A stretch of DNA of 64,000 nucleotides, taken from an uncultured archaeon (GTDB taxonomy: Archaea; Asgardarchaeota; Thorarchaeia; Thorarchaeales; Thorarchaeaceae). A model generated the notes under the pieces. The model saw only the letters and a program-made list of their open reading frames with translations, ran no database searches and was not told the DNA's origin. Positions 1 to 64,000 of this stretch are shown piece by piece (position 1 is the first letter of the stretch; each line of letters starts with the position of its first letter). The position numbers and the translations under genes were made by a program. The DNA lies in contig CAZLEV010000005.1 in the NCBI GenBank assembly GCA_964558645.1, positions 32,001 to 96,000 of the forward strand. The letters run 5' to 3'.

Positions 1-2
1 TT

Positions 3-968
3 GTGGCAGTGTGTGCTGTTCGAACGGGATGCGGGAAGAGTCAGACTTCACGTCGTGTGAACCAGATTCTTGTTGACATGGGTCTGAAGCCGGTGAACAT
101 CCGTCACCCGATGCCGTACGATCCCGACCTCACTACACAGATTGCCCAGCGCTACGAGAAGTTAGAGGACATGGACAAGTACAACTGCACAATCGAGGAG
201 CGAGAAGAGTACGAGCCCATGATCAATATGGGAGTAATCCTCTACGCTGGCGTGGATTACGAGAAGATAATCAGACAGGCTGAAGAGGAGGCAGATATAA
301 TCACATGGGATGGGGGAAACAATGACTTCCCATTCTACAAGCCGGATCTGTTGATAGTTCTTGTTGACCCACACAGACCAGGACACGAGACGTCATACTA
401 TCCAGGCGAAACCAACCTAAGGATGGCAGATGTGGTCGTGATTAACAAGGTGGAGACAGCCGACTACGAGAACATAGAGAAGGTACGGGAGAACGTTCAG
501 AGGGTCAATCCCGATGCTATCATTGTTGACGCGGCATCACCAGTGGGGGTCGAGGATATGTCGATCATACGAGGCAAGAGAGTTTTGGTAGTAGAAGATG
601 GTCCAACTGTTACTCACGGCGACATGGCCTACGGGGCAGGATACATCGCAGCAAGGAAGGCTGGAGCCGAAATCGTCGACCCACGCCCCTTTGCAGTGGG
701 CAGTATCAAGGACACCTTCGAGAAGTATACTCACCTTGAAAACGTTCTACCTGCCATGGGCTATGGCAAGGAACAGATGAAAGAGCTAGAGAAGACTATC
801 GATAAGGCTGATGTAGATGCCGTTGTGATCGGAACTCCTATCGACTTGGCAAAACTGATTGATATCAAGAAGCCCAATACCAGAGTTCGGTATGACCTCC
901 AAGAAATCGGAAAGCCGGACCTCGAAGACATTCTCAAGGAGTTCGTTGAGAAACACAATCTCAGATAA
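3..968 (+). CDS. P-loop GTPase, cyclic 2,3-diphosphoglycerate synthetase-like (COG2403); 5'-truncated by window
   Basis: AVRTGCGKS P-loop, RHPMPY, TIEEREEYE, WDGGNND, VEDGPT motifs typical of this family. Confidence 0.8.
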   Translation: MAVCAVRTGCGKSQTSRRVNQILVDMGLKPVNIRHPMPYDPDLTTQIAQRYEKLEDMDKYNCTIEEREEYEPMINMGVILYAGVDYEKIIRQAEEEADIITWDGGNNDFPFYKPDLLIVLVDPHRPGHETSYYPGETNLRMADVVVINKVETADYENIEKVRENVQRVNPDAIIVDAASPVGVEDMSIIRGKRVLVVEDGPTVTHGDMAYGAGYIAARKAGAEIVDPRPFAVGSIKDTFEKYTHLENVLPAMGYGKEQMKELEKTIDKADVDAVVIGTPIDLAKLIDIKKPNTRVRYDLQEIGKPDLEDILKEFVEKHNLR

Positions 969-977
969 TCAACTGCG

Positions 978-1010
978 ATCCCGGGACAACTCCGGGATTG
1001 TTCTTTCTTT
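978..1010 (+). terminator. Hairpin plus T-tract, putative terminator
   Basis: ATCCCGG..CCGGGAT inverted repeat followed by tgttctttctttt directly after the stop codon. Confidence 0.5.
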
Positions 1011-1090
1011 TCGGCGAGATGCATAAGAAGATGGTATATTAGCAACTGCATCACTATAACTCAACAGATAGTTATGAAGGAGACTGAAGA

Positions 1091-1474
1091 ATGACAGAGA
1101 TACCACTACCTGGAGATGCAACCAAACGGCCAGACAGAGAAAGACCTCTAGGTGTCAGCATTCTAGCCCTACTCCAATTCCTGCAGGCAATAACATTATT
1201 GCTGGTGGGTGTTGTTGTTCTGATTGGTGGAAGTATTATTCTACCGATTATTGGAACAGCTATAGGGGCGTTCATAGTGCTCATCGGCTTGTTCTCGTTC
1301 TATGTTGGTTTGGGCCTCTGGAACCTCCAATCTTGGGCCTGGATATGGGCAATGATAATGAATATCTTGGGAATCCTGATAGGTCTTATCACTGGCAGTA
1401 TCTGGGGCGTCTTGATCTCTTTGATCATCGTGATATATCTGAATACACCAGATACTAAGACCCTCTTCAGATAG
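1091..1474 (+). CDS. Small integral membrane protein (about 4 TM)
   Basis: RPLGVSILA start, hydrophobic helices, GLWNLQSWAW. Confidence 0.75.
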   Translation: MTEIPLPGDATKRPDRERPLGVSILALLQFLQAITLLLVGVVVLIGGSIILPIIGTAIGAFIVLIGLFSFYVGLGLWNLQSWAWIWAMIMNILGILIGLITGSIWGVLISLIIVIYLNTPDTKTLFR

Positions 1475-1544
1475 AAGCATAGGATTGCGCAATAGAGTGA
1501 GTGAGAAGCACCGCTCATGGTGCTCTCACTGACGGGTATTTTCT

Positions 1545-2516
1545 TTACCACCAATCTTGGGTCTGCTCGAGTTCAGTAGATTCTCTAGCTTCGAGATCTC
1601 GATATAGCACAGCCTGAAAGACAAAGTCGATCGGATTGAAGAACAAGGCTGCAACCAGAGAAGATGCTATGGAACTCCATTCTCCAAGGACTCCGGTTTC
1701 ATTGAGGAGGAAAGCAATTACGGCCCCTAGCATGCCGATAAGGATACCAAGGAGTACACGAGCACCCACAATGTGCCAGAAGTTGCCGCCTGTGAGACCC
1801 CAAGCCCTCTTGACTGAGTCTATTGCCCCACTATTCTCCGCAACACAGACAGCTAGTGCTGGAGACAATCGGACATTCACATAGACGACGACTATCAATG
1901 ATCCGATAATTGCCACCAAAGCTACCAGAAGAAGCTCGATAGATACTTGCTGCCCGACAATGACCAAGAACAAGATACCGAAGGTGAAGAGAATCCCCGG
2001 TAAGAAAATAGCCAGGGAGATAAGTCCGACTACGAGCTGTACACCAATCAATGGAGCTATTCGAGACATGGAATACGATAAACCATCGCTTACTGAGCTA
2101 GAACCAGGATCTGCGTAATCGGATAGAGTGAGGCGAATTGCTGCCCCTGCAGAAGCAGCAAAGATGATCATACCTGCAACCATCAGGATAAGCAAGATGG
2201 CTGCGCTCTGCTCGGGGTCTACAGCAAAGAGCAATAGGTTCAGTACCACGCTGAGTGGGTCCGTTGCCACCAGATCGATTAGATCGAGCGCCTGAGATGG
2301 GAATGTAATCCACAGAACTGCATAACTCAGCAGCGTATACATTATTCCAAGCAATCCTATCAGGAGGATATATTCTAAGATCCGTCGTCCGTACATAGAA
2401 AGCGTCCTTGAAACAAGACCTATCGCGGAAAGCCTATACTCTCTTGGAGCGTAATCAACGGGTCTCGCACCCGGGCTCGGTTCTAGTGCCACTTTTGCTC
2501 GCCTCTCTGTATCCAA
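1545..2516 (-). CDS. Multi-pass membrane protein (GDPD-membrane-domain-like)
   Basis: About 6 hydrophobic segments, SVKRAWGLTGGNFW and LYRDL motifs. Confidence 0.65.
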   Translation of the reverse strand: MDTERRAKVALEPSPGARPVDYAPREYRLSAIGLVSRTLSMYGRRILEYILLIGLLGIMYTLLSYAVLWITFPSQALDLIDLVATDPLSVVLNLLLFAVDPEQSAAILLILMVAGMIIFAASAGAAIRLTLSDYADPGSSSVSDGLSYSMSRIAPLIGVQLVVGLISLAIFLPGILFTFGILFLVIVGQQVSIELLLVALVAIIGSLIVVVYVNVRLSPALAVCVAENSGAIDSVKRAWGLTGGNFWHIVGARVLLGILIGMLGAVIAFLLNETGVLGEWSSIASSLVAALFFNPIDFVFQAVLYRDLEARESTELEQTQDWW

Positions 2517-2560
2517 GTGTATTCCAGTTATATCATCTGCGAAGAGGGATGCGAGGGCTA

Positions 2561-4153
2561 TTAGGCCGGCTTAGGCCGGACATCCGATATCTCCATGAAC
2601 TTCATCCCACCAGCCTTCTCCATCAACTGCTCAAATGGCATGATGAAGACACTAGGAGTCACTTCTGTCGAGTTCTTGGTAATCCGCTTGATTTCGGAAA
2701 TCAAGGAATCGTAGTTGGCGTCAGCTGAACCCGTAGGCGCCACATATACATTGAGAACATCCATGCTGTATGGATCGTCCATGTCTTCCTTTGCAATCTC
2801 TACTTGGATCTCTTCTACCTCTCCTAGTTGGAGAAGATCGCTCCGCAATGCCGTAAGGTTGACGGTTGCACCCTTGACCTTCTTTTCGCTAAGGCCCATG
2901 ATTTCAATCTGAGCTTGGGCATCGTTCTGTCGACCGATGTCCCAGAAGAAGGGGCCATCCATACCACACATGGGGCACCTACCGTTCTCGTGTCGTGAAG
3001 CAACATCACCCAATAGGAACCCTTCGAAGATTGTACCGGTGCCATCGAGATGGAACAATGTGACATGACCAGACTCATCTTCATCCACGAACTCCCAGCT
3101 CCCGTCATCATTGACCCTGACAAACTCGAACGAGAGCATCAGAGGACTGACATTGTGGTATGGGCCATCGTAGCAACACTGAACTCCAAAGGATATCTTA
3201 CTCTCAGATGAGGCATAGCCACCGATGACGCGCACTTCCTTAGCACCTTTGCTCTCAAGAGTCTGTACCATATCATCAACCACCGGACCGTAAATCTTCT
3301 CGCCTGCAAGGAGAAGAACTACCTTCTCCGGAGCCTCATAGTCTGCCTCTTTCATCTCTCGGAAGAATCGATTTCGTAGATATGAAGGCATGCCCGCAAA
3401 ACCATTTACATGGAAACCCTTGGCTATCTCAACAAGCTTCGCGCTTGGAATAGCACCGCCTGCACTGGTGGCGACATAGAATTTCGACATCTGCTTCAGG
3501 CCAAGGTTCACAGCGTGCCATCCAAGATGCGGCGCGTATGGAAATAGATTCATGCTGATAAGCTCCCAACCGTCAGCAACCCACGGGTCAACAGCCATCT
3601 GCCCCACCTTGACACAGTTCTTGAACAACAAGTCATTATCATGACGTGTAAGGAACACAGGAGCAGGTAGACCTGATGCTCTACCCGAACTCAGCCAGAA
3701 CTGGAGAGGGGCATAGTTGTAGGTCAGACGTTCCTTAATTCGGCCCATCGCAGCCTCAGCACCAATCTTCAGTTTTGTCTTGATGCCATTGTTCCGTAGC
3801 ATCTTGTACTGCTCATCATAACCTGCAGCCTTGGAGTAAGCCATCACGTTTCTAACAATCTCGGCTGGAGAACGGTCCTGACCATCCACCTCCGAGGGAT
3901 TGAGCACAAACTCCCTGAGGTTGTCTTTATAGTCAACCTTCCTGACAAGTGGAATCTGGTATTTCTCCCAGTCTTCGATGCATGTGATACTGAATGGGTC
4001 AATATCATTCTCCTTGAAAAGACGCCGATAATAGGGATGATTAGGCCAGACCTGATAGCGAATGAAGGCCTTGAACTTCTTGTCTTGGAGTTCTTTTATC
4101 TCTCTATGATTCGTTCTCTTCAGTTCCTTGAACGTAAACGTGGTCTTGGTCAT
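2561..4153 (-). CDS. Phenylacetate-CoA ligase (PaaK)-like adenylate-forming enzyme
   Basis: PYYRRLF, IPLVRK, SSGRASG, YASSE, GD, KVKGATV motifs; start placed at ATG 4153. Confidence 0.7.
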   Translation of the reverse strand: MTKTTFTFKELKRTNHREIKELQDKKFKAFIRYQVWPNHPYYRRLFKENDIDPFSITCIEDWEKYQIPLVRKVDYKDNLREFVLNPSEVDGQDRSPAEIVRNVMAYSKAAGYDEQYKMLRNNGIKTKLKIGAEAAMGRIKERLTYNYAPLQFWLSSGRASGLPAPVFLTRHDNDLLFKNCVKVGQMAVDPWVADGWELISMNLFPYAPHLGWHAVNLGLKQMSKFYVATSAGGAIPSAKLVEIAKGFHVNGFAGMPSYLRNRFFREMKEADYEAPEKVVLLLAGEKIYGPVVDDMVQTLESKGAKEVRVIGGYASSESKISFGVQCCYDGPYHNVSPLMLSFEFVRVNDDGSWEFVDEDESGHVTLFHLDGTGTIFEGFLLGDVASRHENGRCPMCGMDGPFFWDIGRQNDAQAQIEIMGLSEKKVKGATVNLTALRSDLLQLGEVEEIQVEIAKEDMDDPYSMDVLNVYVAPTGSADANYDSLISEIKRITKNSTEVTPSVFIMPFEQLMEKAGGMKFMEISDVRPKPA

Positions 4154-4233
4154 TCGACAGCCTCCGAACTGATTTTCGACACTCTGAACGCTCGAATGAA
4201 ACGCCAATAATAAACGTTTTGAGTGATGTTGTC

Positions 4234-4767
4234 ATGACCGTATTCGAAGGTAGTAAGCTCTTTACAGTAGAAAGTCATAATAATGCTGTAGACTTTCTCA
4301 ACAGGTTGAGGTTCGCCTTTAGGAGTGCAGCAGTGTTGAGTGAGACCGACGAGAAGCTACAGAAAGGCATCATCGAGTTGGATAAAGGGAATGAGAAGAA
4401 GGCTTTTGGTTACTTCAAAGAGGTTTTTGAGAGCAGACAGGACCGTCTAATCAGGAAGGTCCAGGAGAATCCTAAATCGCCCACGCTGATGCTGGACTCG
4501 CTCTACATGATCCACGCACTTGTCTGGCTAAGGGTAGCGGAGGCCGGAATGAAACCAAAAGACGCACTTGAACTGCTCGGGAAGGCTGTCGGAACAGTTG
4601 AGTCTGCGCGGACAGCACTCGCACCATTGGTCACTGGTCTTGCTCAATGGGCCAATGAGAAGAACATCACGGTTGTTCAGAACAAGGCACTGGGACTTCT
4701 TGCTGCAACCAAAGACCTTGAAGAAATGGCCAAAAAGGCCCTCGACGCGCAACGAAGAATGAAATAG
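4234..4767 (+). CDS. Hypothetical alpha-helical protein
   Basis: Long ORF with normal composition, TPR-like helix pair. Confidence 0.65.
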   Translation: MTVFEGSKLFTVESHNNAVDFLNRLRFAFRSAAVLSETDEKLQKGIIELDKGNEKKAFGYFKEVFESRQDRLIRKVQENPKSPTLMLDSLYMIHALVWLRVAEAGMKPKDALELLGKAVGTVESARTALAPLVTGLAQWANEKNITVVQNKALGLLAATKDLEEMAKKALDAQRRMK

Positions 4768-4892
4768 AGCTACTTCGCTCTTCTTGTTGCTGGCCATGAG
4801 CTGATGTCTTGCCCTCAGGACAAGTTTAGTAAAGGTATGAAACAGCATTTAGAGCGTGCAGACTCTTTGCAAGAGAAGGGGTTTTGTGTATT

Positions 4893-5138
4893 ATGATCAC
4901 TGCGTTTGTGAGTATGTCAGTCACACCAGGTTCAGATGAGGAGATAGTCAAAGACTTCGTCAAGCACGACGTCGTGGATGAAGCGTGGCTGACCACAGGA
5001 GAGTTTGATGTGCTTCTGATTATGAAAAGCGAAGACGCAGAAACGATAAACGAGTTTGTGAACAACGAAGTCAGGGGCACAGAAGGAGTACTAAGAACTG
5101 TGGTGACATTTGGAATCCAATCACTCAGACATGATTAG
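4893..5138 (+). CDS. Lrp/AsnC ligand-binding (RAM) domain protein
   Basis: TTGEFDVL and GVLRTVVT motifs; no HTH. Confidence 0.85.
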   Translation: MITAFVSMSVTPGSDEEIVKDFVKHDVVDEAWLTTGEFDVLLIMKSEDAETINEFVNNEVRGTEGVLRTVVTFGIQSLRHD

Positions 5139-5473
5139 CGCTTGTTCATCTCTTCTGCCCATTCCCTTGCCGGGAATCGATTCTCCATGATCTCAAGTTC
5201 GCGAAGAATACTGTCTTCTACGTCCACGTTGAAGTGATTGGCAAGCTGGGTGAACAACGAGAATACTTGAGCGAACTCTCGCGATATCGCCTCACTGTCC
5301 GGCGCCTCATGACCTAGGCCAATCACCTTGTATCCTTCTTCAACTGTGATGTGCCGAGATATCTCACCTAGCTCCTCGACCAGATGGGCGAAGACCTGCG
5401 AAGCAGGAAACTTCTGCCAACCCCGCTCTTCATTGAACTGTTGGATTCTCTCTTGAATCTCCTTGAGATGCAT
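5135..5473 (-). CDS. MazG-like nucleotide pyrophosphohydrolase
   Basis: ERGW, LVEELGEI, EFAQV (ExxD variant), LANHFNVD. Confidence 0.8.
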   Translation of the reverse strand: MHLKEIQERIQQFNEERGWQKFPASQVFAHLVEELGEISRHITVEEGYKVIGLGHEAPDSEAISREFAQVFSLFTQLANHFNVDVEDSILRELEIMENRFPAREWAEEMNKR

Positions 5474-6181
5474 TTACTTCATCCTCTTTATGATTTCCAT
5501 AACCTGAGCTCGAGCCTGAGCAAGGTGTTTCTCGGAAGGCTGGTCAAGCATTCCTAAGGGGGTAGACTCGGAGAGTGGTTCACCACCCAGAAACATTGCC
5601 TCACTTACACTATCCATCATCTCAACTGGAGGAAGAACTGCACATGCTAAAATGAACGATGTCTTGACTGTAGAGATGTTTGTGATAATACTCCAGATTC
5701 TCTTTCCGTCTGTACATCGGCACTCTGTCAGGTTAGATGCGCCAGCAACAGGTTTCACCTGACTTACCTCCACCGCCAAGATATCAACGGCATGCCCCGG
5801 ATCATCATCGTACTGTTTCAAACGTCTCTGAAACCCCTTGGCTACACGCATGCAGTAGTTCATCTCTGCATGGATAAGTCGGTCTCTTGTCGTCTTGGGT
5901 TTGAAACCTGTAGTTGAAGCCGCATCATCATATCGTTCCCCTATCTCCGTGACTGCACTGACCATCTGCTGTGTAGCATCCAAGTTAGCAAGCTCTGGCG
6001 CAGGAAGATAAGAATACTTCACCTCATAGAGGAAGCGACCTGCTCTGCTCAGAAGTTCAGCGAGATTGGAGTAGTCTATATGCATCTTCAGCTTCCTATT
6101 TCCAATTATGTCATTGAGCCTCGCAAGAGACTCCTCCAGAACTAGCACTCGCGCGTCCTTTGCAGTGTCCAAGGAAGTCAC
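5474..6181 (-). CDS. tRNA-binding protein with C-terminal EMAP/Trbp111 OB fold (COG2517-like)
   Basis: DTAKD N-terminus, KYSY, ITN, LPP...SEAMFLG. Confidence 0.8.
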   Translation of the reverse strand: MTSLDTAKDARVLVLEESLARLNDIIGNRKLKMHIDYSNLAELLSRAGRFLYEVKYSYLPAPELANLDATQQMVSAVTEIGERYDDAASTTGFKPKTTRDRLIHAEMNYCMRVAKGFQRRLKQYDDDPGHAVDILAVEVSQVKPVAGASNLTECRCTDGKRIWSIITNISTVKTSFILACAVLPPVEMMDSVSEAMFLGGEPLSESTPLGMLDQPSEKHLAQARAQVMEIIKRMK

Positions 6182-6300
6182 CGCCCATAATCTTCTTGAT
6201 GGGATAATAAGGCTAGCTCTTCAAATCAATAGAGCACACGAACTGATATATACCAAAATGCGATAATCGTAAGACAAGCCAGTGAGCGGAGACTAACTCA

Positions 6301-6918
6301 TTGATTCAGGCAGTATACGTCCTAGTTGCAGAGAGCGGGTTGTGCGTTGTTGATCGAAAATATGGAGAAGCAACAATGGACCCAAATCTGATCAGCGGGT
6401 TTCTGACAGCCCTCATACAGTTCGGTCGTGAGCTGAGCTCAGGGAACAGGGTCCACGTGATAGATTTTGGAGCCTTCGATATCTGCCTCTCACTGAGAGA
6501 TGACGTGATTGTGGCCGGTTCTGTCGACAAGACAGACGACACCAATGCAGCTATGGCAATCTTGGCGGATGTCAACAACGCGTTTGTCCGTAAGTACGGC
6601 GAAGACCTCAAGAACTGGGACGGTAACCTTGAGCGTTTTGACTTGTTCACCGACAAGATTGATGAGATAACTAAGATGGGGAAAGCCTCCGAGAAAAAAG
6701 TGCTAGTTCCGGTTCTCAAGGGGCGGGTCTCACCCATGCTAGTCAGGCTTGGTCAGCTTGAGCAGTCCACTTTCGATGTGGCGCAGATGTGCAAGGGAAA
6801 ACTGACTTCTCGCGCCATTGCCGACCAGATTGGAAAGCATCTAAGAGATGTCCAGAAAGCCCTTCACGACCTGGAAGATATGCAGATGCTCGAATGGAAA
6901 GAAATTGGCTCTGAGTGA
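6301..6918 (+). CDS. Longin-like domain plus C-terminal winged HTH
   Basis: MIQAVYVL..SGLC...DPNLISGFLTALIQFG...FVRKYG..L..WDG longin pattern; C-terminal TSRAIADQIG...KALHDLE HTH. Confidence 0.7.
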   Translation: MIQAVYVLVAESGLCVVDRKYGEATMDPNLISGFLTALIQFGRELSSGNRVHVIDFGAFDICLSLRDDVIVAGSVDKTDDTNAAMAILADVNNAFVRKYGEDLKNWDGNLERFDLFTDKIDEITKMGKASEKKVLVPVLKGRVSPMLVRLGQLEQSTFDVAQMCKGKLTSRAIADQIGKHLRDVQKALHDLEDMQMLEWKEIGSE

Positions 6919-6998
6919 GTGCTTTCACCTGCCGTGTGGAAGTTCAGCCGCTCGGCCCCCTCCCAACTAACAACCGGGAGACTCAATTCTGCAGAGTC

Positions 6999-7718
6999 CT
7001 ATCCTTTTGTGGACCACTCGTTTCCCACTGCTATGAGAATCAGAGCAATGACTATCAGGCCCGGTGCAAGCACACCGGGAACTGTGTAGGAGCCGAATAT
7101 CATATCCGCAAGATAGTGTCGTCCTGCATGCACAACCCTCCCTGCGAAGAGCACCATGAATCCAAGACCCAACATGAAGTTCGATCTTCGAAGGAGGCCT
7201 CCAGAAACATATGATAAATACCAAAAGAGGCCTGGAATGAAGAGGGCGTAAACAAGTCCTGCACCCCCGGCTAGAGATGTTCTTGTCCAGTAATCAAGAG
7301 GTGCAACGGCAAGAACCACACCGATGAGAATCGCGGGAATGGCAAAAGCTATCTCCGCCCATCTCTTCCCGAATATCATGAATCCTGCTGTTGCAGACAG
7401 AGTTGCCAAGGCCATCCATTGGAGGAAGGCGCCCATAGCTAGCCATGGTGATGCATCAGGAAGTAGGACTGTGACACCAAGATCAGGAAGACTTCCATAA
7501 AGGGAAGTCGGGTCTGCATAGAAGTCACCCACAAAGTAGAAAGCACGTCCAAGGGCCAGGAGCAGGAAGAACAGGGCCATTGCGAATTGGAAGGGATTCC
7601 TTGTGTTTCGCCATCTAAAGAATAGCAGAAATATGAACAAGAAGAAATAGTAACCAACGACCAGAAACCAAAGCCCGATATGGACTTCTCGGATAGCCAT
7701 GTCAATTGTCTGCATCAT
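6999..7718 (-). CDS. Integral membrane protein (about 7 TM)
   Basis: Seven hydrophobic segments; start placed at ATG 7718 after GGTGA. Confidence 0.75.
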   Translation of the reverse strand: MMQTIDMAIREVHIGLWFLVVGYYFFLFIFLLFFRWRNTRNPFQFAMALFFLLLALGRAFYFVGDFYADPTSLYGSLPDLGVTVLLPDASPWLAMGAFLQWMALATLSATAGFMIFGKRWAEIAFAIPAILIGVVLAVAPLDYWTRTSLAGGAGLVYALFIPGLFWYLSYVSGGLLRRSNFMLGLGFMVLFAGRVVHAGRHYLADMIFGSYTVPGVLAPGLIVIALILIAVGNEWSTKG

Positions 7719-7800
7719 CTGACTCTCACCTAACAGGATACACCTGAAGAAACGAAGAGCTCCCAACAAATAAAGATATTCCGCGTAATAACAGACATAA

Positions 7801-8271
7801 GTGCAAGCAACTTCTATAACCTGTTCTGTCTATTCTCATCGATGTAATCACAGGATTGATGATTCCTTGACTAGAAAGACGTGGAGCTTAACGAGAGCAG
7901 ATGGTCAAGAAGAGACCTTCATTGATATCAGGAGAAAGGTGGGCAATCAAATTGTGAGAGCATACCTTCTTGAGCGCATAACAGCCAGTGGTGCCATCGA
8001 TAGAATGAAGGCAACTCTAAAGGGACCGAGGAACGAGTTCAAGGACTTCGATAGATATCTGATCTTGTCTGTCCAGAACGGAGTAGACTCGTATAGGATT
8101 CTTGCTCAAGCGAAAGTCTACGAAAACCTGAGAATAGTTGCGACAGACAGTGAAGCTGTCAGCGAGGGGAGTCCTGAAGACATCATTTCACTCTTTACTG
8201 AACCCCTAGAAGACCCCACTTCCTATGATGCAAGACTGGTCATCAGTGAAACCTCTGTGGTCGTTGAGTGA
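7801..8271 (+). CDS. Hypothetical protein (start probably TTG 7868)
   Basis: ORF fills the gap between genes; protein-like composition. Confidence 0.6.
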   Translation: MQATSITCSVYSHRCNHRIDDSLTRKTWSLTRADGQEETFIDIRRKVGNQIVRAYLLERITASGAIDRMKATLKGPRNEFKDFDRYLILSVQNGVDSYRILAQAKVYENLRIVATDSEAVSEGSPEDIISLFTEPLEDPTSYDARLVISETSVVVE

Positions 8272-8308
8272 GTTTGTCACTAGTGAGAAATGGATTGATG
8301 TGAACTGA

Positions 8309-8503
8309 ATGCCCGATAGATATGCTGACTGTCCTGTCTGTGGTGCCAAGACTGTATTGAGGATACCTGAGAATATCACAGAAAATGCAACTCGATTTCC
8401 GTTTACCGTGAAGGTAGTCCACAATGATCACTACTTCTATGTGAACCTCGATAGCAGAGCTTGGATAACGGACATACTCCATCCGGATTCGGTCGAGAGT
8501 TAG
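8309..8503 (+). CDS. Small Zn-binding protein (CxxC...HxxH)
   Basis: CPVCG and HNDH ligands. Confidence 0.7.
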   Translation: MPDRYADCPVCGAKTVLRIPENITENATRFPFTVKVVHNDHYFYVNLDSRAWITDILHPDSVES

Positions 8504-8504
8504 T

Positions 8505-9314
8505 CTAGCCGATATAACGGTCAGAGGGGCTTTCATCGGATTCCGAAACAGACTCTATGTTTTCCATTTCGCTCTTGGCCCAGTCGATGAACTTCTCTAC
8601 CTTGGCTTCCCCATCATCGAGAACACTGAGGTCAGCCTTGACTCCAAGATGAGAACACAAGGTCTCCAAGACCTTCTTGGCAGAGCGATAATCCATCTTG
8701 ATCATACCGATTGTTTCGCCAAGAAGACAGGCACTCTCCATATTGTACATAGTTGATGCCCATACTGGAACGATTCCGTTTGCACCTGTAATGATGCCGT
8801 TCTCTGTGCTCACAGTATCAGGTATCTCTAAGAGAGATGAAAGGAGCCCCTTCTCACTGGCAGAGAGGAAGATTCTAGGGTGAGAGGGGTATGAAGCAAA
8901 GAAACTCTTGTAGTCCTGTTCATACGCGGCTAAAGCGTACACCTGCTCCACACCCAAGAATGTGAATTGCTGTGCCATGAAATCAGCATATTCGAACACG
9001 CCTCTGCCACTTGCAGGCTGGAAATCGGCCATGACAATCAGCAGATCGTGCTCCTCATCAGGGGCGGATCTATAAAGATGGATGGAGGACCTGGGAAAAT
9101 GTGACAGACCATCCTTCACGAACACCTTCGGAGGATTGTCCGGACTGAATACTTCCATGAATAACTGTGCGTTGATGATTTGCCCAAGGGTCTCAACAGC
9201 AATCCTACCAACATTTCCGATGCCCGGAAGACCCATTACAGCTACAGGTTTCGATAGCGATGATGAGTCTATATCCAAGTACTTCCGTGAGTACAGATGA
9301 TTCCCGTTATTCAT
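8505..9314 (-). CDS. PAC2 family proteasome assembly chaperone
   Basis: GLPGIGNVG, DFQP, ITGANG, CLLGET, C-terminal YIG (HbYX). Confidence 0.9.
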   Translation of the reverse strand: MNNGNHLYSRKYLDIDSSSLSKPVAVMGLPGIGNVGRIAVETLGQIINAQLFMEVFSPDNPPKVFVKDGLSHFPRSSIHLYRSAPDEEHDLLIVMADFQPASGRGVFEYADFMAQQFTFLGVEQVYALAAYEQDYKSFFASYPSHPRIFLSASEKGLLSSLLEIPDTVSTENGIITGANGIVPVWASTMYNMESACLLGETIGMIKMDYRSAKKVLETLCSHLGVKADLSVLDDGEAKVEKFIDWAKSEMENIESVSESDESPSDRYIG

Positions 9315-9345
9315 AGGTTACCATATGAAGGCTCCAGTTATTGCA

Positions 9346-10113
9346 CTATCGGTTGTCCGATTTGACACCATAGAAAGAAAGAGCGTTGCGTGTGGTCTGT
9401 TCGGCGATAACGCTGATGTCTTGGTCTAGTATCTCAGCAAGACTCTCACAGCCATGTACTATGTTGGCAGGTTCGTTTCGCCCTTCGACAGGTGAGAGAT
9501 ACGGACCATCGGTTTCAAGCATGAGTTGTTCAATAGGAAGAATCCTGGCTGCTTCCGCTCGTTTTCTATACTTAGCAAAATTCGCTGGTAGAGTAATTGA
9601 CCAACCGTTGTCCCGGATGCGTCTGGCATCTTCTACTGAACCTTCGAAGCAATGCATGAGAACTGAACCATGAAACCGTTCTTCTATGAACTCAGTTGCC
9701 CGAGTCTCTGCTTTTCTAGAATGAACCACCAGTGGCAATTCTAACTCCCGAGCCAGATCGATGAACCTCTCGAAGAGCGGCTCCTGAAACCTCCGACCTG
9801 CGTCATCCTTCACCCAGTGATAGTCAAGACCGACCTCGCCCACTGCAACGATTTGATCCCGGTATCTCCTGGTGAGATGTATGATCTTATCGGTCTCTTC
9901 GGGAGTGAGCCTCGAAACAGAAGTCCCTGCAGTATGATAGACCAGACCGGGGTATTTCTCAACAATGCCAAGTGTGCGGCGAAAAGATCCGGGACCTATT
10001 GAACTCGTGACCATTCCGACCACTCCTGCATTGACAGCACGCTCAATGACCTGATTGAGATCGTGTTGGTAGTGCTTCATATCCAGGTGCGTATGTGAGT
10101 CAAATAGACGCAT
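9346..10113 (-). CDS. tatD: TatD family DNase
   Basis: DSHTH, GEVGLDY, HSR, HCF, ETDGPY, NEP. Confidence 0.95.
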   Translation of the reverse strand: MRLFDSHTHLDMKHYQHDLNQVIERAVNAGVVGMVTSSIGPGSFRRTLGIVEKYPGLVYHTAGTSVSRLTPEETDKIIHLTRRYRDQIVAVGEVGLDYHWVKDDAGRRFQEPLFERFIDLARELELPLVVHSRKAETRATEFIEERFHGSVLMHCFEGSVEDARRIRDNGWSITLPANFAKYRKRAEAARILPIEQLMLETDGPYLSPVEGRNEPANIVHGCESLAEILDQDISVIAEQTTRNALSFYGVKSDNR

Positions 10114-10197
10114 TTCGATAACGCTCTCGAGGTCCTATGAATACACCCGCAATTTCCTTTTTATCGTCACTGGTGTGCTAAACACTGGGAAGGCCAA

Positions 10198-11097
10198 ATG
10201 TCAGATTCCAATGACCGACTAAAAGAAAAGACACTGCAGATTGCATCATTGAATCAGAAGCTTGAGGTATTGCAAGCACAACTCTCTGGAAGTCAGAAAC
10301 GAGCGCATAATCTTGGTCAGCAAGTGGAAGAGTTGGAGCGTACTATCGAGAGAAAGGACGATGAAATCCGAATCTTGCAGTCCGAACTAAGCCGGACAAA
10401 GGACGCTCTGGATAGTGTAGGTGAGCAGATGCGTGACCTAAGATCGAGTCAGACAGAGAGCTACTCCAAAAGAGGCCCAACAGAGAGCAATCAATCGCTG
10501 GAAGAAAGCCTGCAGGTGACCAAGAGAAAGGCGGACATGCTTGCGGAGGATCTCAAGAAGCTGTCTGGCGCTGCAATGGCCCTGCTCAATGATGAAGAGG
10601 GGGCAAGAGAGAAGCTCAGAGAAACGGTCATGGAGGTTGGAGACCCCAAGTACAAAGTCCTCAACCTCGTTCTCAACAAGAGGAAAGTCAGTATCGAAGA
10701 GACTGCTGCAGTCATAGTTGCAGATATGTCAGAAACTCTGAGCATAATTGACGAGTTACAGAATGCAGAGGAGATAGAAGTCCAGGATGGTCAGATGGTA
10801 GTCCCTAGCAAGAAGTATCGGGTAGCCCCGATTCCGTTGGACAAGTGGAAGACCGCAGAACCCGTGCAGATCTTTGATGAGCTTGGGGAGATAATTGGCA
10901 AGACCGAGGGGCATGAGAACATAGCAGAAGCGGTTGAAAAGGCAGTGGACATCCTAGAACAGAAACTTGCTCGAGGAGGTGCATTAATCTTTGAGATGCG
11001 TCGAACAGCCAATAAATGGAGATCCAAACAAGCGGACATTGAAGGGCTACAGTACAAAGTCAGGGAGTGGAAGCAAAGGGCAATTAACCTCGGTTAG
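10198..11097 (+). CDS. Coiled-coil plus wHTH plus helical C-terminal domain protein
   Basis: Heptad-rich first ~140 aa, HTH-like segment, helical C-terminus ending VREWK. Confidence 0.75.
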   Translation: MSDSNDRLKEKTLQIASLNQKLEVLQAQLSGSQKRAHNLGQQVEELERTIERKDDEIRILQSELSRTKDALDSVGEQMRDLRSSQTESYSKRGPTESNQSLEESLQVTKRKADMLAEDLKKLSGAAMALLNDEEGAREKLRETVMEVGDPKYKVLNLVLNKRKVSIEETAAVIVADMSETLSIIDELQNAEEIEVQDGQMVVPSKKYRVAPIPLDKWKTAEPVQIFDELGEIIGKTEGHENIAEAVEKAVDILEQKLARGGALIFEMRRTANKWRSKQADIEGLQYKVREWKQRAINLG

Positions 11098-11510
11098 TGG
11101 TTGGAGTCTTTCTTGATTGCATCACGAACATACTCCCCGAAGTCTGAGGTCTCCCCATCCCTGTGAACACGAATCTTTGGTTCCTCCCCCTTTATCTGGC
11201 GTTCAATATACCTTACATCAATCTGTGAGAAGACCTGTCGAATCCCACGATAGACTATCAAATATAGAATGATCTCTTGAACTCGCGCCCCAACAGCAGG
11301 CTCACGTTCTTTTAGGGTCTTGAGGTATTCTTGTGCGTCTTGGGCAAGGAATTTCTTAAGGATTGCTTCTTGCCGCTCTGAGGCTTTCTCCTCCCGTTCT
11401 CTGTCGGCCTCCTGCTGCTCCTGTTTCCTCATCATCTGAGCCATCTTCCGCCTCCGAATCATCGAGAGTTCGTCATCATCGTTCAGGAGTATTCCCTCAG
11501 AACGAGGCAC
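11094..11510 (-). CDS. PDCD5/TFAR19-like dsDNA-binding protein (start uncertain)
   Basis: DDELSMIRRRKMAQM, ILKKFL..DA..YL, KIRV. Confidence 0.75.
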   Translation of the reverse strand: MPRSEGILLNDDDELSMIRRRKMAQMMRKQEQQEADREREEKASERQEAILKKFLAQDAQEYLKTLKEREPAVGARVQEIILYLIVYRGIRQVFSQIDVRYIERQIKGEEPKIRVHRDGETSDFGEYVRDAIKKDSNH

Positions 11511-11617
11511 ATTGCGTTTTCAGTTAAACATGTCGATACAGCGAGCATTGCTTTTTTAGGGACAACTGAGAGAGTCCAGATGAACATTGAATCCAGAAAC
11601 ACGTGGGAGGTTCTCTC

Positions 11618-12556
11618 TTGACACAAGAAGAAACATGTTCATGGCTGACATCGGCCGATTCGAGCAACTACTGTGAGATGAGGAAGCAAGAACTTCCACG
11701 TCCGGAGGTGGAAGCCAAGTGTACTAGATTCGACCGCTCACTAATCTGCATTGACGCTTATAGCTCGTTATACAAAGGAAAAGAGTTAGCAGACGATAAC
11801 AGCACAGATGCCATTCTCTGGTTCATTGAATCGGCCACTCAATTCGAGAACCTAGGGGAAACGGATAACGCCATCCTTGCCTGTATCCGTGCCATTGAAC
11901 TCGCCACAAAGAATGGCCTGGTTGAGAGGGCATATGAGGTGTTCCGCTACGGCCGATCAGTCTACGAAAAGGGGATTACCAGTGAAGACCCTGCTCTATC
12001 AGACTCCGCACTAAAACAGAAACTTGTGAAGGCGGGAGAGAAGATGGTGGCCAAGGCCAGAGAATCTGCTGAAGATGATGATGTGCGAGTGATGCAGGCG
12101 GAGCTGAAGGCGGCGGTACTGGGTGGAGCTGCCCTCAAGAGAGTTAAGAGAGATGAGATGAAGAAGGAGCTTGTCATTGTCGAGGGAAGGCAGCTATATA
12201 CTAAGAAAGCAAAGGAGTACAAAGAGGGGGCAGACACTTTCGTCGCCTCCGGAGTAATCCAGAATGCCGTTACTTTTGCATGTCTCGGAGCCCTAGCTGA
12301 CCTTATGCTTGGTAAACCAAAGGAGGGAATATCATACCTGACAGAAACAGCGGCAAATTCCGGCTTCAGAGACCGTTTCCAAGAGAGTGTTTGCTTCCAA
12401 TGGGCGAAATTGCTCTTCAGAGCACATGTGAGCAGAGATGAGGAAGCAATAAACAAAGCGAGGAAACTGTTTCTCAGAATCCCTTGGTCATTCAAAGATG
12501 ATAAGGAATTCGGCAGACGGGTCATGGATTTTGTGTACAGGCGTGTCAGCCGGTGA
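11618..12556 (+). CDS. TPR/SNAP-like helical-repeat protein with N-terminal Cys cluster and central WH2-like motif
   Basis: GGAGGT SD before TTG 11618; AxxxFxxxG repeats; LKAAVLGGAALKRV. Confidence 0.65.
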   Translation: MTQEETCSWLTSADSSNYCEMRKQELPRPEVEAKCTRFDRSLICIDAYSSLYKGKELADDNSTDAILWFIESATQFENLGETDNAILACIRAIELATKNGLVERAYEVFRYGRSVYEKGITSEDPALSDSALKQKLVKAGEKMVAKARESAEDDDVRVMQAELKAAVLGGAALKRVKRDEMKKELVIVEGRQLYTKKAKEYKEGADTFVASGVIQNAVTFACLGALADLMLGKPKEGISYLTETAANSGFRDRFQESVCFQWAKLLFRAHVSRDEEAINKARKLFLRIPWSFKDDKEFGRRVMDFVYRRVSR

Positions 12557-13895
12557 TTCGCAGTTTCGCAACAAAAAACCCATTGGTATCATGAAGATGG
12601 GGAAAGAACCGACACACCCAAGGAGAACACCTGAACCCTCGATAGCCCTTCTCACCAACAGGAGGTAGATCGACAAGCTCGACTGAGTGCCTAGTTAGTG
12701 CTGAGTCGATTTGGGATTCGCCTTCGTGAGGGAGCAGTGAGCATGTTGAATACACTATCTCCGTTCCAGGACGTTCGGAGTATGCAGAGAGTATAGCATC
12801 AAGGATCTTGTTCTGAATGGCCATTAGATCGAATAGGGTCTTTTTATTCAACCGCCACTTGAATGACGGGTTGTTTGATAGAATTCCAGTAGAAGTACAA
12901 GGCGCATCAATGAGTATCTTCTCTGCGGCAGATATGACTGGTCTTGTGGCATCAGCCCTCAAGAACGCCACCTTCTCATAACCGAGTTTCTGAGACCGCC
13001 TTACAGATACTCTCAGTCGGCTGGCACTGAGGTCGGTAGCCACAAGGCGGCCCTGTTCATTCATCTGTTCCCATATGAGCTGTGTCTTCATGCCAGGAGC
13101 GGCACAAGCATCCCAGACAATAGCCCCACTCTGAGGAGACAATGCTTGCACTGCGAACACGCTACTCTTGTCTTGTAGAAGCACATACCCCGACCTATAA
13201 GCATCAGATTTGATGACATTCACTACCGAATCGTTCAAACGGTACAGACCGGTCAAATCACTATCCTCGCGGAGAGAAACACCTTCATCGATGAGCTCAC
13301 GAGTTCCTTCACTTGCGGCGTCAAGGAGAAGGTTGGGCCGAACATAATTAGTTGGCGGCTCATTGTTCGCCTTCATCAAGTCGATGGTCGCGGATTCTCC
13401 AAGATGCTTCAGAAGAACTTCCACGAGAAAACTGGGATGAGAATATTCAATGCTCAACCGCTCAGAGATGGTCAAACCCTCCATGTATTCTTCGAGATGG
13501 GCCTGACCTATGCATGCAAGGGCTTCCTTTGCATCTGCATACTTGGACAGATACCCTTCAGCAATCTCGCTGCAGTCTTTATGTTTCCAGATGACCTCGA
13601 ATACGCCAAGCCGCAGCGCGTTTCGCTGCCTCTTTGTGAGTCGATTCAGGGGGACGCCGGTCAAGCACCGAGCAATGAGAAAGTCTATTGTGTTCAAGAA
13701 TCGGACAACTCCAAGACAGAGTGACTCAACGACCCCCATGCTCTGCTGCCCAATTTGCTGGGCAATTCTAGACCTGCGAAGGATATCTTTCAGTGAGGAG
13801 TCAGATTGATCATACTGAGTGAGTAGCTCTATGGCAAGTGCCCTTATCCGCCTCGAGTCAGAGGGTTTCTCAACCTTCTCTCTACTGGAACTCAT
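12546..13895 (-). CDS. RsmB/NOP2 RNA m5C methyltransferase with NusB-like N-domain
   Basis: QDKSS, DACAAPGMKT, DAPCTSTG, YSTCS; ATG 13895 overlaps the ALDH stop (ATGA). Confidence 0.92.
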   Translation of the reverse strand: MSSSREKVEKPSDSRRIRALAIELLTQYDQSDSSLKDILRRSRIAQQIGQQSMGVVESLCLGVVRFLNTIDFLIARCLTGVPLNRLTKRQRNALRLGVFEVIWKHKDCSEIAEGYLSKYADAKEALACIGQAHLEEYMEGLTISERLSIEYSHPSFLVEVLLKHLGESATIDLMKANNEPPTNYVRPNLLLDAASEGTRELIDEGVSLREDSDLTGLYRLNDSVVNVIKSDAYRSGYVLLQDKSSVFAVQALSPQSGAIVWDACAAPGMKTQLIWEQMNEQGRLVATDLSASRLRVSVRRSQKLGYEKVAFLRADATRPVISAAEKILIDAPCTSTGILSNNPSFKWRLNKKTLFDLMAIQNKILDAILSAYSERPGTEIVYSTCSLLPHEGESQIDSALTRHSVELVDLPPVGEKGYRGFRCSPWVCRFFPHLHDTNGFFVAKLRITG

Positions 13896-15559
13896 GCAAG
13901 CTCTACATCCGGACCTACATGCACATATTTCATTCGTGTCAGCATCTCGGGGAAGTACTTGCCGCCGATTATGCCTGAGTCCTTGTATCCCCCTAGGTGC
14001 GGCATGTAGGGGTCGAAATAGAGATGGTCCTGTCCGACAGTAACGCCACCAGCCTTCACACCCTTGACCCATTTCATCCTCACATCAACATCATCAGTAA
14101 AGACTGAAGACCTTAGACCAAAACGTGACATATTGGCAATCTCAATGGCCTCCTCGACGCTTCGGACTCTTCGAACAGGAAGAGCTGGGGCGAAGACCTC
14201 TTCCTGCATTACCCTCATGTCAAGTGAAGCCTCGGTAATGACTGTGGGTTTGAAGAAGACTCCTGCAGGATCATGCTCGCCGAGGTGGTTGCAACGATAC
14301 CCGCCAGTTTCGATCTTGGCACCTTTGGCAAGTGCATCTGCCAATTGATCGATGAGAAGATATAGTGCTGTAAGCCCTATCGGCGGAAGACTCGTTTCCT
14401 TGTCAGACGGGCGACCCACTTTGAGTTTCTTGGCCTCCTCCACTACAAGACGCACAAGTTCATCATGAAGTTCCTCTTGCACAAGAAGTCTTTTCACGGC
14501 CATGCATGCTTGGCCGCTACCAAGGAATCTACCTTTCACAATCATCTTGGCTGCAAATGAGAGATCAACATCTCGTCCCCAGACAAGACAAGCATCGCTT
14601 CCAGCCAGTTCAGGAGCCATCTGGACCCTATTAGTAACTGCTTGGGCCCAGAGATTGATACCCGTATCGCTATCTCCGTACCAGACCAAGGCGCCTACTG
14701 CGGGGTCATTCATCAGACGGCGCATCATCTTCTTACCTCCGCCAGTTAGTGTTTGGATCATTGCAGCGGGTAATCCGAGTTCTACAAAGGTCTGAGAGAA
14801 TATCTTGGTGAGTAGAATAGTGCTGAGTGGGACCTTGCTGGGTGGCTTCAGAATGGTTGCGTTTCCTGCAAGTATTGATGATGTGATACTCAGAATGCCC
14901 AGGGCAAGAGGCGAATTGTAAGGAGTGAAGAGACATGCAATGCCAAATGGTTCTCTGAATCGATAGTTGCTTCCGCCATCACGACCAGGGTCAGCCACAA
15001 CATCCAGATGCTCTCCCCAGAGTTCGAACGTCTCTCGTTCCAGATACTCTGTGAACATACTCCAGGTCCATTCAAAGGTCTTGATTGGGACACCCTCCTT
15101 AACGGATATGTCTCTGACTTCCTTAAACCGGTCTTTGACAGCCAGACCTGCTTTGTAGAGAGCATCGACCCGTTCATCCAGTGTGGCGCCCATGCCCTCA
15201 ACGCGGAATGGATTGAAAAGCTTGTCATGATCTCTGAGACCTGACAGAAGGGCACGTTTGATGTCCTCTTCTCGGGCTAGAGAAACCTTTGCGTAGGTTA
15301 CGTCTTCCAGCTCATTGTTGGAATACTTGGGAACACCATGGGCGTTACGGTAGTCTCGAAGGTATCGCATCTCAGCGGACTTTGTGGGAATCAATCGGGG
15401 GAACCTTGCGAAAACCAAACGCTGTGTTCCTGAAGCCTCACGAAGCTGAAGGGCTATTGCCAAACCCGGATCAACCGAAACCTTGTCCATATCTGGAAAA
15501 GACACATAGTGTCCGGTATCGACCTCTTCACCATCTACAATAATCGGAAAGACTTCCAC
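13892..15559 (-). CDS. Aldehyde dehydrogenase family protein
   Basis: EPFG, PYNSP, KPP, PELAG, GQAC, EEVFAP, GGYKDSG. Confidence 0.9.
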   Translation of the reverse strand: MEVFPIIVDGEEVDTGHYVSFPDMDKVSVDPGLAIALQLREASGTQRLVFARFPRLIPTKSAEMRYLRDYRNAHGVPKYSNNELEDVTYAKVSLAREEDIKRALLSGLRDHDKLFNPFRVEGMGATLDERVDALYKAGLAVKDRFKEVRDISVKEGVPIKTFEWTWSMFTEYLERETFELWGEHLDVVADPGRDGGSNYRFREPFGIACLFTPYNSPLALGILSITSSILAGNATILKPPSKVPLSTILLTKIFSQTFVELGLPAAMIQTLTGGGKKMMRRLMNDPAVGALVWYGDSDTGINLWAQAVTNRVQMAPELAGSDACLVWGRDVDLSFAAKMIVKGRFLGSGQACMAVKRLLVQEELHDELVRLVVEEAKKLKVGRPSDKETSLPPIGLTALYLLIDQLADALAKGAKIETGGYRCNHLGEHDPAGVFFKPTVITEASLDMRVMQEEVFAPALPVRRVRSVEEAIEIANMSRFGLRSSVFTDDVDVRMKWVKGVKAGGVTVGQDHLYFDPYMPHLGGYKDSGIIGGKYFPEMLTRMKYVHVGPDVELA

Positions 15560-15628
15560 GTGGCTCCCTCGTTAAGGTGTTAATCGTTGAGGCCGTGCAG
15601 TCGGTCTAATAGTCTTTCGTTTGTGAGA

Positions 15629-16117
15629 TTATTCCAATGGTTTCTCATACATCTGGACAAGCATTCCCTCATCTTGCTCGTATGGCTTCCCCCATGGACG
15701 GAAACCAAACTTGTCCATCAAACGTAATGCAATATCTTGACCAACAAGAATGTTGCAGTAGTTCCGTTTGCATCCGTGAGCTCGACCATACTCTGAGAAC
15801 TGACGATACATTGCTGAGGCTAGACCAGTGCCTCTGCACCCTCGAACTACTGTCTGATGCTCTCCATATAGGCCCTTCTCTGTAATCTTGGCCTTGTAGA
15901 CACCCACAATTCGGCCTTCAAGTCGGGCGCCAAAATAGTGGTATCCGTTTCGCATATCTTCGATAATCTGTTCGGGTGAATACTGCCGCTTCTTCCTCCA
16001 AGATTCTGGGTAATCGATTGCTCCTGGCCACACTTCTCTGAAGAGCTCTGATATCTCCTCAGCATCCTCTTCTCGAAACTCTATAATCCTGATCTTCTCA
16101 GGTGGCCAGTCCGCCAT
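15629..16117 (-). CDS. GNAT N-acetyltransferase
   Basis: RGTGLA acetyl-CoA motif, KFGF. Confidence 0.85.
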   Translation of the reverse strand: MADWPPEKIRIIEFREEDAEEISELFREVWPGAIDYPESWRKKRQYSPEQIIEDMRNGYHYFGARLEGRIVGVYKAKITEKGLYGEHQTVVRGCRGTGLASAMYRQFSEYGRAHGCKRNYCNILVGQDIALRLMDKFGFRPWGKPYEQDEGMLVQMYEKPLE

Positions 16118-16189
16118 TACTAAGCGCCTCTTTTGATACCAAGACATCTCTAAGGAGAAGCCCTTTCATAAATCTCTTCGTGGCGGCTA

Positions 16190-17323
16190 TCATATTGGCA
16201 TGGATGAGATATTCTGTGCCTTCGCCCAGTCATATGCCTCTTGATCAGGAGTGCAACCGCCACATCTGTGGCAACCAGCAGCCGTAGCCGCAGGATTGAG
16301 CTCATGCTCCAAGAGGATTCGTCCTACCTTCTTGTAGAATGCTATCGATTCCTCGAACGAACCTACGTATGACGGCACAAAGTCAGCCAACTGACTCTTC
16401 TCAGACGGACGAACAGGTGCAACGACAGGAAGAACACCCTCAGCTGCGAGCTCCTCTATGAAGGAGAGAGTCTTCGGTCGATCTTCACCAAGACCTTGCA
16501 GGATGAATGTGCTCACATTCCCTCGTCCGAAGTAATCAAGAGCAAATCTCCAACTCCGCCGGTACATATCGAGAGATGCATAGTCAGTCTTTCCAGGGCA
16601 GAAGACCTCTCGAATGTCTTCATCGGCGCTCTCGATGTGGAGTCCCACTGCGTCGGCTCCTGCTGCTGCAACCTCCGAGATGTATTTTTCATTGACAGGA
16701 GGCTCGAACTGAACTGCAACTGGGATATCTGAAATCTCCCGGATTGCCTCAATTATAGACACAAGCCTAGAGGATCCTGCATCGGCAGTGTCAGGGGTTC
16801 CAGTCGTTATGAGTACGTTCTCAACTACGCCCTCATCCAATGCGGCCTGCAGTACTTCTACAATCTGTCCGGGCGTCTTCTCAAGTATTGTTTCACCCGC
16901 TGAGCATGAATGGGGGATAGTACAGAACTTACACTGCGTTCCATCTGACCAGTATCTACAGGCCTGATATGCGGTAGTCGCAAGGGTATTCACACCGTGC
17001 AGAAGTGCAATCTGGCTGTAGCGAATGCCCTCGCCGGTGACTCGATCATAGAAGTGCGGTCTGGGCACCACTTGGAGTTCTACTTCACCATCATACAACC
17101 AGACTGAAGGATCCTCGGTGGGCACCAATGCTCTAGAACCATATCGCAGAGCTCTCTCATCTCTCCTGATTGGAATACCCACTGGATTTCCGTTCGGCAG
17201 AATGAAATACCTCCCCCCGACAGGTCCAGCGCCACCGCTCCGTCCAGACCATTCGCTCTCAGGTAAACGGGCGCCCTCAGTAAGTAGACGCACCTTCAAA
17301 CGGAGCATTTCTTCGGGGGTCAT
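16190..17323 (-). CDS. Radical SAM protein, MSMEG_0568/NitD-like; may start at GTG 17365 via UGA readthrough
   Basis: RSGGAGP, IALLHG, Cx8CKFC, C-terminal AGCHRCGGC. Confidence 0.85.
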   Translation of the reverse strand: MTPEEMLRLKVRLLTEGARLPESEWSGRSGGAGPVGGRYFILPNGNPVGIPIRRDERALRYGSRALVPTEDPSVWLYDGEVELQVVPRPHFYDRVTGEGIRYSQIALLHGVNTLATTAYQACRYWSDGTQCKFCTIPHSCSAGETILEKTPGQIVEVLQAALDEGVVENVLITTGTPDTADAGSSRLVSIIEAIREISDIPVAVQFEPPVNEKYISEVAAAGADAVGLHIESADEDIREVFCPGKTDYASLDMYRRSWRFALDYFGRGNVSTFILQGLGEDRPKTLSFIEELAAEGVLPVVAPVRPSEKSQLADFVPSYVGSFEESIAFYKKVGRILLEHELNPAATAAGCHRCGGCTPDQEAYDWAKAQNISSMPI

Positions 17324-17361
17324 CGCATTCTTTCCACATCAGCATATTGCAGGAAGCCTAT

Positions 17362-18483
17362 TCACTCTTCACCTTCATGCTGCCCCGCCATCTTCACAAG
17401 CTCGGGCAAGTCAAGTACCTCAATCCTGCCCATTGACTGTGCTTCAAGCAGGTTCTTACAGAACGGGCAGGCTGTGATTAGAAAGTCGGCCTCGGTTCGT
17501 ATTGCTTGTTCAACTCTCTCAGTTCCAATCTCTTTCGCCTTGTCTGGGAATAGTGTTCGAAGACCCGCACCATTACCGCAGCACATGGCATCATCTCGAT
17601 TGTGCTCCATCTCGACAAGACCACCATCGAGCAAGTGCTTAATGATGTTTCTCGGAGGGTCATAGATACTGCAATGCCTTCCGAGATGACATGGATCATG
17701 AAAGGTGGCAGTTCCATTTATTGTTCTGCCAGAGAGGACCTCAAGTCTGTCCTCAAGCACTTGGGAGATGTGGAATACTGGCTTGTTGAGTTCAAGCCCA
17801 TTCTCTGGATAGTCTTGAGTTAGGACACGCAGGCATCCGGGGCAGCTCACGATTATGCATTCGGCGTTCATGGAGTTAAGCAGGTCAACGTTATGACGAG
17901 CGGACTCTAGACCAATGTCATAGTGACCTGTTCGGAATAGCGGAGAGCCACAACACCACTCATCGTCACTGACCAGGACGTTATAGCCAAGGCCAGACGT
18001 TAGGACTGACAGTGTGCTCTCAGCAATGGACTGCTCCCTGTATGATGCTGTGCATCCTGCAAAGTAGATGACAGACTCTCCACTCGTGGTCTTGGTGTTA
18101 ATCCAGGAGTTCCGTTCAGAGTGGGACTCCTCAAAGGGGTTATGATTTGTCCGTACTGAAGTCGCCATTCTGAGAAGCTCTTCTGGTTGAGTACCTGATT
18201 CAACAATGCGTCGTCGAGTTGCCTCGACAATGCTGGCAATGTCAATCTCTGGAAGGCACCATGTAAGACAATGGCTACATTCAAGGCATTGATAGAGAAC
18301 CTCAATGCCTCTGGGATCGAGCTTCTGTGTACCGGTGCCGTCATAATGGATGAGAAGTGCACGGCCATGAGGAGTTGGGGAATCAGATCTCCAGACAAAG
18401 AATGTGGGGCATACATGACGACACATCTTGGGGCAGGCCGCACACATTCGAACCTGCTCTGGAATCCTGTCAGACTCTATCAT
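17362..18483 (-). CDS. Fe-S oxidoreductase (GlpC/HdrD-like, CCG domains)
   Basis: CAACPKMCRHVCP, CLECSHC, CCG twice, HDPCHLGR, ACPFC. Confidence 0.9.
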   Translation of the reverse strand: MIESDRIPEQVRMCAACPKMCRHVCPTFFVWRSDSPTPHGRALLIHYDGTGTQKLDPRGIEVLYQCLECSHCLTWCLPEIDIASIVEATRRRIVESGTQPEELLRMATSVRTNHNPFEESHSERNSWINTKTTSGESVIYFAGCTASYREQSIAESTLSVLTSGLGYNVLVSDDEWCCGSPLFRTGHYDIGLESARHNVDLLNSMNAECIIVSCPGCLRVLTQDYPENGLELNKPVFHISQVLEDRLEVLSGRTINGTATFHDPCHLGRHCSIYDPPRNIIKHLLDGGLVEMEHNRDDAMCCGNGAGLRTLFPDKAKEIGTERVEQAIRTEADFLITACPFCKNLLEAQSMGRIEVLDLPELVKMAGQHEGEE

Positions 18484-19907
18484 TCTCGCACCCCCAATCC
18501 GACCTTTCCGGGATTCATGATACCATTGGGGTCAAGGACCTGTTTGATCTGCTCTATCACGCTGAAGGCTGAACCCCATTCCCCCTCCATATAGGTTGAC
18601 CGCGACAGCCCGACACCGTGTTGATGGCTCATGGCTCCGCCTGACTTCAAGCATGCCTCAATCCCATCATCCCAGATCTTTTTGTAGGTCACCCAGGCTT
18701 CTTCAGCAGTGGGCTGGGAAGTGAAGAAGATCATGTAGATGCTTCCCCCATTCGGATACATGTGGGAGAAATGGGACATGACTACGGCATCATGCGCTTC
18801 CATGGCCGTCTTCATAGAGTGATAGACATCTTCCAGTCTGTCATATGTAGCCACAATATCGATTGTGTCGCCTATGGAATAGCCAGCAGTTGTGAACTTG
18901 GTAGGATAGTACATATCGTAGCGATGCTCCCACCAGCGTTTAGCTGGCCCCTCACCGTAGTCCTTCGCTCCATGTTCGAGGCATATCTTGGAGGATATAC
19001 GTTCGTCTAGGGCGACCTTGTCAGGGATTCCATCAAATGCAAGCATCAGCATACAATCTCCCTCTTCCACATCAAAATGGACGCTTACACTCATGGCTGT
19101 ATCATTGGGGTCATAGAGCCGCACTACTGAGGGAAAGACACCGCTCTGGAGAATCTCCCTGATAGCACCAAGTCCGCTATGGATATCAGGAAAACACATA
19201 CTGCGAAAAGACCGTTTCTCAGGGATGGGGAAGAGCTTCATCGTTGCTTGTGTTATGACTCCCAGTGTTCCTTCGGAGCCGATGAACAGATTCTTGAGAT
19301 CCGGGCCAACAGAGTGTCTTGGAAGAGCCTTACATTGAATTACTCGTCCATCCGGTAAGACGGCTTCCAGGCCAAGAGTCAGGTCCTCAATCTTTCCGTA
19401 GAGGGAAGACATCGATCCCCCCGAACGAGTTGCAATGAAACCTCCAAGATTCGAGGCTCTCAGAGAGGTGGGTGTGTGACCTGTTGTATAGCCATGACGA
19501 TTTACAGCTTCTTCCAGCTCAATCCCGACAATACCAGCCTCAGCAGTGACAGTAAGAGATTCATGATCAATCCGCAGCACTTGGTCCATTCTCTTGATAT
19601 CCAGTTGAATACCACCATAGACAGGTAGAGTACCACCGCACGTCCCTGCACCACCCCCGACAGGAATGACGGGGATACGGGTCTCATTGGCTATCCTGAG
19701 GACCTCCGCAACCTCTTCGGTTGTTTCAGGAAAGACAATCATGTCCGCGGTTGGCAGCATCTCACCCGCTCGGATTCTCGCCTCGCTGAGCGGCCAAGCA
19801 TCATGCGCATTCAGAATCATATCCGAAGCTGACCTGCTGATGTTTGCCTTGCCCACAACATCTGAGAGGCGGGCTTCCAGTGTTGATAGAGTTTCAGTGT
19901 CCACCAT
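18480..19907 (-). CDS. FAD-linked oxidase, alkyl-DHAP synthase (AGPS)-like
   Basis: GHTPTS, GGFIATRSGG..S..YGKIED, GPD, GSEGTLG, RLYD, SHMY, HQHGVG, DPNGIMNPGK. Confidence 0.85.
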   Translation of the reverse strand: MVDTETLSTLEARLSDVVGKANISRSASDMILNAHDAWPLSEARIRAGEMLPTADMIVFPETTEEVAEVLRIANETRIPVIPVGGGAGTCGGTLPVYGGIQLDIKRMDQVLRIDHESLTVTAEAGIVGIELEEAVNRHGYTTGHTPTSLRASNLGGFIATRSGGSMSSLYGKIEDLTLGLEAVLPDGRVIQCKALPRHSVGPDLKNLFIGSEGTLGVITQATMKLFPIPEKRSFRSMCFPDIHSGLGAIREILQSGVFPSVVRLYDPNDTAMSVSVHFDVEEGDCMLMLAFDGIPDKVALDERISSKICLEHGAKDYGEGPAKRWWEHRYDMYYPTKFTTAGYSIGDTIDIVATYDRLEDVYHSMKTAMEAHDAVVMSHFSHMYPNGGSIYMIFFTSQPTAEEAWVTYKKIWDDGIEACLKSGGAMSHQHGVGLSRSTYMEGEWGSAFSVIEQIKQVLDPNGIMNPGKVGLGVRE

Positions 19908-19913
19908 CTCGAA

Positions 19914-21146
19914 TCACTCCTTAACCAGTCGTTGCGCAATAAAGACACTCAGATCATCGACTTCGATCGAGCTGCCGCCGCGAAACAGACTGGCTTCAAT
20001 CTGCGCCGTACACAGAGGGCAAGGCGTGACAATCCTTTCGGCATCCGAGGCGGTTATGCCCGTTACATTCTCTCTGGTGACTGCAGAGGCCACATCCTTA
20101 GAGTGGTACGCGACCAGTCCGCCACCACCGCAACATGAATCTGAAACACCAGATGATATGATTTCAACCCCAGGCACTGTATCGAGAAGGTCAAGTGCGT
20201 CTTGCATTGTCTGGCGTGATGTATGCCGAATGAGGTGACATGGATCGTGTACAGCCACCTTGAGACCGCTTCCATTCTCTGCCTGCATAGCAGAAACCAC
20301 TCGATCTAGACCTATCTCGTGTACGAGATACTCGACCATGTGATAAACAGGAATACCCCAATTATCACGTAGAGCAATGTCGTTGAGACTGGAAGTACAA
20401 CCTGCACAGGTTGTCACTATCTTTGATACTCCTCGTGACTTGACTTTCCTCTTCAGGTCTGCAACGAGGGCGCGTGCCGTATCATCATCGCCCATGAGTC
20501 GAGCAGGAAGACCGCAGCAATTGAATTCCTCGAGTAGCGTGTAGTCGACTTCGAAGTGCTCCAGAATCATTTTCCCAGCCTCTCTGACTTCTTGAGCCCG
20601 TTCTTCAGCCTGACAACCGGGATAGAATAAGACCTCGGCGCTGTCCTTGATTCGATTGGGAACAAACCTGAGACCAAGTCGTTCAGTTCGCATATCGCGA
20701 CTTGCCTCCTTCTCTTCAAGGTCATCCCAAGGCTCAAACGCGATATGGTGTTCTGTTAGAACCTCATGTACGCCGAAGAAACCCTTCGGCACAAGGTCGC
20801 GTCTGGTCTTGAATATCCGGGCCCTCACAATGTTCACTATCTCGGGCACATTCACGTTCTTGGGACAGACCTCTCGACAAGTTCCACAGCCCGTGCACAA
20901 GTAGATTGTGTCCGCTGTTGCCCAGTACTCAGGAGGCGCTCTTGTTAGTTGAACAGCAATACTCCTGGGTCCACTGAATCGATCAAGTCCAACCGAGGCG
21001 ACCACAGGACAGTGATTGATACAGAGGCCGCAGTTGATACAGTTCTCGATGGATTTCACCACCTCCAGCTCGTCACCGTGGAATGGAACAATTCCCTCTT
21101 CTTTCAGTGTGCCCTTGACAAATTCATAGGCTTCTTCTTCACTCAT
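19914..21146 (-). CDS. glpC: Anaerobic glycerol-3-phosphate dehydrogenase subunit C-like
   Basis: Two CxxCxxCxxxCP clusters plus CCG domains; follows glpAB. Confidence 0.8.
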   Translation of the reverse strand: MSEEEAYEFVKGTLKEEGIVPFHGDELEVVKSIENCINCGLCINHCPVVASVGLDRFSGPRSIAVQLTRAPPEYWATADTIYLCTGCGTCREVCPKNVNVPEIVNIVRARIFKTRRDLVPKGFFGVHEVLTEHHIAFEPWDDLEEKEASRDMRTERLGLRFVPNRIKDSAEVLFYPGCQAEERAQEVREAGKMILEHFEVDYTLLEEFNCCGLPARLMGDDDTARALVADLKRKVKSRGVSKIVTTCAGCTSSLNDIALRDNWGIPVYHMVEYLVHEIGLDRVVSAMQAENGSGLKVAVHDPCHLIRHTSRQTMQDALDLLDTVPGVEIISSGVSDSCCGGGGLVAYHSKDVASAVTRENVTGITASDAERIVTPCPLCTAQIEASLFRGGSSIEVDDLSVFIAQRLVKE

Positions 21147-21148
21147 TT

Positions 21149-22501
21149 CTAGCCCTCTTCCGAATTCTCAACTGCATTCATCCCTGCGGCAACACCGGTG
21201 GCCAAGGCCACACCTAGGCCGCTCTTCTCCACTGGATAGTTGTATCCAGCAAGAATACTACCAGCAGAGAAGAGATTCTCTGCAAATGGGCTTCCTGACT
21301 GGTCCAGTGGTCGCAGACAATCGTCGATAGCGATTCCACAGGCAAAGAGCCTGTGTCCTCTATTGTTGATTGATATGGGCCCTGTCAGCCTCTGGGGACG
21401 AAGACCACCTGTTGAAGCCCAGTCTTCTGAAACAACGGGTAGATCGAATATTGGTTCAGAGAGTCCATCCTCCGTACCAGAAATGCCTCCACCAACGAAC
21501 TTCCCGGTTGCCAAGACGACGGAACCCGGGAGAATGTCCAGTGAACGATGATGGGTCCTACATCGGACTCGCACCAGCTGATCATTTGACCTCTCATGGT
21601 CTATAGCTTCATGTGCCTCAAGAATGCGACCGCCACGACTCAAAAGATTGCTGTCAAGCGATTTCAATAGACGAAGGCCGGGTACAGAAGGTGGAAACGC
21701 CAGAAGCTCAAATACCTTCACGCTGAGCTGTTCCTCTAAATCACGATGAACCCGAGCTGGTGCCTTCAGACCCAAGACGGGCGGCAGAGCGACGTGTGTC
21801 ACTCCAATCCTCTCTACGTGAGGAAACAGCTCCTCTATGAGAGTATCAGGACCATTAGGATGATCCAGATGGCGGGCAATCTCAACGGATGATGCATTGT
21901 AGGGCTTCCCAAATGGAGCCACGCTCAACTCAACATCCGCAATCTTTCTGGGTGGATTGCCCAGTTGTAGTCTTTCTGCCACAAAACCCTTCGCAGCCAG
22001 GCAGGCATTGAAATCGGGATTGCCTGTGAATCCAGCAAAAAGAAGTGTGGAGTCATCATCCCAATCAGGAGGCACCATGGTCGTCTGAAGGAAACCTGTG
22101 GGTTTGGAAGACCCAAGCACTGTCACCGGCATGATATTTCGCTCCAATGACCCTGTAATCTCTGCAGGAGTCCCTAGGAGCCACTTCTTCAACATCGTGA
22201 CCGACTTCTCAACTCGTTCAAATGCTGAATCAGTACCAGCAGCCCCCCGGCCCAATACCGAATATGGATGATACGGGAACAGTCCAACTAATGCATGAAT
22301 GCCCTCACGTGCCGATTCAAAGGGCGTATTGCCTCCGGGCAGATAACCAGCAATATCAATGGCCCCCGACGAATCGGAGGTTGCGCCGTGTCCCTTACGA
22401 ACCACAGTAACGCTTGCCCCCGCTTCAGAAGCTACGCATGCCGCTGCAAGCCCAGCCATTCCTCCACCGATGACAAGAACATCGGTCTCAAGGTCCATCA
22501 T
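21149..22501 (-). CDS. glpB: Anaerobic glycerol-3-phosphate dehydrogenase subunit B
   Basis: GGGMAG, SSGAID, HPY, PPSVPGLRL, LATGKF.GGG, SGLGVA. Confidence 0.9.
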   Translation of the reverse strand: MMDLETDVLVIGGGMAGLAAACVASEAGASVTVVRKGHGATSDSSGAIDIAGYLPGGNTPFESAREGIHALVGLFPYHPYSVLGRGAAGTDSAFERVEKSVTMLKKWLLGTPAEITGSLERNIMPVTVLGSSKPTGFLQTTMVPPDWDDDSTLLFAGFTGNPDFNACLAAKGFVAERLQLGNPPRKIADVELSVAPFGKPYNASSVEIARHLDHPNGPDTLIEELFPHVERIGVTHVALPPVLGLKAPARVHRDLEEQLSVKVFELLAFPPSVPGLRLLKSLDSNLLSRGGRILEAHEAIDHERSNDQLVRVRCRTHHRSLDILPGSVVLATGKFVGGGISGTEDGLSEPIFDLPVVSEDWASTGGLRPQRLTGPISINNRGHRLFACGIAIDDCLRPLDQSGSPFAENLFSAGSILAGYNYPVEKSGLGVALATGVAAGMNAVENSEEG

Positions 22502-24156
22502 GCGTCCTCCTCCCACGGACTAGGCTCGTAGTCTGTTACTGTCCGATCCAAATTGGCCACACATGCATAGACACCTTGAACCAGCTCCTCCTGGGCAAGC
22601 TGTTCTCCCCGCATGGGCGGTCGCTTACCTTTCCATCGCTCAGCAAGGTAGTTCAGTATCTCAAGATAAGCAATCGGCGCATCCAAGTCATTCTCCTCTG
22701 CTAGAATCCCCGCAACCTTGAAGGTGCAGAAAGTTCCCTGACATGGTCCTGTTCCCACTCTCAGACGCCGCCTCAAGTCATTGATGGTCTGTGGAAACTC
22801 GTTGCGTATGCTGTAGCGGAGCTCAGCCTCGATAACCGGTTCACATGTGCAGATGGTGCTTTTCCATGAGGGGTGACCTCGTGTGAGTTCGAGGACTTCC
22901 TCTGTTTCGGTTCCTCGCCTTGCCCTCATTCTCTCAACGGTGTGTTGAGAAACACCGTACTTCTCGGCAAGGGCAAGAACGTCAACATCACCCTCATTCC
23001 CGGGCAGAGGCTCCTTGTGGGTTCGACAATCGGTCTCAATTCCGAGTTTTTGGCAGACCATATCGGTCACATCTTCGGCCATCTGGCGGCACATGACAAG
23101 CTTGCCCCCTGTAAAACTCAGCAGGCCCGAAACACCGTCTGTGCCATGATCCACAATCTCATATCCACGAGTCACATCATCTTCAGGAACCTTCCAGTCA
23201 GCAATGAGCGGCCGGACTCCTTCCATCGTCCGTATTATCCTGGCATCCCTGATAGAAGGTACTACCCACTCGATGCTCTTGAGCAGATACTCAATCTCAT
23301 CGTAAGACGTAGTCAACGTATCGGGGTCTTCCCATGTGTCAAGTGCAGTAGTTCCCAGCAACACTGTATTCTCATGAGGGAAGAGGTAGATCATACGCCC
23401 ATCAACGGCCTTGGTGACTACGCCAACATTGACCACTCTTCTATCGAGGATGACATGAGCACCTTTGTTCAACCGTAGTTCGAGTGGCACCTCTGCAAGA
23501 GCTGCAATCTTGTGCGCCCAGGGGCCTGCAGCATTCACGACAATGGCTGATGTGAACGAGGTGACCTCTCCAGTTGTTCTGTCGAATACCTTGACGCCTT
23601 GAATCTTCCCATCAGCCACCAGTATCTCCGTGACTTCGCAGTAGGTCTTGACATCGGCTCCACGTTGTCTTGCATCCAACGCCTGAAGCAGACACAGTCT
23701 GAAGGGGTCGATGAAGAACTCCTCGAAGTACATAGAAGCAATAATCTCTGGATTGAGCATCGGTTCGATCTCAAGAGAATCCTCCGGTGTCAGGAACAGG
23801 ACAGGTGGGACATCTCTCTCCGCAGCTCTCTTTGAGTATTCCTCTGCAAAGTTTCCCCCGGTTGAGAGGTCACTCATCTGAAGCATCGGTGTTAGAATCG
23901 GGTTCTTTGCGATGATGTGTCGTGCGATACGGTTCAAGTGAACCACTTCAGCAGAACACATGTCCACAATCTCAGGCTCCTCCATATACTTGAGACCCGA
24001 CGAAATCATACCAGCACAGGTTCCTACGGTAGCTGAGGCGATGTCATCACGCTCGAGTAACAAGGTCCTAAGACCTCGCATGGCGCAATCTCGGGCCACG
24101 GCTGTTCCTGTACTACCACCGCCAATGATGATAACATCATAGTCGTATTTGGTCAT
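22498..24156 (-). CDS. glpA: Anaerobic glycerol-3-phosphate dehydrogenase subunit A
   Basis: GGGSTG.AVARDCAMRG, VNAAGPWA, GVRPL, GGKL, C-terminal CTCE..GPCQGTFC. Confidence 0.92.
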   Translation of the reverse strand: MTKYDYDVIIIGGGSTGTAVARDCAMRGLRTLLLERDDIASATVGTCAGMISSGLKYMEEPEIVDMCSAEVVHLNRIARHIIAKNPILTPMLQMSDLSTGGNFAEEYSKRAAERDVPPVLFLTPEDSLEIEPMLNPEIIASMYFEEFFIDPFRLCLLQALDARQRGADVKTYCEVTEILVADGKIQGVKVFDRTTGEVTSFTSAIVVNAAGPWAHKIAALAEVPLELRLNKGAHVILDRRVVNVGVVTKAVDGRMIYLFPHENTVLLGTTALDTWEDPDTLTTSYDEIEYLLKSIEWVVPSIRDARIIRTMEGVRPLIADWKVPEDDVTRGYEIVDHGTDGVSGLLSFTGGKLVMCRQMAEDVTDMVCQKLGIETDCRTHKEPLPGNEGDVDVLALAEKYGVSQHTVERMRARRGTETEEVLELTRGHPSWKSTICTCEPVIEAELRYSIRNEFPQTINDLRRRLRVGTGPCQGTFCTFKVAGILAEENDLDAPIAYLEILNYLAERWKGKRPPMRGEQLAQEELVQGVYACVANLDRTVTDYEPSPWEEDA

Positions 24157-24372
24157 AAATGGCTCATTCTCCGGTTGGCTTGAACTCGTTACCAGAACCT
24201 CTGTGAATCAGAATGAATCTCTCAACCAATACAACTCTTTCGGAATAGATACGTCAAACACCCATCGCATCTGAGTTGATAAGGAGAAACAAGATAGATT
24301 AAAAGAGCCAAGCCGTGGTTGCGGCTCTGAAAACCGGGGAAGAAACCGAGCCTTCTTGGAGGTAGATCACCA

Positions 24373-24618
24373 ATGCCAACGTACAATCTAGGCACGCTAA
24401 CCATAACCGAACATGATGCCGAGAAGCTGACTATCGCTTTAGGAATCCCAGAGGAGAGGTTCGGACAGCTTGTAGAAATCTCGCGCAGCGCCTGGGAGTT
24501 TGAGGACACCATCAGTAAACGCATCGAATGGCTTGCCGAAAGACTGACTGGCTCAGAACTGGTATTCGCTTTAGTTTTCCTCGGTCGATTCTGGGGAGAC
24601 ACAGCAGAAGAAGACTAG
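24373..24618 (+). CDS. Small hypothetical protein
   Basis: GGAGGT SD 8 nt upstream; protein-like. Confidence 0.7.
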   Translation: MPTYNLGTLTITEHDAEKLTIALGIPEERFGQLVEISRSAWEFEDTISKRIEWLAERLTGSELVFALVFLGRFWGDTAEED

Positions 24619-24665
24619 AGTGCTCTTCTTCTGAGAGCAGTCTCAGATCAGTGTTAGCACTATGA

Positions 24666-26126
24666 TCATGAGGTGAGAGCCAGTATGTCGGGCATCTCGG
24701 CAATCATGAGCTTGTTGAAGACCGTAAACAGATGGCTGTAGGTCTCAACGTTTTCGGGAATGGATTCGCGCTTCTCTTCAATCTTGAACATATTGGAGCT
24801 TGCCTCTGCAAAAGAACCGTATACTCCAGATCCAACGGCACCCAGTATCGCGGCCCCAATCACAGTAGAGTCCCGAGACCTTGGAAGAACCACCTTCTTA
24901 CCCGTACAGTCGGCCATGATTTGTCGCCACAATGTAGAGTTGGCCCCGCCCCCGTCAACACGGAGCTCATCATATTCAATCTCAAGCATGCCCTCCATCA
25001 TCTCCAGATACATCCGTATGCCGTAGCCGTTTGCCTCCATAATCGCTCGTGCCACATGTGCTTTTGTGTGACCAAAGCCAAGGTTGTAGATTATCCCCTT
25101 ATTATAGGCCATGAAAGGAAACACAACAAGACCGTCACTTCCTGCAGGTATCTGGCTTGCACTTGACTCGATAAGGTCGTAGACGTCCTGATTGCTTCTG
25201 GCGGCCAGATCCATCTCTCGCTGACAGTAGTTGTCTCGGTACCATTTGTATGCCAACCCTGTACCAGGAATGACGCCCTCAAGAATCCATTTGCCAGGAA
25301 TAGCAGAGGGATTGCTGAACATGACATAAGGATCTTCAATATGGTCGTCGGTATGCGTTATCACAAATGTGCCAGTTCCTGTGGTTGCTTTCACAATCCC
25401 AGGCTTGATAGTACCGGTGCCCAGTGCAGAACACTGCTGGTCCCCACTTCCCATGATGACTACTGTGCCCTTTCGAAGACCCGTGGCATCTGCCGCCGCC
25501 CCGGTCACATCCCCAATGACTCTTCCCGGGGAGGATATCTCAGCAAGCTTATCCATTGGAATTCCCGTCAACTCGCAGAGATCTTCGGACCATTCCAGCG
25601 ATGAGTGGTCAATGGGGCCAAATCTTGCGTTAGCAGGTTCCGTGAGCATCTGACCACATAGACGATGATTGATGAAGGCATCGAGTGTCACGAATTTGTG
25701 TGCCTTGCCAAAAATCTCTGGCCGGTTCTCTGCGAACCACATCATCTTATTGACGCTCTTTCGGGGCCCTATCTCTTCGGCCATCTGTTTGGCCTTCTCA
25801 GTTGACCTGTTGTCAACCCAAGTGACAGTTGGAGCAAGGGGGTCGCCGTTCTTGTCCACCGGCGTTATGCAGTCGCGCGTCGTTGCCACTACTACGCCCA
25901 CTACTGCATCAGCACCCGAATCATAGTCAGAGAGTGCTCTCTGCATCGTATTGCATGCTGCTCTCCAATATGTTTCAGTTAGCTGCTCGTGTGTCTTCAG
26001 AGTTCGCGGGATTGGAGGATATTCCTCATATTCCTTGGCCAACTCACGACCCTCTTCATCCACAAGGCAAGACCTTGTACCTGTGGTTCCAATGTCGAAA
26101 ACAGCAAAAACCCTCTGACTCATCAT
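24666..26126 (-). CDS. FGGY-family carbohydrate kinase (xylulokinase/glycerol kinase-like)
   Basis: DIGTTG, WVDNR, GDQQ, GTG, DGGGA, GAAILG. Confidence 0.92.
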   Translation of the reverse strand: MMSQRVFAVFDIGTTGTRSCLVDEEGRELAKEYEEYPPIPRTLKTHEQLTETYWRAACNTMQRALSDYDSGADAVVGVVVATTRDCITPVDKNGDPLAPTVTWVDNRSTEKAKQMAEEIGPRKSVNKMMWFAENRPEIFGKAHKFVTLDAFINHRLCGQMLTEPANARFGPIDHSSLEWSEDLCELTGIPMDKLAEISSPGRVIGDVTGAAADATGLRKGTVVIMGSGDQQCSALGTGTIKPGIVKATTGTGTFVITHTDDHIEDPYVMFSNPSAIPGKWILEGVIPGTGLAYKWYRDNYCQREMDLAARSNQDVYDLIESSASQIPAGSDGLVVFPFMAYNKGIIYNLGFGHTKAHVARAIMEANGYGIRMYLEMMEGMLEIEYDELRVDGGGANSTLWRQIMADCTGKKVVLPRSRDSTVIGAAILGAVGSGVYGSFAEASSNMFKIEEKRESIPENVETYSHLFTVFNKLMIAEMPDILALTS

Positions 26127-26223
26127 GTTCACCAGGCTATGTTATGGTATAGAATCAGTACGAGCCCCCAATATGAATCAACCGCCAGAGATATTATCAG
26201 CACATAGAGATGATACTCTCCCG

Positions 26224-27165
26224 ATGCCCCCATACGATATCCACAAAGAGGTTCTTAGCGGAGTACACTTGATACGAGGCGCGGATAGAGCCAGATTCCC
26301 GCAGGCAAACTCGCTATTGATCGATGACGAGGTTCTAACCCTCATAGACGCAGGAGCCGAATTACATCATATTGAAAAAACCCTGCATGCTCTGGGTCAC
26401 GAGTTGAGGGATATTGAACGGATAGTCCTGACCCACTTTCATATCGATCACAAGGGCCATGCAGAAGAAATCAGGCAGGTCGCTGATTGTGAAGTTATTT
26501 GTCATCCCAGCGGGGAGAAGGGAGTGACAACCTTCGAGGGAATGGTTGAGTTCTATGGCATCTCGGGGCACGAATACTTCGATGAGTGGGAGTCCTACCT
26601 GAAGAATCGGTTGCCACACGTGACTTCAGACTATGTAGTGACTGGCTTCTTTGAGGACGGAGACCGAATCAACTGTGGGGCCGTCGACCTTGTCGCAATG
26701 CATACTCCGGGTCACACCTTAGACCATACGTGTTTTGGCATAGGTGAAACCAAGACTGTCTTCCTTGTTGACATCGATTTGACCAAGTTCGGGGCGTGGT
26801 ATGGGAACATTGTGAGTGATATCGATGACTTCCGCAGGTCAATTCAAAGGATTATTGACCATAGGCCCGTGATGGGGATCAGTAGCCATTTGCTCGAACC
26901 CGTGACCGACGGCCTACTTGAACGCCTGTACGACTACTTGCTTGACCTCGACAGGCGAGAGAGGAGAATCTTGAAGGCAATAGACGATGGATATGATACC
27001 ATAGAGAAGCTGAAGAATCGTCCAACTATCTACCCGCGGATTCCTCACAAGCTCTTCTACATCTTTGAGGAGTTCATGTTGAAGAAACACATCTCGGAAC
27101 TCACTGCTAGAGGTCTTGTTGAGAAGGATAATGACAAGATCCTTCTGACACATAAAGAGAGATGA
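26224..27165 (+). CDS. Metallo-beta-lactamase fold hydrolase
   Basis: THFHIDH, HTPGHT, D, SSH. Confidence 0.9.
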   Translation: MPPYDIHKEVLSGVHLIRGADRARFPQANSLLIDDEVLTLIDAGAELHHIEKTLHALGHELRDIERIVLTHFHIDHKGHAEEIRQVADCEVICHPSGEKGVTTFEGMVEFYGISGHEYFDEWESYLKNRLPHVTSDYVVTGFFEDGDRINCGAVDLVAMHTPGHTLDHTCFGIGETKTVFLVDIDLTKFGAWYGNIVSDIDDFRRSIQRIIDHRPVMGISSHLLEPVTDGLLERLYDYLLDLDRRERRILKAIDDGYDTIEKLKNRPTIYPRIPHKLFYIFEEFMLKKHISELTARGLVEKDNDKILLTHKER

Positions 27166-27193
27166 GCTCAAGAAGAGCTCATCGTCTGAGCAG

Positions 27194-27979
27194 TCACTTG
27201 TGTTTGAACTCAGGCTTTCGCTTCTCCAAGAAAGCGTCCACGCCTTCTTCCATGTCCTCGGTATCGAATGTCTTGCAGAAGACATCCACTTCAAAGTCGA
27301 GGTTGTCGCCCAATGGCAGTGTCCACGCCCTGTTGAGTGATGCCTTAGCGAAGTCTAATGCGACACCCGCCTTCTGAGCTAGCTTCTTGGCAAGTGCCTC
27401 TGTGGCCTCGTACAGCGATTCACAATCATCAAAGACCTTGTTGACCAGGCCTATTCGATAAGCCTCTTGGGCATCTATCTGATCTCCGGTGTAGACCAGT
27501 TCCTTGGCCAGGCCTAGCCCGACCAGTCTCGGAAGCCTCACTGTTCCCCCGAATCCGGGTATGATTCCAAGGTTGATCTCAGGTTGCCCGAACTTGGCAT
27601 TAGCCGATGCATATCGGATATCGCACGACATTGCAATCTCACAGCCACCGCCCAAAGCAAAGCCATTGACTGCTGCAATGATTGGCTTGGACATGGACTC
27701 AATATACTTGCACAGATTCTGCCCATTCTCAGCCAAGGGTCGTACGCTGGCCGAGTCTTTGCCTTTGAATTCAGAGATGTCAGCACCAGCAGCAAAGGCC
27801 TTCTCCCCTGCTCCTGTCAAGACCACAACACGCACAGAATCGTCCGCTTCTGCATTCTTCATCAGATCGGTTATCTTTTTGACCACAGCAGAGTTCAATG
27901 CATTGTACTTCATCGGTCGGTTGATAGTGATAGTTGCGACTCCAGAATCTGCCTTGTATAGAACGTCATCCTCTGTCAT
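27194..27979 (-). CDS. Enoyl-CoA hydratase (crotonase)
   Basis: AAGADI, ALGGGCE, GQPE, PGFGGT. Confidence 0.95.
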   Translation of the reverse strand: MTEDDVLYKADSGVATITINRPMKYNALNSAVVKKITDLMKNAEADDSVRVVVLTGAGEKAFAAGADISEFKGKDSASVRPLAENGQNLCKYIESMSKPIIAAVNGFALGGGCEIAMSCDIRYASANAKFGQPEINLGIIPGFGGTVRLPRLVGLGLAKELVYTGDQIDAQEAYRIGLVNKVFDDCESLYEATEALAKKLAQKAGVALDFAKASLNRAWTLPLGDNLDFEVDVFCKTFDTEDMEEGVDAFLEKRKPEFKHK

Positions 27980-28136
27980 TTTCCACTCCTCTTCGAGATT
28001 ACAGGCAAGAACCCTGTTTTACCGGGTAATAAGGCTTCGCGACAAGTTCTTGGAACATGTGTTCTAACACCTATGGCCAGATTTATGTATCGGTTTGGAA
28101 CGAACGGAAGAATAAGAGAAAACAGGGTGATAAGAG

Positions 28137-28496
28137 ATGTACCAGACGAGAAGGCAACAGGTCTGGAAAGACTCGCTGCTCGCAATGAAGAAAGCCATTG
28201 AGTCAACATACAGGTTGCGGACATCGGCGTCTGAACAGGAGCTGTTCGTCGACGCCTGGCACCCGGAATGCGCCGGCCGAGAACAAGACATCGTCTTTTG
28301 TGGCTATCGGAGAAATGAAGGCTGGCGACGGATGCGGGATATTACTCAGATTATTGACGAAACAATCGGGGAGCTGGACTCTTGCGACGTTAGGAGTGGA
28401 ACCGCCCTCTACCTTCAGACCCTGCGTGATGTGGCTCTGTTCTCCAAGTGGTCGAAGATTCTTGAAACGTCAGCAATAGAGAAAAAGAGTGAGTGA
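28137..28496 (+). CDS. Hypothetical protein
   Basis: GGGTGA SD; ends at a convergent hairpin. Confidence 0.65.
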   Translation: MYQTRRQQVWKDSLLAMKKAIESTYRLRTSASEQELFVDAWHPECAGREQDIVFCGYRRNEGWRRMRDITQIIDETIGELDSCDVRSGTALYLQTLRDVALFSKWSKILETSAIEKKSE

Positions 28497-28514
28497 AGGG
28501 GAAACCCCCTTCAT
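28493..28514. terminator. Hairpin between convergent genes
   Basis: TGAAGGGG AAAC CCCCTTCA inverted repeat. Confidence 0.55.
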
Positions 28515-28518
28515 TGAA

Positions 28519-28950
28519 CTAGACAAGCCACTTGTAGGTGATCTTTTTCGAGTCAACGGACTCTTCGATCGTTTCAAAGCCGAGTTTCAGGGCCATTCCA
28601 ACTTCTGGCTGACTCATGAGGTTCGTGATATGTGCTGTCAGACGTAGTCCAGAGGGAAACTCTCCTATGCCCACAACATAGGGGGCACGTGAAGACATGC
28701 TCTCTGGCGGGAAGTCTACTATCACATAGCTGTAGAGTGTCGCCTCTCGCTCGGTGAACTCCTTGAGCTCGGACTTAGTCATGCATTTCTGGCAATATTC
28801 GCGTGGGGGAAGATACTCAGTGTTACACTCCGGACACACGCTCTTCATGATCTTCTTGTCGTCCAGTGCCGACAAGAACTTCCGATAGAATGGTGTGACG
28901 GCTTTGTCAGTCGTATAACCCAGATAGATGTCTTTGTCTTTTTCAGTCAT
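28519..28950 (-). CDS. DUF35 Zn-ribbon/OB-fold thiolase partner
   Basis: CPEC..YLPPREYCQKC, PYVVG; coupled to the thiolase. Confidence 0.9.
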   Translation of the reverse strand: MTEKDKDIYLGYTTDKAVTPFYRKFLSALDDKKIMKSVCPECNTEYLPPREYCQKCMTKSELKEFTEREATLYSYVIVDFPPESMSSRAPYVVGIGEFPSGLRLTAHITNLMSQPEVGMALKLGFETIEESVDSKKITYKWLV

Positions 28951-28952
28951 GC

Positions 28953-30119
28953 TTACCAACCCCTCTCAAAGATGAAGACATTGACGAACTGTCCGGATTG
29001 ACCCACATTGTGGGCCAGTCCCAGCTTAACATCGTCAATCTGCCGAGATGGCTCCTCAGATTCCCCTCTCATCTGCTTCATTATTTCATATGTCATGGAT
29101 ACGCCTGTCGCACCAAGCGGATGGCCTTTGCTCTTCAGACCTCCGTCGCAGTTGACCGGTATCTTGCCATCATGATAGACTTCCTTGTTCTCGATGAGCT
29201 CGCGACCTTTGCCGGGTTCTGCGAAACCAAGGTCTTCGTAGGCTATCAACTCGGCAATCGTGAAGCAGTCGTGCACTTCTGCCATATTAATATCCTTGGG
29301 CTCGACACCAGCCATCTTGTAAGCGGCCTTGGCTGCTCTCTTCGCTCCAGGTATCGATGTCAGACTCTCACGGCTCTGGATCATCATCGAGGAAGCTCCC
29401 GCACCAATGCCCTTAATCCACATGGGTTCGTCTGTGAATTCCTTCACTCTGTCTTCCGCCGCAATTACAACGGCCGCCGCACCATCACTAATGAGAGAAC
29501 AGTCGTAGAGATTGAGAGGTCTGCAGATTGGAATGGCATTGTTTGCCTCCTCAAGAGATACTTCTCGAGGAAGATGTGCCTTTGGGTTCTGGGCTCCATA
29601 GTGATGGGACTTAACTGCAATCTTCGACAGAACCTCATGAGGCAAGTCGTACTCCGCCATATATCTCGAGGCCATCAATGCATAGAAGGCGGGGAATGAG
29701 ATCCCATAGGGGTATTCCCAGCGCATGTCTCCGGCCTGACTCATATATTCCGTGGCAGTGGATGACGAAACACGATTCATCTGTTCGACACCAAGTACAA
29801 GCATCACATCATACAGGCCTGAAGCTACCATTCCCCACGCCGCCCGTAAGGAAGCGGTGCCGGTAGTGCACGCAGATTCCACTCTCAGATGCGGTTTGTC
29901 ATGAAGACCCAGATAGTCCGCAATCAGGGCAGAGCCTGCTCCCTGACCCGTGAATTGGGATGCCGCATAGGAGAGAACAGTCGCATCAATCATGTCTTGA
30001 GTTATTCCTGCATCATAGATCGGCTTGTAGGCCTCTGCAGTCAGTTCACGCATCGTTGCGTCTAGACGCTTACCGAACTTCGCATGGCCTCCAGCTACAA
30101 CAGCTACTTTTCTCGCCAT
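28953..30119 (-). CDS. Thiolase (acetyl-CoA acetyltransferase, SCP-x type)
   Basis: ESAC, DGAAA, EVHDCF, GHPLGATG, HNVG. Confidence 0.95.
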   Translation of the reverse strand: MARKVAVVAGGHAKFGKRLDATMRELTAEAYKPIYDAGITQDMIDATVLSYAASQFTGQGAGSALIADYLGLHDKPHLRVESACTTGTASLRAAWGMVASGLYDVMLVLGVEQMNRVSSSTATEYMSQAGDMRWEYPYGISFPAFYALMASRYMAEYDLPHEVLSKIAVKSHHYGAQNPKAHLPREVSLEEANNAIPICRPLNLYDCSLISDGAAAVVIAAEDRVKEFTDEPMWIKGIGAGASSMMIQSRESLTSIPGAKRAAKAAYKMAGVEPKDINMAEVHDCFTIAELIAYEDLGFAEPGKGRELIENKEVYHDGKIPVNCDGGLKSKGHPLGATGVSMTYEIMKQMRGESEEPSRQIDDVKLGLAHNVGQSGQFVNVFIFERGW

Positions 30120-30356
30120 TTTTTCTACCTCCATGGGCAACTCAGCTCGTGCCCCGGATATGTGATTATAGAGTTACGCTAGGTTTGAAGGGGAGGTCTT
30201 AAGGTTGACGGAAGGTCATATGCGGCCAATCTACACAGTCCGTTCTCAGCACCTGCTGATGTCCCGATGCCACGTGTGGCCACACAGCATGGAAGAACAG
30301 TCACCATAGAAACGCAACAGTGAAGTACATAAGAATAATCTAGTTGGCCGAACATC

Positions 30357-30692
30357 ATGGTCAAACCACCTCGATACCAAGCAATGGACAATGCACGCCA
30401 GCACGAGATTCCAGCTGCATTTGAAAGACACAAAAGTGCGGAGTTCCGGATGAAGAAGATAGAACCAAGAGAACCAAAAGAGAGAATTCCAGGTCCTCTA
30501 CCTAGACCGACCTTCCAAGTTCTGGACACGAAGGGAAACTTGGCAGCGTTCTTTCATCCAAGCGGGCATGCAGAGTGCAGAGATGAGTCTTTCAGAGCAA
30601 TCTTTGACAGGATGCAAAGAAACATCGAAAGAGCCGCAAATAAAGCCCTAGATGATTTCGAAAAGAGCCAAAAGAGACTGAAGGAAAAATAG
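30357..30692 (+). CDS. Hypothetical protein
   Basis: ORF convergent with the crotonase, hairpin after the stop. Confidence 0.65.
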   Translation: MVKPPRYQAMDNARQHEIPAAFERHKSAEFRMKKIEPREPKERIPGPLPRPTFQVLDTKGNLAAFFHPSGHAECRDESFRAIFDRMQRNIERAANKALDDFEKSQKRLKEK

Positions 30693-30697
30693 TGGGA

Positions 30698-30720
30698 AGA
30701 CCCCGACCTCTGCGGGGTCC
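30698..30720. terminator. Hairpin between convergent genes
   Basis: GACCCCG..CGGGGTC inverted repeat. Confidence 0.5.
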
Positions 30721-30729
30721 CGGAATTAT

Positions 30730-31551
30730 CTACTCGCCGGTGAACTTGCCGCGACGCTTCTCAAACACGGCTGAAATGCCTTCGGCCAGGTCTTTCGTCT
30801 TGAAGCATTCTACTGCAGCCTCAACCTCGAACTCGAGATTGTCATCATAGTCGTCCTCAAAGGCCATATGAGTGGCCTTCTTAGCATATTTCAGTGCAAT
30901 AGGTGCATTACCGCCTAGCTTGGCACCATACCACATGGCTTGGCTCATCAGCTCTTCAGGTGATGTGACCTTGCTCACAAGATTGAGCTCCAGTGCTTCT
31001 TGGGCCGTTATCTGACCGCCCGTCAGGATGAGTTCCATAGCCTTACCAAGACCGATGATTCGTGGCAAACGCACACAACCACCCCATGCGGGGATAAGAC
31101 CGAGGCTCACCTCAGGAGTACCAATCTTTGCCTCTTCGTCGGCTATTCTGATATCACATGCGAGGGCAATCTCTGTACCGCCTCCCAGACATAGACCATG
31201 GATTGCAGCAATAACCGGCTTGCTGAGGGTCGCAATCTTATCGATTGCCTTCTGTCCCTGTGCAACCAGATCCTTGACTTCGTCGGGCTTCCCGAGGAGA
31301 CCTTGCGCCATCTTAAGGTCTGCACCTGTACAGTACACTTTGTCGTGTGCAGAAGCAAGAACCACAGAACGAATCTCGGGATCCTTTTCGGCTTCATCGA
31401 GGGCTGCTACTAGGTCCTCAATGAATTGGTCATTGATTGCGTTCAACGCGTCAACACGATTGAACTTGATTACAGCGGTGTTCTTGGCAGGCGAAAGAAA
31501 AGAACCTGCCTTCTCGTATAGCATTGTCTCAAACTCTGGTATTGTAACCAC
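30730..31551 (-). CDS. Enoyl-CoA hydratase/isomerase
   Basis: CTGADL, LGGGTE, PEV, PAWGG. Confidence 0.93.
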   Translation of the reverse strand: MVTIPEFETMLYEKAGSFLSPAKNTAVIKFNRVDALNAINDQFIEDLVAALDEAEKDPEIRSVVLASAHDKVYCTGADLKMAQGLLGKPDEVKDLVAQGQKAIDKIATLSKPVIAAIHGLCLGGGTEIALACDIRIADEEAKIGTPEVSLGLIPAWGGCVRLPRIIGLGKAMELILTGGQITAQEALELNLVSKVTSPEELMSQAMWYGAKLGGNAPIALKYAKKATHMAFEDDYDDNLEFEVEAAVECFKTKDLAEGISAVFEKRRGKFTGE

Positions 31552-31605
31552 CTTCCTGGAAACTGTATTATTGCATTTGAAACCGCCACTTATAAAGAGT
31601 TCACA

Positions 31606-31638
31606 GAAAAAGGGGGACGGTAGGGCGAAGCCCTACCT
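31606..31638 (-). terminator. Hairpin plus T-tract after the HAD gene
   Basis: Minus strand GGTAGGGC TTC GCCCTACC then gtcccccttttt. Confidence 0.55.
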
Positions 31639-31646
31639 ATAGAGGA

Positions 31647-32771
31647 TCACTGCAACATCTTGGGAACGCTGTAGCACTCGCCGTGCTTTTCCTCGAGTTC
31701 CGCAATCTTTTTCTTCACAGTGTCCAGCCCATATTCTTCAGCCATCTCAAAGGGCCCTTTGGGGAAGCTAGCGCCAAGTTTCATGGCCTTGTCGATGTCC
31801 TCCTTGGCGGCAATGCCCTCGTCAACGAGAATCATCGCCTCGCGGATGACAGGAATAGTGATTCTGTCCACCAACCAGTCAGGGTCCACACCTTTTGGTT
31901 CAGGGGGTTCAGTCTGTGTTCCACCATATTCGTAGAAACCCTTCTTTGACTTGGTACCGATGTGCCCATTGTCAACAAGCTCCTTCAGAGTATCAGGTGG
32001 TTTGAAGCAGTCACCAAGCTCCCGATATAGAGTGCTCATGGCATGATAGGCAATATCAAGCCCCACGAAGTCACCCAAGGTGAATGGACCAGCCGGAAAC
32101 TTCGCCTTTGTGGTCATTGCGGAGTCAATCTCCTCTTTGGTTGCCACCCCGTCCTCATACAGGAGTATTGCCTCTCTAAGAACGGGCATGAGAATGCGAT
32201 TCACTATGAAACCCGGGCTGTCCTTGGCCTTCACAGGAATCTTTCCCTGCTTTTTGCCCACAGCCATGGCGGTTTCGATTGTTTCATCACTGGTCTTCTC
32301 ACCAATCACCACTTCAATCAGCTTCATGGCCGCGACTGGAGAGAAGTAGTGCATACCAATGAACTTCTCTGGTCGCTTTGTTGCGCTAGCCAGCTCATCG
32401 ATACTAAGTGAAGAGGTATTGGTAGCAAGTATGGTCTTTTCGGGAGCCTTCTCATCAACCTCAGCAAAGACCTTCTTCTTGACCTCCATATTCTCAAAGA
32501 TGGCCTCAATCACGAGATCTGCATCTTTGACTGCTTCTTCTGTGTCAGTCGTCGCATGGAGCTTGCTCATCAAGCTCTCAGCCTCCGGAAGGCTAATCTT
32601 GCCCTTTTCAATGCCCGTCATGACATCAGAGCGAATCCGCTCCATGCCCTTGTCCAGTATGTCCTGTTTAATGTCTACCAGTGTGACATCGTAGCCCTGC
32701 CACGCCGAGACATAAGCAATTCCTGAACCCATGAGGCCGGAACCTATGACGGCAATGCGTTTTACATCCAC
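31647..32771 (-). CDS. 3-hydroxyacyl-CoA dehydrogenase with duplicated C-domain
   Basis: GSGLMG, EAIFE, NTSS, HYFSP, PGFIVNR, GPF twice; GGAGGT SD before GTG 32771. Confidence 0.95.
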   Translation of the reverse strand: MDVKRIAVIGSGLMGSGIAYVSAWQGYDVTLVDIKQDILDKGMERIRSDVMTGIEKGKISLPEAESLMSKLHATTDTEEAVKDADLVIEAIFENMEVKKKVFAEVDEKAPEKTILATNTSSLSIDELASATKRPEKFIGMHYFSPVAAMKLIEVVIGEKTSDETIETAMAVGKKQGKIPVKAKDSPGFIVNRILMPVLREAILLYEDGVATKEEIDSAMTTKAKFPAGPFTLGDFVGLDIAYHAMSTLYRELGDCFKPPDTLKELVDNGHIGTKSKKGFYEYGGTQTEPPEPKGVDPDWLVDRITIPVIREAMILVDEGIAAKEDIDKAMKLGASFPKGPFEMAEEYGLDTVKKKIAELEEKHGECYSVPKMLQ

Positions 32772-32783
32772 GCTCAGCACCTC

Positions 32784-33143
32784 CTAGAAAGCGCCGGTCA
32801 TGGCTTCAAGGATGAGATTTGCCAAAGGATTGCTTTCATGAGCATTGCCGATAACAACAAGACTGCCATCCTTCATGGTATCTCTGAACGGGGTTTCTCC
32901 TGTGAAGATTCCCAAGATAGTCTCCGCACTGGCCTTATAGACCACGTCAGGGCTTGGATACACACCATCATGGAGGGTCATCCCATCTTTCGTGATGACT
33001 ATGTACTGATCGCCCTCGTTCGTGTGAAGCTGCAGTACCTTACCATCGTATGGCCCTACCCATTCTGCCAGGGTTTCCTTGAGATTTGGCTTGTCGCGGA
33101 CTTGTGCCATCAGGAATTGGAAGAATTCTTGTAATTGTGTCAC
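32784..33143 (-). CDS. SCP2 sterol/lipid-carrier domain protein
   Basis: PDVVYKAS..ILGIFTGE...MKDGSLVVIG SCP2 pattern; beta-oxidation operon. Confidence 0.75.
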   Translation of the reverse strand: MTQLQEFFQFLMAQVRDKPNLKETLAEWVGPYDGKVLQLHTNEGDQYIVITKDGMTLHDGVYPSPDVVYKASAETILGIFTGETPFRDTMKDGSLVVIGNAHESNPLANLILEAMTGAF

Positions 33144-33148
33144 TTTTC

Positions 33149-33421
33149 TCAGTCCTCCTTTTGCATCCAGTCTTCAATTGCCTCGTGGACTGCAGCATCT
33201 ACTGAACTTGCCCACATGTTTCCCATCCGTTCCTTGATCTTTTCAAGAAATGCGTCATACTTGTCGCCTTCCATGAGCAGAACAATCCGGCCCTTTCGGT
33301 CGTTAAGAAAGGCCTGGTGAGCCATCTTCTTTGTTGTCCAATACTCGTGCTCAATGTCACCTTCCTTAAGTCTTGGGTAGAATGGCCATTCTCCAGTGGG
33401 ATGATCTCTGTACTTCGCCAT
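33149..33421 (-). CDS. Small protein with C-terminal RHH-like segment
   Basis: TAATG coupling; AAVHEAIEDW. Confidence 0.65.
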   Translation of the reverse strand: MAKYRDHPTGEWPFYPRLKEGDIEHEYWTTKKMAHQAFLNDRKGRIVLLMEGDKYDAFLEKIKERMGNMWASSVDAAVHEAIEDWMQKED

Positions 33422-33678
33422 TATTCCTTCCTCCATTTTTCAACAAGGTCGCCTGTAGCTTCCATGAAGCCGGGTCTGAAAGGCCACTGCACAACGTAGC
33501 GCATGCCCTTCACGCCATCAACCTCACCCTTGGACCATCTGCCCGTATAGACACGAGATCCTGTGTTGTTACAGAACATATTCATTACGACTTCAATGAA
33601 GCCCTCCGGCGTCAGATTTGCCTCATCAGCTAGCTCTACCATCTTCGCCTCTGTTTCTTTGTCAAAGTCAACCTCCAT
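33421..33678 (-). CDS. Small protein with N-terminal RHH-like segment
   Basis: GGAGGA SD; beta-helix-helix pattern MEVDF-KETEAKMVELADEA-NLTPEGFIE. Confidence 0.65.
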   Translation of the reverse strand: MEVDFDKETEAKMVELADEANLTPEGFIEVVMNMFCNNTGSRVYTGRWSKGEVDGVKGMRYVVQWPFRPGFMEATGDLVEKWRKE

Positions 33679-33680
33679 GC

Positions 33681-34448
33681 TCATTCCTCCTTCCTGAATG
33701 CCATCCGCTTGTATGGATAGCCCCAACGCTCCTGGTACATCAGGCCCTCCAATGGGGGTCTGCTCGGACCAAGCTGCCGTGCCTGTATAGGCACTCCAAC
33801 ACAGAAGGCTGTCAGGGGCGTCCAGATAGGTGGAAGCCCAAGACGATCTCGTAGCAGCTCAGCATGCCTTGGATCTGAACATACAAGCGCCTCATATCCA
33901 CAGCCATAGCCAAGCTCTGTGGCAACCAGCCACATGTTCTGAACAGCCATTCCTGCAACGACCGATCCAAAGAGCTCGTTGGGATAGAGATAGCCAGCAT
34001 CATGCCACGACTCGCTAGCACATACCACAATGCATGTGTCGCTTTTTTCCGGATAGCGGAAGAGCTCGCCATCTCTGAGACGAGCATACACTGCAGCACG
34101 ATAGGGGTCAGTGATGAACCAGTTGCGGCCGCTTGTGAGCTCAAAGGGAGCTCCGCCAAAGGCCGTCTGTGCCATCTCTTGTGCGATGTCGGCCAAGAAT
34201 TCCTTTGTTTCTTGGTCGTCGCGAATCACGACGAACCTGATCATCAACATATTCTCCGGACTTGGCGCATGCCGCGCAGCATCGAGAATCATCTCAATGT
34301 GTTCGTCCGGGATTTTCTCACCTGTGAACTCTCGGATAGAACGCCTACTTCGGACAAGCCTGACCGAATCAAGCTCCTGAACGGTCTGCGTGTCATCAAT
34401 GGGTTCTCCTGAAGAGTCCGTCTTTTTCTCTGTGGTTCCTCCAGACAT
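33681..34448 (-). CDS. Nitroreductase family protein
   Basis: RRSIREF, APSPEN, AVQNMWL.A..LGYG. Confidence 0.92.
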   Translation of the reverse strand: MSGGTTEKKTDSSGEPIDDTQTVQELDSVRLVRSRRSIREFTGEKIPDEHIEMILDAARHAPSPENMLMIRFVVIRDDQETKEFLADIAQEMAQTAFGGAPFELTSGRNWFITDPYRAAVYARLRDGELFRYPEKSDTCIVVCASESWHDAGYLYPNELFGSVVAGMAVQNMWLVATELGYGCGYEALVCSDPRHAELLRDRLGLPPIWTPLTAFCVGVPIQARQLGPSRPPLEGLMYQERWGYPYKRMAFRKEE

Positions 34449-34790
34449 ATGATAAGACCACCTTAGTGTATCTAGTCGAATAACTCCTCGTTCTACGAGG
34501 GCACATAAATGTATATCGAGAAGAGGTTAGTGAGGGGGAAACGCAGTTGAAGCTCGCGGTAAGAAGAAGAAAAGGTATCGAAGCATGAAAGCTCCCCCAG
34601 ATCTCCGAGAATAACAGAGACCCAGATGTAGGTATTGCTGAGAATATAGGCAGAGTATTGGTTCAACTACACAAGCTGAAATATGGAGCGAGAATGTCGA
34701 TTTTTCGGGGCGCACTGGACTCCCGGCCCCGTGCGCTCTGCTTATTTTGAAAGAACAGGACCATCCGGTCCAGTCTTGATACAGTGGGGA

Positions 34791-35855
34791 CTAGACACCG
34801 AAGCATTTGAAGTCAATTGCATTACCCACTATCCGCTGAACAACAGCAATCTTTTCCTTATCCGCAGGATGAACAGAGCCTATGAGACCATCCACAATCT
34901 GGCCTGTGGAATAGGTATCCTTGTCTGTCATCATCACCGGTATACCAAGCTCACGGGCTCGAGCCACGGTAGAGAAATCAGGCCCAAGTCCACCAGTCAG
35001 AATGAGAAGATTCGTATCAGTTTCCAAAGCTGCCTGACATAGGTCAGCACGATCTCCACTGGTTATGACAGCCTTGTCCTTTGCCCGTCGGAACCATTTC
35101 AATGCGTTCTCAGGAATCATGCTTCCCACCACAAACTCGGGAATCAGAACGTCCAGCTTTTCTTCACCTAGAATCATCTGCCCATCAAGGGCGCGAAGAA
35201 TATCCCGAATTGAAGGGCTAAACAGCTCCTTCTGGTGATATATTACGCCGCAGAAATGAACACCACTATCTTCAAGGAACTTGCTGATCTTCTCAGTTAC
35301 AGTATTCTTGAGCATGGGCGGAACCATGTTGAGAATGACGCCAATCTCTTCTACACCATGCTGTTTGAAGAAGTCCCGTTGCAAGAGCACATCATCGATT
35401 GCACTGATATCAGGAAAGTGGACAAGGCAGACAACTGAGGCATCTAGATTATTGGCAATCTGCGGAGTTGAGAGTCCAACGTGAAGAAGATCCCACGGGG
35501 CAGCCGTCCCCTCTATAAGGACATAGTCAGCACTCTTAGAAACCTTCTCGTAGCACCCCAAGATTCGCTCCAGTAGTTCGTCATGTCCCACTCGTAGCAG
35601 CTCGTCGTAACTGGACAGGCTACGTACAATCGGGCAGATACAATGCAGGTCTTCATCCATTTCGAGGACTTCTTTCATGAGTGCTGCATCCTCGTCAACA
35701 GCATGCTCGGTATCACTCAGAGTATAGCTCTTCTCACCAGCGGGCTTGAAATATGACACTTTCTTACCCTGGTCAGTCAGTTTCTTAGCAACAGCCAACG
35801 CAACAAGGGTCTTCCCGCTAAGGGTCTCTCCGCTGATCACTATGCTCTTTGCCAT
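34791..35855 (-). CDS. Phosphotransacetylase-family protein (BioD-like P-loop plus DRTGG)
   Basis: SGKT, YFKP, IEG, ITSGDRAD, LTGG. Confidence 0.9.
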   Translation of the reverse strand: MAKSIVISGETLSGKTLVALAVAKKLTDQGKKVSYFKPAGEKSYTLSDTEHAVDEDAALMKEVLEMDEDLHCICPIVRSLSSYDELLRVGHDELLERILGCYEKVSKSADYVLIEGTAAPWDLLHVGLSTPQIANNLDASVVCLVHFPDISAIDDVLLQRDFFKQHGVEEIGVILNMVPPMLKNTVTEKISKFLEDSGVHFCGVIYHQKELFSPSIRDILRALDGQMILGEEKLDVLIPEFVVGSMIPENALKWFRRAKDKAVITSGDRADLCQAALETDTNLLILTGGLGPDFSTVARARELGIPVMMTDKDTYSTGQIVDGLIGSVHPADKEKIAVVQRIVGNAIDFKCFGV

Positions 35856-35856
35856 T

Positions 35857-37983
35857 TCATTCGCCCCCGATTGTTATCTTCACGTCAACCGCACAGATTC
35901 CCTCTCCTTGTTCGTAACCAAAGAGAGGGTTGATGTCTAGTTCGACAATCTCTTCGAAATCGGTCACCAGCTGACTGATCCTCAGTATCGTGTCATGGAG
36001 AGCCTTGAGATCACTAGGAGGCTCTCCTCGAACGCCCTTCAGAAGAGTCCCAATCTTGGTCTCGTCCACTAGCTCCTCAGCATCGGTACGAGTCATAGGA
36101 GCAAGTCGGAATGCCACGTCTTTCAGATAGTTTACGAAGATTCCACCTGCTCCAAACATGATGAGCGGGCCAAACTGAATGTCGCGAGAGCATCCAACGA
36201 TGAGTTCCTTTCCCTGCTCAGCCATCTCCTGCACATCTACTCCATAGATGATCGCCTTTGGTCGTTGTGACTTGGCGTTGTTGAAGATCTGGCGGAAGGC
36301 ATCCTCAACCTCCTGGGGAGTCTTAAGCCCTATTCGAATCCCGCCTATGTCACTCTTGTGTACAATATCTGGGCTTGCAATCTTCATGACGACAGGGAAA
36401 CCAAGCTCCTCTGCGATCCCCTTTGCTTCTTCCGGGCTGGTAGCCAGACGCATCTTTGCAACAGAGATGCCGTATGCCTCAGCAATGGCATGAGCCTCGC
36501 TTCCAAGTAGAACACGCCGTCCATCTTCGCGGACTTTCTCAATGATTGCCTTCACAGCCTCTGTGTCGGCCTTGAAATGGGGAATTGCCTCGTCCTTCAG
36601 ACTGTCACGCCTTACTGTGTAGTGGTACAATTCAGCAAGAGCATTGACAGCCCTCTTCGGGAAGTCGAAATCGGGAATCTTCCCCTCGGTCAGTACTATT
36701 CGCGGGTACACCATGCTGTTCCCGCCCATGAATACTGCAAGCAACGGCTTTTCAGGATACTTCTGGTTGGCTTCCACCAGTGCTTGAGCGGTCTCAGTCA
36801 CCTGAGTCATTGCCTGAGGGGTCAGTAGAACAATGACTGAATCAACGTTCTCATCTCTGAGCGCTGCCTCTACACAGAGCTTGTAGTCTTCTGCACTTGC
36901 AGTCCCGAGAGCGTCGATAGGATTGTACACCGCAGCTGCAGGAGGGAGATTCTCTTTGAGATGCTTGATTGTGACTTGCGAGAGCTGTGCGACCTCTAAC
37001 CCGCTGGCCTCGCACGCATCAGTAGTCAATATGCCCGGGCCACCTGCATTGGTCACGATAGCAACCCTATTTCCTGCTGGAAGAGACATCTCATCGTAGA
37101 CGTTGGCTACATCGAAGAGCTCGGACATGCTGTCTGCTCGGCTGACTCCCACTTGCTTAAATGCAGTTTCATAGGCTGTATCACTGCCGGCCAGAGAACC
37201 GGTGTGGGACGAGGCGGCTCGTGCCCCGGCCTCACTAACCCCAGATTTCACCACAAAGATTGGCTTCTTGGGAACCACTTTCTTACAGACTTCCATGAAC
37301 TTCCTACCATCAACAACCGATTCAATGTAGAGAAGAATGAAGCTTGAATTGGGGTCTCGTCCAAAAGCCTCTATGAAGTCAGCTTCGTCAAGATGGGCCT
37401 TATTCCCCAAGCTGACAAACTTCGAGAACCCAATCTTCTCCATAAGGCTCCAGTCGAGAATTCCTGTCATAAGAGCTCCGGACTGTGAGGCAAACGCAAT
37501 GGTTCCCTTCAGAGGGGTACCTGCTGAGAACGAGGCATTGTAGGGTCGATGCATATTCATAAACCCAAGACAATTTGGACCTTGAATGACCATGCCATAT
37601 TTCTCAGCCAGCTCCACTAGCTTCTTCTCTGCCTCTTGCCCCTCGTGCCCAACCTCCTTGAACCCAGCTGAGATTATGACTAGGGCCTTTACTCCCTTCC
37701 TTCCGCACTCCTCGACAACAGTCAAGACAAACTTGGCGGGAATGACTATTACAGCCACGTCTACGTCGCTGGAGATATCACTTACCTTGCGATGTACTTG
37801 GTGATTAAGAATCTCTCCGCCCTTTGGGTTAATGAGATACAACCTGCCGTCAAACCCGCTGTCAATTATGTTTCGGACGACATCGTTACCCAGCTTTCCC
37901 CTCGTTGAAGATGCACCAATCACTGCGATCGACCGGGGATTGAATAAAACATCAATTCCTTCTTGCCTGTTCACGTCCGACAC
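35857..37983 (-). CDS. acdAB: Acetate/acyl-CoA ligase (ADP-forming), fused alpha-beta
   Basis: GPNCLG, SQSGA, SHTGSLAG, NAGGPG, HKSDIGG, ELDINPL. Confidence 0.95.
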   Translation of the reverse strand: MSDVNRQEGIDVLFNPRSIAVIGASSTRGKLGNDVVRNIIDSGFDGRLYLINPKGGEILNHQVHRKVSDISSDVDVAVIVIPAKFVLTVVEECGRKGVKALVIISAGFKEVGHEGQEAEKKLVELAEKYGMVIQGPNCLGFMNMHRPYNASFSAGTPLKGTIAFASQSGALMTGILDWSLMEKIGFSKFVSLGNKAHLDEADFIEAFGRDPNSSFILLYIESVVDGRKFMEVCKKVVPKKPIFVVKSGVSEAGARAASSHTGSLAGSDTAYETAFKQVGVSRADSMSELFDVANVYDEMSLPAGNRVAIVTNAGGPGILTTDACEASGLEVAQLSQVTIKHLKENLPPAAAVYNPIDALGTASAEDYKLCVEAALRDENVDSVIVLLTPQAMTQVTETAQALVEANQKYPEKPLLAVFMGGNSMVYPRIVLTEGKIPDFDFPKRAVNALAELYHYTVRRDSLKDEAIPHFKADTEAVKAIIEKVREDGRRVLLGSEAHAIAEAYGISVAKMRLATSPEEAKGIAEELGFPVVMKIASPDIVHKSDIGGIRIGLKTPQEVEDAFRQIFNNAKSQRPKAIIYGVDVQEMAEQGKELIVGCSRDIQFGPLIMFGAGGIFVNYLKDVAFRLAPMTRTDAEELVDETKIGTLLKGVRGEPPSDLKALHDTILRISQLVTDFEEIVELDINPLFGYEQGEGICAVDVKITIGGE

Positions 37984-38269
37984 AACCTATTGAACGATAC
38001 CACACACGAAGTGCCAATGAATAGCAGATATAACTTCTCTCCTGACGGCCATGTCACTTAACCAAATAGAATGAATGAAGAGGAGACTCTTTTCCTCAAA
38101 CTTCAATCGTGCCACCTGTGTGGTTTTGCTCTCACCAAGACCAAGTATTAACCCGGTATTACTAGCATCCATATTGGAGTATGACAGTCATAAGACCGAG
38201 ATGAGTACCGGGGTGACCCCTCAATGATGCTTCCTTGTGAAGGACACCCCGAACGTAAGGTGAGAGAAC

Positions 38270-38410
38270 ATGAAGCTAGTGACATTGCACGTACCTGAGA
38301 CGTACATTGACGGTCTAGAGAAACTTGTTGACAGCAACCTCTACCCCAACAGGTCGGAGGCCATCAGGATAGCGATCAGAGATCTGCTCAAGAGAGAACT
38401 CTGGGGCTAG
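38270..38410 (+). CDS. 46-aa ribbon-helix-helix (CopG/MetJ) regulator, CdrS-like; not in ORF track
   Basis: MKLVTLHVPETYIDGLEKLVDSNLYPNRSEAIRIAIRDLLKRELWG; AGGTGA SD. Confidence 0.9.
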   Translation: MKLVTLHVPETYIDGLEKLVDSNLYPNRSEAIRIAIRDLLKRELWG

Positions 38411-38549
38411 GCGTCAACCGGGGCCAATCAAAGTTCACGGGATGCTGAGCTAGGAAATATTAATAGTGTATCTTAGCTCATAGTATATCTGGTGGGGTTC
38501 TGAAATTTCAATTGAGAACCCATGCCAGAATGCTATCGAGTTCCTAGCT

Positions 38550-39527
38550 ATGAACGCGACCACCCCCCTGCTCGTCCAGTCAGAAAATGGTCTGATGCGC
38601 CTGGTCAGGGGATGTCCCTGTTACATGGAATTCGGAAGAGAGAAGGTCTGCATCAATGACGACACCATAAGCCCTATCCGATCGATAGAAGTAGACCCTT
38701 CACTCATAATCAACTCATATTCGCTGAGAGATATCTTGGGCGGCAATGGAGAACCTAGAGAAACCTGCTATCTTCTAATTCATCTCGAAGACAGTGACGA
38801 TACGGTGTACTGTGTCAGTCAGTCACGCATGATAACAATAAACAAGACTCCAGTCAAGGCCACAGACATAGAGCAAGGTCTCGAGTTCCTAGCAAGAACT
38901 GAACCAACCGATGACGGAGTACTGTGCTCTACATGCCTCTACAAGTATCTGAAGACCACGAGCAGCAATTTCAACAACATCGTTTCTGATGAGGAAAAGA
39001 CTGAGGCCCTGTGCAGATATGTCAAGAGATTCTCGACCATGATGGCCTCTGGAGGAACTAACATCAATTATTTTCCCGACAACCCCGGCACGAATGCAGT
39101 CGAACAACGCATCAAAGAACTCAGAATCGAGAAACAAAAGATCTCATCTAAAGCATTGGGCACCGAGAAGGAAGGCCAAGTTCTTGCTGTATTGAACAGT
39201 GTTGTTCGTCTGGAGTCCGTCTTCTACTACCACGTTCTGGATGTCTGGGAAACCAGAGATCCTGCCGATATGGTAGAGGGCCTTCATGTTCTCAACAGCA
39301 TAACAGAGAGTCTGATGTCCACCGCGGACGAGGCCTGCAGAACAATATCAGATTCAATCAGCGATGAGAACCTTAACCTTGGTGATGTATTCCACCTTCT
39401 CTCTCGGAAGCAGGAAGAGGCAAAGAGAAACACCCGACAACTAAGGGGATTGAGCAGCATGCTTTCGGGAGCTGGCTTTTCAGACACAGGCAAAAGTCCT
39501 AATACGCTGGATGCAAGAAGGTCATAG
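38550..39527 (+). CDS. Hypothetical Cys-motif protein (paralog A)
   Basis: RLVRGCPCY..FG.EK.C.NDD, VYC.SQ, CxxCLYK. Confidence 0.8.
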   Translation: MNATTPLLVQSENGLMRLVRGCPCYMEFGREKVCINDDTISPIRSIEVDPSLIINSYSLRDILGGNGEPRETCYLLIHLEDSDDTVYCVSQSRMITINKTPVKATDIEQGLEFLARTEPTDDGVLCSTCLYKYLKTTSSNFNNIVSDEEKTEALCRYVKRFSTMMASGGTNINYFPDNPGTNAVEQRIKELRIEKQKISSKALGTEKEGQVLAVLNSVVRLESVFYYHVLDVWETRDPADMVEGLHVLNSITESLMSTADEACRTISDSISDENLNLGDVFHLLSRKQEEAKRNTRQLRGLSSMLSGAGFSDTGKSPNTLDARRS

Positions 39528-39547
39528 GCACAGAGGAGGTCAGAGCG

Positions 39548-40519
39548 ATAGTCTTAGGAGAGAATGAACCCCAGAAGACTGAGTCCATCAGGCTAGTTCG
39601 AGGGTGCCCTTGCTACAAGGTATTCGGGGACGAGAAGCTCTGTGTAAATGATGACATCATCAGAGAGATGAATGTCATTCCAACCCATCCTAATCTGTTT
39701 GCGTTTCATTCGGACAAGGAGGGAATGGAACAAGAAAGGGCAGAAGAAGAGGACATCTGCTATTGCTCGATCTACATCAACTATCCAGACAATAGAGTAT
39801 ACTGCATCTCACAGGGGTGGGTCATCCGAATCCATGGGAAAGACGTACCAGCCTCAGACCTGGAAGATGCCCTACAATTCCTCTCCACGAAGGATTTGAA
39901 CGATAGCGCAGAGATATGCTCAGAATGCTTGTACAAGTTCCTCCTCACGCTTGCAGATACATTTGCAGATGCCATGACTCGGAAGGAGAAGACTGACGAG
40001 ATCAAGAGATACGTGGACAAGTTCTCGCTTATGATAGCAATCAAACACAGCCAGATGGACGAACAGATGGAAACAATCGGCAAGGAGGAGGACATCGAAG
40101 AAGACACCGATCACTTTGCCTTCCTCAGAGGATACCTGGTGCAGTTGATGGAGCAGCAGAACCGGTTCTCAAATCTACACAGTGATCTGAGATCTGAGGG
40201 AGCTGACCAATGGGTACTTCAGCTGGTAGAAATGCGAGAGAAGTTGGCTCGTCTTGAGTATCAGTTCTATAGCCAGACTCTATTACTGCGAGTCGTCAAT
40301 GACTTTAATCTCCTTCTCAAGATGCTATCCTTCATTCTGAAGACATCAGATGAGATACTACATATCAACGAGAGAATCCATGAAGAGATTCTATCAGAGA
40401 GGTTCAATGCCTTGGTAAGAAAGGACAAGCGCTTCGTGGGGCTCAAATCCTACGCTGAGAAGAGCCGCACAGTTGAGCACAACTTCGGTAACATACTCCA
40501 GATCCTATCAAGACTCTAA
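39548..40519 (+). CDS. Hypothetical Cys-motif protein (paralog B); probable ATA start
   Basis: Same motifs as paralog A; RLVRGCPCY lies in frame upstream of ATG 39668. Confidence 0.75.
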   Translation: MVLGENEPQKTESIRLVRGCPCYKVFGDEKLCVNDDIIREMNVIPTHPNLFAFHSDKEGMEQERAEEEDICYCSIYINYPDNRVYCISQGWVIRIHGKDVPASDLEDALQFLSTKDLNDSAEICSECLYKFLLTLADTFADAMTRKEKTDEIKRYVDKFSLMIAIKHSQMDEQMETIGKEEDIEEDTDHFAFLRGYLVQLMEQQNRFSNLHSDLRSEGADQWVLQLVEMREKLARLEYQFYSQTLLLRVVNDFNLLLKMLSFILKTSDEILHINERIHEEILSERFNALVRKDKRFVGLKSYAEKSRTVEHNFGNILQILSRL

Positions 40520-40538
40520 TTGAAAGCGGCCGTGTTTC

Positions 40539-41486
40539 TCATGTGGATGTGCCGAACTCAGATGAGAGCCAGCGCACGTATTCTCTCACACCTCTTTCCA
40601 GAGGCGTCTTTGGCGCCCAACCCATCGACTTGAGAAGTGAGATATCTATATCAGTGATTACAACGTCCCCAGCCCATCCTCTCTCGGTACCCGTGTATTG
40701 GATGTCTGCATCTAGTCCAAGTTCATCAATCACGAGCTCTGCAATCCTTGAAACTCTGAGACGCTCGCCAGAGCTGACATTGATTGGCAGATGACCCTGC
40801 GTGGCAGTTTCACCTAGCAGGATTATAGCATCAATGGTATCGTCTACGTACATGTAGGCTTTCTCTTGAGTTCCGTCGCCTAAGACCTCTAGTCTTGAGG
40901 GATCCTGTTGTAGCTTGATGAAAAAGTCGTATATGACCCCGTGAGTGGAACGGGGACCGATTATATTACCGAGGCGAAGACTCACTGCATCAATTCCATA
41001 TAGCTCCGAGTACGAGTTCAGGTACATCTCAAAGGCCCCTTTGGCAGCGCCGTAGTTACTGATGGGTCTGAATGGCGTATCTTCGGGAGTAGGGAAGACA
41101 GCAGTCTCTCCATAGACTGTTCCACCAGAAGATGCAAAGAGGATACGTTGTACGTCGAATTTTCGGACCGCCTCTAGGACTTGCATGCCTCCTGCAACGT
41201 TGATCCAGAAGTCCGATAGGGGATGCTCCACGCTGAGGCGAACGTCAGGTTGAGCAGCGAGGTGGAAAACCAAATCCACGCCCTCCATTGCCCCCTCGAC
41301 TGTTTCGGAATCCGTGATTGAACCCTCAATGAAGACAAAGTCGGGTCGCTCGAGGTGATTCTTGATGTTGTCAAGGGACCCTCCCGACAGATCATCAAGG
41401 ACCTTCACATCATGCTTCTTCACAAGCCGGTCCACAAGATGACTTCCAATGAAACCAGCTCCGCCAGTGACCAGAACATTTGCCAT
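40539..41486 (-). CDS. NAD-dependent epimerase/dehydratase (GalE-like)
   Basis: TGGAGFIGSH, HLAA, YGAAK, GDG.Q. Confidence 0.92.
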   Translation of the reverse strand: MANVLVTGGAGFIGSHLVDRLVKKHDVKVLDDLSGGSLDNIKNHLERPDFVFIEGSITDSETVEGAMEGVDLVFHLAAQPDVRLSVEHPLSDFWINVAGGMQVLEAVRKFDVQRILFASSGGTVYGETAVFPTPEDTPFRPISNYGAAKGAFEMYLNSYSELYGIDAVSLRLGNIIGPRSTHGVIYDFFIKLQQDPSRLEVLGDGTQEKAYMYVDDTIDAIILLGETATQGHLPINVSSGERLRVSRIAELVIDELGLDADIQYTGTERGWAGDVVITDIDISLLKSMGWAPKTPLERGVREYVRWLSSEFGTST

Positions 41487-41520
41487 TCTGTTTCCCGATT
41501 CTGCAGAATGTTCAGTTTTC

Positions 41521-42132
41521 TTAAGTCTTGCTGGAACAGTCAGGTACCAGTGAGAGAATGCTACGGATGAAGCCTGCAGCCGTTGGACTCTCTTCAGTCT
41601 GATTCCATTTCTTGACAACAGCCCGATGGTTCCCAAGTACTGTCGTTATCTCTGTACCTAATCGTTCCAATTCTTCACGAGAGATCTTTGACCCTTTCCC
41701 CAGACCGGGGCATATATCACTCTTGGCGTTCAGACCCCAATGAAGTGTTTTGTTCTCTAGAGAGAAGTAGAAAGGGAAGGCTCTACATGCCATCGGTCGA
41801 ACTGCATGTATCATGCAGATGTCATCGTCAAGGAAGATACATTCCTCATTGGGTTGCTTCTTCAGAGCGATGTATGCAGAACCTTGTTCTGTATTGACAG
41901 ACGGAAAATCACGCAGTCCCTCTGGAACCTCGCCACCTTCTGGAAGCACATAGAAGTCTATGGCGCGAAGCAACCCGTTTGTGCCCAGTCCCAGACCCTG
42001 ACTGAGTTGTGCAATATCGAATGCTGTCAGAGTCACAACTATCTCTTCATCTCGACAACAAGCACCACACTGCTGGCATTCAAAACGTACACTCGAATCA
42101 AGAGGGGGTCGTTGGGATGGCAGTTGCTGCAA
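41521..42132 (-). CDS. YkgJ-family Cys-cluster (Fe-S/Zn) protein; start uncertain
   Basis: CQQCGACC, CIFL, CMIH..RPMACRAFPF, CPG. Confidence 0.85.
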   Translation of the reverse strand: MQQLPSQRPPLDSSVRFECQQCGACCRDEEIVVTLTAFDIAQLSQGLGLGTNGLLRAIDFYVLPEGGEVPEGLRDFPSVNTEQGSAYIALKKQPNEECIFLDDDICMIHAVRPMACRAFPFYFSLENKTLHWGLNAKSDICPGLGKGSKISREELERLGTEITTVLGNHRAVVKKWNQTEESPTAAGFIRSILSLVPDCSSKT

Positions 42133-43303
42133 CTCCTTTCCTGAGGGTCCTGAGGTAGTTCTCAAGAATCGCCAGACCCTCCTCCATCTCTTCCATCGAC
42201 GCGGCATAGGTGAAGCGTAGATGATGGTCGAAATCGGCCCCGAATACTCTCCCAGGTGTGCATACAACACCAGTCTCTCTCAGAATGCGTTCGGCAAGCT
42301 CTTCACTACCTATGCCATAGGCTGAAAAATCAGGAAACACGTAGAATGCCCCAAGTGGATTTACACAGGCCACATCACCCATACCGCAGAAGATGCTCTT
42401 CATGCGGTCTCTTCTCCGCTGGTATTCTTGCCGCATCATCTCGACAGAGCTCTGGTCGCCAGTGAGTGCCTCAACTCCAGCAACCTGCACGAATGAGGTG
42501 GCACATGAGGTCGTATTCTGTTGGATTCGAACCATATTGTCGATTGTTTCCGAGTTTCCCACGGCATAACCCAATCGCCAACCGGTCATTGAGTATGTTT
42601 TCGAAAAACCGTTGACCACGAGGGTGCGTTCCATGGCCGGATCAATCTCCAGCATGGACACCTTTTCAGTCTCCTCGTAAATCAGACTCTCGTATATCTC
42701 ATCACTGAACACGACAAAATCGTGATCGCAAGCAAGTTCGTGGATTGCACGGAGATCGTTGCGACTCAAGACGCCCCCAGTGGGGTTGTTTGGACTATTG
42801 ATAACTAGGCCCCTACAGTCTGGTGTTATCTTCTCCTTCAGTGATTCAACATTGAATGTATATCGGGAATCTGTGGGTACGTCAATAGGTCTTCCACCGG
42901 CATTGCGTATCATAACTCGATAGCTTGGCCATGCTGGAGTTAGCATGATGACGTCATCACCAGCATCGATGGCGGATAGTATGCCCATGAATAGAGCCAT
43001 CTTGGCTCCCGGTGTCACAATGACGTTCTTTCGTCCAGCAATGCCGATTCCCCTCTCAGCATACAAGTCAGAGATGGCATCCAGCAAGGGGGGTATCCCG
43101 CGTGAGGAGACGTATTTCGTGACCCCGGCCTTGAGAGCACCAATCGCAGCATTGGTGATATTCGCAGGAGTAGGAAAATCTGGCTGGCCAACTTCAAAAT
43201 GGTAGATTCTTCTACCCTCTGCCTCTAAGCGAGATGCTAGCTCAAACATCCGCAGAGTTCCAGATGCGGGGATTCTTTGCATGTGATGCGAGGTCCAATC
43301 CAT
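42098..43303 (-). CDS. Class I PLP-dependent aminotransferase (aspartate type)
   Basis: GQPDF, NSPNNPTG, SDEIY, SKTYSMTGWRLG. Confidence 0.95.
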   Translation of the reverse strand: MDWTSHHMQRIPASGTLRMFELASRLEAEGRRIYHFEVGQPDFPTPANITNAAIGALKAGVTKYVSSRGIPPLLDAISDLYAERGIGIAGRKNVIVTPGAKMALFMGILSAIDAGDDVIMLTPAWPSYRVMIRNAGGRPIDVPTDSRYTFNVESLKEKITPDCRGLVINSPNNPTGGVLSRNDLRAIHELACDHDFVVFSDEIYESLIYEETEKVSMLEIDPAMERTLVVNGFSKTYSMTGWRLGYAVGNSETIDNMVRIQQNTTSCATSFVQVAGVEALTGDQSSVEMMRQEYQRRRDRMKSIFCGMGDVACVNPLGAFYVFPDFSAYGIGSEELAERILRETGVVCTPGRVFGADFDHHLRFTYAASMEEMEEGLAILENYLRTLRKGVAATAIPTTPS

Positions 43304-43378
43304 CGGCTTATCACCGCATTACTGACAAGCGGGGGGAATACCATTGCCAGCATAACAGCCCAGCAAAGAAACGTTATA

Positions 43379-44218
43379 TTACTTGTGGATGCGTACATGC
43401 TCTGAGAAGCTCTCAAACAGCCGCTCTTTCTGATTTTCGGTGCCCAGCACTCTTATCCGATCGGGCATAGCCTCACCCAACCCCTCTTCATATGCCCTTC
43501 GAACATAGGGTACATCCATGGGATCCAGTCCAAATAGACCTGAACAGAAAGCATCAACAGCAACGGGGTCTTCTCCTACAATGACACCACCAACGTGTAC
43601 TTTGTTTCGATCAATGCGGTCTCCCACAACTACATCCGTCAAGTCGACAATCGTCAGAGACGGCCTGAAAGCGACAAGTAGATCGAGAAGCACCTCGGTC
43701 AGGCGCTCATGATGCTTCGATTTGTCCTGCTCAGGAAGAAGGCCAAGTAGGTTCTTGATCGATGCACCGAGTCCAATCGAGGGGTCGGTTTTCGCAGTAC
43801 AAACGTTAACAATGAAGGGATTGAGAGCAAGAATATCAGGGATGGGCCTCTCGAAAAAAGCATGACCAGAGAATCTTGCAGGGACTGTATCGAGACTTGA
43901 TAGATTCACCAATCTAAAGCCCTCAAGCTGAAGCTGTGTATACTGCATCTGTTTGAAGGCATCTTCAGCCGTTCGTTTCGGGTTATCGCTCTCAATTATA
44001 GACACGTTTGCCGCATGCTTGAATATTCGAGCGACAGCCCTTGTCATCTCTAGTGATGTGTTGCCGGGAAGTGAAGGGGCATAGATGGAGGGTTTGACCA
44101 ACACCTGGCTGAGCGGAGCATCAAGGCGAATTGGCGATGAGAGTCTGGAAAGAGCGGCACCAAGGGTTTCCCAAGGGGTTCGCCTCACAGCGACTGCAAC
44201 TTCAGCAGATGTTTTCAT
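43379..44218 (-). CDS. DUF362 domain protein
   Basis: VLVKP, KT, IKNLLG, DPVAVDA. Confidence 0.8.
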   Translation of the reverse strand: MKTSAEVAVAVRRTPWETLGAALSRLSSPIRLDAPLSQVLVKPSIYAPSLPGNTSLEMTRAVARIFKHAANVSIIESDNPKRTAEDAFKQMQYTQLQLEGFRLVNLSSLDTVPARFSGHAFFERPIPDILALNPFIVNVCTAKTDPSIGLGASIKNLLGLLPEQDKSKHHERLTEVLLDLLVAFRPSLTIVDLTDVVVGDRIDRNKVHVGGVIVGEDPVAVDAFCSGLFGLDPMDVPYVRRAYEEGLGEAMPDRIRVLGTENQKERLFESFSEHVRIHK

Positions 44219-44407
44219 AGGATGTAGTCATGGAGTTGAGCCTTTAAGTCAGACGTAAGGAGCGAAAGTCGCGAATGATTTCTTAGTACACCTCAACGAG
44301 GAGGAGGGGCAATCCAGTTGCCGGACTGATTGTGTTTGATAGGCTCTGTTTGAGTTTATGCTTCCCCGGATCCGAAGGCTCACAATTGTGTGATGATCTG
44401 TGGTCAT

Positions 44408-45793
44408 TCAGGCTCCAAAGAATAGCCTTCGTGCTCTCCGCCGACGTTCTTCCTCGCTCTCGTCGGATTCTGGCGGCGGCGGAGGAGGAGGAGTCTTTGC
44501 TTCCTTTGATTCGGAAGGCTCCGTTTCGTCCTCTTCCTCCTTCTCTCCGAACTCCTCTGAATCTTCAGAGTCAACGGTCGAGGGTTCATCATAAGGAGTC
44601 CAAAGGCTGGGTTCTTCTGATTCATCCTCTACAGGGCCGACTTCTGTCGGATCAGGGGGCTTCAAATCGTCTTCGTCGACATAACCTCTATGTGGTCCTT
44701 CGTCGACCTCAGCATCTTCATCGGGGTGAGTGACCTCATCCGCATCTGGTATCACCGATCGTTCATAGTCATGCCATGTGAATGAGCCAGAATCATCCGC
44801 CGCATCCTCAGACGCATCGTCTTCAGTGGTCTCGGCATCGGCCTCCACTTCGTCAGTGAACTCGTCCTCTTCAGATGGATGAGGCGATATCTCAACCCCA
44901 TATGATGAGAAAGCACGCTCCAGTTGATCAAGGGCTCCAGAAAGCCGCGGGTCTTCTCCTTCTGATGGCTCTTCGTCGTCGGTTTCGTCCCATTCAACCT
45001 TGGGAGACTCTGCCTCAGAAGAGGTGGATTCGATATCTACTTGAAAAGAGGCCTCATCTTCGGTTTCAGGCACCTCAGGTTCGTCGGGCACAGGTACAGG
45101 GGCTGAGTGTGCCTCCGATTCATGCTCTGCGTCTTCAATAATCAGATCTTGGGGTTCAGATAACTCGAACTCCTCGGAGAAGTCCCGTTCTGCATCGAAA
45201 TCTGGCTCTCGGCTCGCATCTTCGGATGTTCTCTCGATGTGGTCTATCGATGCCGACTCAACATCATCAAAGGCAGGTTCGATTCTCTCCTCTGCTTCCG
45301 CGTCTTCGGAGTCTTCATGAAGAAGGGGAGAGTCGGGAAGCTCCGCATCATCAGGTGCAACATAGTCGTCTTCAGGCGGTGCCTCAGTAGCAGAATCATC
45401 TGCAGGGTGGGTCTCACCAGAATACAAGTCCCCAGGGTCTGTAAGCGTTCGTGCAAGGGGAGAGTCCTCTACCATCGACTCTGCCTTTTCAAAGAAGTCC
45501 ACTCCAGAACCTTCTGTATGTGATGGTTCCTCTTCTCCTTCAGAGGAGAACTGGATACCCAATGCGTGACTAAGACATGACTCACACCGCTTGGCCGCGG
45601 CAATGAGAGCCTCGTGCATGAACTGATCTAGGGGCTTTGCCTTGTTTGGATTCCTGCTCCTCCACTTCAAGAAACTGTCAATCATGCGCAACGCGTCACG
45701 TACTCCGAGCCAGTACGACTCGTCTTTACTACTGAAACTCAACTGGAACACCAATACTGAGATGTCGGAATTGGAGAAAAGGCTTTCCGTCAT
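44408..45793 (-). CDS. Acidic low-complexity protein with folded N-domain and C-terminal poly-Pro plus basic helix
   Basis: D/E/S/P-rich body, CESC, PPPPPPP..EEERRRRARRLFFGA. Confidence 0.75.
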   Translation of the reverse strand: MTESLFSNSDISVLVFQLSFSSKDESYWLGVRDALRMIDSFLKWRSRNPNKAKPLDQFMHEALIAAAKRCESCLSHALGIQFSSEGEEEPSHTEGSGVDFFEKAESMVEDSPLARTLTDPGDLYSGETHPADDSATEAPPEDDYVAPDDAELPDSPLLHEDSEDAEAEERIEPAFDDVESASIDHIERTSEDASREPDFDAERDFSEEFELSEPQDLIIEDAEHESEAHSAPVPVPDEPEVPETEDEASFQVDIESTSSEAESPKVEWDETDDEEPSEGEDPRLSGALDQLERAFSSYGVEISPHPSEEDEFTDEVEADAETTEDDASEDAADDSGSFTWHDYERSVIPDADEVTHPDEDAEVDEGPHRGYVDEDDLKPPDPTEVGPVEDESEEPSLWTPYDEPSTVDSEDSEEFGEKEEEDETEPSESKEAKTPPPPPPPESDESEEERRRRARRLFFGA

Positions 45794-45811
45794 GAGATGG
45801 TCTGAACACGG

Positions 45812-46249
45812 TCATTTCTGCCTTTGTTCGAGCATCTCACCGACCAGGTCTCTGAAGATCTCCGCCAGCTCAGCGCACTTCGTCTGGTCCAGGCGACCAT
45901 CCGCCGTGAAGACGCGAGTTGGATATCTTTCACCCAGATTCTCACGCACATCATTCCTGTACTTTGTTTCTAGCTCGGGTGTGGACTCGGGAAGCACAAT
46001 CAAAGCAGCGGTCGCACCCTTATAACTCAAAGAAAAGAGGAGATCCATTGCTGTGTCCTTGGGAGACATGATGAGCGCACGCACATCAGAATCTAGAGTC
46101 TTCATGTCTGCCGAGCCTATTCGTATACCATCAACGACAATCGTCTGATCCATTAGAGCCGTAAGGACTCCCTCCAATAGTTCATCATCAGGACCGACTA
46201 TGGTTATCTTGAACGAGTACCTCGATTTCTTCGCGGGCATGCTCATCAC
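45812..46249 (-). CDS. Degenerate Rab/Ras-like small GTPase
   Basis: YSFKITIVG and SYKGATAALIV match Rab beta1 and RabF4/beta4; P-loop, DxxG and NKxD absent. Confidence 0.55.
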   Translation of the reverse strand: MMSMPAKKSRYSFKITIVGPDDELLEGVLTALMDQTIVVDGIRIGSADMKTLDSDVRALIMSPKDTAMDLLFSLSYKGATAALIVLPESTPELETKYRNDVRENLGERYPTRVFTADGRLDQTKCAELAEIFRDLVGEMLEQRQK

Positions 46250-46393
46250 CTGTTCAGACTTGTTGCAAGAGTGATAGATACTTAGAGCTGACGAACTGTT
46301 GATATGTCTTATGAATACCTCAACCGCAGTAGGGAATCATGCAGCCATAGATTATTAAGAAAAGGGCAAGGGGCTTGATTCTAAGGGATTAGG

Positions 46394-46741
46394 TTGACAA
46401 CAAAGGCAGAAGTGTTCAAAACGTTAGAACCCGTTCAAGACCCTGAACACCCGGTATCCATTACTGACCCAAGGATGGCGATAGTAACCATGGACTACAT
46501 CAGTGTCGATGAGGATACTATCAGAGTAGAGTTCAAACCAACGGTTCCCTACTGTCCCATGGGCGGACTGATTGGGATTCTTATCAGGCACAGGTTAGAA
46601 GAAGTCTATCCTGATGCAGAGATCGAGGTCAGGGTTTTGCCGGGATCTCACAGTCAGGAAGAGGCAGTCAATAGCATGATAAATGACAACGCGAAGTATC
46701 AGAATGTTGTGGAACAACTGAAGCAACGAGATATGCTGTAG
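46394..46741 (+). CDS. MIP18/CIA2 (DUF59) Fe-S assembly protein
   Basis: DPEHP, F.PTVPYCPM..LIG, PGSH..E.AVN. Confidence 0.88.
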   Translation: MTTKAEVFKTLEPVQDPEHPVSITDPRMAIVTMDYISVDEDTIRVEFKPTVPYCPMGGLIGILIRHRLEEVYPDAEIEVRVLPGSHSQEEAVNSMINDNAKYQNVVEQLKQRDML

Positions 46742-46762
46742 AGAACTGCAGAGGTATCAAGA

Positions 46763-47110
46763 TTGAAGACCTCCGATTACATTTTGGGGGCAGGAGGCAT
46801 TCTGCTCATCGTCGGAGCAGTCCTAGTGGCATTTGCTGGATGGCAAGGAGAGAGTTTCATCATTTTGTTCCCCTTCTTCATCGCTGGAGACTTAGGCCCA
46901 ATCGTTGTCGTCTTCGTGGTTATCAGCTTACTACTACCCCTGATGCTTTTCGCACTGTTTCTGAGAAACGCCTCACAGGTGAGTAGGGGCCAGGTTCCTG
47001 ATTGGCGCCAGGGAGAAACATGCCCCGGCTGTGGAACTACTCTTCCACAGCAAGCAGAATTCTGTTACAAGTGCGGCCGACCTCTACACGAGAAACACGA
47101 TATGCGCTGA
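46763..47110 (+). CDS. Membrane protein with C-terminal zinc ribbon
   Basis: TM helices plus CPGCG..FCYKCG. Confidence 0.8.
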   Translation: MKTSDYILGAGGILLIVGAVLVAFAGWQGESFIILFPFFIAGDLGPIVVVFVVISLLLPLMLFALFLRNASQVSRGQVPDWRQGETCPGCGTTLPQQAEFCYKCGRPLHEKHDMR

Positions 47111-47135
47111 CAAGTCATCAGTTAGACACCTTTGA

Positions 47136-47606
47136 GTGTGCAAAGCGTTGAAACGGAAGATACGATTCCTGAAGCCTTCAGATTTGGATGATGTGGAGAG
47201 AATAGAGAGCTTGTCATTTCCCGAGCCGTGGGACTTCGAGATTTTTGAGATTCTGGCGTCGTACCACGGCAGGGCGAAGAAGAGAGGGGGCGAGAAACTG
47301 TACATGTATGTGCTCGAAGAGAACGGCGTGACGGGGTATGTGGTCTGGGAAGAATCTGCAAACGAAGGACATATTCTAAACCTAGCAGTTCGAGAAGACA
47401 AGAGAGGCAGTGGTCGTGGAAGAGAACTGCTTCTCTTCGCCCTCAGAAGACAAGAGCTTAGTGGAATGACTTCTTGCATCCTCGAATGCAGAGAAAGCAA
47501 TGCAATTGCACGACGTTTCTATGAGAGCGTTGGCATGACCCAAGTGGATCGTGTCGCCGGATACTACGGAGATCAGGACGCCATCATCTACAGATGGGAC
47601 TTCTAG
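47136..47606 (+). CDS. rimI: RimI/Ard1-like N-acetyltransferase
   Basis: IE..SFPEPW, HILNLAV, RGSGRG, LECRESN..A..FYES.G, YY...DA. Confidence 0.88.
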   Translation: MCKALKRKIRFLKPSDLDDVERIESLSFPEPWDFEIFEILASYHGRAKKRGGEKLYMYVLEENGVTGYVVWEESANEGHILNLAVREDKRGSGRGRELLLFALRRQELSGMTSCILECRESNAIARRFYESVGMTQVDRVAGYYGDQDAIIYRWDF

Positions 47607-50600
47607 CTGCGTCTTGATTCGACCAGACGCGGCCCGAGTACATCGTGATACAGCCTCAGATAGGCAGGGTCAGATGAAACCAACGCAACTGGACGACCTC
47701 CGTCTGTCGAACCACCTAGTAACAACTCCTTCTGGTCACAGAGCGCCATATCATACGGGTGGTCAGTTTCCCAGACTCTCCAGCCGGCAAGATTCTTGAG
47801 AGCAGCGGGTTGTTCTTCCGATCGGGGAACCACCAGAACCTTTCTTCGCGGAGTATTCACCTTCGCGAGCTTCTTAAGATCCAAGCTCTCAACGTTGACA
47901 ACAGATACGAGTACGGATTCTTCTGCACGCTCAGCCATCTCTACCATGTGAGCATAGATTTCATCTGCACCTGACACATACCACGTCTTCTCGCTCGGCA
48001 GAGTCAGTACAGACTTGCTTGCTGTGTGGATTGCGTCCAGAACATCCTTAGTATTCGTTGCGAGTTCCTTAGCTGTGTTGACGCTCTCCTCGATTCCCTG
48101 CTTGAGTTCCTTGCCGTCGTTTCTTATTGACGAAAGCAAGGTCTTTGCTGACTTGTCAGTGTCACTCTCAAAATGGTTGAGCAGATCATTGCGTTTCTCT
48201 GTCAAGGTTGACGTCTTGGTAGAAGCGTCGTTATTGGCCTTGGTGACGACTTCTCTCAGCTCCGTACCTTTCACACCCAGCTCGTTCCGCATCTCCTCGA
48301 CGAGCTGATATGCATCATTGCTCAGCTTGGTCTTGAGTTCGAGAGCAAGATTCTCAAACCTTCGAGACGCCGTCAGATTCGAGGACACAACTGCCTCACG
48401 GGTCTTCTCAAAGAGATCTTCACGGCGCCGCTCTAGCCTATTTGAGGCGTTCTCGACCAAGGATGTGTAGTCTGTTGTCAAAGACTCAACAGAATCCAAG
48501 TACTCCTCTCTGTCAGAAGTGAGAGACTCGATTATATCGGACTTTCTCTCCTGTGTCCAGACTCCCGCATCTTCGAGGTTCGCTTCAACCGTAGCTGTCA
48601 GTTTCTTTTCGAGGTTGGATACAGCCTCCGTTCCTGTCCTCAAGCGAGTCTTCGTGGCCTGTTGGAATTCATTAAGTCGGGCCTTGAATGACGAGCTGGT
48701 CTTCTCCAACAAGGTGTTTACTGACTTCTCGAACTGCTCCACTGTATGTTCGCCTCGATCACTGATACCATCCGAAACTTCCTCTGATGCTTTGGTTAGA
48801 TTCTGGCTTGCAAGCTGGATATCCTCAGTCAACTTGTTTCCCAAAGCCCCCGAGGAGGTAGACACATTCTCCAGCGCGTTTTCAACCCATTGCGCGGCTG
48901 CATCGAACGCTTCGTTTGCCTCGTCCCTTCGTTGCTCAATGGCTGCAGATATCTCGTCATTCACATCCCTGCGGATATCAATGATCTCCTTTTCACGCGC
49001 GACGAGCTGTTCCTGGTATGACTCCATACTTTCGATAGACCTATTGCTGATTTCAGTTGATAGTCTGTCAATCTTCTTGGTTGTGTCTGCAAGCAGACGC
49101 TGTTTGGCGTCAGCCTGCTCTGAAGCGTAGTTGTCCACAGTTGACCGCATACTCGCTGAAGTGCGAGCAAAGGAATTCTTGACTGATTCCCGAGTATCTG
49201 CGACTCTGTCCTGGATGTTGGACTGAGCACCCGTGACTGAGGTCTCGAACTCGCGAGACGTCTGGACAAGGTTTTCGCCCATCTGTTTTATCGTTCCGTG
49301 CCGTATCTGATCAAGATTGTCCTCTACAGCTTGGAGATTGGACTCGATCATTGAATGGGTACCGGCTAGTTTCTCAGATAGCTGAGCCTGCTTTTCGACA
49401 CTGAAGTCATTCAGGCTCTTGCGAGTCATGCTAACAGAGTTCACAATATCGTCAATACGGAGAGCAATCTCTGAAGTATACTCCTGCTGCAGCTTGAGGG
49501 AGTCTGCCTGTAGTGCTTCAATCTCTGTCTTGATGGAATTCTTGAATTCAGTATGAGCAGAGCTGATCAGATCGCGTGATTCCATCGTCTGACTGGTGAT
49601 AAGACCATTAAACGTTGATTCAAGGCTCTGGGTCAGGGCAATGAATTGACGAGTCATCTCCTCAAGATTGAGATGAAACTCGCCTCGAATCTCTTCGGCC
49701 TGACGGTCGATGCGTTGAACTTGATCATCAATGGTCGAATCAACCTCTTTCTGCACTCTATCGGCCTGAGAAGCGAGTGTTGATACGCTCTGTGCTAACC
49801 TGTCATCCAGTTGGGAGTTCAGCGTCTGGTAAAGATTCTTTGTTTCTTTGATGTTCTTCTGGATCTTTGAGCTGATCTCCGTGACAGTCTCTTCGAGTGT
49901 TTTGCCGAACCCGCTCTCCAAGTCGTTGACAAAGCGTGATACACCCGACAGGACTGTTTCATTCTTTGTCTTCACCGAGCTCTGTATCGTTCCGAATGAG
50001 GACTTGAGTCTGCTACTCATACTGCTCGTCAAGGACTTGAGCTCATCAGCCTGAACAGACAGAGTGTCATTGACATCGTTGATAACACCCTCCAGATTGG
50101 AGAAGACATCTTGTTCGCCTTCTTCAGCCCAAGAATCAAGCTTGGCCTGTAGCTTTGCCCTGACCTCCTCGATGCTTGCTTGCTCCGAAGCATTCTGCTC
50201 ATCGAGTAGTCTGATCACTTCAGCACGAGCTTCTGTAACATGTGCTCCAAATCTATTCTGCATACCAGCGACCAAGGTCTTCAGTTCATCATGATTCTCT
50301 GAAATCATAGACGCAAGACGTTCGAGATGACTTCCCAGTGCATTCTTGATGTCCTCCAAGTAGGCCACATCTGTGGCCTTAATCTGCTCAAACTGTGCAG
50401 CTATCGACTGACCCGAGGAGGCCATGTCAGCTTCCACTTCATCTTTCCATTTCTCAACCTCGTCAACAAGCTCGTCGGTTAAGGTCGCCGTAGTACCTAT
50501 TCTGTTCCCTGCCACACCAGCATATTCGCGAAAGTGTTCCCTGTTCACGTCAACAAGCTCGCTCAACGACTTCTCCGCGCTGACACGATTATTGCGAAGT

Positions 50601-51499
50601 TCCTCCGAGATATTCTCGACAACTTGGGCCAGACCCTCATCTACAGAGCCTAGGTTCTCAGTTGTACGTGAGACCGAATCCTCTATGGAAGACTTCATGT
50701 TTGCAGACATCTTCTCCAAAACACTCTGTAACGCCACCTGGGAATCAGTCATTGCTTTCTCGACCACCGTCTTGGCCTGGTCAACCAAGGCAACCGCCTT
50801 TTCTCTGAGTTGAGATGCATTCTCTGATGCACTTGTCTTGTCCTTGTCCAGTGTTTCTGAGAATAAACCCTCGATCTCCTCCAGAGAGGAATGCATCGTC
50901 GCCTGAATGGAATCGAGCTCAGCCTGCAGCGTGGAGAGCTGCTCGCCTAGGTCACTATCGAGGGTAGCACCCATTGCGTCCAATACGGACTCTACTCGCT
51001 CGGAGAACCCTGTCAAGACTTTGTCAGCAACACTGCCAACAATCTCAATCTGGGATTGTACATTGTCAAGCATCTCGTCTTCATATACATCGAGTTCGTC
51101 CTTTAAACCGGCAACGGCCGATTTCCGACCTTCCGTGAAATCCGTGGATGTTTCTTTAGCCAACTCCAGTTGCTTGTCGATCCTGTTCTGTATTTGGTCT
51201 TCAAGAGAACTGGCCTCTTCAACAAAGGATGACAAAGTGCTTCCGACGGCCAAACTAGGTGAAATGGCCTGATAGACGGGCACAATCCCCTCAATTTCTG
51301 TAACAAGCCCCTTCTTCACCAATCGGCTTAGCGTTCTCTTGACACTGCTGAGGGTGTCACCGGTTATCACTGAGAGAGCTCCGGCCGTCATGTTGCCACC
51401 AACATAGACTGGTAACAATACTTCAGCCTCTTTCTTCGTTACTCCCAGATTCTTCTCTATCGTCGACATTTGTTTCTCCAATGCTGTATCTCCACTCAT
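47603..51499 (-). CDS. Giant TrmB-like protein: wHTH, ~1100-aa coiled coil, TrmB effector-type domain
   Basis: N-terminal LGVTKKEAEV..L..LVKKGLV..Y.AISP; C-terminal WYVSGADEI...AEESV...DQKELLLG. Confidence 0.75.
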   Translation of the reverse strand: MSGDTALEKQMSTIEKNLGVTKKEAEVLLPVYVGGNMTAGALSVITGDTLSSVKRTLSRLVKKGLVTEIEGIVPVYQAISPSLAVGSTLSSFVEEASSLEDQIQNRIDKQLELAKETSTDFTEGRKSAVAGLKDELDVYEDEMLDNVQSQIEIVGSVADKVLTGFSERVESVLDAMGATLDSDLGEQLSTLQAELDSIQATMHSSLEEIEGLFSETLDKDKTSASENASQLREKAVALVDQAKTVVEKAMTDSQVALQSVLEKMSANMKSSIEDSVSRTTENLGSVDEGLAQVVENISEELRNNRVSAEKSLSELVDVNREHFREYAGVAGNRIGTTATLTDELVDEVEKWKDEVEADMASSGQSIAAQFEQIKATDVAYLEDIKNALGSHLERLASMISENHDELKTLVAGMQNRFGAHVTEARAEVIRLLDEQNASEQASIEEVRAKLQAKLDSWAEEGEQDVFSNLEGVINDVNDTLSVQADELKSLTSSMSSRLKSSFGTIQSSVKTKNETVLSGVSRFVNDLESGFGKTLEETVTEISSKIQKNIKETKNLYQTLNSQLDDRLAQSVSTLASQADRVQKEVDSTIDDQVQRIDRQAEEIRGEFHLNLEEMTRQFIALTQSLESTFNGLITSQTMESRDLISSAHTEFKNSIKTEIEALQADSLKLQQEYTSEIALRIDDIVNSVSMTRKSLNDFSVEKQAQLSEKLAGTHSMIESNLQAVEDNLDQIRHGTIKQMGENLVQTSREFETSVTGAQSNIQDRVADTRESVKNSFARTSASMRSTVDNYASEQADAKQRLLADTTKKIDRLSTEISNRSIESMESYQEQLVAREKEIIDIRRDVNDEISAAIEQRRDEANEAFDAAAQWVENALENVSTSSGALGNKLTEDIQLASQNLTKASEEVSDGISDRGEHTVEQFEKSVNTLLEKTSSSFKARLNEFQQATKTRLRTGTEAVSNLEKKLTATVEANLEDAGVWTQERKSDIIESLTSDREEYLDSVESLTTDYTSLVENASNRLERRREDLFEKTREAVVSSNLTASRRFENLALELKTKLSNDAYQLVEEMRNELGVKGTELREVVTKANNDASTKTSTLTEKRNDLLNHFESDTDKSAKTLLSSIRNDGKELKQGIEESVNTAKELATNTKDVLDAIHTASKSVLTLPSEKTWYVSGADEIYAHMVEMAERAEESVLVSVVNVESLDLKKLAKVNTPRRKVLVVPRSEEQPAALKNLAGWRVWETDHPYDMALCDQKELLLGGSTDGGRPVALVSSDPAYLRLYHDVLGPRLVESRRS

Positions 51500-51534
51500 A
51501 CTGCATTCCACTCCATTGCTCAGAACGTATAGTT

Positions 51535-52350
51535 CTATTCGCTTGACCTCTCTCCCACTAGTTCAGAGATCTTCACAAAGACCTTGGCAAGAACGCCCGT
51601 TTCGATCGATCTGTCCGGCCCTTCGCTTATCGTCTCGACTATCACATGTGTGCTATCATCTAGGCGCTGCACAACGAAACTCTCGAAATGCGACTCCAGA
51701 ATCTCACCAAGTTCCTTCTCCATGTCGGAGGGGGGCACATCGCCCGCATTGATGTCCAACTCCCACCAGTTGATTGTCAGATCAGTAGACTCTGCTTCCA
51801 GATCGTAATATCGTGCAAACAGGTCCACGTACATACGGAATGTGTCATAATCGTCGATAGCATATTCTTCAGGATTGAGAACAACAATTCCACGAGAGAA
51901 ATCGAAATGGAACAAGAGGTCATCGCCCATGATAAGGAAGAGGTCATTGGCTCTCACTCGGGCCATTCGACTCCATATCTTGGTGAATCTTGATGTGAAC
52001 TGCCTTATCGAACTCATCCGCAGCGCAGAAAGCATGTCCTTTATGGGAAGACGTCTGTCACTCATACGTCGACCCTTACGCTCGAGAATGTACCTTCGCA
52101 GCTGTCCAAGGTACTGTGAATAGCAGAATGACGGCAGATCCTGAGTCTCTACACCGAGTTCGATGAACATGTTCAAGAGGTTTCTGTCTTTGCAGGATGG
52201 CCGAACAGTACAGCTCAGCCTGTCTTCTTGGCAAGCCTTGCACTTCTCCTCATAAAGGGAGATCAGCTCGGCAGCTAGCTCATTGTCTGCCGACTTGCCA
52301 AGGAGTCTAACGCGTTCAGCTAGTTCGTCTTTGTGCTGTTTAAGCTGCAT
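51535..52350 (-). CDS. Hypothetical protein with Cys-rich (Zn?) N-domain
   Basis: CKACQEDRLSCTVRPSC...PSFCY. Confidence 0.75.
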   Translation of the reverse strand: MQLKQHKDELAERVRLLGKSADNELAAELISLYEEKCKACQEDRLSCTVRPSCKDRNLLNMFIELGVETQDLPSFCYSQYLGQLRRYILERKGRRMSDRRLPIKDMLSALRMSSIRQFTSRFTKIWSRMARVRANDLFLIMGDDLLFHFDFSRGIVVLNPEEYAIDDYDTFRMYVDLFARYYDLEAESTDLTINWWELDINAGDVPPSDMEKELGEILESHFESFVVQRLDDSTHVIVETISEGPDRSIETGVLAKVFVKISELVGERSSE

Positions 52351-52487
52351 CTATTCTCAACTCAGGACTGTTTGATGACATATACAAATACTCTTGAGAG
52401 AGTGTTGTAGCACAATACCTAGGGTCTTGTGGTCAAGCTCTAAATGATGATAATATCAACGAAAAGATAAATCTATGGACATGTAAT

Positions 52488-53507
52488 CTAGTCGTCACTG
52501 ACTTCTTTCAGCTTTGTAGTCCATGTGCGTATGTCCTTGTTCAGTCTTGCAATGTCATTCTCATTCAACGTAGCAGTTGGCGGGTATGACTTCAGCTCTC
52601 GCGCCACTTTCCCGACTTGATGCAAGACAGGTGTGTGCATTGAAATCAGCTCTGTAAGCTCATCACGCACCCGTTCAAGAGCAGAACCCATATCTCTGGC
52701 CTCAGTCTTCGAATCGACCTTCTTCAGAAGGGTATCCATAAGTTCATCAACTGTTGATTCTGAAACGACCTTACTAGGCTCCGCGGGCTCCTTGGGGCTC
52801 TTCTTTTTAGCCTTAGACTTTTTTCCCGACTCTCGCGGTGATGACTCTGCAGAGTCGGCAAGTTGTTGAACAGATGAAATCACTTCATCAATCTTGTCAA
52901 GAGACTTGTTGTACTTCCTTTCGAGATCATCAAGCTGACGGACAAGGATTCCAACGATCTCTTTCGTATCTCCCTGCGCACTGGCCAGATCCTTCACTCT
53001 CTCTTCTAGAGTGGAGAGGCTGGCCACATATTGCTGCAAATCATCGATCTTCTTCCCCAACACCTCCGACTCCTTGCTCTCGCTGAGCTCCTCAACCTTT
53101 GACTGGAGCTCTTCTAGAAATTCGCTCATGCTCTCAATCTTTGCCTCAACATCAACGAGTTGTTTCTGGGTCTGATCTTCTGCCATCTTGGCGAGGATAC
53201 TCTGGAGCGATGATGTCACTGCGTTGACTTTTTCATCTATCTCTTCAATCTCCTTAGAGTTGTCCAGAGATGAAAGCTTCTTGTCAAGCTCCTTCATATT
53301 GTCCAGAAGATCATCCACTTTGGAGAGAGCTGCTACTTCTTTCTGTACGGCCTTGACCTCATCTGTCAGGGAATCAACAGTCTTGCTCATGTCAGCTAAA
53401 TCCGAGAGTGGTTTAAGTTCCTTGAATAGCTTATCTACTTCTTCAGACAGCTTGTCGACTTTTTTCTCAAGATTGTCCATTTGCTTTGACTGGTCTGTCG
53501 ACATCAT
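52488..53507 (-). CDS. Coiled-coil protein with helical C-terminal domain
   Basis: Long heptad repeats, Lys/Pro linker, C-domain ending IRTW. Confidence 0.8.
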   Translation of the reverse strand: MMSTDQSKQMDNLEKKVDKLSEEVDKLFKELKPLSDLADMSKTVDSLTDEVKAVQKEVAALSKVDDLLDNMKELDKKLSSLDNSKEIEEIDEKVNAVTSSLQSILAKMAEDQTQKQLVDVEAKIESMSEFLEELQSKVEELSESKESEVLGKKIDDLQQYVASLSTLEERVKDLASAQGDTKEIVGILVRQLDDLERKYNKSLDKIDEVISSVQQLADSAESSPRESGKKSKAKKKSPKEPAEPSKVVSESTVDELMDTLLKKVDSKTEARDMGSALERVRDELTELISMHTPVLHQVGKVARELKSYPPTATLNENDIARLNKDIRTWTTKLKEVSDD

Positions 53508-53611
53508 TTCCCCTCATTTCTGTGGAGCCAGTCTGAGAAAGAACACGAGTCAGTATTTAGCCTTTCGGGGGTCTTATGCGAAAAGAAGAAACAAGAAACA
53601 TGCAAGGAGTG

Positions 53612-54439
53612 TTACCCCTCCCGGATTATTTCAATACCCAGCTGTTCTAGCATCGGAATGAACATATCACGTTGCTTTGCATTCGTTCCCTTCCAGTCAA
53701 CTACGGCGGCAATGACCTTCTCTGCGGACCGATGAATCATCTGATCCACGACCTCCTCCGTTATGCCGTCCAGAGCATACTTGGGAGCCATATGCCCGAC
53801 CCTGTATTCCCCCGAGAGAACTAGTTTGTTGAACTTGCTAGCGTAGTGAGTGCCCCCAAATCCTATGACGCTTGCAGTCCCAATGGGAGCATCCGCACAC
53901 CTCATGACAGCCTCAGCAACGACACTTGCCCCCTCTTCATGCGTCCAGTAGTGTTCATCACTACCGAGCTCTACAAAGAGCATTGGTGTATCAAGTGCGG
54001 TGGGTCCGTGATGAGTTACCTCAAGCGAAACGTCGAAATCCGAGAGATTGCGCTCGTTTCTCTCGTGGTAAAGGGTTTGAAGTGCTACTGAGACCAAAGA
54101 TGCAACTGATACAGACAGCGAGTAGGGACGGCCTCCAAATGCAGCCTCAGCTCCAAGATTACCCGTGCTGTGAACAAGCAGAGATGGTTTTCCTGATTCG
54201 GAGCGATGACGAGAACAGAAAATGAAGACCTCAGCTTCCAAGTATCTCTCAAGATGGTCGGAATAGATGAGATCGCGATTAGACGTGACGAGCTGAACTG
54301 AGCCATTGTGCGCCATGACAGGATGACCGTCGAATTCACTCTCGGTCTCAGTGAACCCATGTTCATCTATGAGAGCTTGTCTTATCGTCTGGCTGGCCAA
54401 GTCATGCTCAGACGTCACGAGTATCCTCAGAACCAACAC
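53612..54439 (-). CDS. dtdA: D-aminoacyl-tRNA deacylase (archaeal DTD2)
   Basis: D.AS, SRHRS, HSTGN, EVTHHGP, FVELGS, GFGGTHYA, GHMAPKY, DWKG. Confidence 0.93.
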   Translation of the reverse strand: MLVLRILVTSEHDLASQTIRQALIDEHGFTETESEFDGHPVMAHNGSVQLVTSNRDLIYSDHLERYLEAEVFIFCSRHRSESGKPSLLVHSTGNLGAEAAFGGRPYSLSVSVASLVSVALQTLYHERNERNLSDFDVSLEVTHHGPTALDTPMLFVELGSDEHYWTHEEGASVVAEAVMRCADAPIGTASVIGFGGTHYASKFNKLVLSGEYRVGHMAPKYALDGITEEVVDQMIHRSAEKVIAAVVDWKGTNAKQRDMFIPMLEQLGIEIIREG

Positions 54440-55685
54440 CTTCAGGTAAGTTAACGATGCACTCCTTGAGGAGGGGCTCCAGAGTCACACCCAGATCAAT
54501 CGTGACTTTCTTGCCCAGATTCTTGGCTATCTCAGCCTCAATGCGCCTCTTGAAGTCCTCAGCTTTTTCGAGCTGCTTCTTGATGTCGTCGCGAATTCGA
54601 AGCAGGTCGTTGTTATGATACTGAACATTCTTCTCTGCTTCTCGGACCATTCCCTCAAGTTCCGCGGTCTTACGGTATATCTCGGACCCGGCATACTCCT
54701 TCCTCTTGCGGTCTATCTCCTTTGCCTTGTCCTGGTATTCCTGTAGCTCGCCTTTCTTGATGAGCTCTATCTCCTCTATAGCCCTTCTTGCCAATCGATC
54801 TTTCAATGGGAATGCATCGCGCTCGATGGCGGTCTCCATCGCCTGCAAACCCTCCAGTAATCCCGGACAGCCATCGGGTTCCTCCACGATAGCCTCGAAG
54901 GGGTCATCGAAATAGTCTGTCAGGGCCTTCTGGCCAGATGGACTCACTCGGACACCGGTATCGTGCTGCAGAAACTTCTTGATAGGCTTCTTGAGTGTGT
55001 TCAGTTTCATCCTCAGAACGCTGCCGATATGCTCGGACTCTTCATCAAGACTGAGAACCTCAGAGACATTGGATTCGTTCTTGAACTTCTCCAGTTCTTT
55101 CTTTGCAGCCAGATAGTCCTCTTCCGCCTGTTTGATTTTCATCTTCGTCTGGCGTATGTCTTCCTGAATAATGTCCTTGCTGAAGGTGAGTTCCCGTAGG
55201 GTTTGGATGCGTTCAGCCGTACGTTCCAAGTCTTGTACCCAGCTGTACTCGTACAGGAGCTTCCCAATGATCTTCAGTTCCTTGCTCAGCTCTTTCATGT
55301 AATCATCCAGCTGCTTTATGGTGCCCTTGTGCTTCTTGTCCATGCGCTTGATCCAGCGAGCACCAGCCCCCCAGAGTTCTTGGATGAAGTGTTGAATCTC
55401 CTCCATCATCTGCTCAGTACTCTCGTAAGATATCTCTTGGCTGACGTCAAAATCCTCAACGACACTGTCAATCTTCAGGGCAAAACGTACTGCTATGCCT
55501 ACTGACTCTTGGTCTTCATCTTCGGCACTTGCTTCCCTCAGTTCTGATGCAACTGCCTGAACGTCCTTAAGGGCCCTGTCAACATTGCGGTAACTCCTCT
55601 CAGCCTTCTTCCTGAAGTCCTGCGACTTCTTCTCCAGTTCTCTGTTGTACCATAATTCCAGCTGCGCAAGAGTCAGTTCCGTCAT
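54408..55685 (-). CDS. Coiled-coil hypothetical protein
   Basis: Charged heptad-rich ORF. Confidence 0.75.
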   Translation of the reverse strand: MTELTLAQLELWYNRELEKKSQDFRKKAERSYRNVDRALKDVQAVASELREASAEDEDQESVGIAVRFALKIDSVVEDFDVSQEISYESTEQMMEEIQHFIQELWGAGARWIKRMDKKHKGTIKQLDDYMKELSKELKIIGKLLYEYSWVQDLERTAERIQTLRELTFSKDIIQEDIRQTKMKIKQAEEDYLAAKKELEKFKNESNVSEVLSLDEESEHIGSVLRMKLNTLKKPIKKFLQHDTGVRVSPSGQKALTDYFDDPFEAIVEEPDGCPGLLEGLQAMETAIERDAFPLKDRLARRAIEEIELIKKGELQEYQDKAKEIDRKRKEYAGSEIYRKTAELEGMVREAEKNVQYHNNDLLRIRDDIKKQLEKAEDFKRRIEAEIAKNLGKKVTIDLGVTLEPLLKECIVNLPEGVGSEDTRDV

Positions 55686-55852
55686 TCCCGAAGACACCTA
55701 GACAAGTAGTCGCCTTCTGTGTGATTTATCAACTTTGCGAACTACTCAACTGCGCACCGGACTCCAACGTGCAGATAATGTTATTCATGCCACAGATTAC
55801 GTTTATAACACTCCAAAAGAAGGGATAGTCAGTAAATGAAACGTGGTCTCTA

Positions 55853-56656
55853 ATGACGGAAATCATGGAAACCGGCCGACGCTTCCCACGACTGGACATT
55901 GCGTATGCAATCGAATGTATGTCATGAGGCAAAGGTCGCACAGGTTTCTACATCAAGAGGCTGAGTTACATAGACTCCGACTCAATGGAACAACTGCTAC
56001 TCAAGAATCCAGCTGATAATCAGAGTGGGTTCTGGGTGTCATACAAATACAATGGTCAGCTATGCAGGGTGAGCTCCACAGAGACCGAGTGCTTCTCAGA
56101 TGTCAAGACGGCACCCGACGGCGAGAAGCTTATCGTGACCTTGGACCACACTCCTCTCGATTCGGTCGAGAAAGTCATGCGATTCAAAATAGAGCTCTGG
56201 AGCTTCGAGAAGCCTATGCTATTCATCAAGCACACATCGGCGAACATGAGTAAGGCACCTATCGAAGATCTAAAGCTCTTTAACCTCATGGACTTCGACC
56301 TCGGAGGACCAACTAGCTATAAAGATGACATGGGAGCGTTCGATGCCAAAGGCGGAGTCATGAGGGTCTGTGATGACACACCACTATGCGTAGTTCTGAC
56401 GTCTAGACCCACTCCCGATGGCTGGGAGATCTCGGCTCCAACGAAACTGCGACTTTCCGAGACTGACCGGGACCTCAAGAATAATCTTGAGCTTGGCCCA
56501 CAAGACGTTGCCACAGGGCTGCAATGGAACTTGGGCAACATCGATGCAGGCGAATCGAAATCAGTGTCCCTAGTGATGACGGTCGGACAGAATACTGAAG
56601 AGGCGGATAAGCTCCTTCCAAAGGCCTGGGAAGAGTTCGACACGAAGATACGATGA
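55853..56656 (+). CDS. Putative selenoprotein (CxxU; Sec codon 55925-55927), beta-sandwich-like body
   Basis: In-frame ATGs at 55853/55865, TGT ATG TCA TGA, then open frame into the ORF at 55985; SECIS-like hairpin at the stop. Confidence 0.8.
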
Positions 56657-56719
56657 CGTCGGTGCGTAAAGCACTGCAGCACCGACCGAGAAAGGGAAGC
56701 CCCCTTTATCTTCTACGTG
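56641..56719 (+). promoter_or_regulatory. Eukaryote-type SECIS element
   Basis: ATGAC 56653-57 / CGAG 56687-90 core, 8-bp GTCGGTGC:GCACCGAC stem, apical AAA, lower helix GAAGATA:TATCTTC. Confidence 0.8.
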
Positions 56720-56744
56720 CGTGTCCCCTAGAGAAAAAAGTCAA

Positions 56745-56770
56745 GACGGGAAATCAAGAGACCTCCCGTC
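56745..56770 (-). terminator. Hairpin plus T-tract after the wHTH gene
   Basis: GACGGGA..TCCCGTC; minus strand continues ttgactttttt. Confidence 0.5.
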
Positions 56771-56775
56771 TCAGT

Positions 56776-57159
56776 TCACATGCTGTGTTGCGTTTCAAGG
56801 TGATGCACCAAGAGTCGTGCAGAAGAGCTTAGTTGAGCACTACGCCCTCTGTTCTCGGAATCACCACCATCCAACAGCCCCAGGTCCATGAGCGACCGCA
56901 AGTTCCACTTCGTCGTGGAATATGGCACATCTGTTCTCCTTGAGACCATGTCAGCCAAGGCCGTCACAGTCACATCATGATGGCGTAACAGTGAGGCACT
57001 CACTCTCAGAACCAGTTTCTGAGTGTCGCTCAACCTGGCCTCTGCTAGCTTGAGGAACGAAGCCACAACACTCTCGAAGGAAGGCATCTGATAGAAATAG
57101 CTGTCTCCGAAGACCTCACGGTCACTTGAGAACACATTCACCTCTGGGGTGAATTTCAT
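56776..57159 (-). CDS. Winged-HTH DNA-binding protein
   Basis: LSDTQKLVL...VTALAD...VPYST.KWNLR.L.DLGL. Confidence 0.8.
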   Translation of the reverse strand: MKFTPEVNVFSSDREVFGDSYFYQMPSFESVVASFLKLAEARLSDTQKLVLRVSASLLRHHDVTVTALADMVSRRTDVPYSTTKWNLRSLMDLGLLDGGDSENRGRSAQLSSSARLLVHHLETQHSM

Positions 57160-57307
57160 TGTCACCCTTTCGGTCGCTGACCCGACACTGATGGGCATCT
57201 GTTGCTGAATTGGTACCCATTTCGCTTTTTCACCTCATTCTCTTATTTGGGTCAGGTTTAGGTCTGCAGAATTCGCACTTAAACCTTGAGGAAAAGAGTA
57301 CGCGACA

Positions 57308-57802
57308 TCAGGTCATCTCTTCAGGAATCTCAAGACCTAAACTCTTGAGTTTGGCGAAACCCTTGCTGTAGAGGCTCATATGGTGACGTATGTCTTCCTC
57401 AGTGTCCGCGATGGCTTCAAGTGCACCTGCAATGTCGTCAAGTCCTCCAGCCCGGTAGTCATCCATCATCTCGGCAACAATGTCACTCATTCGCAACATT
57501 GCATCCTGTATCACCCCGCTCAGGCTGATCATTGACTGTACCGTCTCACGAGTAGAAGGGTCTGGCATATACGGGAGGAAATCCTCAAGCGCAATGCTTG
57601 CCTGTCTGCAACTCTCAATCCTGCCAGGTATCAGTTCGTCCTGCATCTTCTGCATCCATCCCAGCCGCTCTTCACTGGTCAAATCGCGAAGACTGGCGGG
57701 GGAGAAGTAGGTAGTCCAAGGGCCAAATTCCTCGGTCTCATAGTAGATCCAGTTGTCAAAGGCTGACAGCACTGTCTTCCATCCCACAGACATCTCGGAC
57801 AT
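57308..57802 (-). CDS. Hypothetical helical protein
   Basis: Intact ORF, protein-like. Confidence 0.7.
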   Translation of the reverse strand: MSEMSVGWKTVLSAFDNWIYYETEEFGPWTTYFSPASLRDLTSEERLGWMQKMQDELIPGRIESCRQASIALEDFLPYMPDPSTRETVQSMISLSGVIQDAMLRMSDIVAEMMDDYRAGGLDDIAGALEAIADTEEDIRHHMSLYSKGFAKLKSLGLEIPEEMT

Positions 57803-57844
57803 TTTTGTTCACATACTGGTATTTGCTTCATGTTTTAAAGTAAC

Positions 57845-58534
57845 GTGGAGGACATGGGTTATGACATGAACGACACAATTCAGCACATCCTTGGGCTGTT
57901 AAAGGAGAGTAAGGACCGAGATGTAGTCCTCCTTGCAGATACTGTAGATATGAGGTTGCTCCGAGAGCTAGGTATGAGAGATTTTGACGATGGACAGTGG
58001 ACCGTTACAAGGGAAGAGCGGATTGACCTCGCCGCGACAGCGGTCTCACATGGTATCGATGTGGAGAGAGTTGTGAAACTGATGAGTTGGAAAGACTTCG
58101 AGGGTTTCGTGGGGAGGGTCTTGGACGAGAATGGCTACATATATGCAGAGAGCTTCAGGAAGAGGGGAACTGACGAGACCGAAGGGATGGAGATCGATGT
58201 CGTAGGAGTGAAGGGGAACAGAATCCTCTCGTTGGATGCGAAGATGTGGGGAGACCGGTCAGGCAAGACATCAGCGCTTGCAGCTGCAGCAGAGAAACAG
58301 GCAACACGAACCAGCAAACTGGGGACCGAACTGGAGCGGCTTCAGAAGAAGATTGGAGTCTTGAGACCGGGTGAATACAATCTCTTACCTGCAATCGTGA
58401 CCTGGCTTGTTGAAGATATTCAGTTTCATGAGGGAGTGCCTATCGTACCGATATTCAAGCTCAATGCATTCCTTCTCGAGCTTGACAGGTTCACCCATTC
58501 CATGATAGGCTACAAGATCAAGGTGGATTCATAG
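57845..58534 (+). CDS. PD-(D/E)xK nuclease-fold protein (Mrr/NERD-like)
   Basis: SWKDFEGFV..L...GY, EIDVV, DAK. Confidence 0.8.
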   Translation: MEDMGYDMNDTIQHILGLLKESKDRDVVLLADTVDMRLLRELGMRDFDDGQWTVTREERIDLAATAVSHGIDVERVVKLMSWKDFEGFVGRVLDENGYIYAESFRKRGTDETEGMEIDVVGVKGNRILSLDAKMWGDRSGKTSALAAAAEKQATRTSKLGTELERLQKKIGVLRPGEYNLLPAIVTWLVEDIQFHEGVPIVPIFKLNAFLLELDRFTHSMIGYKIKVDS

Positions 58535-59557
58535 TTTCAGTGTTTCTTTCGTCTTCTCGGGAAGAAGCAGCGTATTCTTTACCGTATCCAGTAGAAGCAC
58601 GGTGACCAACGTGTCAATCTCTGCTTCAAGTCCCTCTCTCATAGAAGGGTAGCTATAGAGATTTCGCTTCGTGGCCTCTGCCAATGATTCCACACGTTTC
58701 TCAGGACAATCAGGAAGCTCCTTTTCGAGTGCAGAAGCATCATGTGCAAGTCGCTTGATTACCGTGCCCAATATCGGGTCATTGACCGACTCTGCGGTCA
58801 TGCATGCCTTCCCAGCACCACAGGCCGGACCATCACAGTCAAAGCTACCATGAGCAAATATCAGCACGCTCCTATCTTGAGGAGTCCCTTCCAGCCAGAC
58901 TTCAAAGAAGGAGTCCAACTGCTGGGTCTCATCGGGTCTACCGCTGTACTGTGGGATGTGCCCACCGAGCGACTCGATAGCCATGGGCAGTCCTTCTGGT
59001 GTGGGAGGCGGCTCGACACGAGAGTCAGAGCAGACTGTCGCCAATACCTTCGGATCGATGTTTCTTGGCCGCTTCGTTTTGGCAGCAAGATCGGCCTCCA
59101 ACGAGAGGTCGCGGAGACCATCGTGGTCCAAAGCCTCAACCACTCCCCTGGTATAGTCAGCACTGAAACAAACAATGGGGATATTCTGAGCACCCGGATG
59201 GCGGACGAGGTTCCTCACGGACTCGTCACAGATTGACGGGTCTTCATTCTTGTCAAATGTCATGATGATGGCACGATGACGCGGAAAACCGCTGTTATAG
59301 GCAACAGGTCCACCGTAAAGGAACAGGGAGTCCTCCACGGGAAGAAGGGGAAATCCAGGAACTCGCGTTCCATGGAATGCGTCGCCCTGCAAAAGGGAGA
59401 GAAGTTCCAGGTCCTGCAGGCTGTGAGTGATGGGAGATATCAGCATATACTCGGGCGACTGGCCTCGTCTAGCAGTGTTCATCCTACGGACCAGTTCTGG
59501 ATCAGACAGTTTCTTCTGCAACTCTCGGTCTGCTATGGCCAGAACCTCGTTAATCAC
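58529..59557 (-). CDS. Beta-carbonic-anhydrase-like protein with degenerate N-terminal repeat
   Basis: CSDSRV, H...CGA; N-terminal GQSPEY. Confidence 0.55.
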   Translation of the reverse strand: MINEVLAIADRELQKKLSDPELVRRMNTARRGQSPEYMLISPITHSLQDLELLSLLQGDAFHGTRVPGFPLLPVEDSLFLYGGPVAYNSGFPRHRAIIMTFDKNEDPSICDESVRNLVRHPGAQNIPIVCFSADYTRGVVEALDHDGLRDLSLEADLAAKTKRPRNIDPKVLATVCSDSRVEPPPTPEGLPMAIESLGGHIPQYSGRPDETQQLDSFFEVWLEGTPQDRSVLIFAHGSFDCDGPACGAGKACMTAESVNDPILGTVIKRLAHDASALEKELPDCPEKRVESLAEATKRNLYSYPSMREGLEAEIDTLVTVLLLDTVKNTLLLPEKTKETLKL

Positions 59558-59675
59558 AACTCTACACCAAGATGCACGCATACAGTGCCTGACTTAACCG
59601 TTACGCCTCAGCAACATGTTCTTATGCTCCGTCTTGAGTGAGACCTCAGATTAGAGCACCACAGAGTGATGAACA

Positions 59676-60563
59676 ATGTTCCTGGGTATCAGCTATCATG
59701 AGAACATCAACAACTGGGCAACTAAGACTTTGTTGGAGGCGATGAAGGCCAAAGGTCATGATGTCTTGGCATTCAGGCTGCCGGATGTGGCTGCGGAGAT
59801 ACCCAACAAGTTCACTCATCTCGAAGACGAAGACATAACGCACATGGATGGGTTGATTGTTCGCACGGTAGGATTCGGAACAGGGGACCAGATAACTTTC
59901 CGCATCAGCCTCTTGGAGCACTTTGAGGACGCGGGCATCTACGTGATGAACCCAGCTTACTCCTTCAGAAGAGCCAAGGACAAGTATGCAACACTTACTA
60001 CTCTCAATAAGGCGGGTATCAGGGTACCGAAGACGTACATCGGCGAGAACCTAGAGGCGGCCATTGAGTTCGTGGAAGAAGTTGGAGATGTTGTTATCAA
60101 GCCGTTGATAGGTGCTAGAGGACTGGGAGCGATAAGGGCTCAACAAGAAGAGCTCACGTATCGTGCAATGAAGTTCATTCATCAGCTCGGGCAGGTCTTG
60201 TATGTACAAGAGATGATTGAGAAACCTGACCGAGATATTCGCGCGTTTGTGATAGGGGATCAAATGGTTGGCGCGATGTATCGGTATCTCCCTGAGGGGG
60301 CTGAAGATGAATGGCGAACCAACGTTCATGGTGGCGGACGCGCAGAAGTGGCAGACCTCGATGATGAATACATCGAGTGCGCAATCAAGACTGCCAAAGT
60401 GATGAAACTGGACTACACTGGTGTAGACATCATAGAATCACCTGATGGTCCATGTGTCATAGAAGCAAACGCAGCCCCTTCATGGAGTGCGCTATCGAGA
60501 GTCACAGACTTGGATGTGGCCTCGATGATTGTGGACAGATTGGTTGACCGGTGCAAGAGATGA
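59676..60563 (+). CDS. RimK-family ATP-grasp alpha-L-glutamate ligase
   Basis: DKY, VPKT, KPL.G.RG.G, QEMI, DIR, WRTNV, GVDI, EAN..P. Confidence 0.92.
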   Translation: MFLGISYHENINNWATKTLLEAMKAKGHDVLAFRLPDVAAEIPNKFTHLEDEDITHMDGLIVRTVGFGTGDQITFRISLLEHFEDAGIYVMNPAYSFRRAKDKYATLTTLNKAGIRVPKTYIGENLEAAIEFVEEVGDVVIKPLIGARGLGAIRAQQEELTYRAMKFIHQLGQVLYVQEMIEKPDRDIRAFVIGDQMVGAMYRYLPEGAEDEWRTNVHGGGRAEVADLDDEYIECAIKTAKVMKLDYTGVDIIESPDGPCVIEANAAPSWSALSRVTDLDVASMIVDRLVDRCKR

Positions 60564-60586
60564 TTCTACTCCATCTCTACAAGGTT

Positions 60587-61342
60587 CTATTCTGTCTTCT
60601 TGGCAGCTGCCTCGACTTTCTTGACAAGGGCATCTACCTCATCGTCTGACAGAATGCGGAATCTCATCTCTTCAGAGTCAATCATTCCAACTTCGATCTG
60701 TGTACCCGAGTCTTCGTCAGAAGCGGAGCGGTCACCTGAAGCCTTCCTTATACCTGCCAGAGCAAGGTCAACAGCTTGATCTAGCTTGATTTTCTTCTTG
60801 TACTTGTCTTTGAAGAAATCGCGAACCATATCAGAGTCCTTGCCAATGGCTGTCGCCTTCCAGCCCCAAAATGACCCTGAGGGGTCGGTAGTGTATAGTT
60901 GTGGCCCGCTCTCGTCTATACCACCAACAATCAATGAAACGCCAAATGGCCTGACACCACCATACTGCGTGTGAAGCTGTTTGGTGTCACAGATGTCAAC
61001 AACGAGTGAATGAATCGATATAGGTTCATCATAACTCAAGCGATTGACTTGAGCCTGTACACGTGCCTGGTCAATGAGTTTTCTCGCGTCGGCATGCAGC
61101 CCTGCAATTCCTGTACCGACGTGGTCATCAATGATGAGGATTTTCTTCAGCGTGTCCAAATCAACCAGTGAATGGGGGGATCGCTTCTCGCCCGCGAGTA
61201 CAACTCCGTCTACAGCCTTCACACCAACAGCAAGAGGACCGTGCCGCACTGCCTCTGTTGCATATTCGACTTGGTAGAGTCGACCCTCAGGACTGAAAAC
61301 TGTGATTGCCCTATCGTAACCCATACTCTGTTGTGGAAACAT
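60587..61342 (-). CDS. psmA: Proteasome subunit alpha
   Basis: YDRAITVFSPEGRLYQVEYA, GVRPFGVS, TDPSG. Confidence 0.97.
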   Translation of the reverse strand: MFPQQSMGYDRAITVFSPEGRLYQVEYATEAVRHGPLAVGVKAVDGVVLAGEKRSPHSLVDLDTLKKILIIDDHVGTGIAGLHADARKLIDQARVQAQVNRLSYDEPISIHSLVVDICDTKQLHTQYGGVRPFGVSLIVGGIDESGPQLYTTDPSGSFWGWKATAIGKDSDMVRDFFKDKYKKKIKLDQAVDLALAGIRKASGDRSASDEDSGTQIEVGMIDSEEMRFRILSDDEVDALVKKVEAAAKKTE

Positions 61343-61453
61343 GCTTAGATATCACTCCAAGAGTGTCTAGCCTTCTGGCTGACTTGGTCAAAGAAACGAC
61401 AAGTGCAGGCAGTTTAAAAGGTTGTCTGTGTGTTTGTTTGACAGTTTGGAGTT

Positions 61454-62149
61454 CTATCGCCACTCCAGTCTCACATCAATTCCAGAGGGTGCCGAAGACA
61501 CAACCGAATCGAGCTCTTCCACATCGGGAGCTGTGAAGTCTTTGACCTCTTCAGGTCGAGTGCCATCAGAAGCCCGGTAGTTCTGGACCAGGTATGTCCC
61601 CTCGAAGCCCATGAATGAGAGTGTTTCCATAATGCCTGCAATGTCTTCGGGGGTCATGAGTGTGCCAACGTAAGTTGTTCGAGGCCAGAATGCCACGTCT
61701 GAGTCCATGAGCATTGTGATGCTTTTCTTCACCCTTGGCCACGGGTCCCCTCTGGTTCGGGCAATGGCCCGATACTTCTGAGGTATGGTCTTGAAATCAA
61801 GCCACACCGAATCCAGATAGGGCAAAGATCTCTCAAGGACAGTCGGAACTGAACCCTGAGTATTGAGGTTGATATGCTTGTCGGGATCCAGTGCCAGAAT
61901 CTTGAGCAGGTCAGGTAGATCCTTGTATACAGTTGGCTCTCCTCCCGTTATACAGTACCCGTCTGTCAGGTGCCCTTGAGCCTCGACAGCAATCTGTTCG
62001 GGAGTTCGCTCAATACCGGAGTCAAGGGGTATGAGCTCTGCATTCTGGCAGTATGGACAGTCAAAATTGCATCCTGCAGTGAAGATGACCGTAACCGGGA
62101 TATCGGGAACATCTACCAGGCTAATGTCTATCACTGTCCCCAGTCTCAT
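61454..62149 (-). CDS. Anaerobic RNR activase-like radical SAM (NrdG/PflA family)
   Basis: GCNFDCPYCQN, TGGEPT, LNTQG, LDFK, RTT. Confidence 0.88.
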   Translation of the reverse strand: MRLGTVIDISLVDVPDIPVTVIFTAGCNFDCPYCQNAELIPLDSGIERTPEQIAVEAQGHLTDGYCITGGEPTVYKDLPDLLKILALDPDKHINLNTQGSVPTVLERSLPYLDSVWLDFKTIPQKYRAIARTRGDPWPRVKKSITMLMDSDVAFWPRTTYVGTLMTPEDIAGIMETLSFMGFEGTYLVQNYRASDGTRPEEVKDFTAPDVEELDSVVSSAPSGIDVRLEWR

Positions 62150-62385
62150 AGAATCAACACCCGCTACTGGATGCTGTATCTGATGGCATTTATTTCGCGT
62201 GGTATGGTCGAGCAATCTAACCTCTCAGTAGTGGTATATTCCGAGTCTTGGGTTTGTTAGTGCTAGAGTTGTGTAGTATCTCGGTCTTCCTACTGGTCAC
62301 CATATGAGGAAACGCCTCGGAACGCCAACATATGAGTAGTAACTCATAGGAGATATTCGGTCAATCTTACTAGAATACTTAACTA

Positions 62386-62688
62386 ATGCCCTCGAGGTAT
62401 CCTTGGTTGGGACCGGAAATGGAAAGTGCTGCCATAAACAGAGACCAGATTCTCAAGAGTACCTTGTTTCACATCCAGATTAAACGATGCGAATACATCG
62501 ATGATTTCCCAGAGGCTGTCACATCGATCTTCCAGAAGATGATTGATGAGAATGGCATTAAGGACTACAAGGATATGAAACGCAGACTGTACCGAATCGA
62601 TACCAACTTCTTCAAGATCAACCAGGACAAGGTGAAGAAGAAGGGCTTCTTTGAGAGCCTTTATGATAGGATAGCCAAAGCGGTCTAG
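62386..62688 (+). CDS. Hypothetical protein (start possibly 62419)
   Basis: Intact ORF; C-terminal KKKGFFESL amphipathic tail. Confidence 0.6.
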   Translation: MPSRYPWLGPEMESAAINRDQILKSTLFHIQIKRCEYIDDFPEAVTSIFQKMIDENGIKDYKDMKRRLYRIDTNFFKINQDKVKKKGFFESLYDRIAKAV

Positions 62689-62880
62689 ATAGGATATCCT
62701 ATACCCCTCTTGCTCATTTGGTGCAAGGCTTTGATCTGCTAGCTCTGACGCCAGTTGTGGAGCAAATCAGAATCCACATGGAAGTTGTTCAGCAAAAGCA
62801 TAGTGCTGTCATGGGAAAACAGCAAGACTAAACTCATACCCCTGCTCTCACCAGGTTGCATCCCGCGGAGTGTTCTCTCT

Positions 62881-64000
62881 GTGCAAAGCCATTTGGTAGT
62901 ATTCGAACCTGAAGGACTCAGATTGTCTGTCCAAGATGGAACCACCGTGCTTGAAGCAGCAAGGCAAGCAGGGCTTCAAGTGGAATCACAGTGTGGTGGA
63001 AGGGGAACCTGTGGCAAATGCAGAGTATTCCTCAACCCAGCTGATAACCCAAGTGATGCAGAGGCCTCCATGCTGAGCAGACAGGAACTGGCACAAGGCA
63101 TGCGACTGGCATGCATCCAAGAGATACACAGTGATATGCGCATCGTGTTTCCCCAGGCGCTTGAGAAAGCCAAGATACTCACAGAGTCCGCCGGATGGGA
63201 TGCCCATGGAGTCCGACCAGATGGAGCCCGAGGGGAGTATGGTATCGCCATTGACTTGGGAACAACCACTGTCGTCTGTTATCTCGTGGATCTCCACGAA
63301 GGCACCCAGCTCGGACAGATGGCTTGCCTCAATCCTCAGATAATCTATGGCGAGGACGTGATGTCGAGGATAACCTACTCTCTCGAGAATGATGACGGGG
63401 GATGGCAACTTCAACAGCGAATCACCAAGAGAATAGACCAGATGATTGGAGACCTCTGCCGCGAGGCCTCTGTGGTGCCCCAGTCTGTGACCCGACTCAC
63501 AGTAGTTGGGAACACTGCGATGCATCATCTCTTCTTGGGGATAGACACCAAGACTCTAGGATTCTCACCCTATGTACCTGCAGTCTATGATGCCATGCAG
63601 ACGTCTGCCTTGGAGCTGGGAATCACAACACTCGATGCGGCAAGTGTGTACTGCCCCCCGAACATTGCAGGTTTCGTTGGCGGAGACACCGTATCGTTCA
63701 TTCTCTCCCAGAGATTCGACCAGAATGAAGGACACGTAGTCGGCATCGATATTGGCACCAACGGAGAGATCGTGATTGTGGATGAGGGGGACATCTACTG
63801 CTGTTCTGCAGCTGCCGGGTCCGCGTTCGAGGGAGCCACCATACATCAGGGAATGAGAGGACAGGAGGGAGCCATTGAATACGTCAAAATCAGGAATGCT
63901 GACGAGGCTCCTGAGATAGCAACAATTGGACGAACGAGTCCGCGGGGAATCTGTGGGTCAGCAATCGTGGACCTGGTGGCAGAGATGAGACTTACCTCGT
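62881..64000 (+). CDS. Corrinoid reductive activator RACo-like (2Fe-2S plus ASKHA), 3'-truncated; not in ORF track
   Basis: Manual translation from GTG 62881: CGGRGTCGKC, RLAC, AIDLGTTT, NPQ..YG.DV.SRI, GFVGGD, DIGTNGE, AAGSAFEG, GICGS. Confidence 0.92.
   Translation, partial: MQSHLVVFEPEGLRLSVQDGTTVLEAARQAGLQVESQCGGRGTCGKCRVFLNPADNPSDAEASMLSRQELAQGMRLACIQEIHSDMRIVFPQALEKAKILTESAGWDAHGVRPDGARGEYGIAIDLGTTTVVCYLVDLHEGTQLGQMACLNPQIIYGEDVMSRITYSLENDDGGWQLQQRITKRIDQMIGDLCREASVVPQSVTRLTVVGNTAMHHLFLGIDTKTLGFSPYVPAVYDAMQTSALELGITTLDAASVYCPPNIAGFVGGDTVSFILSQRFDQNEGHVVGIDIGTNGEIVIVDEGDIYCCSAAAGSAFEGATIHQGMRGQEGAIEYVKIRNADEAPEIATIGRTSPRGICGSAIVDLVAEMRLTS

Follow-up and report, generated by a model that had tools for sequence, protein, structure and literature searches.

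We suggest, with a probability of about 0.9, that positions 55853-56656 on the forward strand of the window (the whole stretch of 64,000 nt that was analysed, from an assembly of 3.6 Mb and 50% G+C) encode a cytoplasmic selenoprotein of 267 residues, which belongs to a family specific to Asgard archaea and so far unlisted; neither the incorporation of selenium nor the protein itself nor a transcript across the N-terminus has been observed directly. The gene represents a new selenoprotein family that uses the known Asgard recoding system. Its frame is interrupted by one TGA only (55925-27), which lies within E-C-M-S-U-G. When this TGA is read as U, the product has 267 residues and the motif C22-M-S-U25, and the annotated 223-residue "hypothetical protein" (ORF from 55985) is its C-terminal remnant. 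The preliminary description of 55853-56719 had reported the ATGs, the TAG, the TATA-like box, the TGA and the 267-residue frame, together with a 3' hairpin comprising AUGAC, an 8-bp stem, an apical AAA, CGAG and a lower helix. All of these were verified, the hairpin at the positions claimed. The features are as follows.

55802..55808, + strand: TATA-box-like TTTATAA, 51 nt 5' of the start codon (from the sequence; promoter role inferred)
55826-28, + strand: in-frame upstream stop TAG (read in the sequence)
55843..55848, + strand: Shine-Dalgarno-like GTGGTC, 4 nt ahead of the ATG (motif recurrence among orthologs)
55853 and 55865, + strand: ATG codons (read in the sequence)
55853..56656, + strand: full putative selenoprotein coding sequence, 267 codons plus stop TGA (translation; 20 aligned orthologs)
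55916..55918, + strand: Cys22 codon TGT, the C of CxxU (Cys in 19/20 aligned Thorarchaeial orthologs)
55925..55927, + strand: in-frame TGA read as U25 (TGA in 19/19 aligned loci)
55985, + strand: annotated ATG, Met45 (gene-caller start)
56644..56713, + strand: eukaryote-like SECIS with a three-way junction (fold, covariation, likeness to the vhuU SECIS)
about 56644-50/56707-13, + strand: SECIS lower helix (predicted pairing)
56653-56 with 56688-89, + strand: SECIS core, AUGA with GA (invariant core among orthologs)
56653-57 and 56687-90, + strand: SECIS AUGAC and CGAG (read in the sequence)
56654..56656, + strand: terminating TGA, also the UGA of the SECIS AUGA core (same arrangement in 19/20 orthologs)
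56658-65/56679-86, + strand: SECIS upper helix, 8 bp (covariation)
56666-78, + strand: SECIS apical loop GUAAAG... (AAA invariant)
56691-96/56702-07, + strand: SECIS side hairpin (predicted pairing)

The gene is widespread and its TGA is retained among relatives of the source organism. The TGA and the hairpin recur in about 60 orthologous loci, far beyond what chance would give. A six-frame search of 40 relatives found it in 21 of the 24 genomes of the same family, with identities from 96% down to 34%, and nearly every full-length match ran from residue 1 or 2 to about 267 and contained a single in-frame TGA. In the 20 first-pass orthologs (34-96% identity) the TGA occupies the identical codon every time, within a conserved block, P-R-L-D-x-x-Y-x-x-E-C-x-S-U-G-x-G-R-x-G-F-Y-x-K-R-L-S-L-I-D, that extends to both sides of it. 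A profile search of 301 Asgard genomes recovered the gene in 63 of 76 further Thorarchaeia genomes, and essentially all full-length matches in them carry a single TGA. The TGA is also retained in two contigs, X3 and X4, from other studies; these are independent metagenome assemblies of related strains, one from a freshwater-sediment run (about 96% identity across the whole stretch) and the other from a microbialite run. Two contigs of 151 nt from the only metatranscriptome that contains the gene (X9) map within the gene body; neither covers the TGA or the SECIS, and they are uninformative on the N-terminus.

The start of the gene is conserved as well. In the 20 aligned orthologs exactly 24 codons separate U from the beginning of the start codon, which is ATG or, in two of them, GTG; a TTTATA(T/A) box lies 47-56 nt 5' of the aligned ATG in 17-18 of the 20 orthologous loci, and a GTGRT motif precedes the start codon by 5-9 nt in most of 19 orthologs, in which the rest of the 30 nt upstream of the start is unconserved. 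The entropy at the three codon positions was 0.83/0.42/1.45 in the 24 codons that precede U and 0.79/0.55/1.34 in the 20 that follow it, and it was flat (1.66/1.65/1.74) in the 30 nt 5' of the ATG. Because the pattern before U equals that after it and is absent upstream, the N-terminal extension evolves as coding sequence. The variants between strains at 55858 and 55873, within the extension, are synonymous third positions.

Homologs with Cys in place of Sec were also found. In ortholog L056, from Thorarchaeota FT1_004 (G276), TGT replaces the TGA and gives E-C-S-S-C-G. An exhaustive profile search revealed distant full-length homologs in Asgard MAGs labelled Promethearchaeota; four of them (P0062, P0064, P0086 and P0149) have CxxCxxC in the same hairpin and two (P0067 and P0093) have CxxC. 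In the joint alignment with these distant Cys homologs, the U column is an invariant Cys.

The genome encodes the components needed for Sec synthesis and insertion, and all of them score above the curated cut-offs: tRNA-Sec (59.8 bits) with a KTI12-type PSTK gene directly adjoining it, SepSecS (399 bits) with an adjoining SelB/EFSec gene (291 bits), and SelD (405 bits). A tRNA search of the window itself found none. Five of the Thorarchaeial genomes without the gene were checked for SepSecS; two of these, small genomes that are 91-93% complete, have no SepSecS match, one has a marginal match, and two have SepSecS. Our scan of the source genome also found two vhuU genes with the D-C-U-x-x-C nickel motif. 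In their SECIS elements a single nucleotide separates AUGA from a stem of 8 bp, which carries a GUAAAGAUGUGA loop and is followed by a GA core; in both, the stop codon lies inside the AUGA, and a side hairpin and a lower helix also fold.

The element at the 3' end of the gene is, as judged from its fold and its variation among orthologs, a eukaryote-like SECIS. The 77-nt element has a minimum free energy of −27.2 kcal/mol (z = −4.8 against dinucleotide shuffles). Common to the 20 aligned 3' ends are an invariant (A/G)UGA, a helix of 8 bp whose sequence varies, a loop of the GUAAAG type, the AG of the 3' core, which never changes, and a GGG/CCC side hairpin; the 5' strand of the lower helix is formed by the last codons of the gene. 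Positions T19, G20 and A21 as well as A54 and G55 of this alignment are invariant in all 20 sequences; two orthologs (L015 and L030) have GUGA, and three have UAG in place of GAG. An AUGA/GA core at the base of an 8-bp upper helix satisfies the type I criterion of Asgard eukaryote-like SECIS elements, which asks for tandem sheared G.A pairs below an upper helix of 8-9 bp, and the invariant apical AAA inside GUAAAG satisfies the unpaired-adenine criterion. RNAalifold reported compensatory changes at 11 of 11 pairs, including every pair of the upper helix. A covariance model of the three-helix structure detected the element behind every Thorarchaeial ortholog tested (62 matches, 42-91 bits). Among 61 distinct sequences, 81% of the cells were paired, compared with 43-48% in slid controls, and the covariation score was 0.53 versus at most 0.16; the upper helix was 93.8% paired, with 8 of 8 pairs changing on both sides, the core of the side hairpin 85% and the lower helix 75%. 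This alignment was fitted to the covariance model and is biased towards the structure, but an unfitted MAFFT alignment gave the same covariation picture. In the Cys-form ortholog (L056) the element scores 53 bits, against 80-88 bits in its genus peers, which fits relaxed constraint, although this is a single case. A scan of the window against Rfam at the gathering threshold matched no family, the curated SECIS models included.

Nineteen of the 20 orthologs end at the UGA contained in the AUGA; the exception, L030, has a GUGA core and ends at a TAA in the apical loop. Read-through of this second UGA (56654), which would give a second UxxC, was considered and rejected, because neither the sequence nor the length of the frame beyond it is constant, and the only conserved residues of that frame (V-K) are the translated GUAAAG loop.

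The criteria for a selenoprotein, namely a conserved in-frame UGA, Cys homologs, a covarying 3' SECIS and complete machinery, are met. The assignment of selenocysteine to TGA 55925-27 is supported by the conservation on both sides of it, the Cys/Sec pairs, the SECIS and the machinery, the incorporation of selenium being inferred. The preliminary description had anticipated each of these four lines of evidence, and each was borne out: homologs begin 24 codons upstream of the UGA rather than near 55985, Cys-for-Sec orthologs exist, the hairpin covaries, and tRNA-Sec, PSTK, SepSecS, SelB and SelD are all present.

Two other interpretations of the TGA have to be weighed. It might be a true stop that separates a 24-codon uORF from a downstream protein starting at ATG 55985 or at an earlier start, with the hairpin acting as a terminator or stability element. 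The database gene calls for the family do begin after the TGA, under the name "hypothetical protein" (the exceptions are the fragment P0053 and the Cys-form homologs), and the hairpin lies where two convergent genes meet at their 3' ends, a place at which a terminator is expected. However, Met45 is not conserved, being Gly, Lys or Asn in other genera, and residues 26-44, which are among the best conserved of the protein, contain no conserved start. Residues 1-21 belong to the predicted fold, and Cys stands at the TGA position in one ortholog and in distant homologs. The hairpin, moreover, has no T-run terminator; it has an invariant AUGA...GA kink-turn core and a GUAAAG loop like that of vhuU. 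A true stop is therefore very improbable in our judgement. We give just as little credence to the idea that a tRNA other than Sec-tRNA(Sec) decodes the UGA, be it a near-cognate or a suppressor (Trp, Cys or Arg). There is nothing specific in favour of it: the fragment P0053 has a W at the Sec site, but this looks like the gene caller's choice of code, the TGA having been translated as Trp. Against it, TGA serves as an ordinary stop in the genome, including at the end of this very gene, a covarying SECIS and the complete Sec machinery are present, and the two Thorarchaeial genomes without SepSecS also do not have the gene.

With the TGA read as Sec, the following decoding mechanism, which is inferred and modelled on known Asgard and eukaryotic Sec decoding, can be proposed. 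Transcription would begin downstream of the TATA box at 55802 and translation at the ATG at 55853. At UGA 55925, Sec would be inserted from Sec-tRNA(Sec), delivered by the archaeal EFSec/SelB under the direction of the kink-turn SECIS, which lies about 729 nt downstream and straddles the end of the gene. The second UGA (56654) would terminate translation, as a ribosome that reaches it has presumably already unwound the lower helix and the core. Mariotti et al. 2016 (PMC4989117) describe an AUGA that doubles as the stop codon in Loki VhuU.1 and argue that a SECIS so close is unable to serve the adjacent UGA; the embedded stop of the present family resembles that case. The family SECIS also shares the 3' kink-turn AUGA...GA, an upper stem of 8-9 bp and an A-rich loop with the lokiSECIS or type I eSECIS-like genes (PMC4989117, PMC11227280). 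Its apical GUAAA is as in Thorarchaeial frhA, for which Huang et al. 2024 (PMC11227280) give G[U/G]AAA apical loops, and the core, the stem length and the GUAAAG loop are common to the two vhuU elements of the same genome. The conserved side hairpin and three-way junction find no mention in the main text of PMC4989117 or PMC11227280.

According to Huang et al. 2024 (PMC11227280), a homology-based survey of more than 400 Asgard genomes yielded seven selenoprotein families: SelD, FrhA/VhuU, HdrA, FrhD/VhuD, Prx-like, AhpF-N-like and DsbA-like. A 2026 review repeats this list, and Mariotti 2016 (PMC4989117), Sun 2021 and the 2024 Atabeyarchaeia paper give subsets of it. The family described here does not appear in the published lists of 2016, 2021, 2024 and 2026, their supplementary tables being outside the scope of this comparison; a further full-text literature search returned nothing on it. 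Searches of Pfam, NCBIfam, PDB sequences and ESM-Atlas features gave no named family. The protein does not qualify for any of the seven listed families, having no Pfam or NCBIfam match and a GalM-like supersandwich as its predicted fold. Compared with the listed Asgard selenoproteins it belongs to another protein family, and its Sec codon lies near the N-terminus, 726-732 nt from the SECIS across the orthologs. The earlier suggestion of an unrecognised family thus stands, within the limits of these sources.

The protein was modelled with AlphaFold2 from the 20-sequence alignment (pLDDT 88.9, pTM 0.89) as an all-beta sandwich followed by two helices at the C-terminus. The predicted sandwich includes strands at residues 2-5 and 13-21, which are encoded upstream of the UGA, and the Sec loop (residues 21-30) is the least confident region (pLDDT 54). 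Foldseek matched the whole chain to N-terminal supersandwich domains of the GH15 type (E 5e-9). Structural alignment (VIA-align) with the N-domains of GH15 glucodextranase and glucoamylase gave Z 23.4 and 22.5 (2.5-2.6 Å, 226-227 residues), the match to 1ug9 being the one with Z 23.4 and an rmsd of 2.5 Å over 226 residues. GH94 and GH116 followed at Z 19-21, and GH149, GH65 and GalM-type epimerases matched as well, so that the whole-domain supersandwich matches range over Z 17-23, 2.5-3.1 Å and 226-246 residues. Almost all of the best 50 matches of each structural search were glycoside-hydrolase/phosphorylase or GalM-like supersandwich domains, and none had a thioredoxin fold. We are therefore confident that the predicted fold is that of a galactose-mutarotase-like supersandwich and not a thioredoxin fold, as had been guessed from the sequence of the protein body. 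The fold is shared over the whole protein with the GH15 N-domain (1ug9, 1lf6), GH94, GH65, GH116 and GH149; in contrast to the GH15/GH94-type N-domains, the family protein stands alone without a catalytic (alpha/alpha)6 domain, and the sequence identity is only 8-16%. We know of no precedent for Sec on a galactose-mutarotase-like supersandwich, nor of any GH15/GH94-type supersandwich domain that carries Sec or a CxxC hairpin. The C-terminal two-thirds of the protein, with the acidic motif D-F-D-x-G-G...D-D, recurs N-terminally in large other proteins, which are transglutaminase-like or contain CarboxypepD_reg and are without the Cys/Sec hairpin.

The family extends beyond Thorarchaeia and occurs in a diverged form in genomes labelled Lokiarchaeota. 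An in-frame TGA stands at the aligned position, upstream of weaker matches, in two further Asgard families, f16 and f9, and f24 has the CxxC form of the protein. The f16 gene begins with M-I-V-E-S-R-M-L-C-S-K-U, and its 3' element has AUGA-UU and GAGA on either side of a 7-bp stem, with the stop codon in the UUAAAG loop. In f9, the database relatives of which are labelled Lokiarchaeota or Promethearchaeota, a 305-residue homolog occurs in 57 of 61 genomes with one TGA in every full-length match, in the motif I-V-L-K-V-x-F-N-x-x-[F/L]-A-T-U-N-x-x-G-Y-L-M-G-F. Cys is found at −3 in one genus only, but a conserved Cys lies close to the C-terminus. Ahead of U, the 12-13 codons differ mostly in their third positions, and the gene appears to begin 6-9 nt 3' of GGAGGT, at an ATA that is conserved except in one genus, which has GTG or TTG. 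Because stop codons lie between GGAGGT and ATA in several loci, a non-AUG start is implied, but it is unproven. The 3' UTR of f9 carries a SECIS of the same layout: a lower helix, AUGA, an 8-bp helix, an A-rich loop, GA and a side hairpin. Since both the TGA and the SECIS occur in f9 and f16, the family and its SECIS appear to predate Thorarchaeia; this comparison includes no tree, and the direction of the Sec/Cys change is undetermined.

The biochemical function of the protein is unknown. Sec25 would lie beside Cys22 in the loop, flexible and rich in Gly, that joins strands 2 and 3 of a stand-alone galactose-mutarotase-like beta-supersandwich, and could cycle via a selenenylsulfide with Cys22 in Thorarchaeia or with the conserved C-terminal Cys in the Lokiarchaeota-type proteins. 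Whether Sec acts in this way, as a redox-active nucleophile, is an inference that we put at roughly even odds. Sec is the sole invariant chalcogen residue of the family, and in every clade a second residue, a Cys that could act as the resolving partner, is retained either at −3 or within the C-terminal tail; this is the pattern of a catalytic selenol with a resolving thiol. CxxU in a loop is known from the thioredoxin-fold selenoproteins of the Rdx family (SelW, SelT, SelH and SelV), and this shared feature suggests selenenylsulfide redox chemistry. Unlike the Rdx selenoproteins, the present family is an all-beta supersandwich, and the Cys of its CxxU is dispensable in some lineages. The CxxU motif of the preliminary description accordingly holds at this locus but is not universal: most Lokiarchaeota-type homologs lack Cys at −3, as does one Thorarchaeial ortholog, L030, which has Ile in place of Cys22 and no Cys whatsoever. 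An intramolecular selenenylsulfide therefore cannot be obligatory for the family, and in L030 an external reductant must suffice.

Sec could instead be a metal or cluster ligand in an otherwise genuine selenoprotein, with the N-terminal hairpin serving as a knuckle that binds Fe-S, Zn or Ni and that may be completed by dimerization. In archaeal hydrogenase and formate dehydrogenase, Sec is known as a metal ligand, and the apo model shows little order in the loop. In the clade of P0062, P0064, P0086 and P0149, which has CxxCxxC at the aligned site, a fourth Cys is conserved six residues ahead of the invariant Asn131. Sets of four Cys are typical of cluster or zinc sites, which suggests that the hairpin of that clade may be able to bind a metal or cluster. 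However, this fourth Cys is not conserved in the Thorarchaeial family, whose proteins offer only two candidate ligands (C22 and U25), and L030 and most Lokiarchaeota-type homologs offer only one. We consider a ligand role of Sec unlikely, though far from dismissible. A C-X5-R phosphatase or ArsC-like reading of U-G-K-G-R was rejected, as the Arg is wrongly spaced and the loop differs from clade to clade.

The gene neighbourhood differs between the clades. A gene for a 320-residue Ras-family GTPase lies directly upstream on the same strand in f9 (30/30 loci) and in the f24 locus, and is absent in Thorarchaeia. There, the neighbouring genes encode DTD2, a coiled-coil protein, a wHTH protein and a 164-residue protein and are syntenic in 20/20 loci; they were discarded as a guide to function, since they lie on the opposite strand and do not accompany the Lokiarchaeota-type homologs. 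A GH38 mannosidase beside one Lokiarchaeota-type gene was likewise set aside, as it is not conserved there.

To the Asgard selenoproteome of seven families found by homology in published surveys, this gene adds an Asgard-specific family without annotated relatives. Its prevalence in the sampled genomes (63/76 Thorarchaeia and 57/61 of the Lokiarchaeota-labelled f9) is about that of the commonest known families. Because the database entries start after the UGA, the fold and the likely active site have so far been invisible, and searches that begin from the SECIS or from conservation still reveal selenoproteins missed by homology searches. The family also adds some 90 natural SECIS sequences to those available, richly covarying and with a conserved side hairpin, which could refine models of the archaeal-to-eukaryotic SECIS transition. 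It is possible, although we hold this only tentatively and with more doubt than confidence, that the protein is an ancient selenoenzyme of the early Asgard archaea with an orthologous three-way-junction SECIS, Sec on a supersandwich of the carbohydrate-binding type, and a Ras-family GTPase as partner in the Lokiarchaeota-type and related genomes. If so, it would represent a new class of Sec active site and would be among the most widely conserved Asgard-specific selenoproteins, overlooked by all homology-based surveys.

Several SECIS elements of the source genome (G000) and those of the Lokiarchaeota-type homologs (L121-L150, family f9) carry a side hairpin. It sits between the kink-turn's 3' GA and the lower helix's 3' strand, so that the element forms a three-way junction. 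Besides the main selenoprotein and a small ORF described below, the two vhuU genes share the side hairpin, as do the Lokiarchaeota-type homologs, with the following locations:

Window 56691-56707: SECIS side hairpin
G000:C4:144336-144425: stretch with a SECIS side hairpin
G000:C7:167266-167355: stretch with a SECIS side hairpin
L121-L150, 3' UTRs: SECIS side hairpin

A search of the main text of Mariotti 2016 (PMC4989117) and Huang 2024 (PMC11227280) turned up no reference to it. In the alignment of the Thorarchaeial elements (A3), the 3' core of three orthologs (L022, L023 and L024) reads UAG instead of GAG, a change that would turn the kink-turn's second sheared A.G pair into an A-U pair.

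The ortholog of the main selenoprotein in Thorarchaeota FT1_004 (L056) has TGT at the Sec position and is a natural Sec-to-Cys (or Cys-to-Sec) ortholog, which retains a SECIS-like element scoring about 30 bits lower than those of its genus peers:

L056:494-1303, minus strand: Cys-form ortholog, TGT at the Sec position
L056:439-523, minus strand: SECIS-like element of this ortholog

The order and orientation of the surrounding genes are kept in the orthologous Thorarchaeial loci, within the extent of each locus:

Window 53612-57802: syntenic block of DTD2 (D-aminoacyl-tRNA deacylase), a 429-aa coiled-coil protein, the selenoprotein, a 140-aa winged-helix protein and a 164-aa protein

All 30 Lokiarchaeota-type loci have a Ras-family GTPase gene adjoining the homolog on its upstream side and on the same strand, encoding 320 residues with the Ras domain at residues 153-317. 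Such a gene also lies directly upstream of a Cys form in another family (f24), again on the same strand:

L121:446-1408, plus strand: Ras-family GTPase gene, with a matching position in L122-L150
L060:1363-1800: Ras-family GTPase gene beside the Cys-form homolog

In most Lokiarchaeota-type homologs (L126-L150) the reading frame seems to begin with a conserved ATA codon, which lies 6-9 nt 3' of a GGAGGT and some 36-39 nt before the TGA. No ATG, GTG or TTG precedes the TGA in the ATA-type loci of this set, and in several of its loci stop codons separate GGAGGT from ATA. One genus has GTG or TTG in place of ATA.

The Sec machinery genes of the source genome are clustered (G000:C13:3583-6254 and G000:C4:167839-169066), with the SelB/EFSec gene immediately 5' of SepSecS and PSTK adjoining tRNA-Sec. 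The SelD match falls within an open frame of 749 residues, suggesting a fusion.

Outside the window, the genome holds a further ORF of 96 codons:

L033:1476-1816 (G000:C9), minus strand: small candidate-selenoprotein ORF

Its product, which has an N-terminal membrane helix and matched no family in Pfam or NCBIfam, contains a single in-frame TGA inside the conserved motif P-D-N-R-T-U-[E/D]-x-Y-E-Y-I-D. The SECIS 3' of it has the three-way design of the main selenoprotein and scores 42.8 bits (R1) and 52.6 bits (R2), and homologs in two more genera keep both TGA and SECIS. This ORF is a candidate for a second selenoprotein absent from published lists, besides the 267-residue protein.
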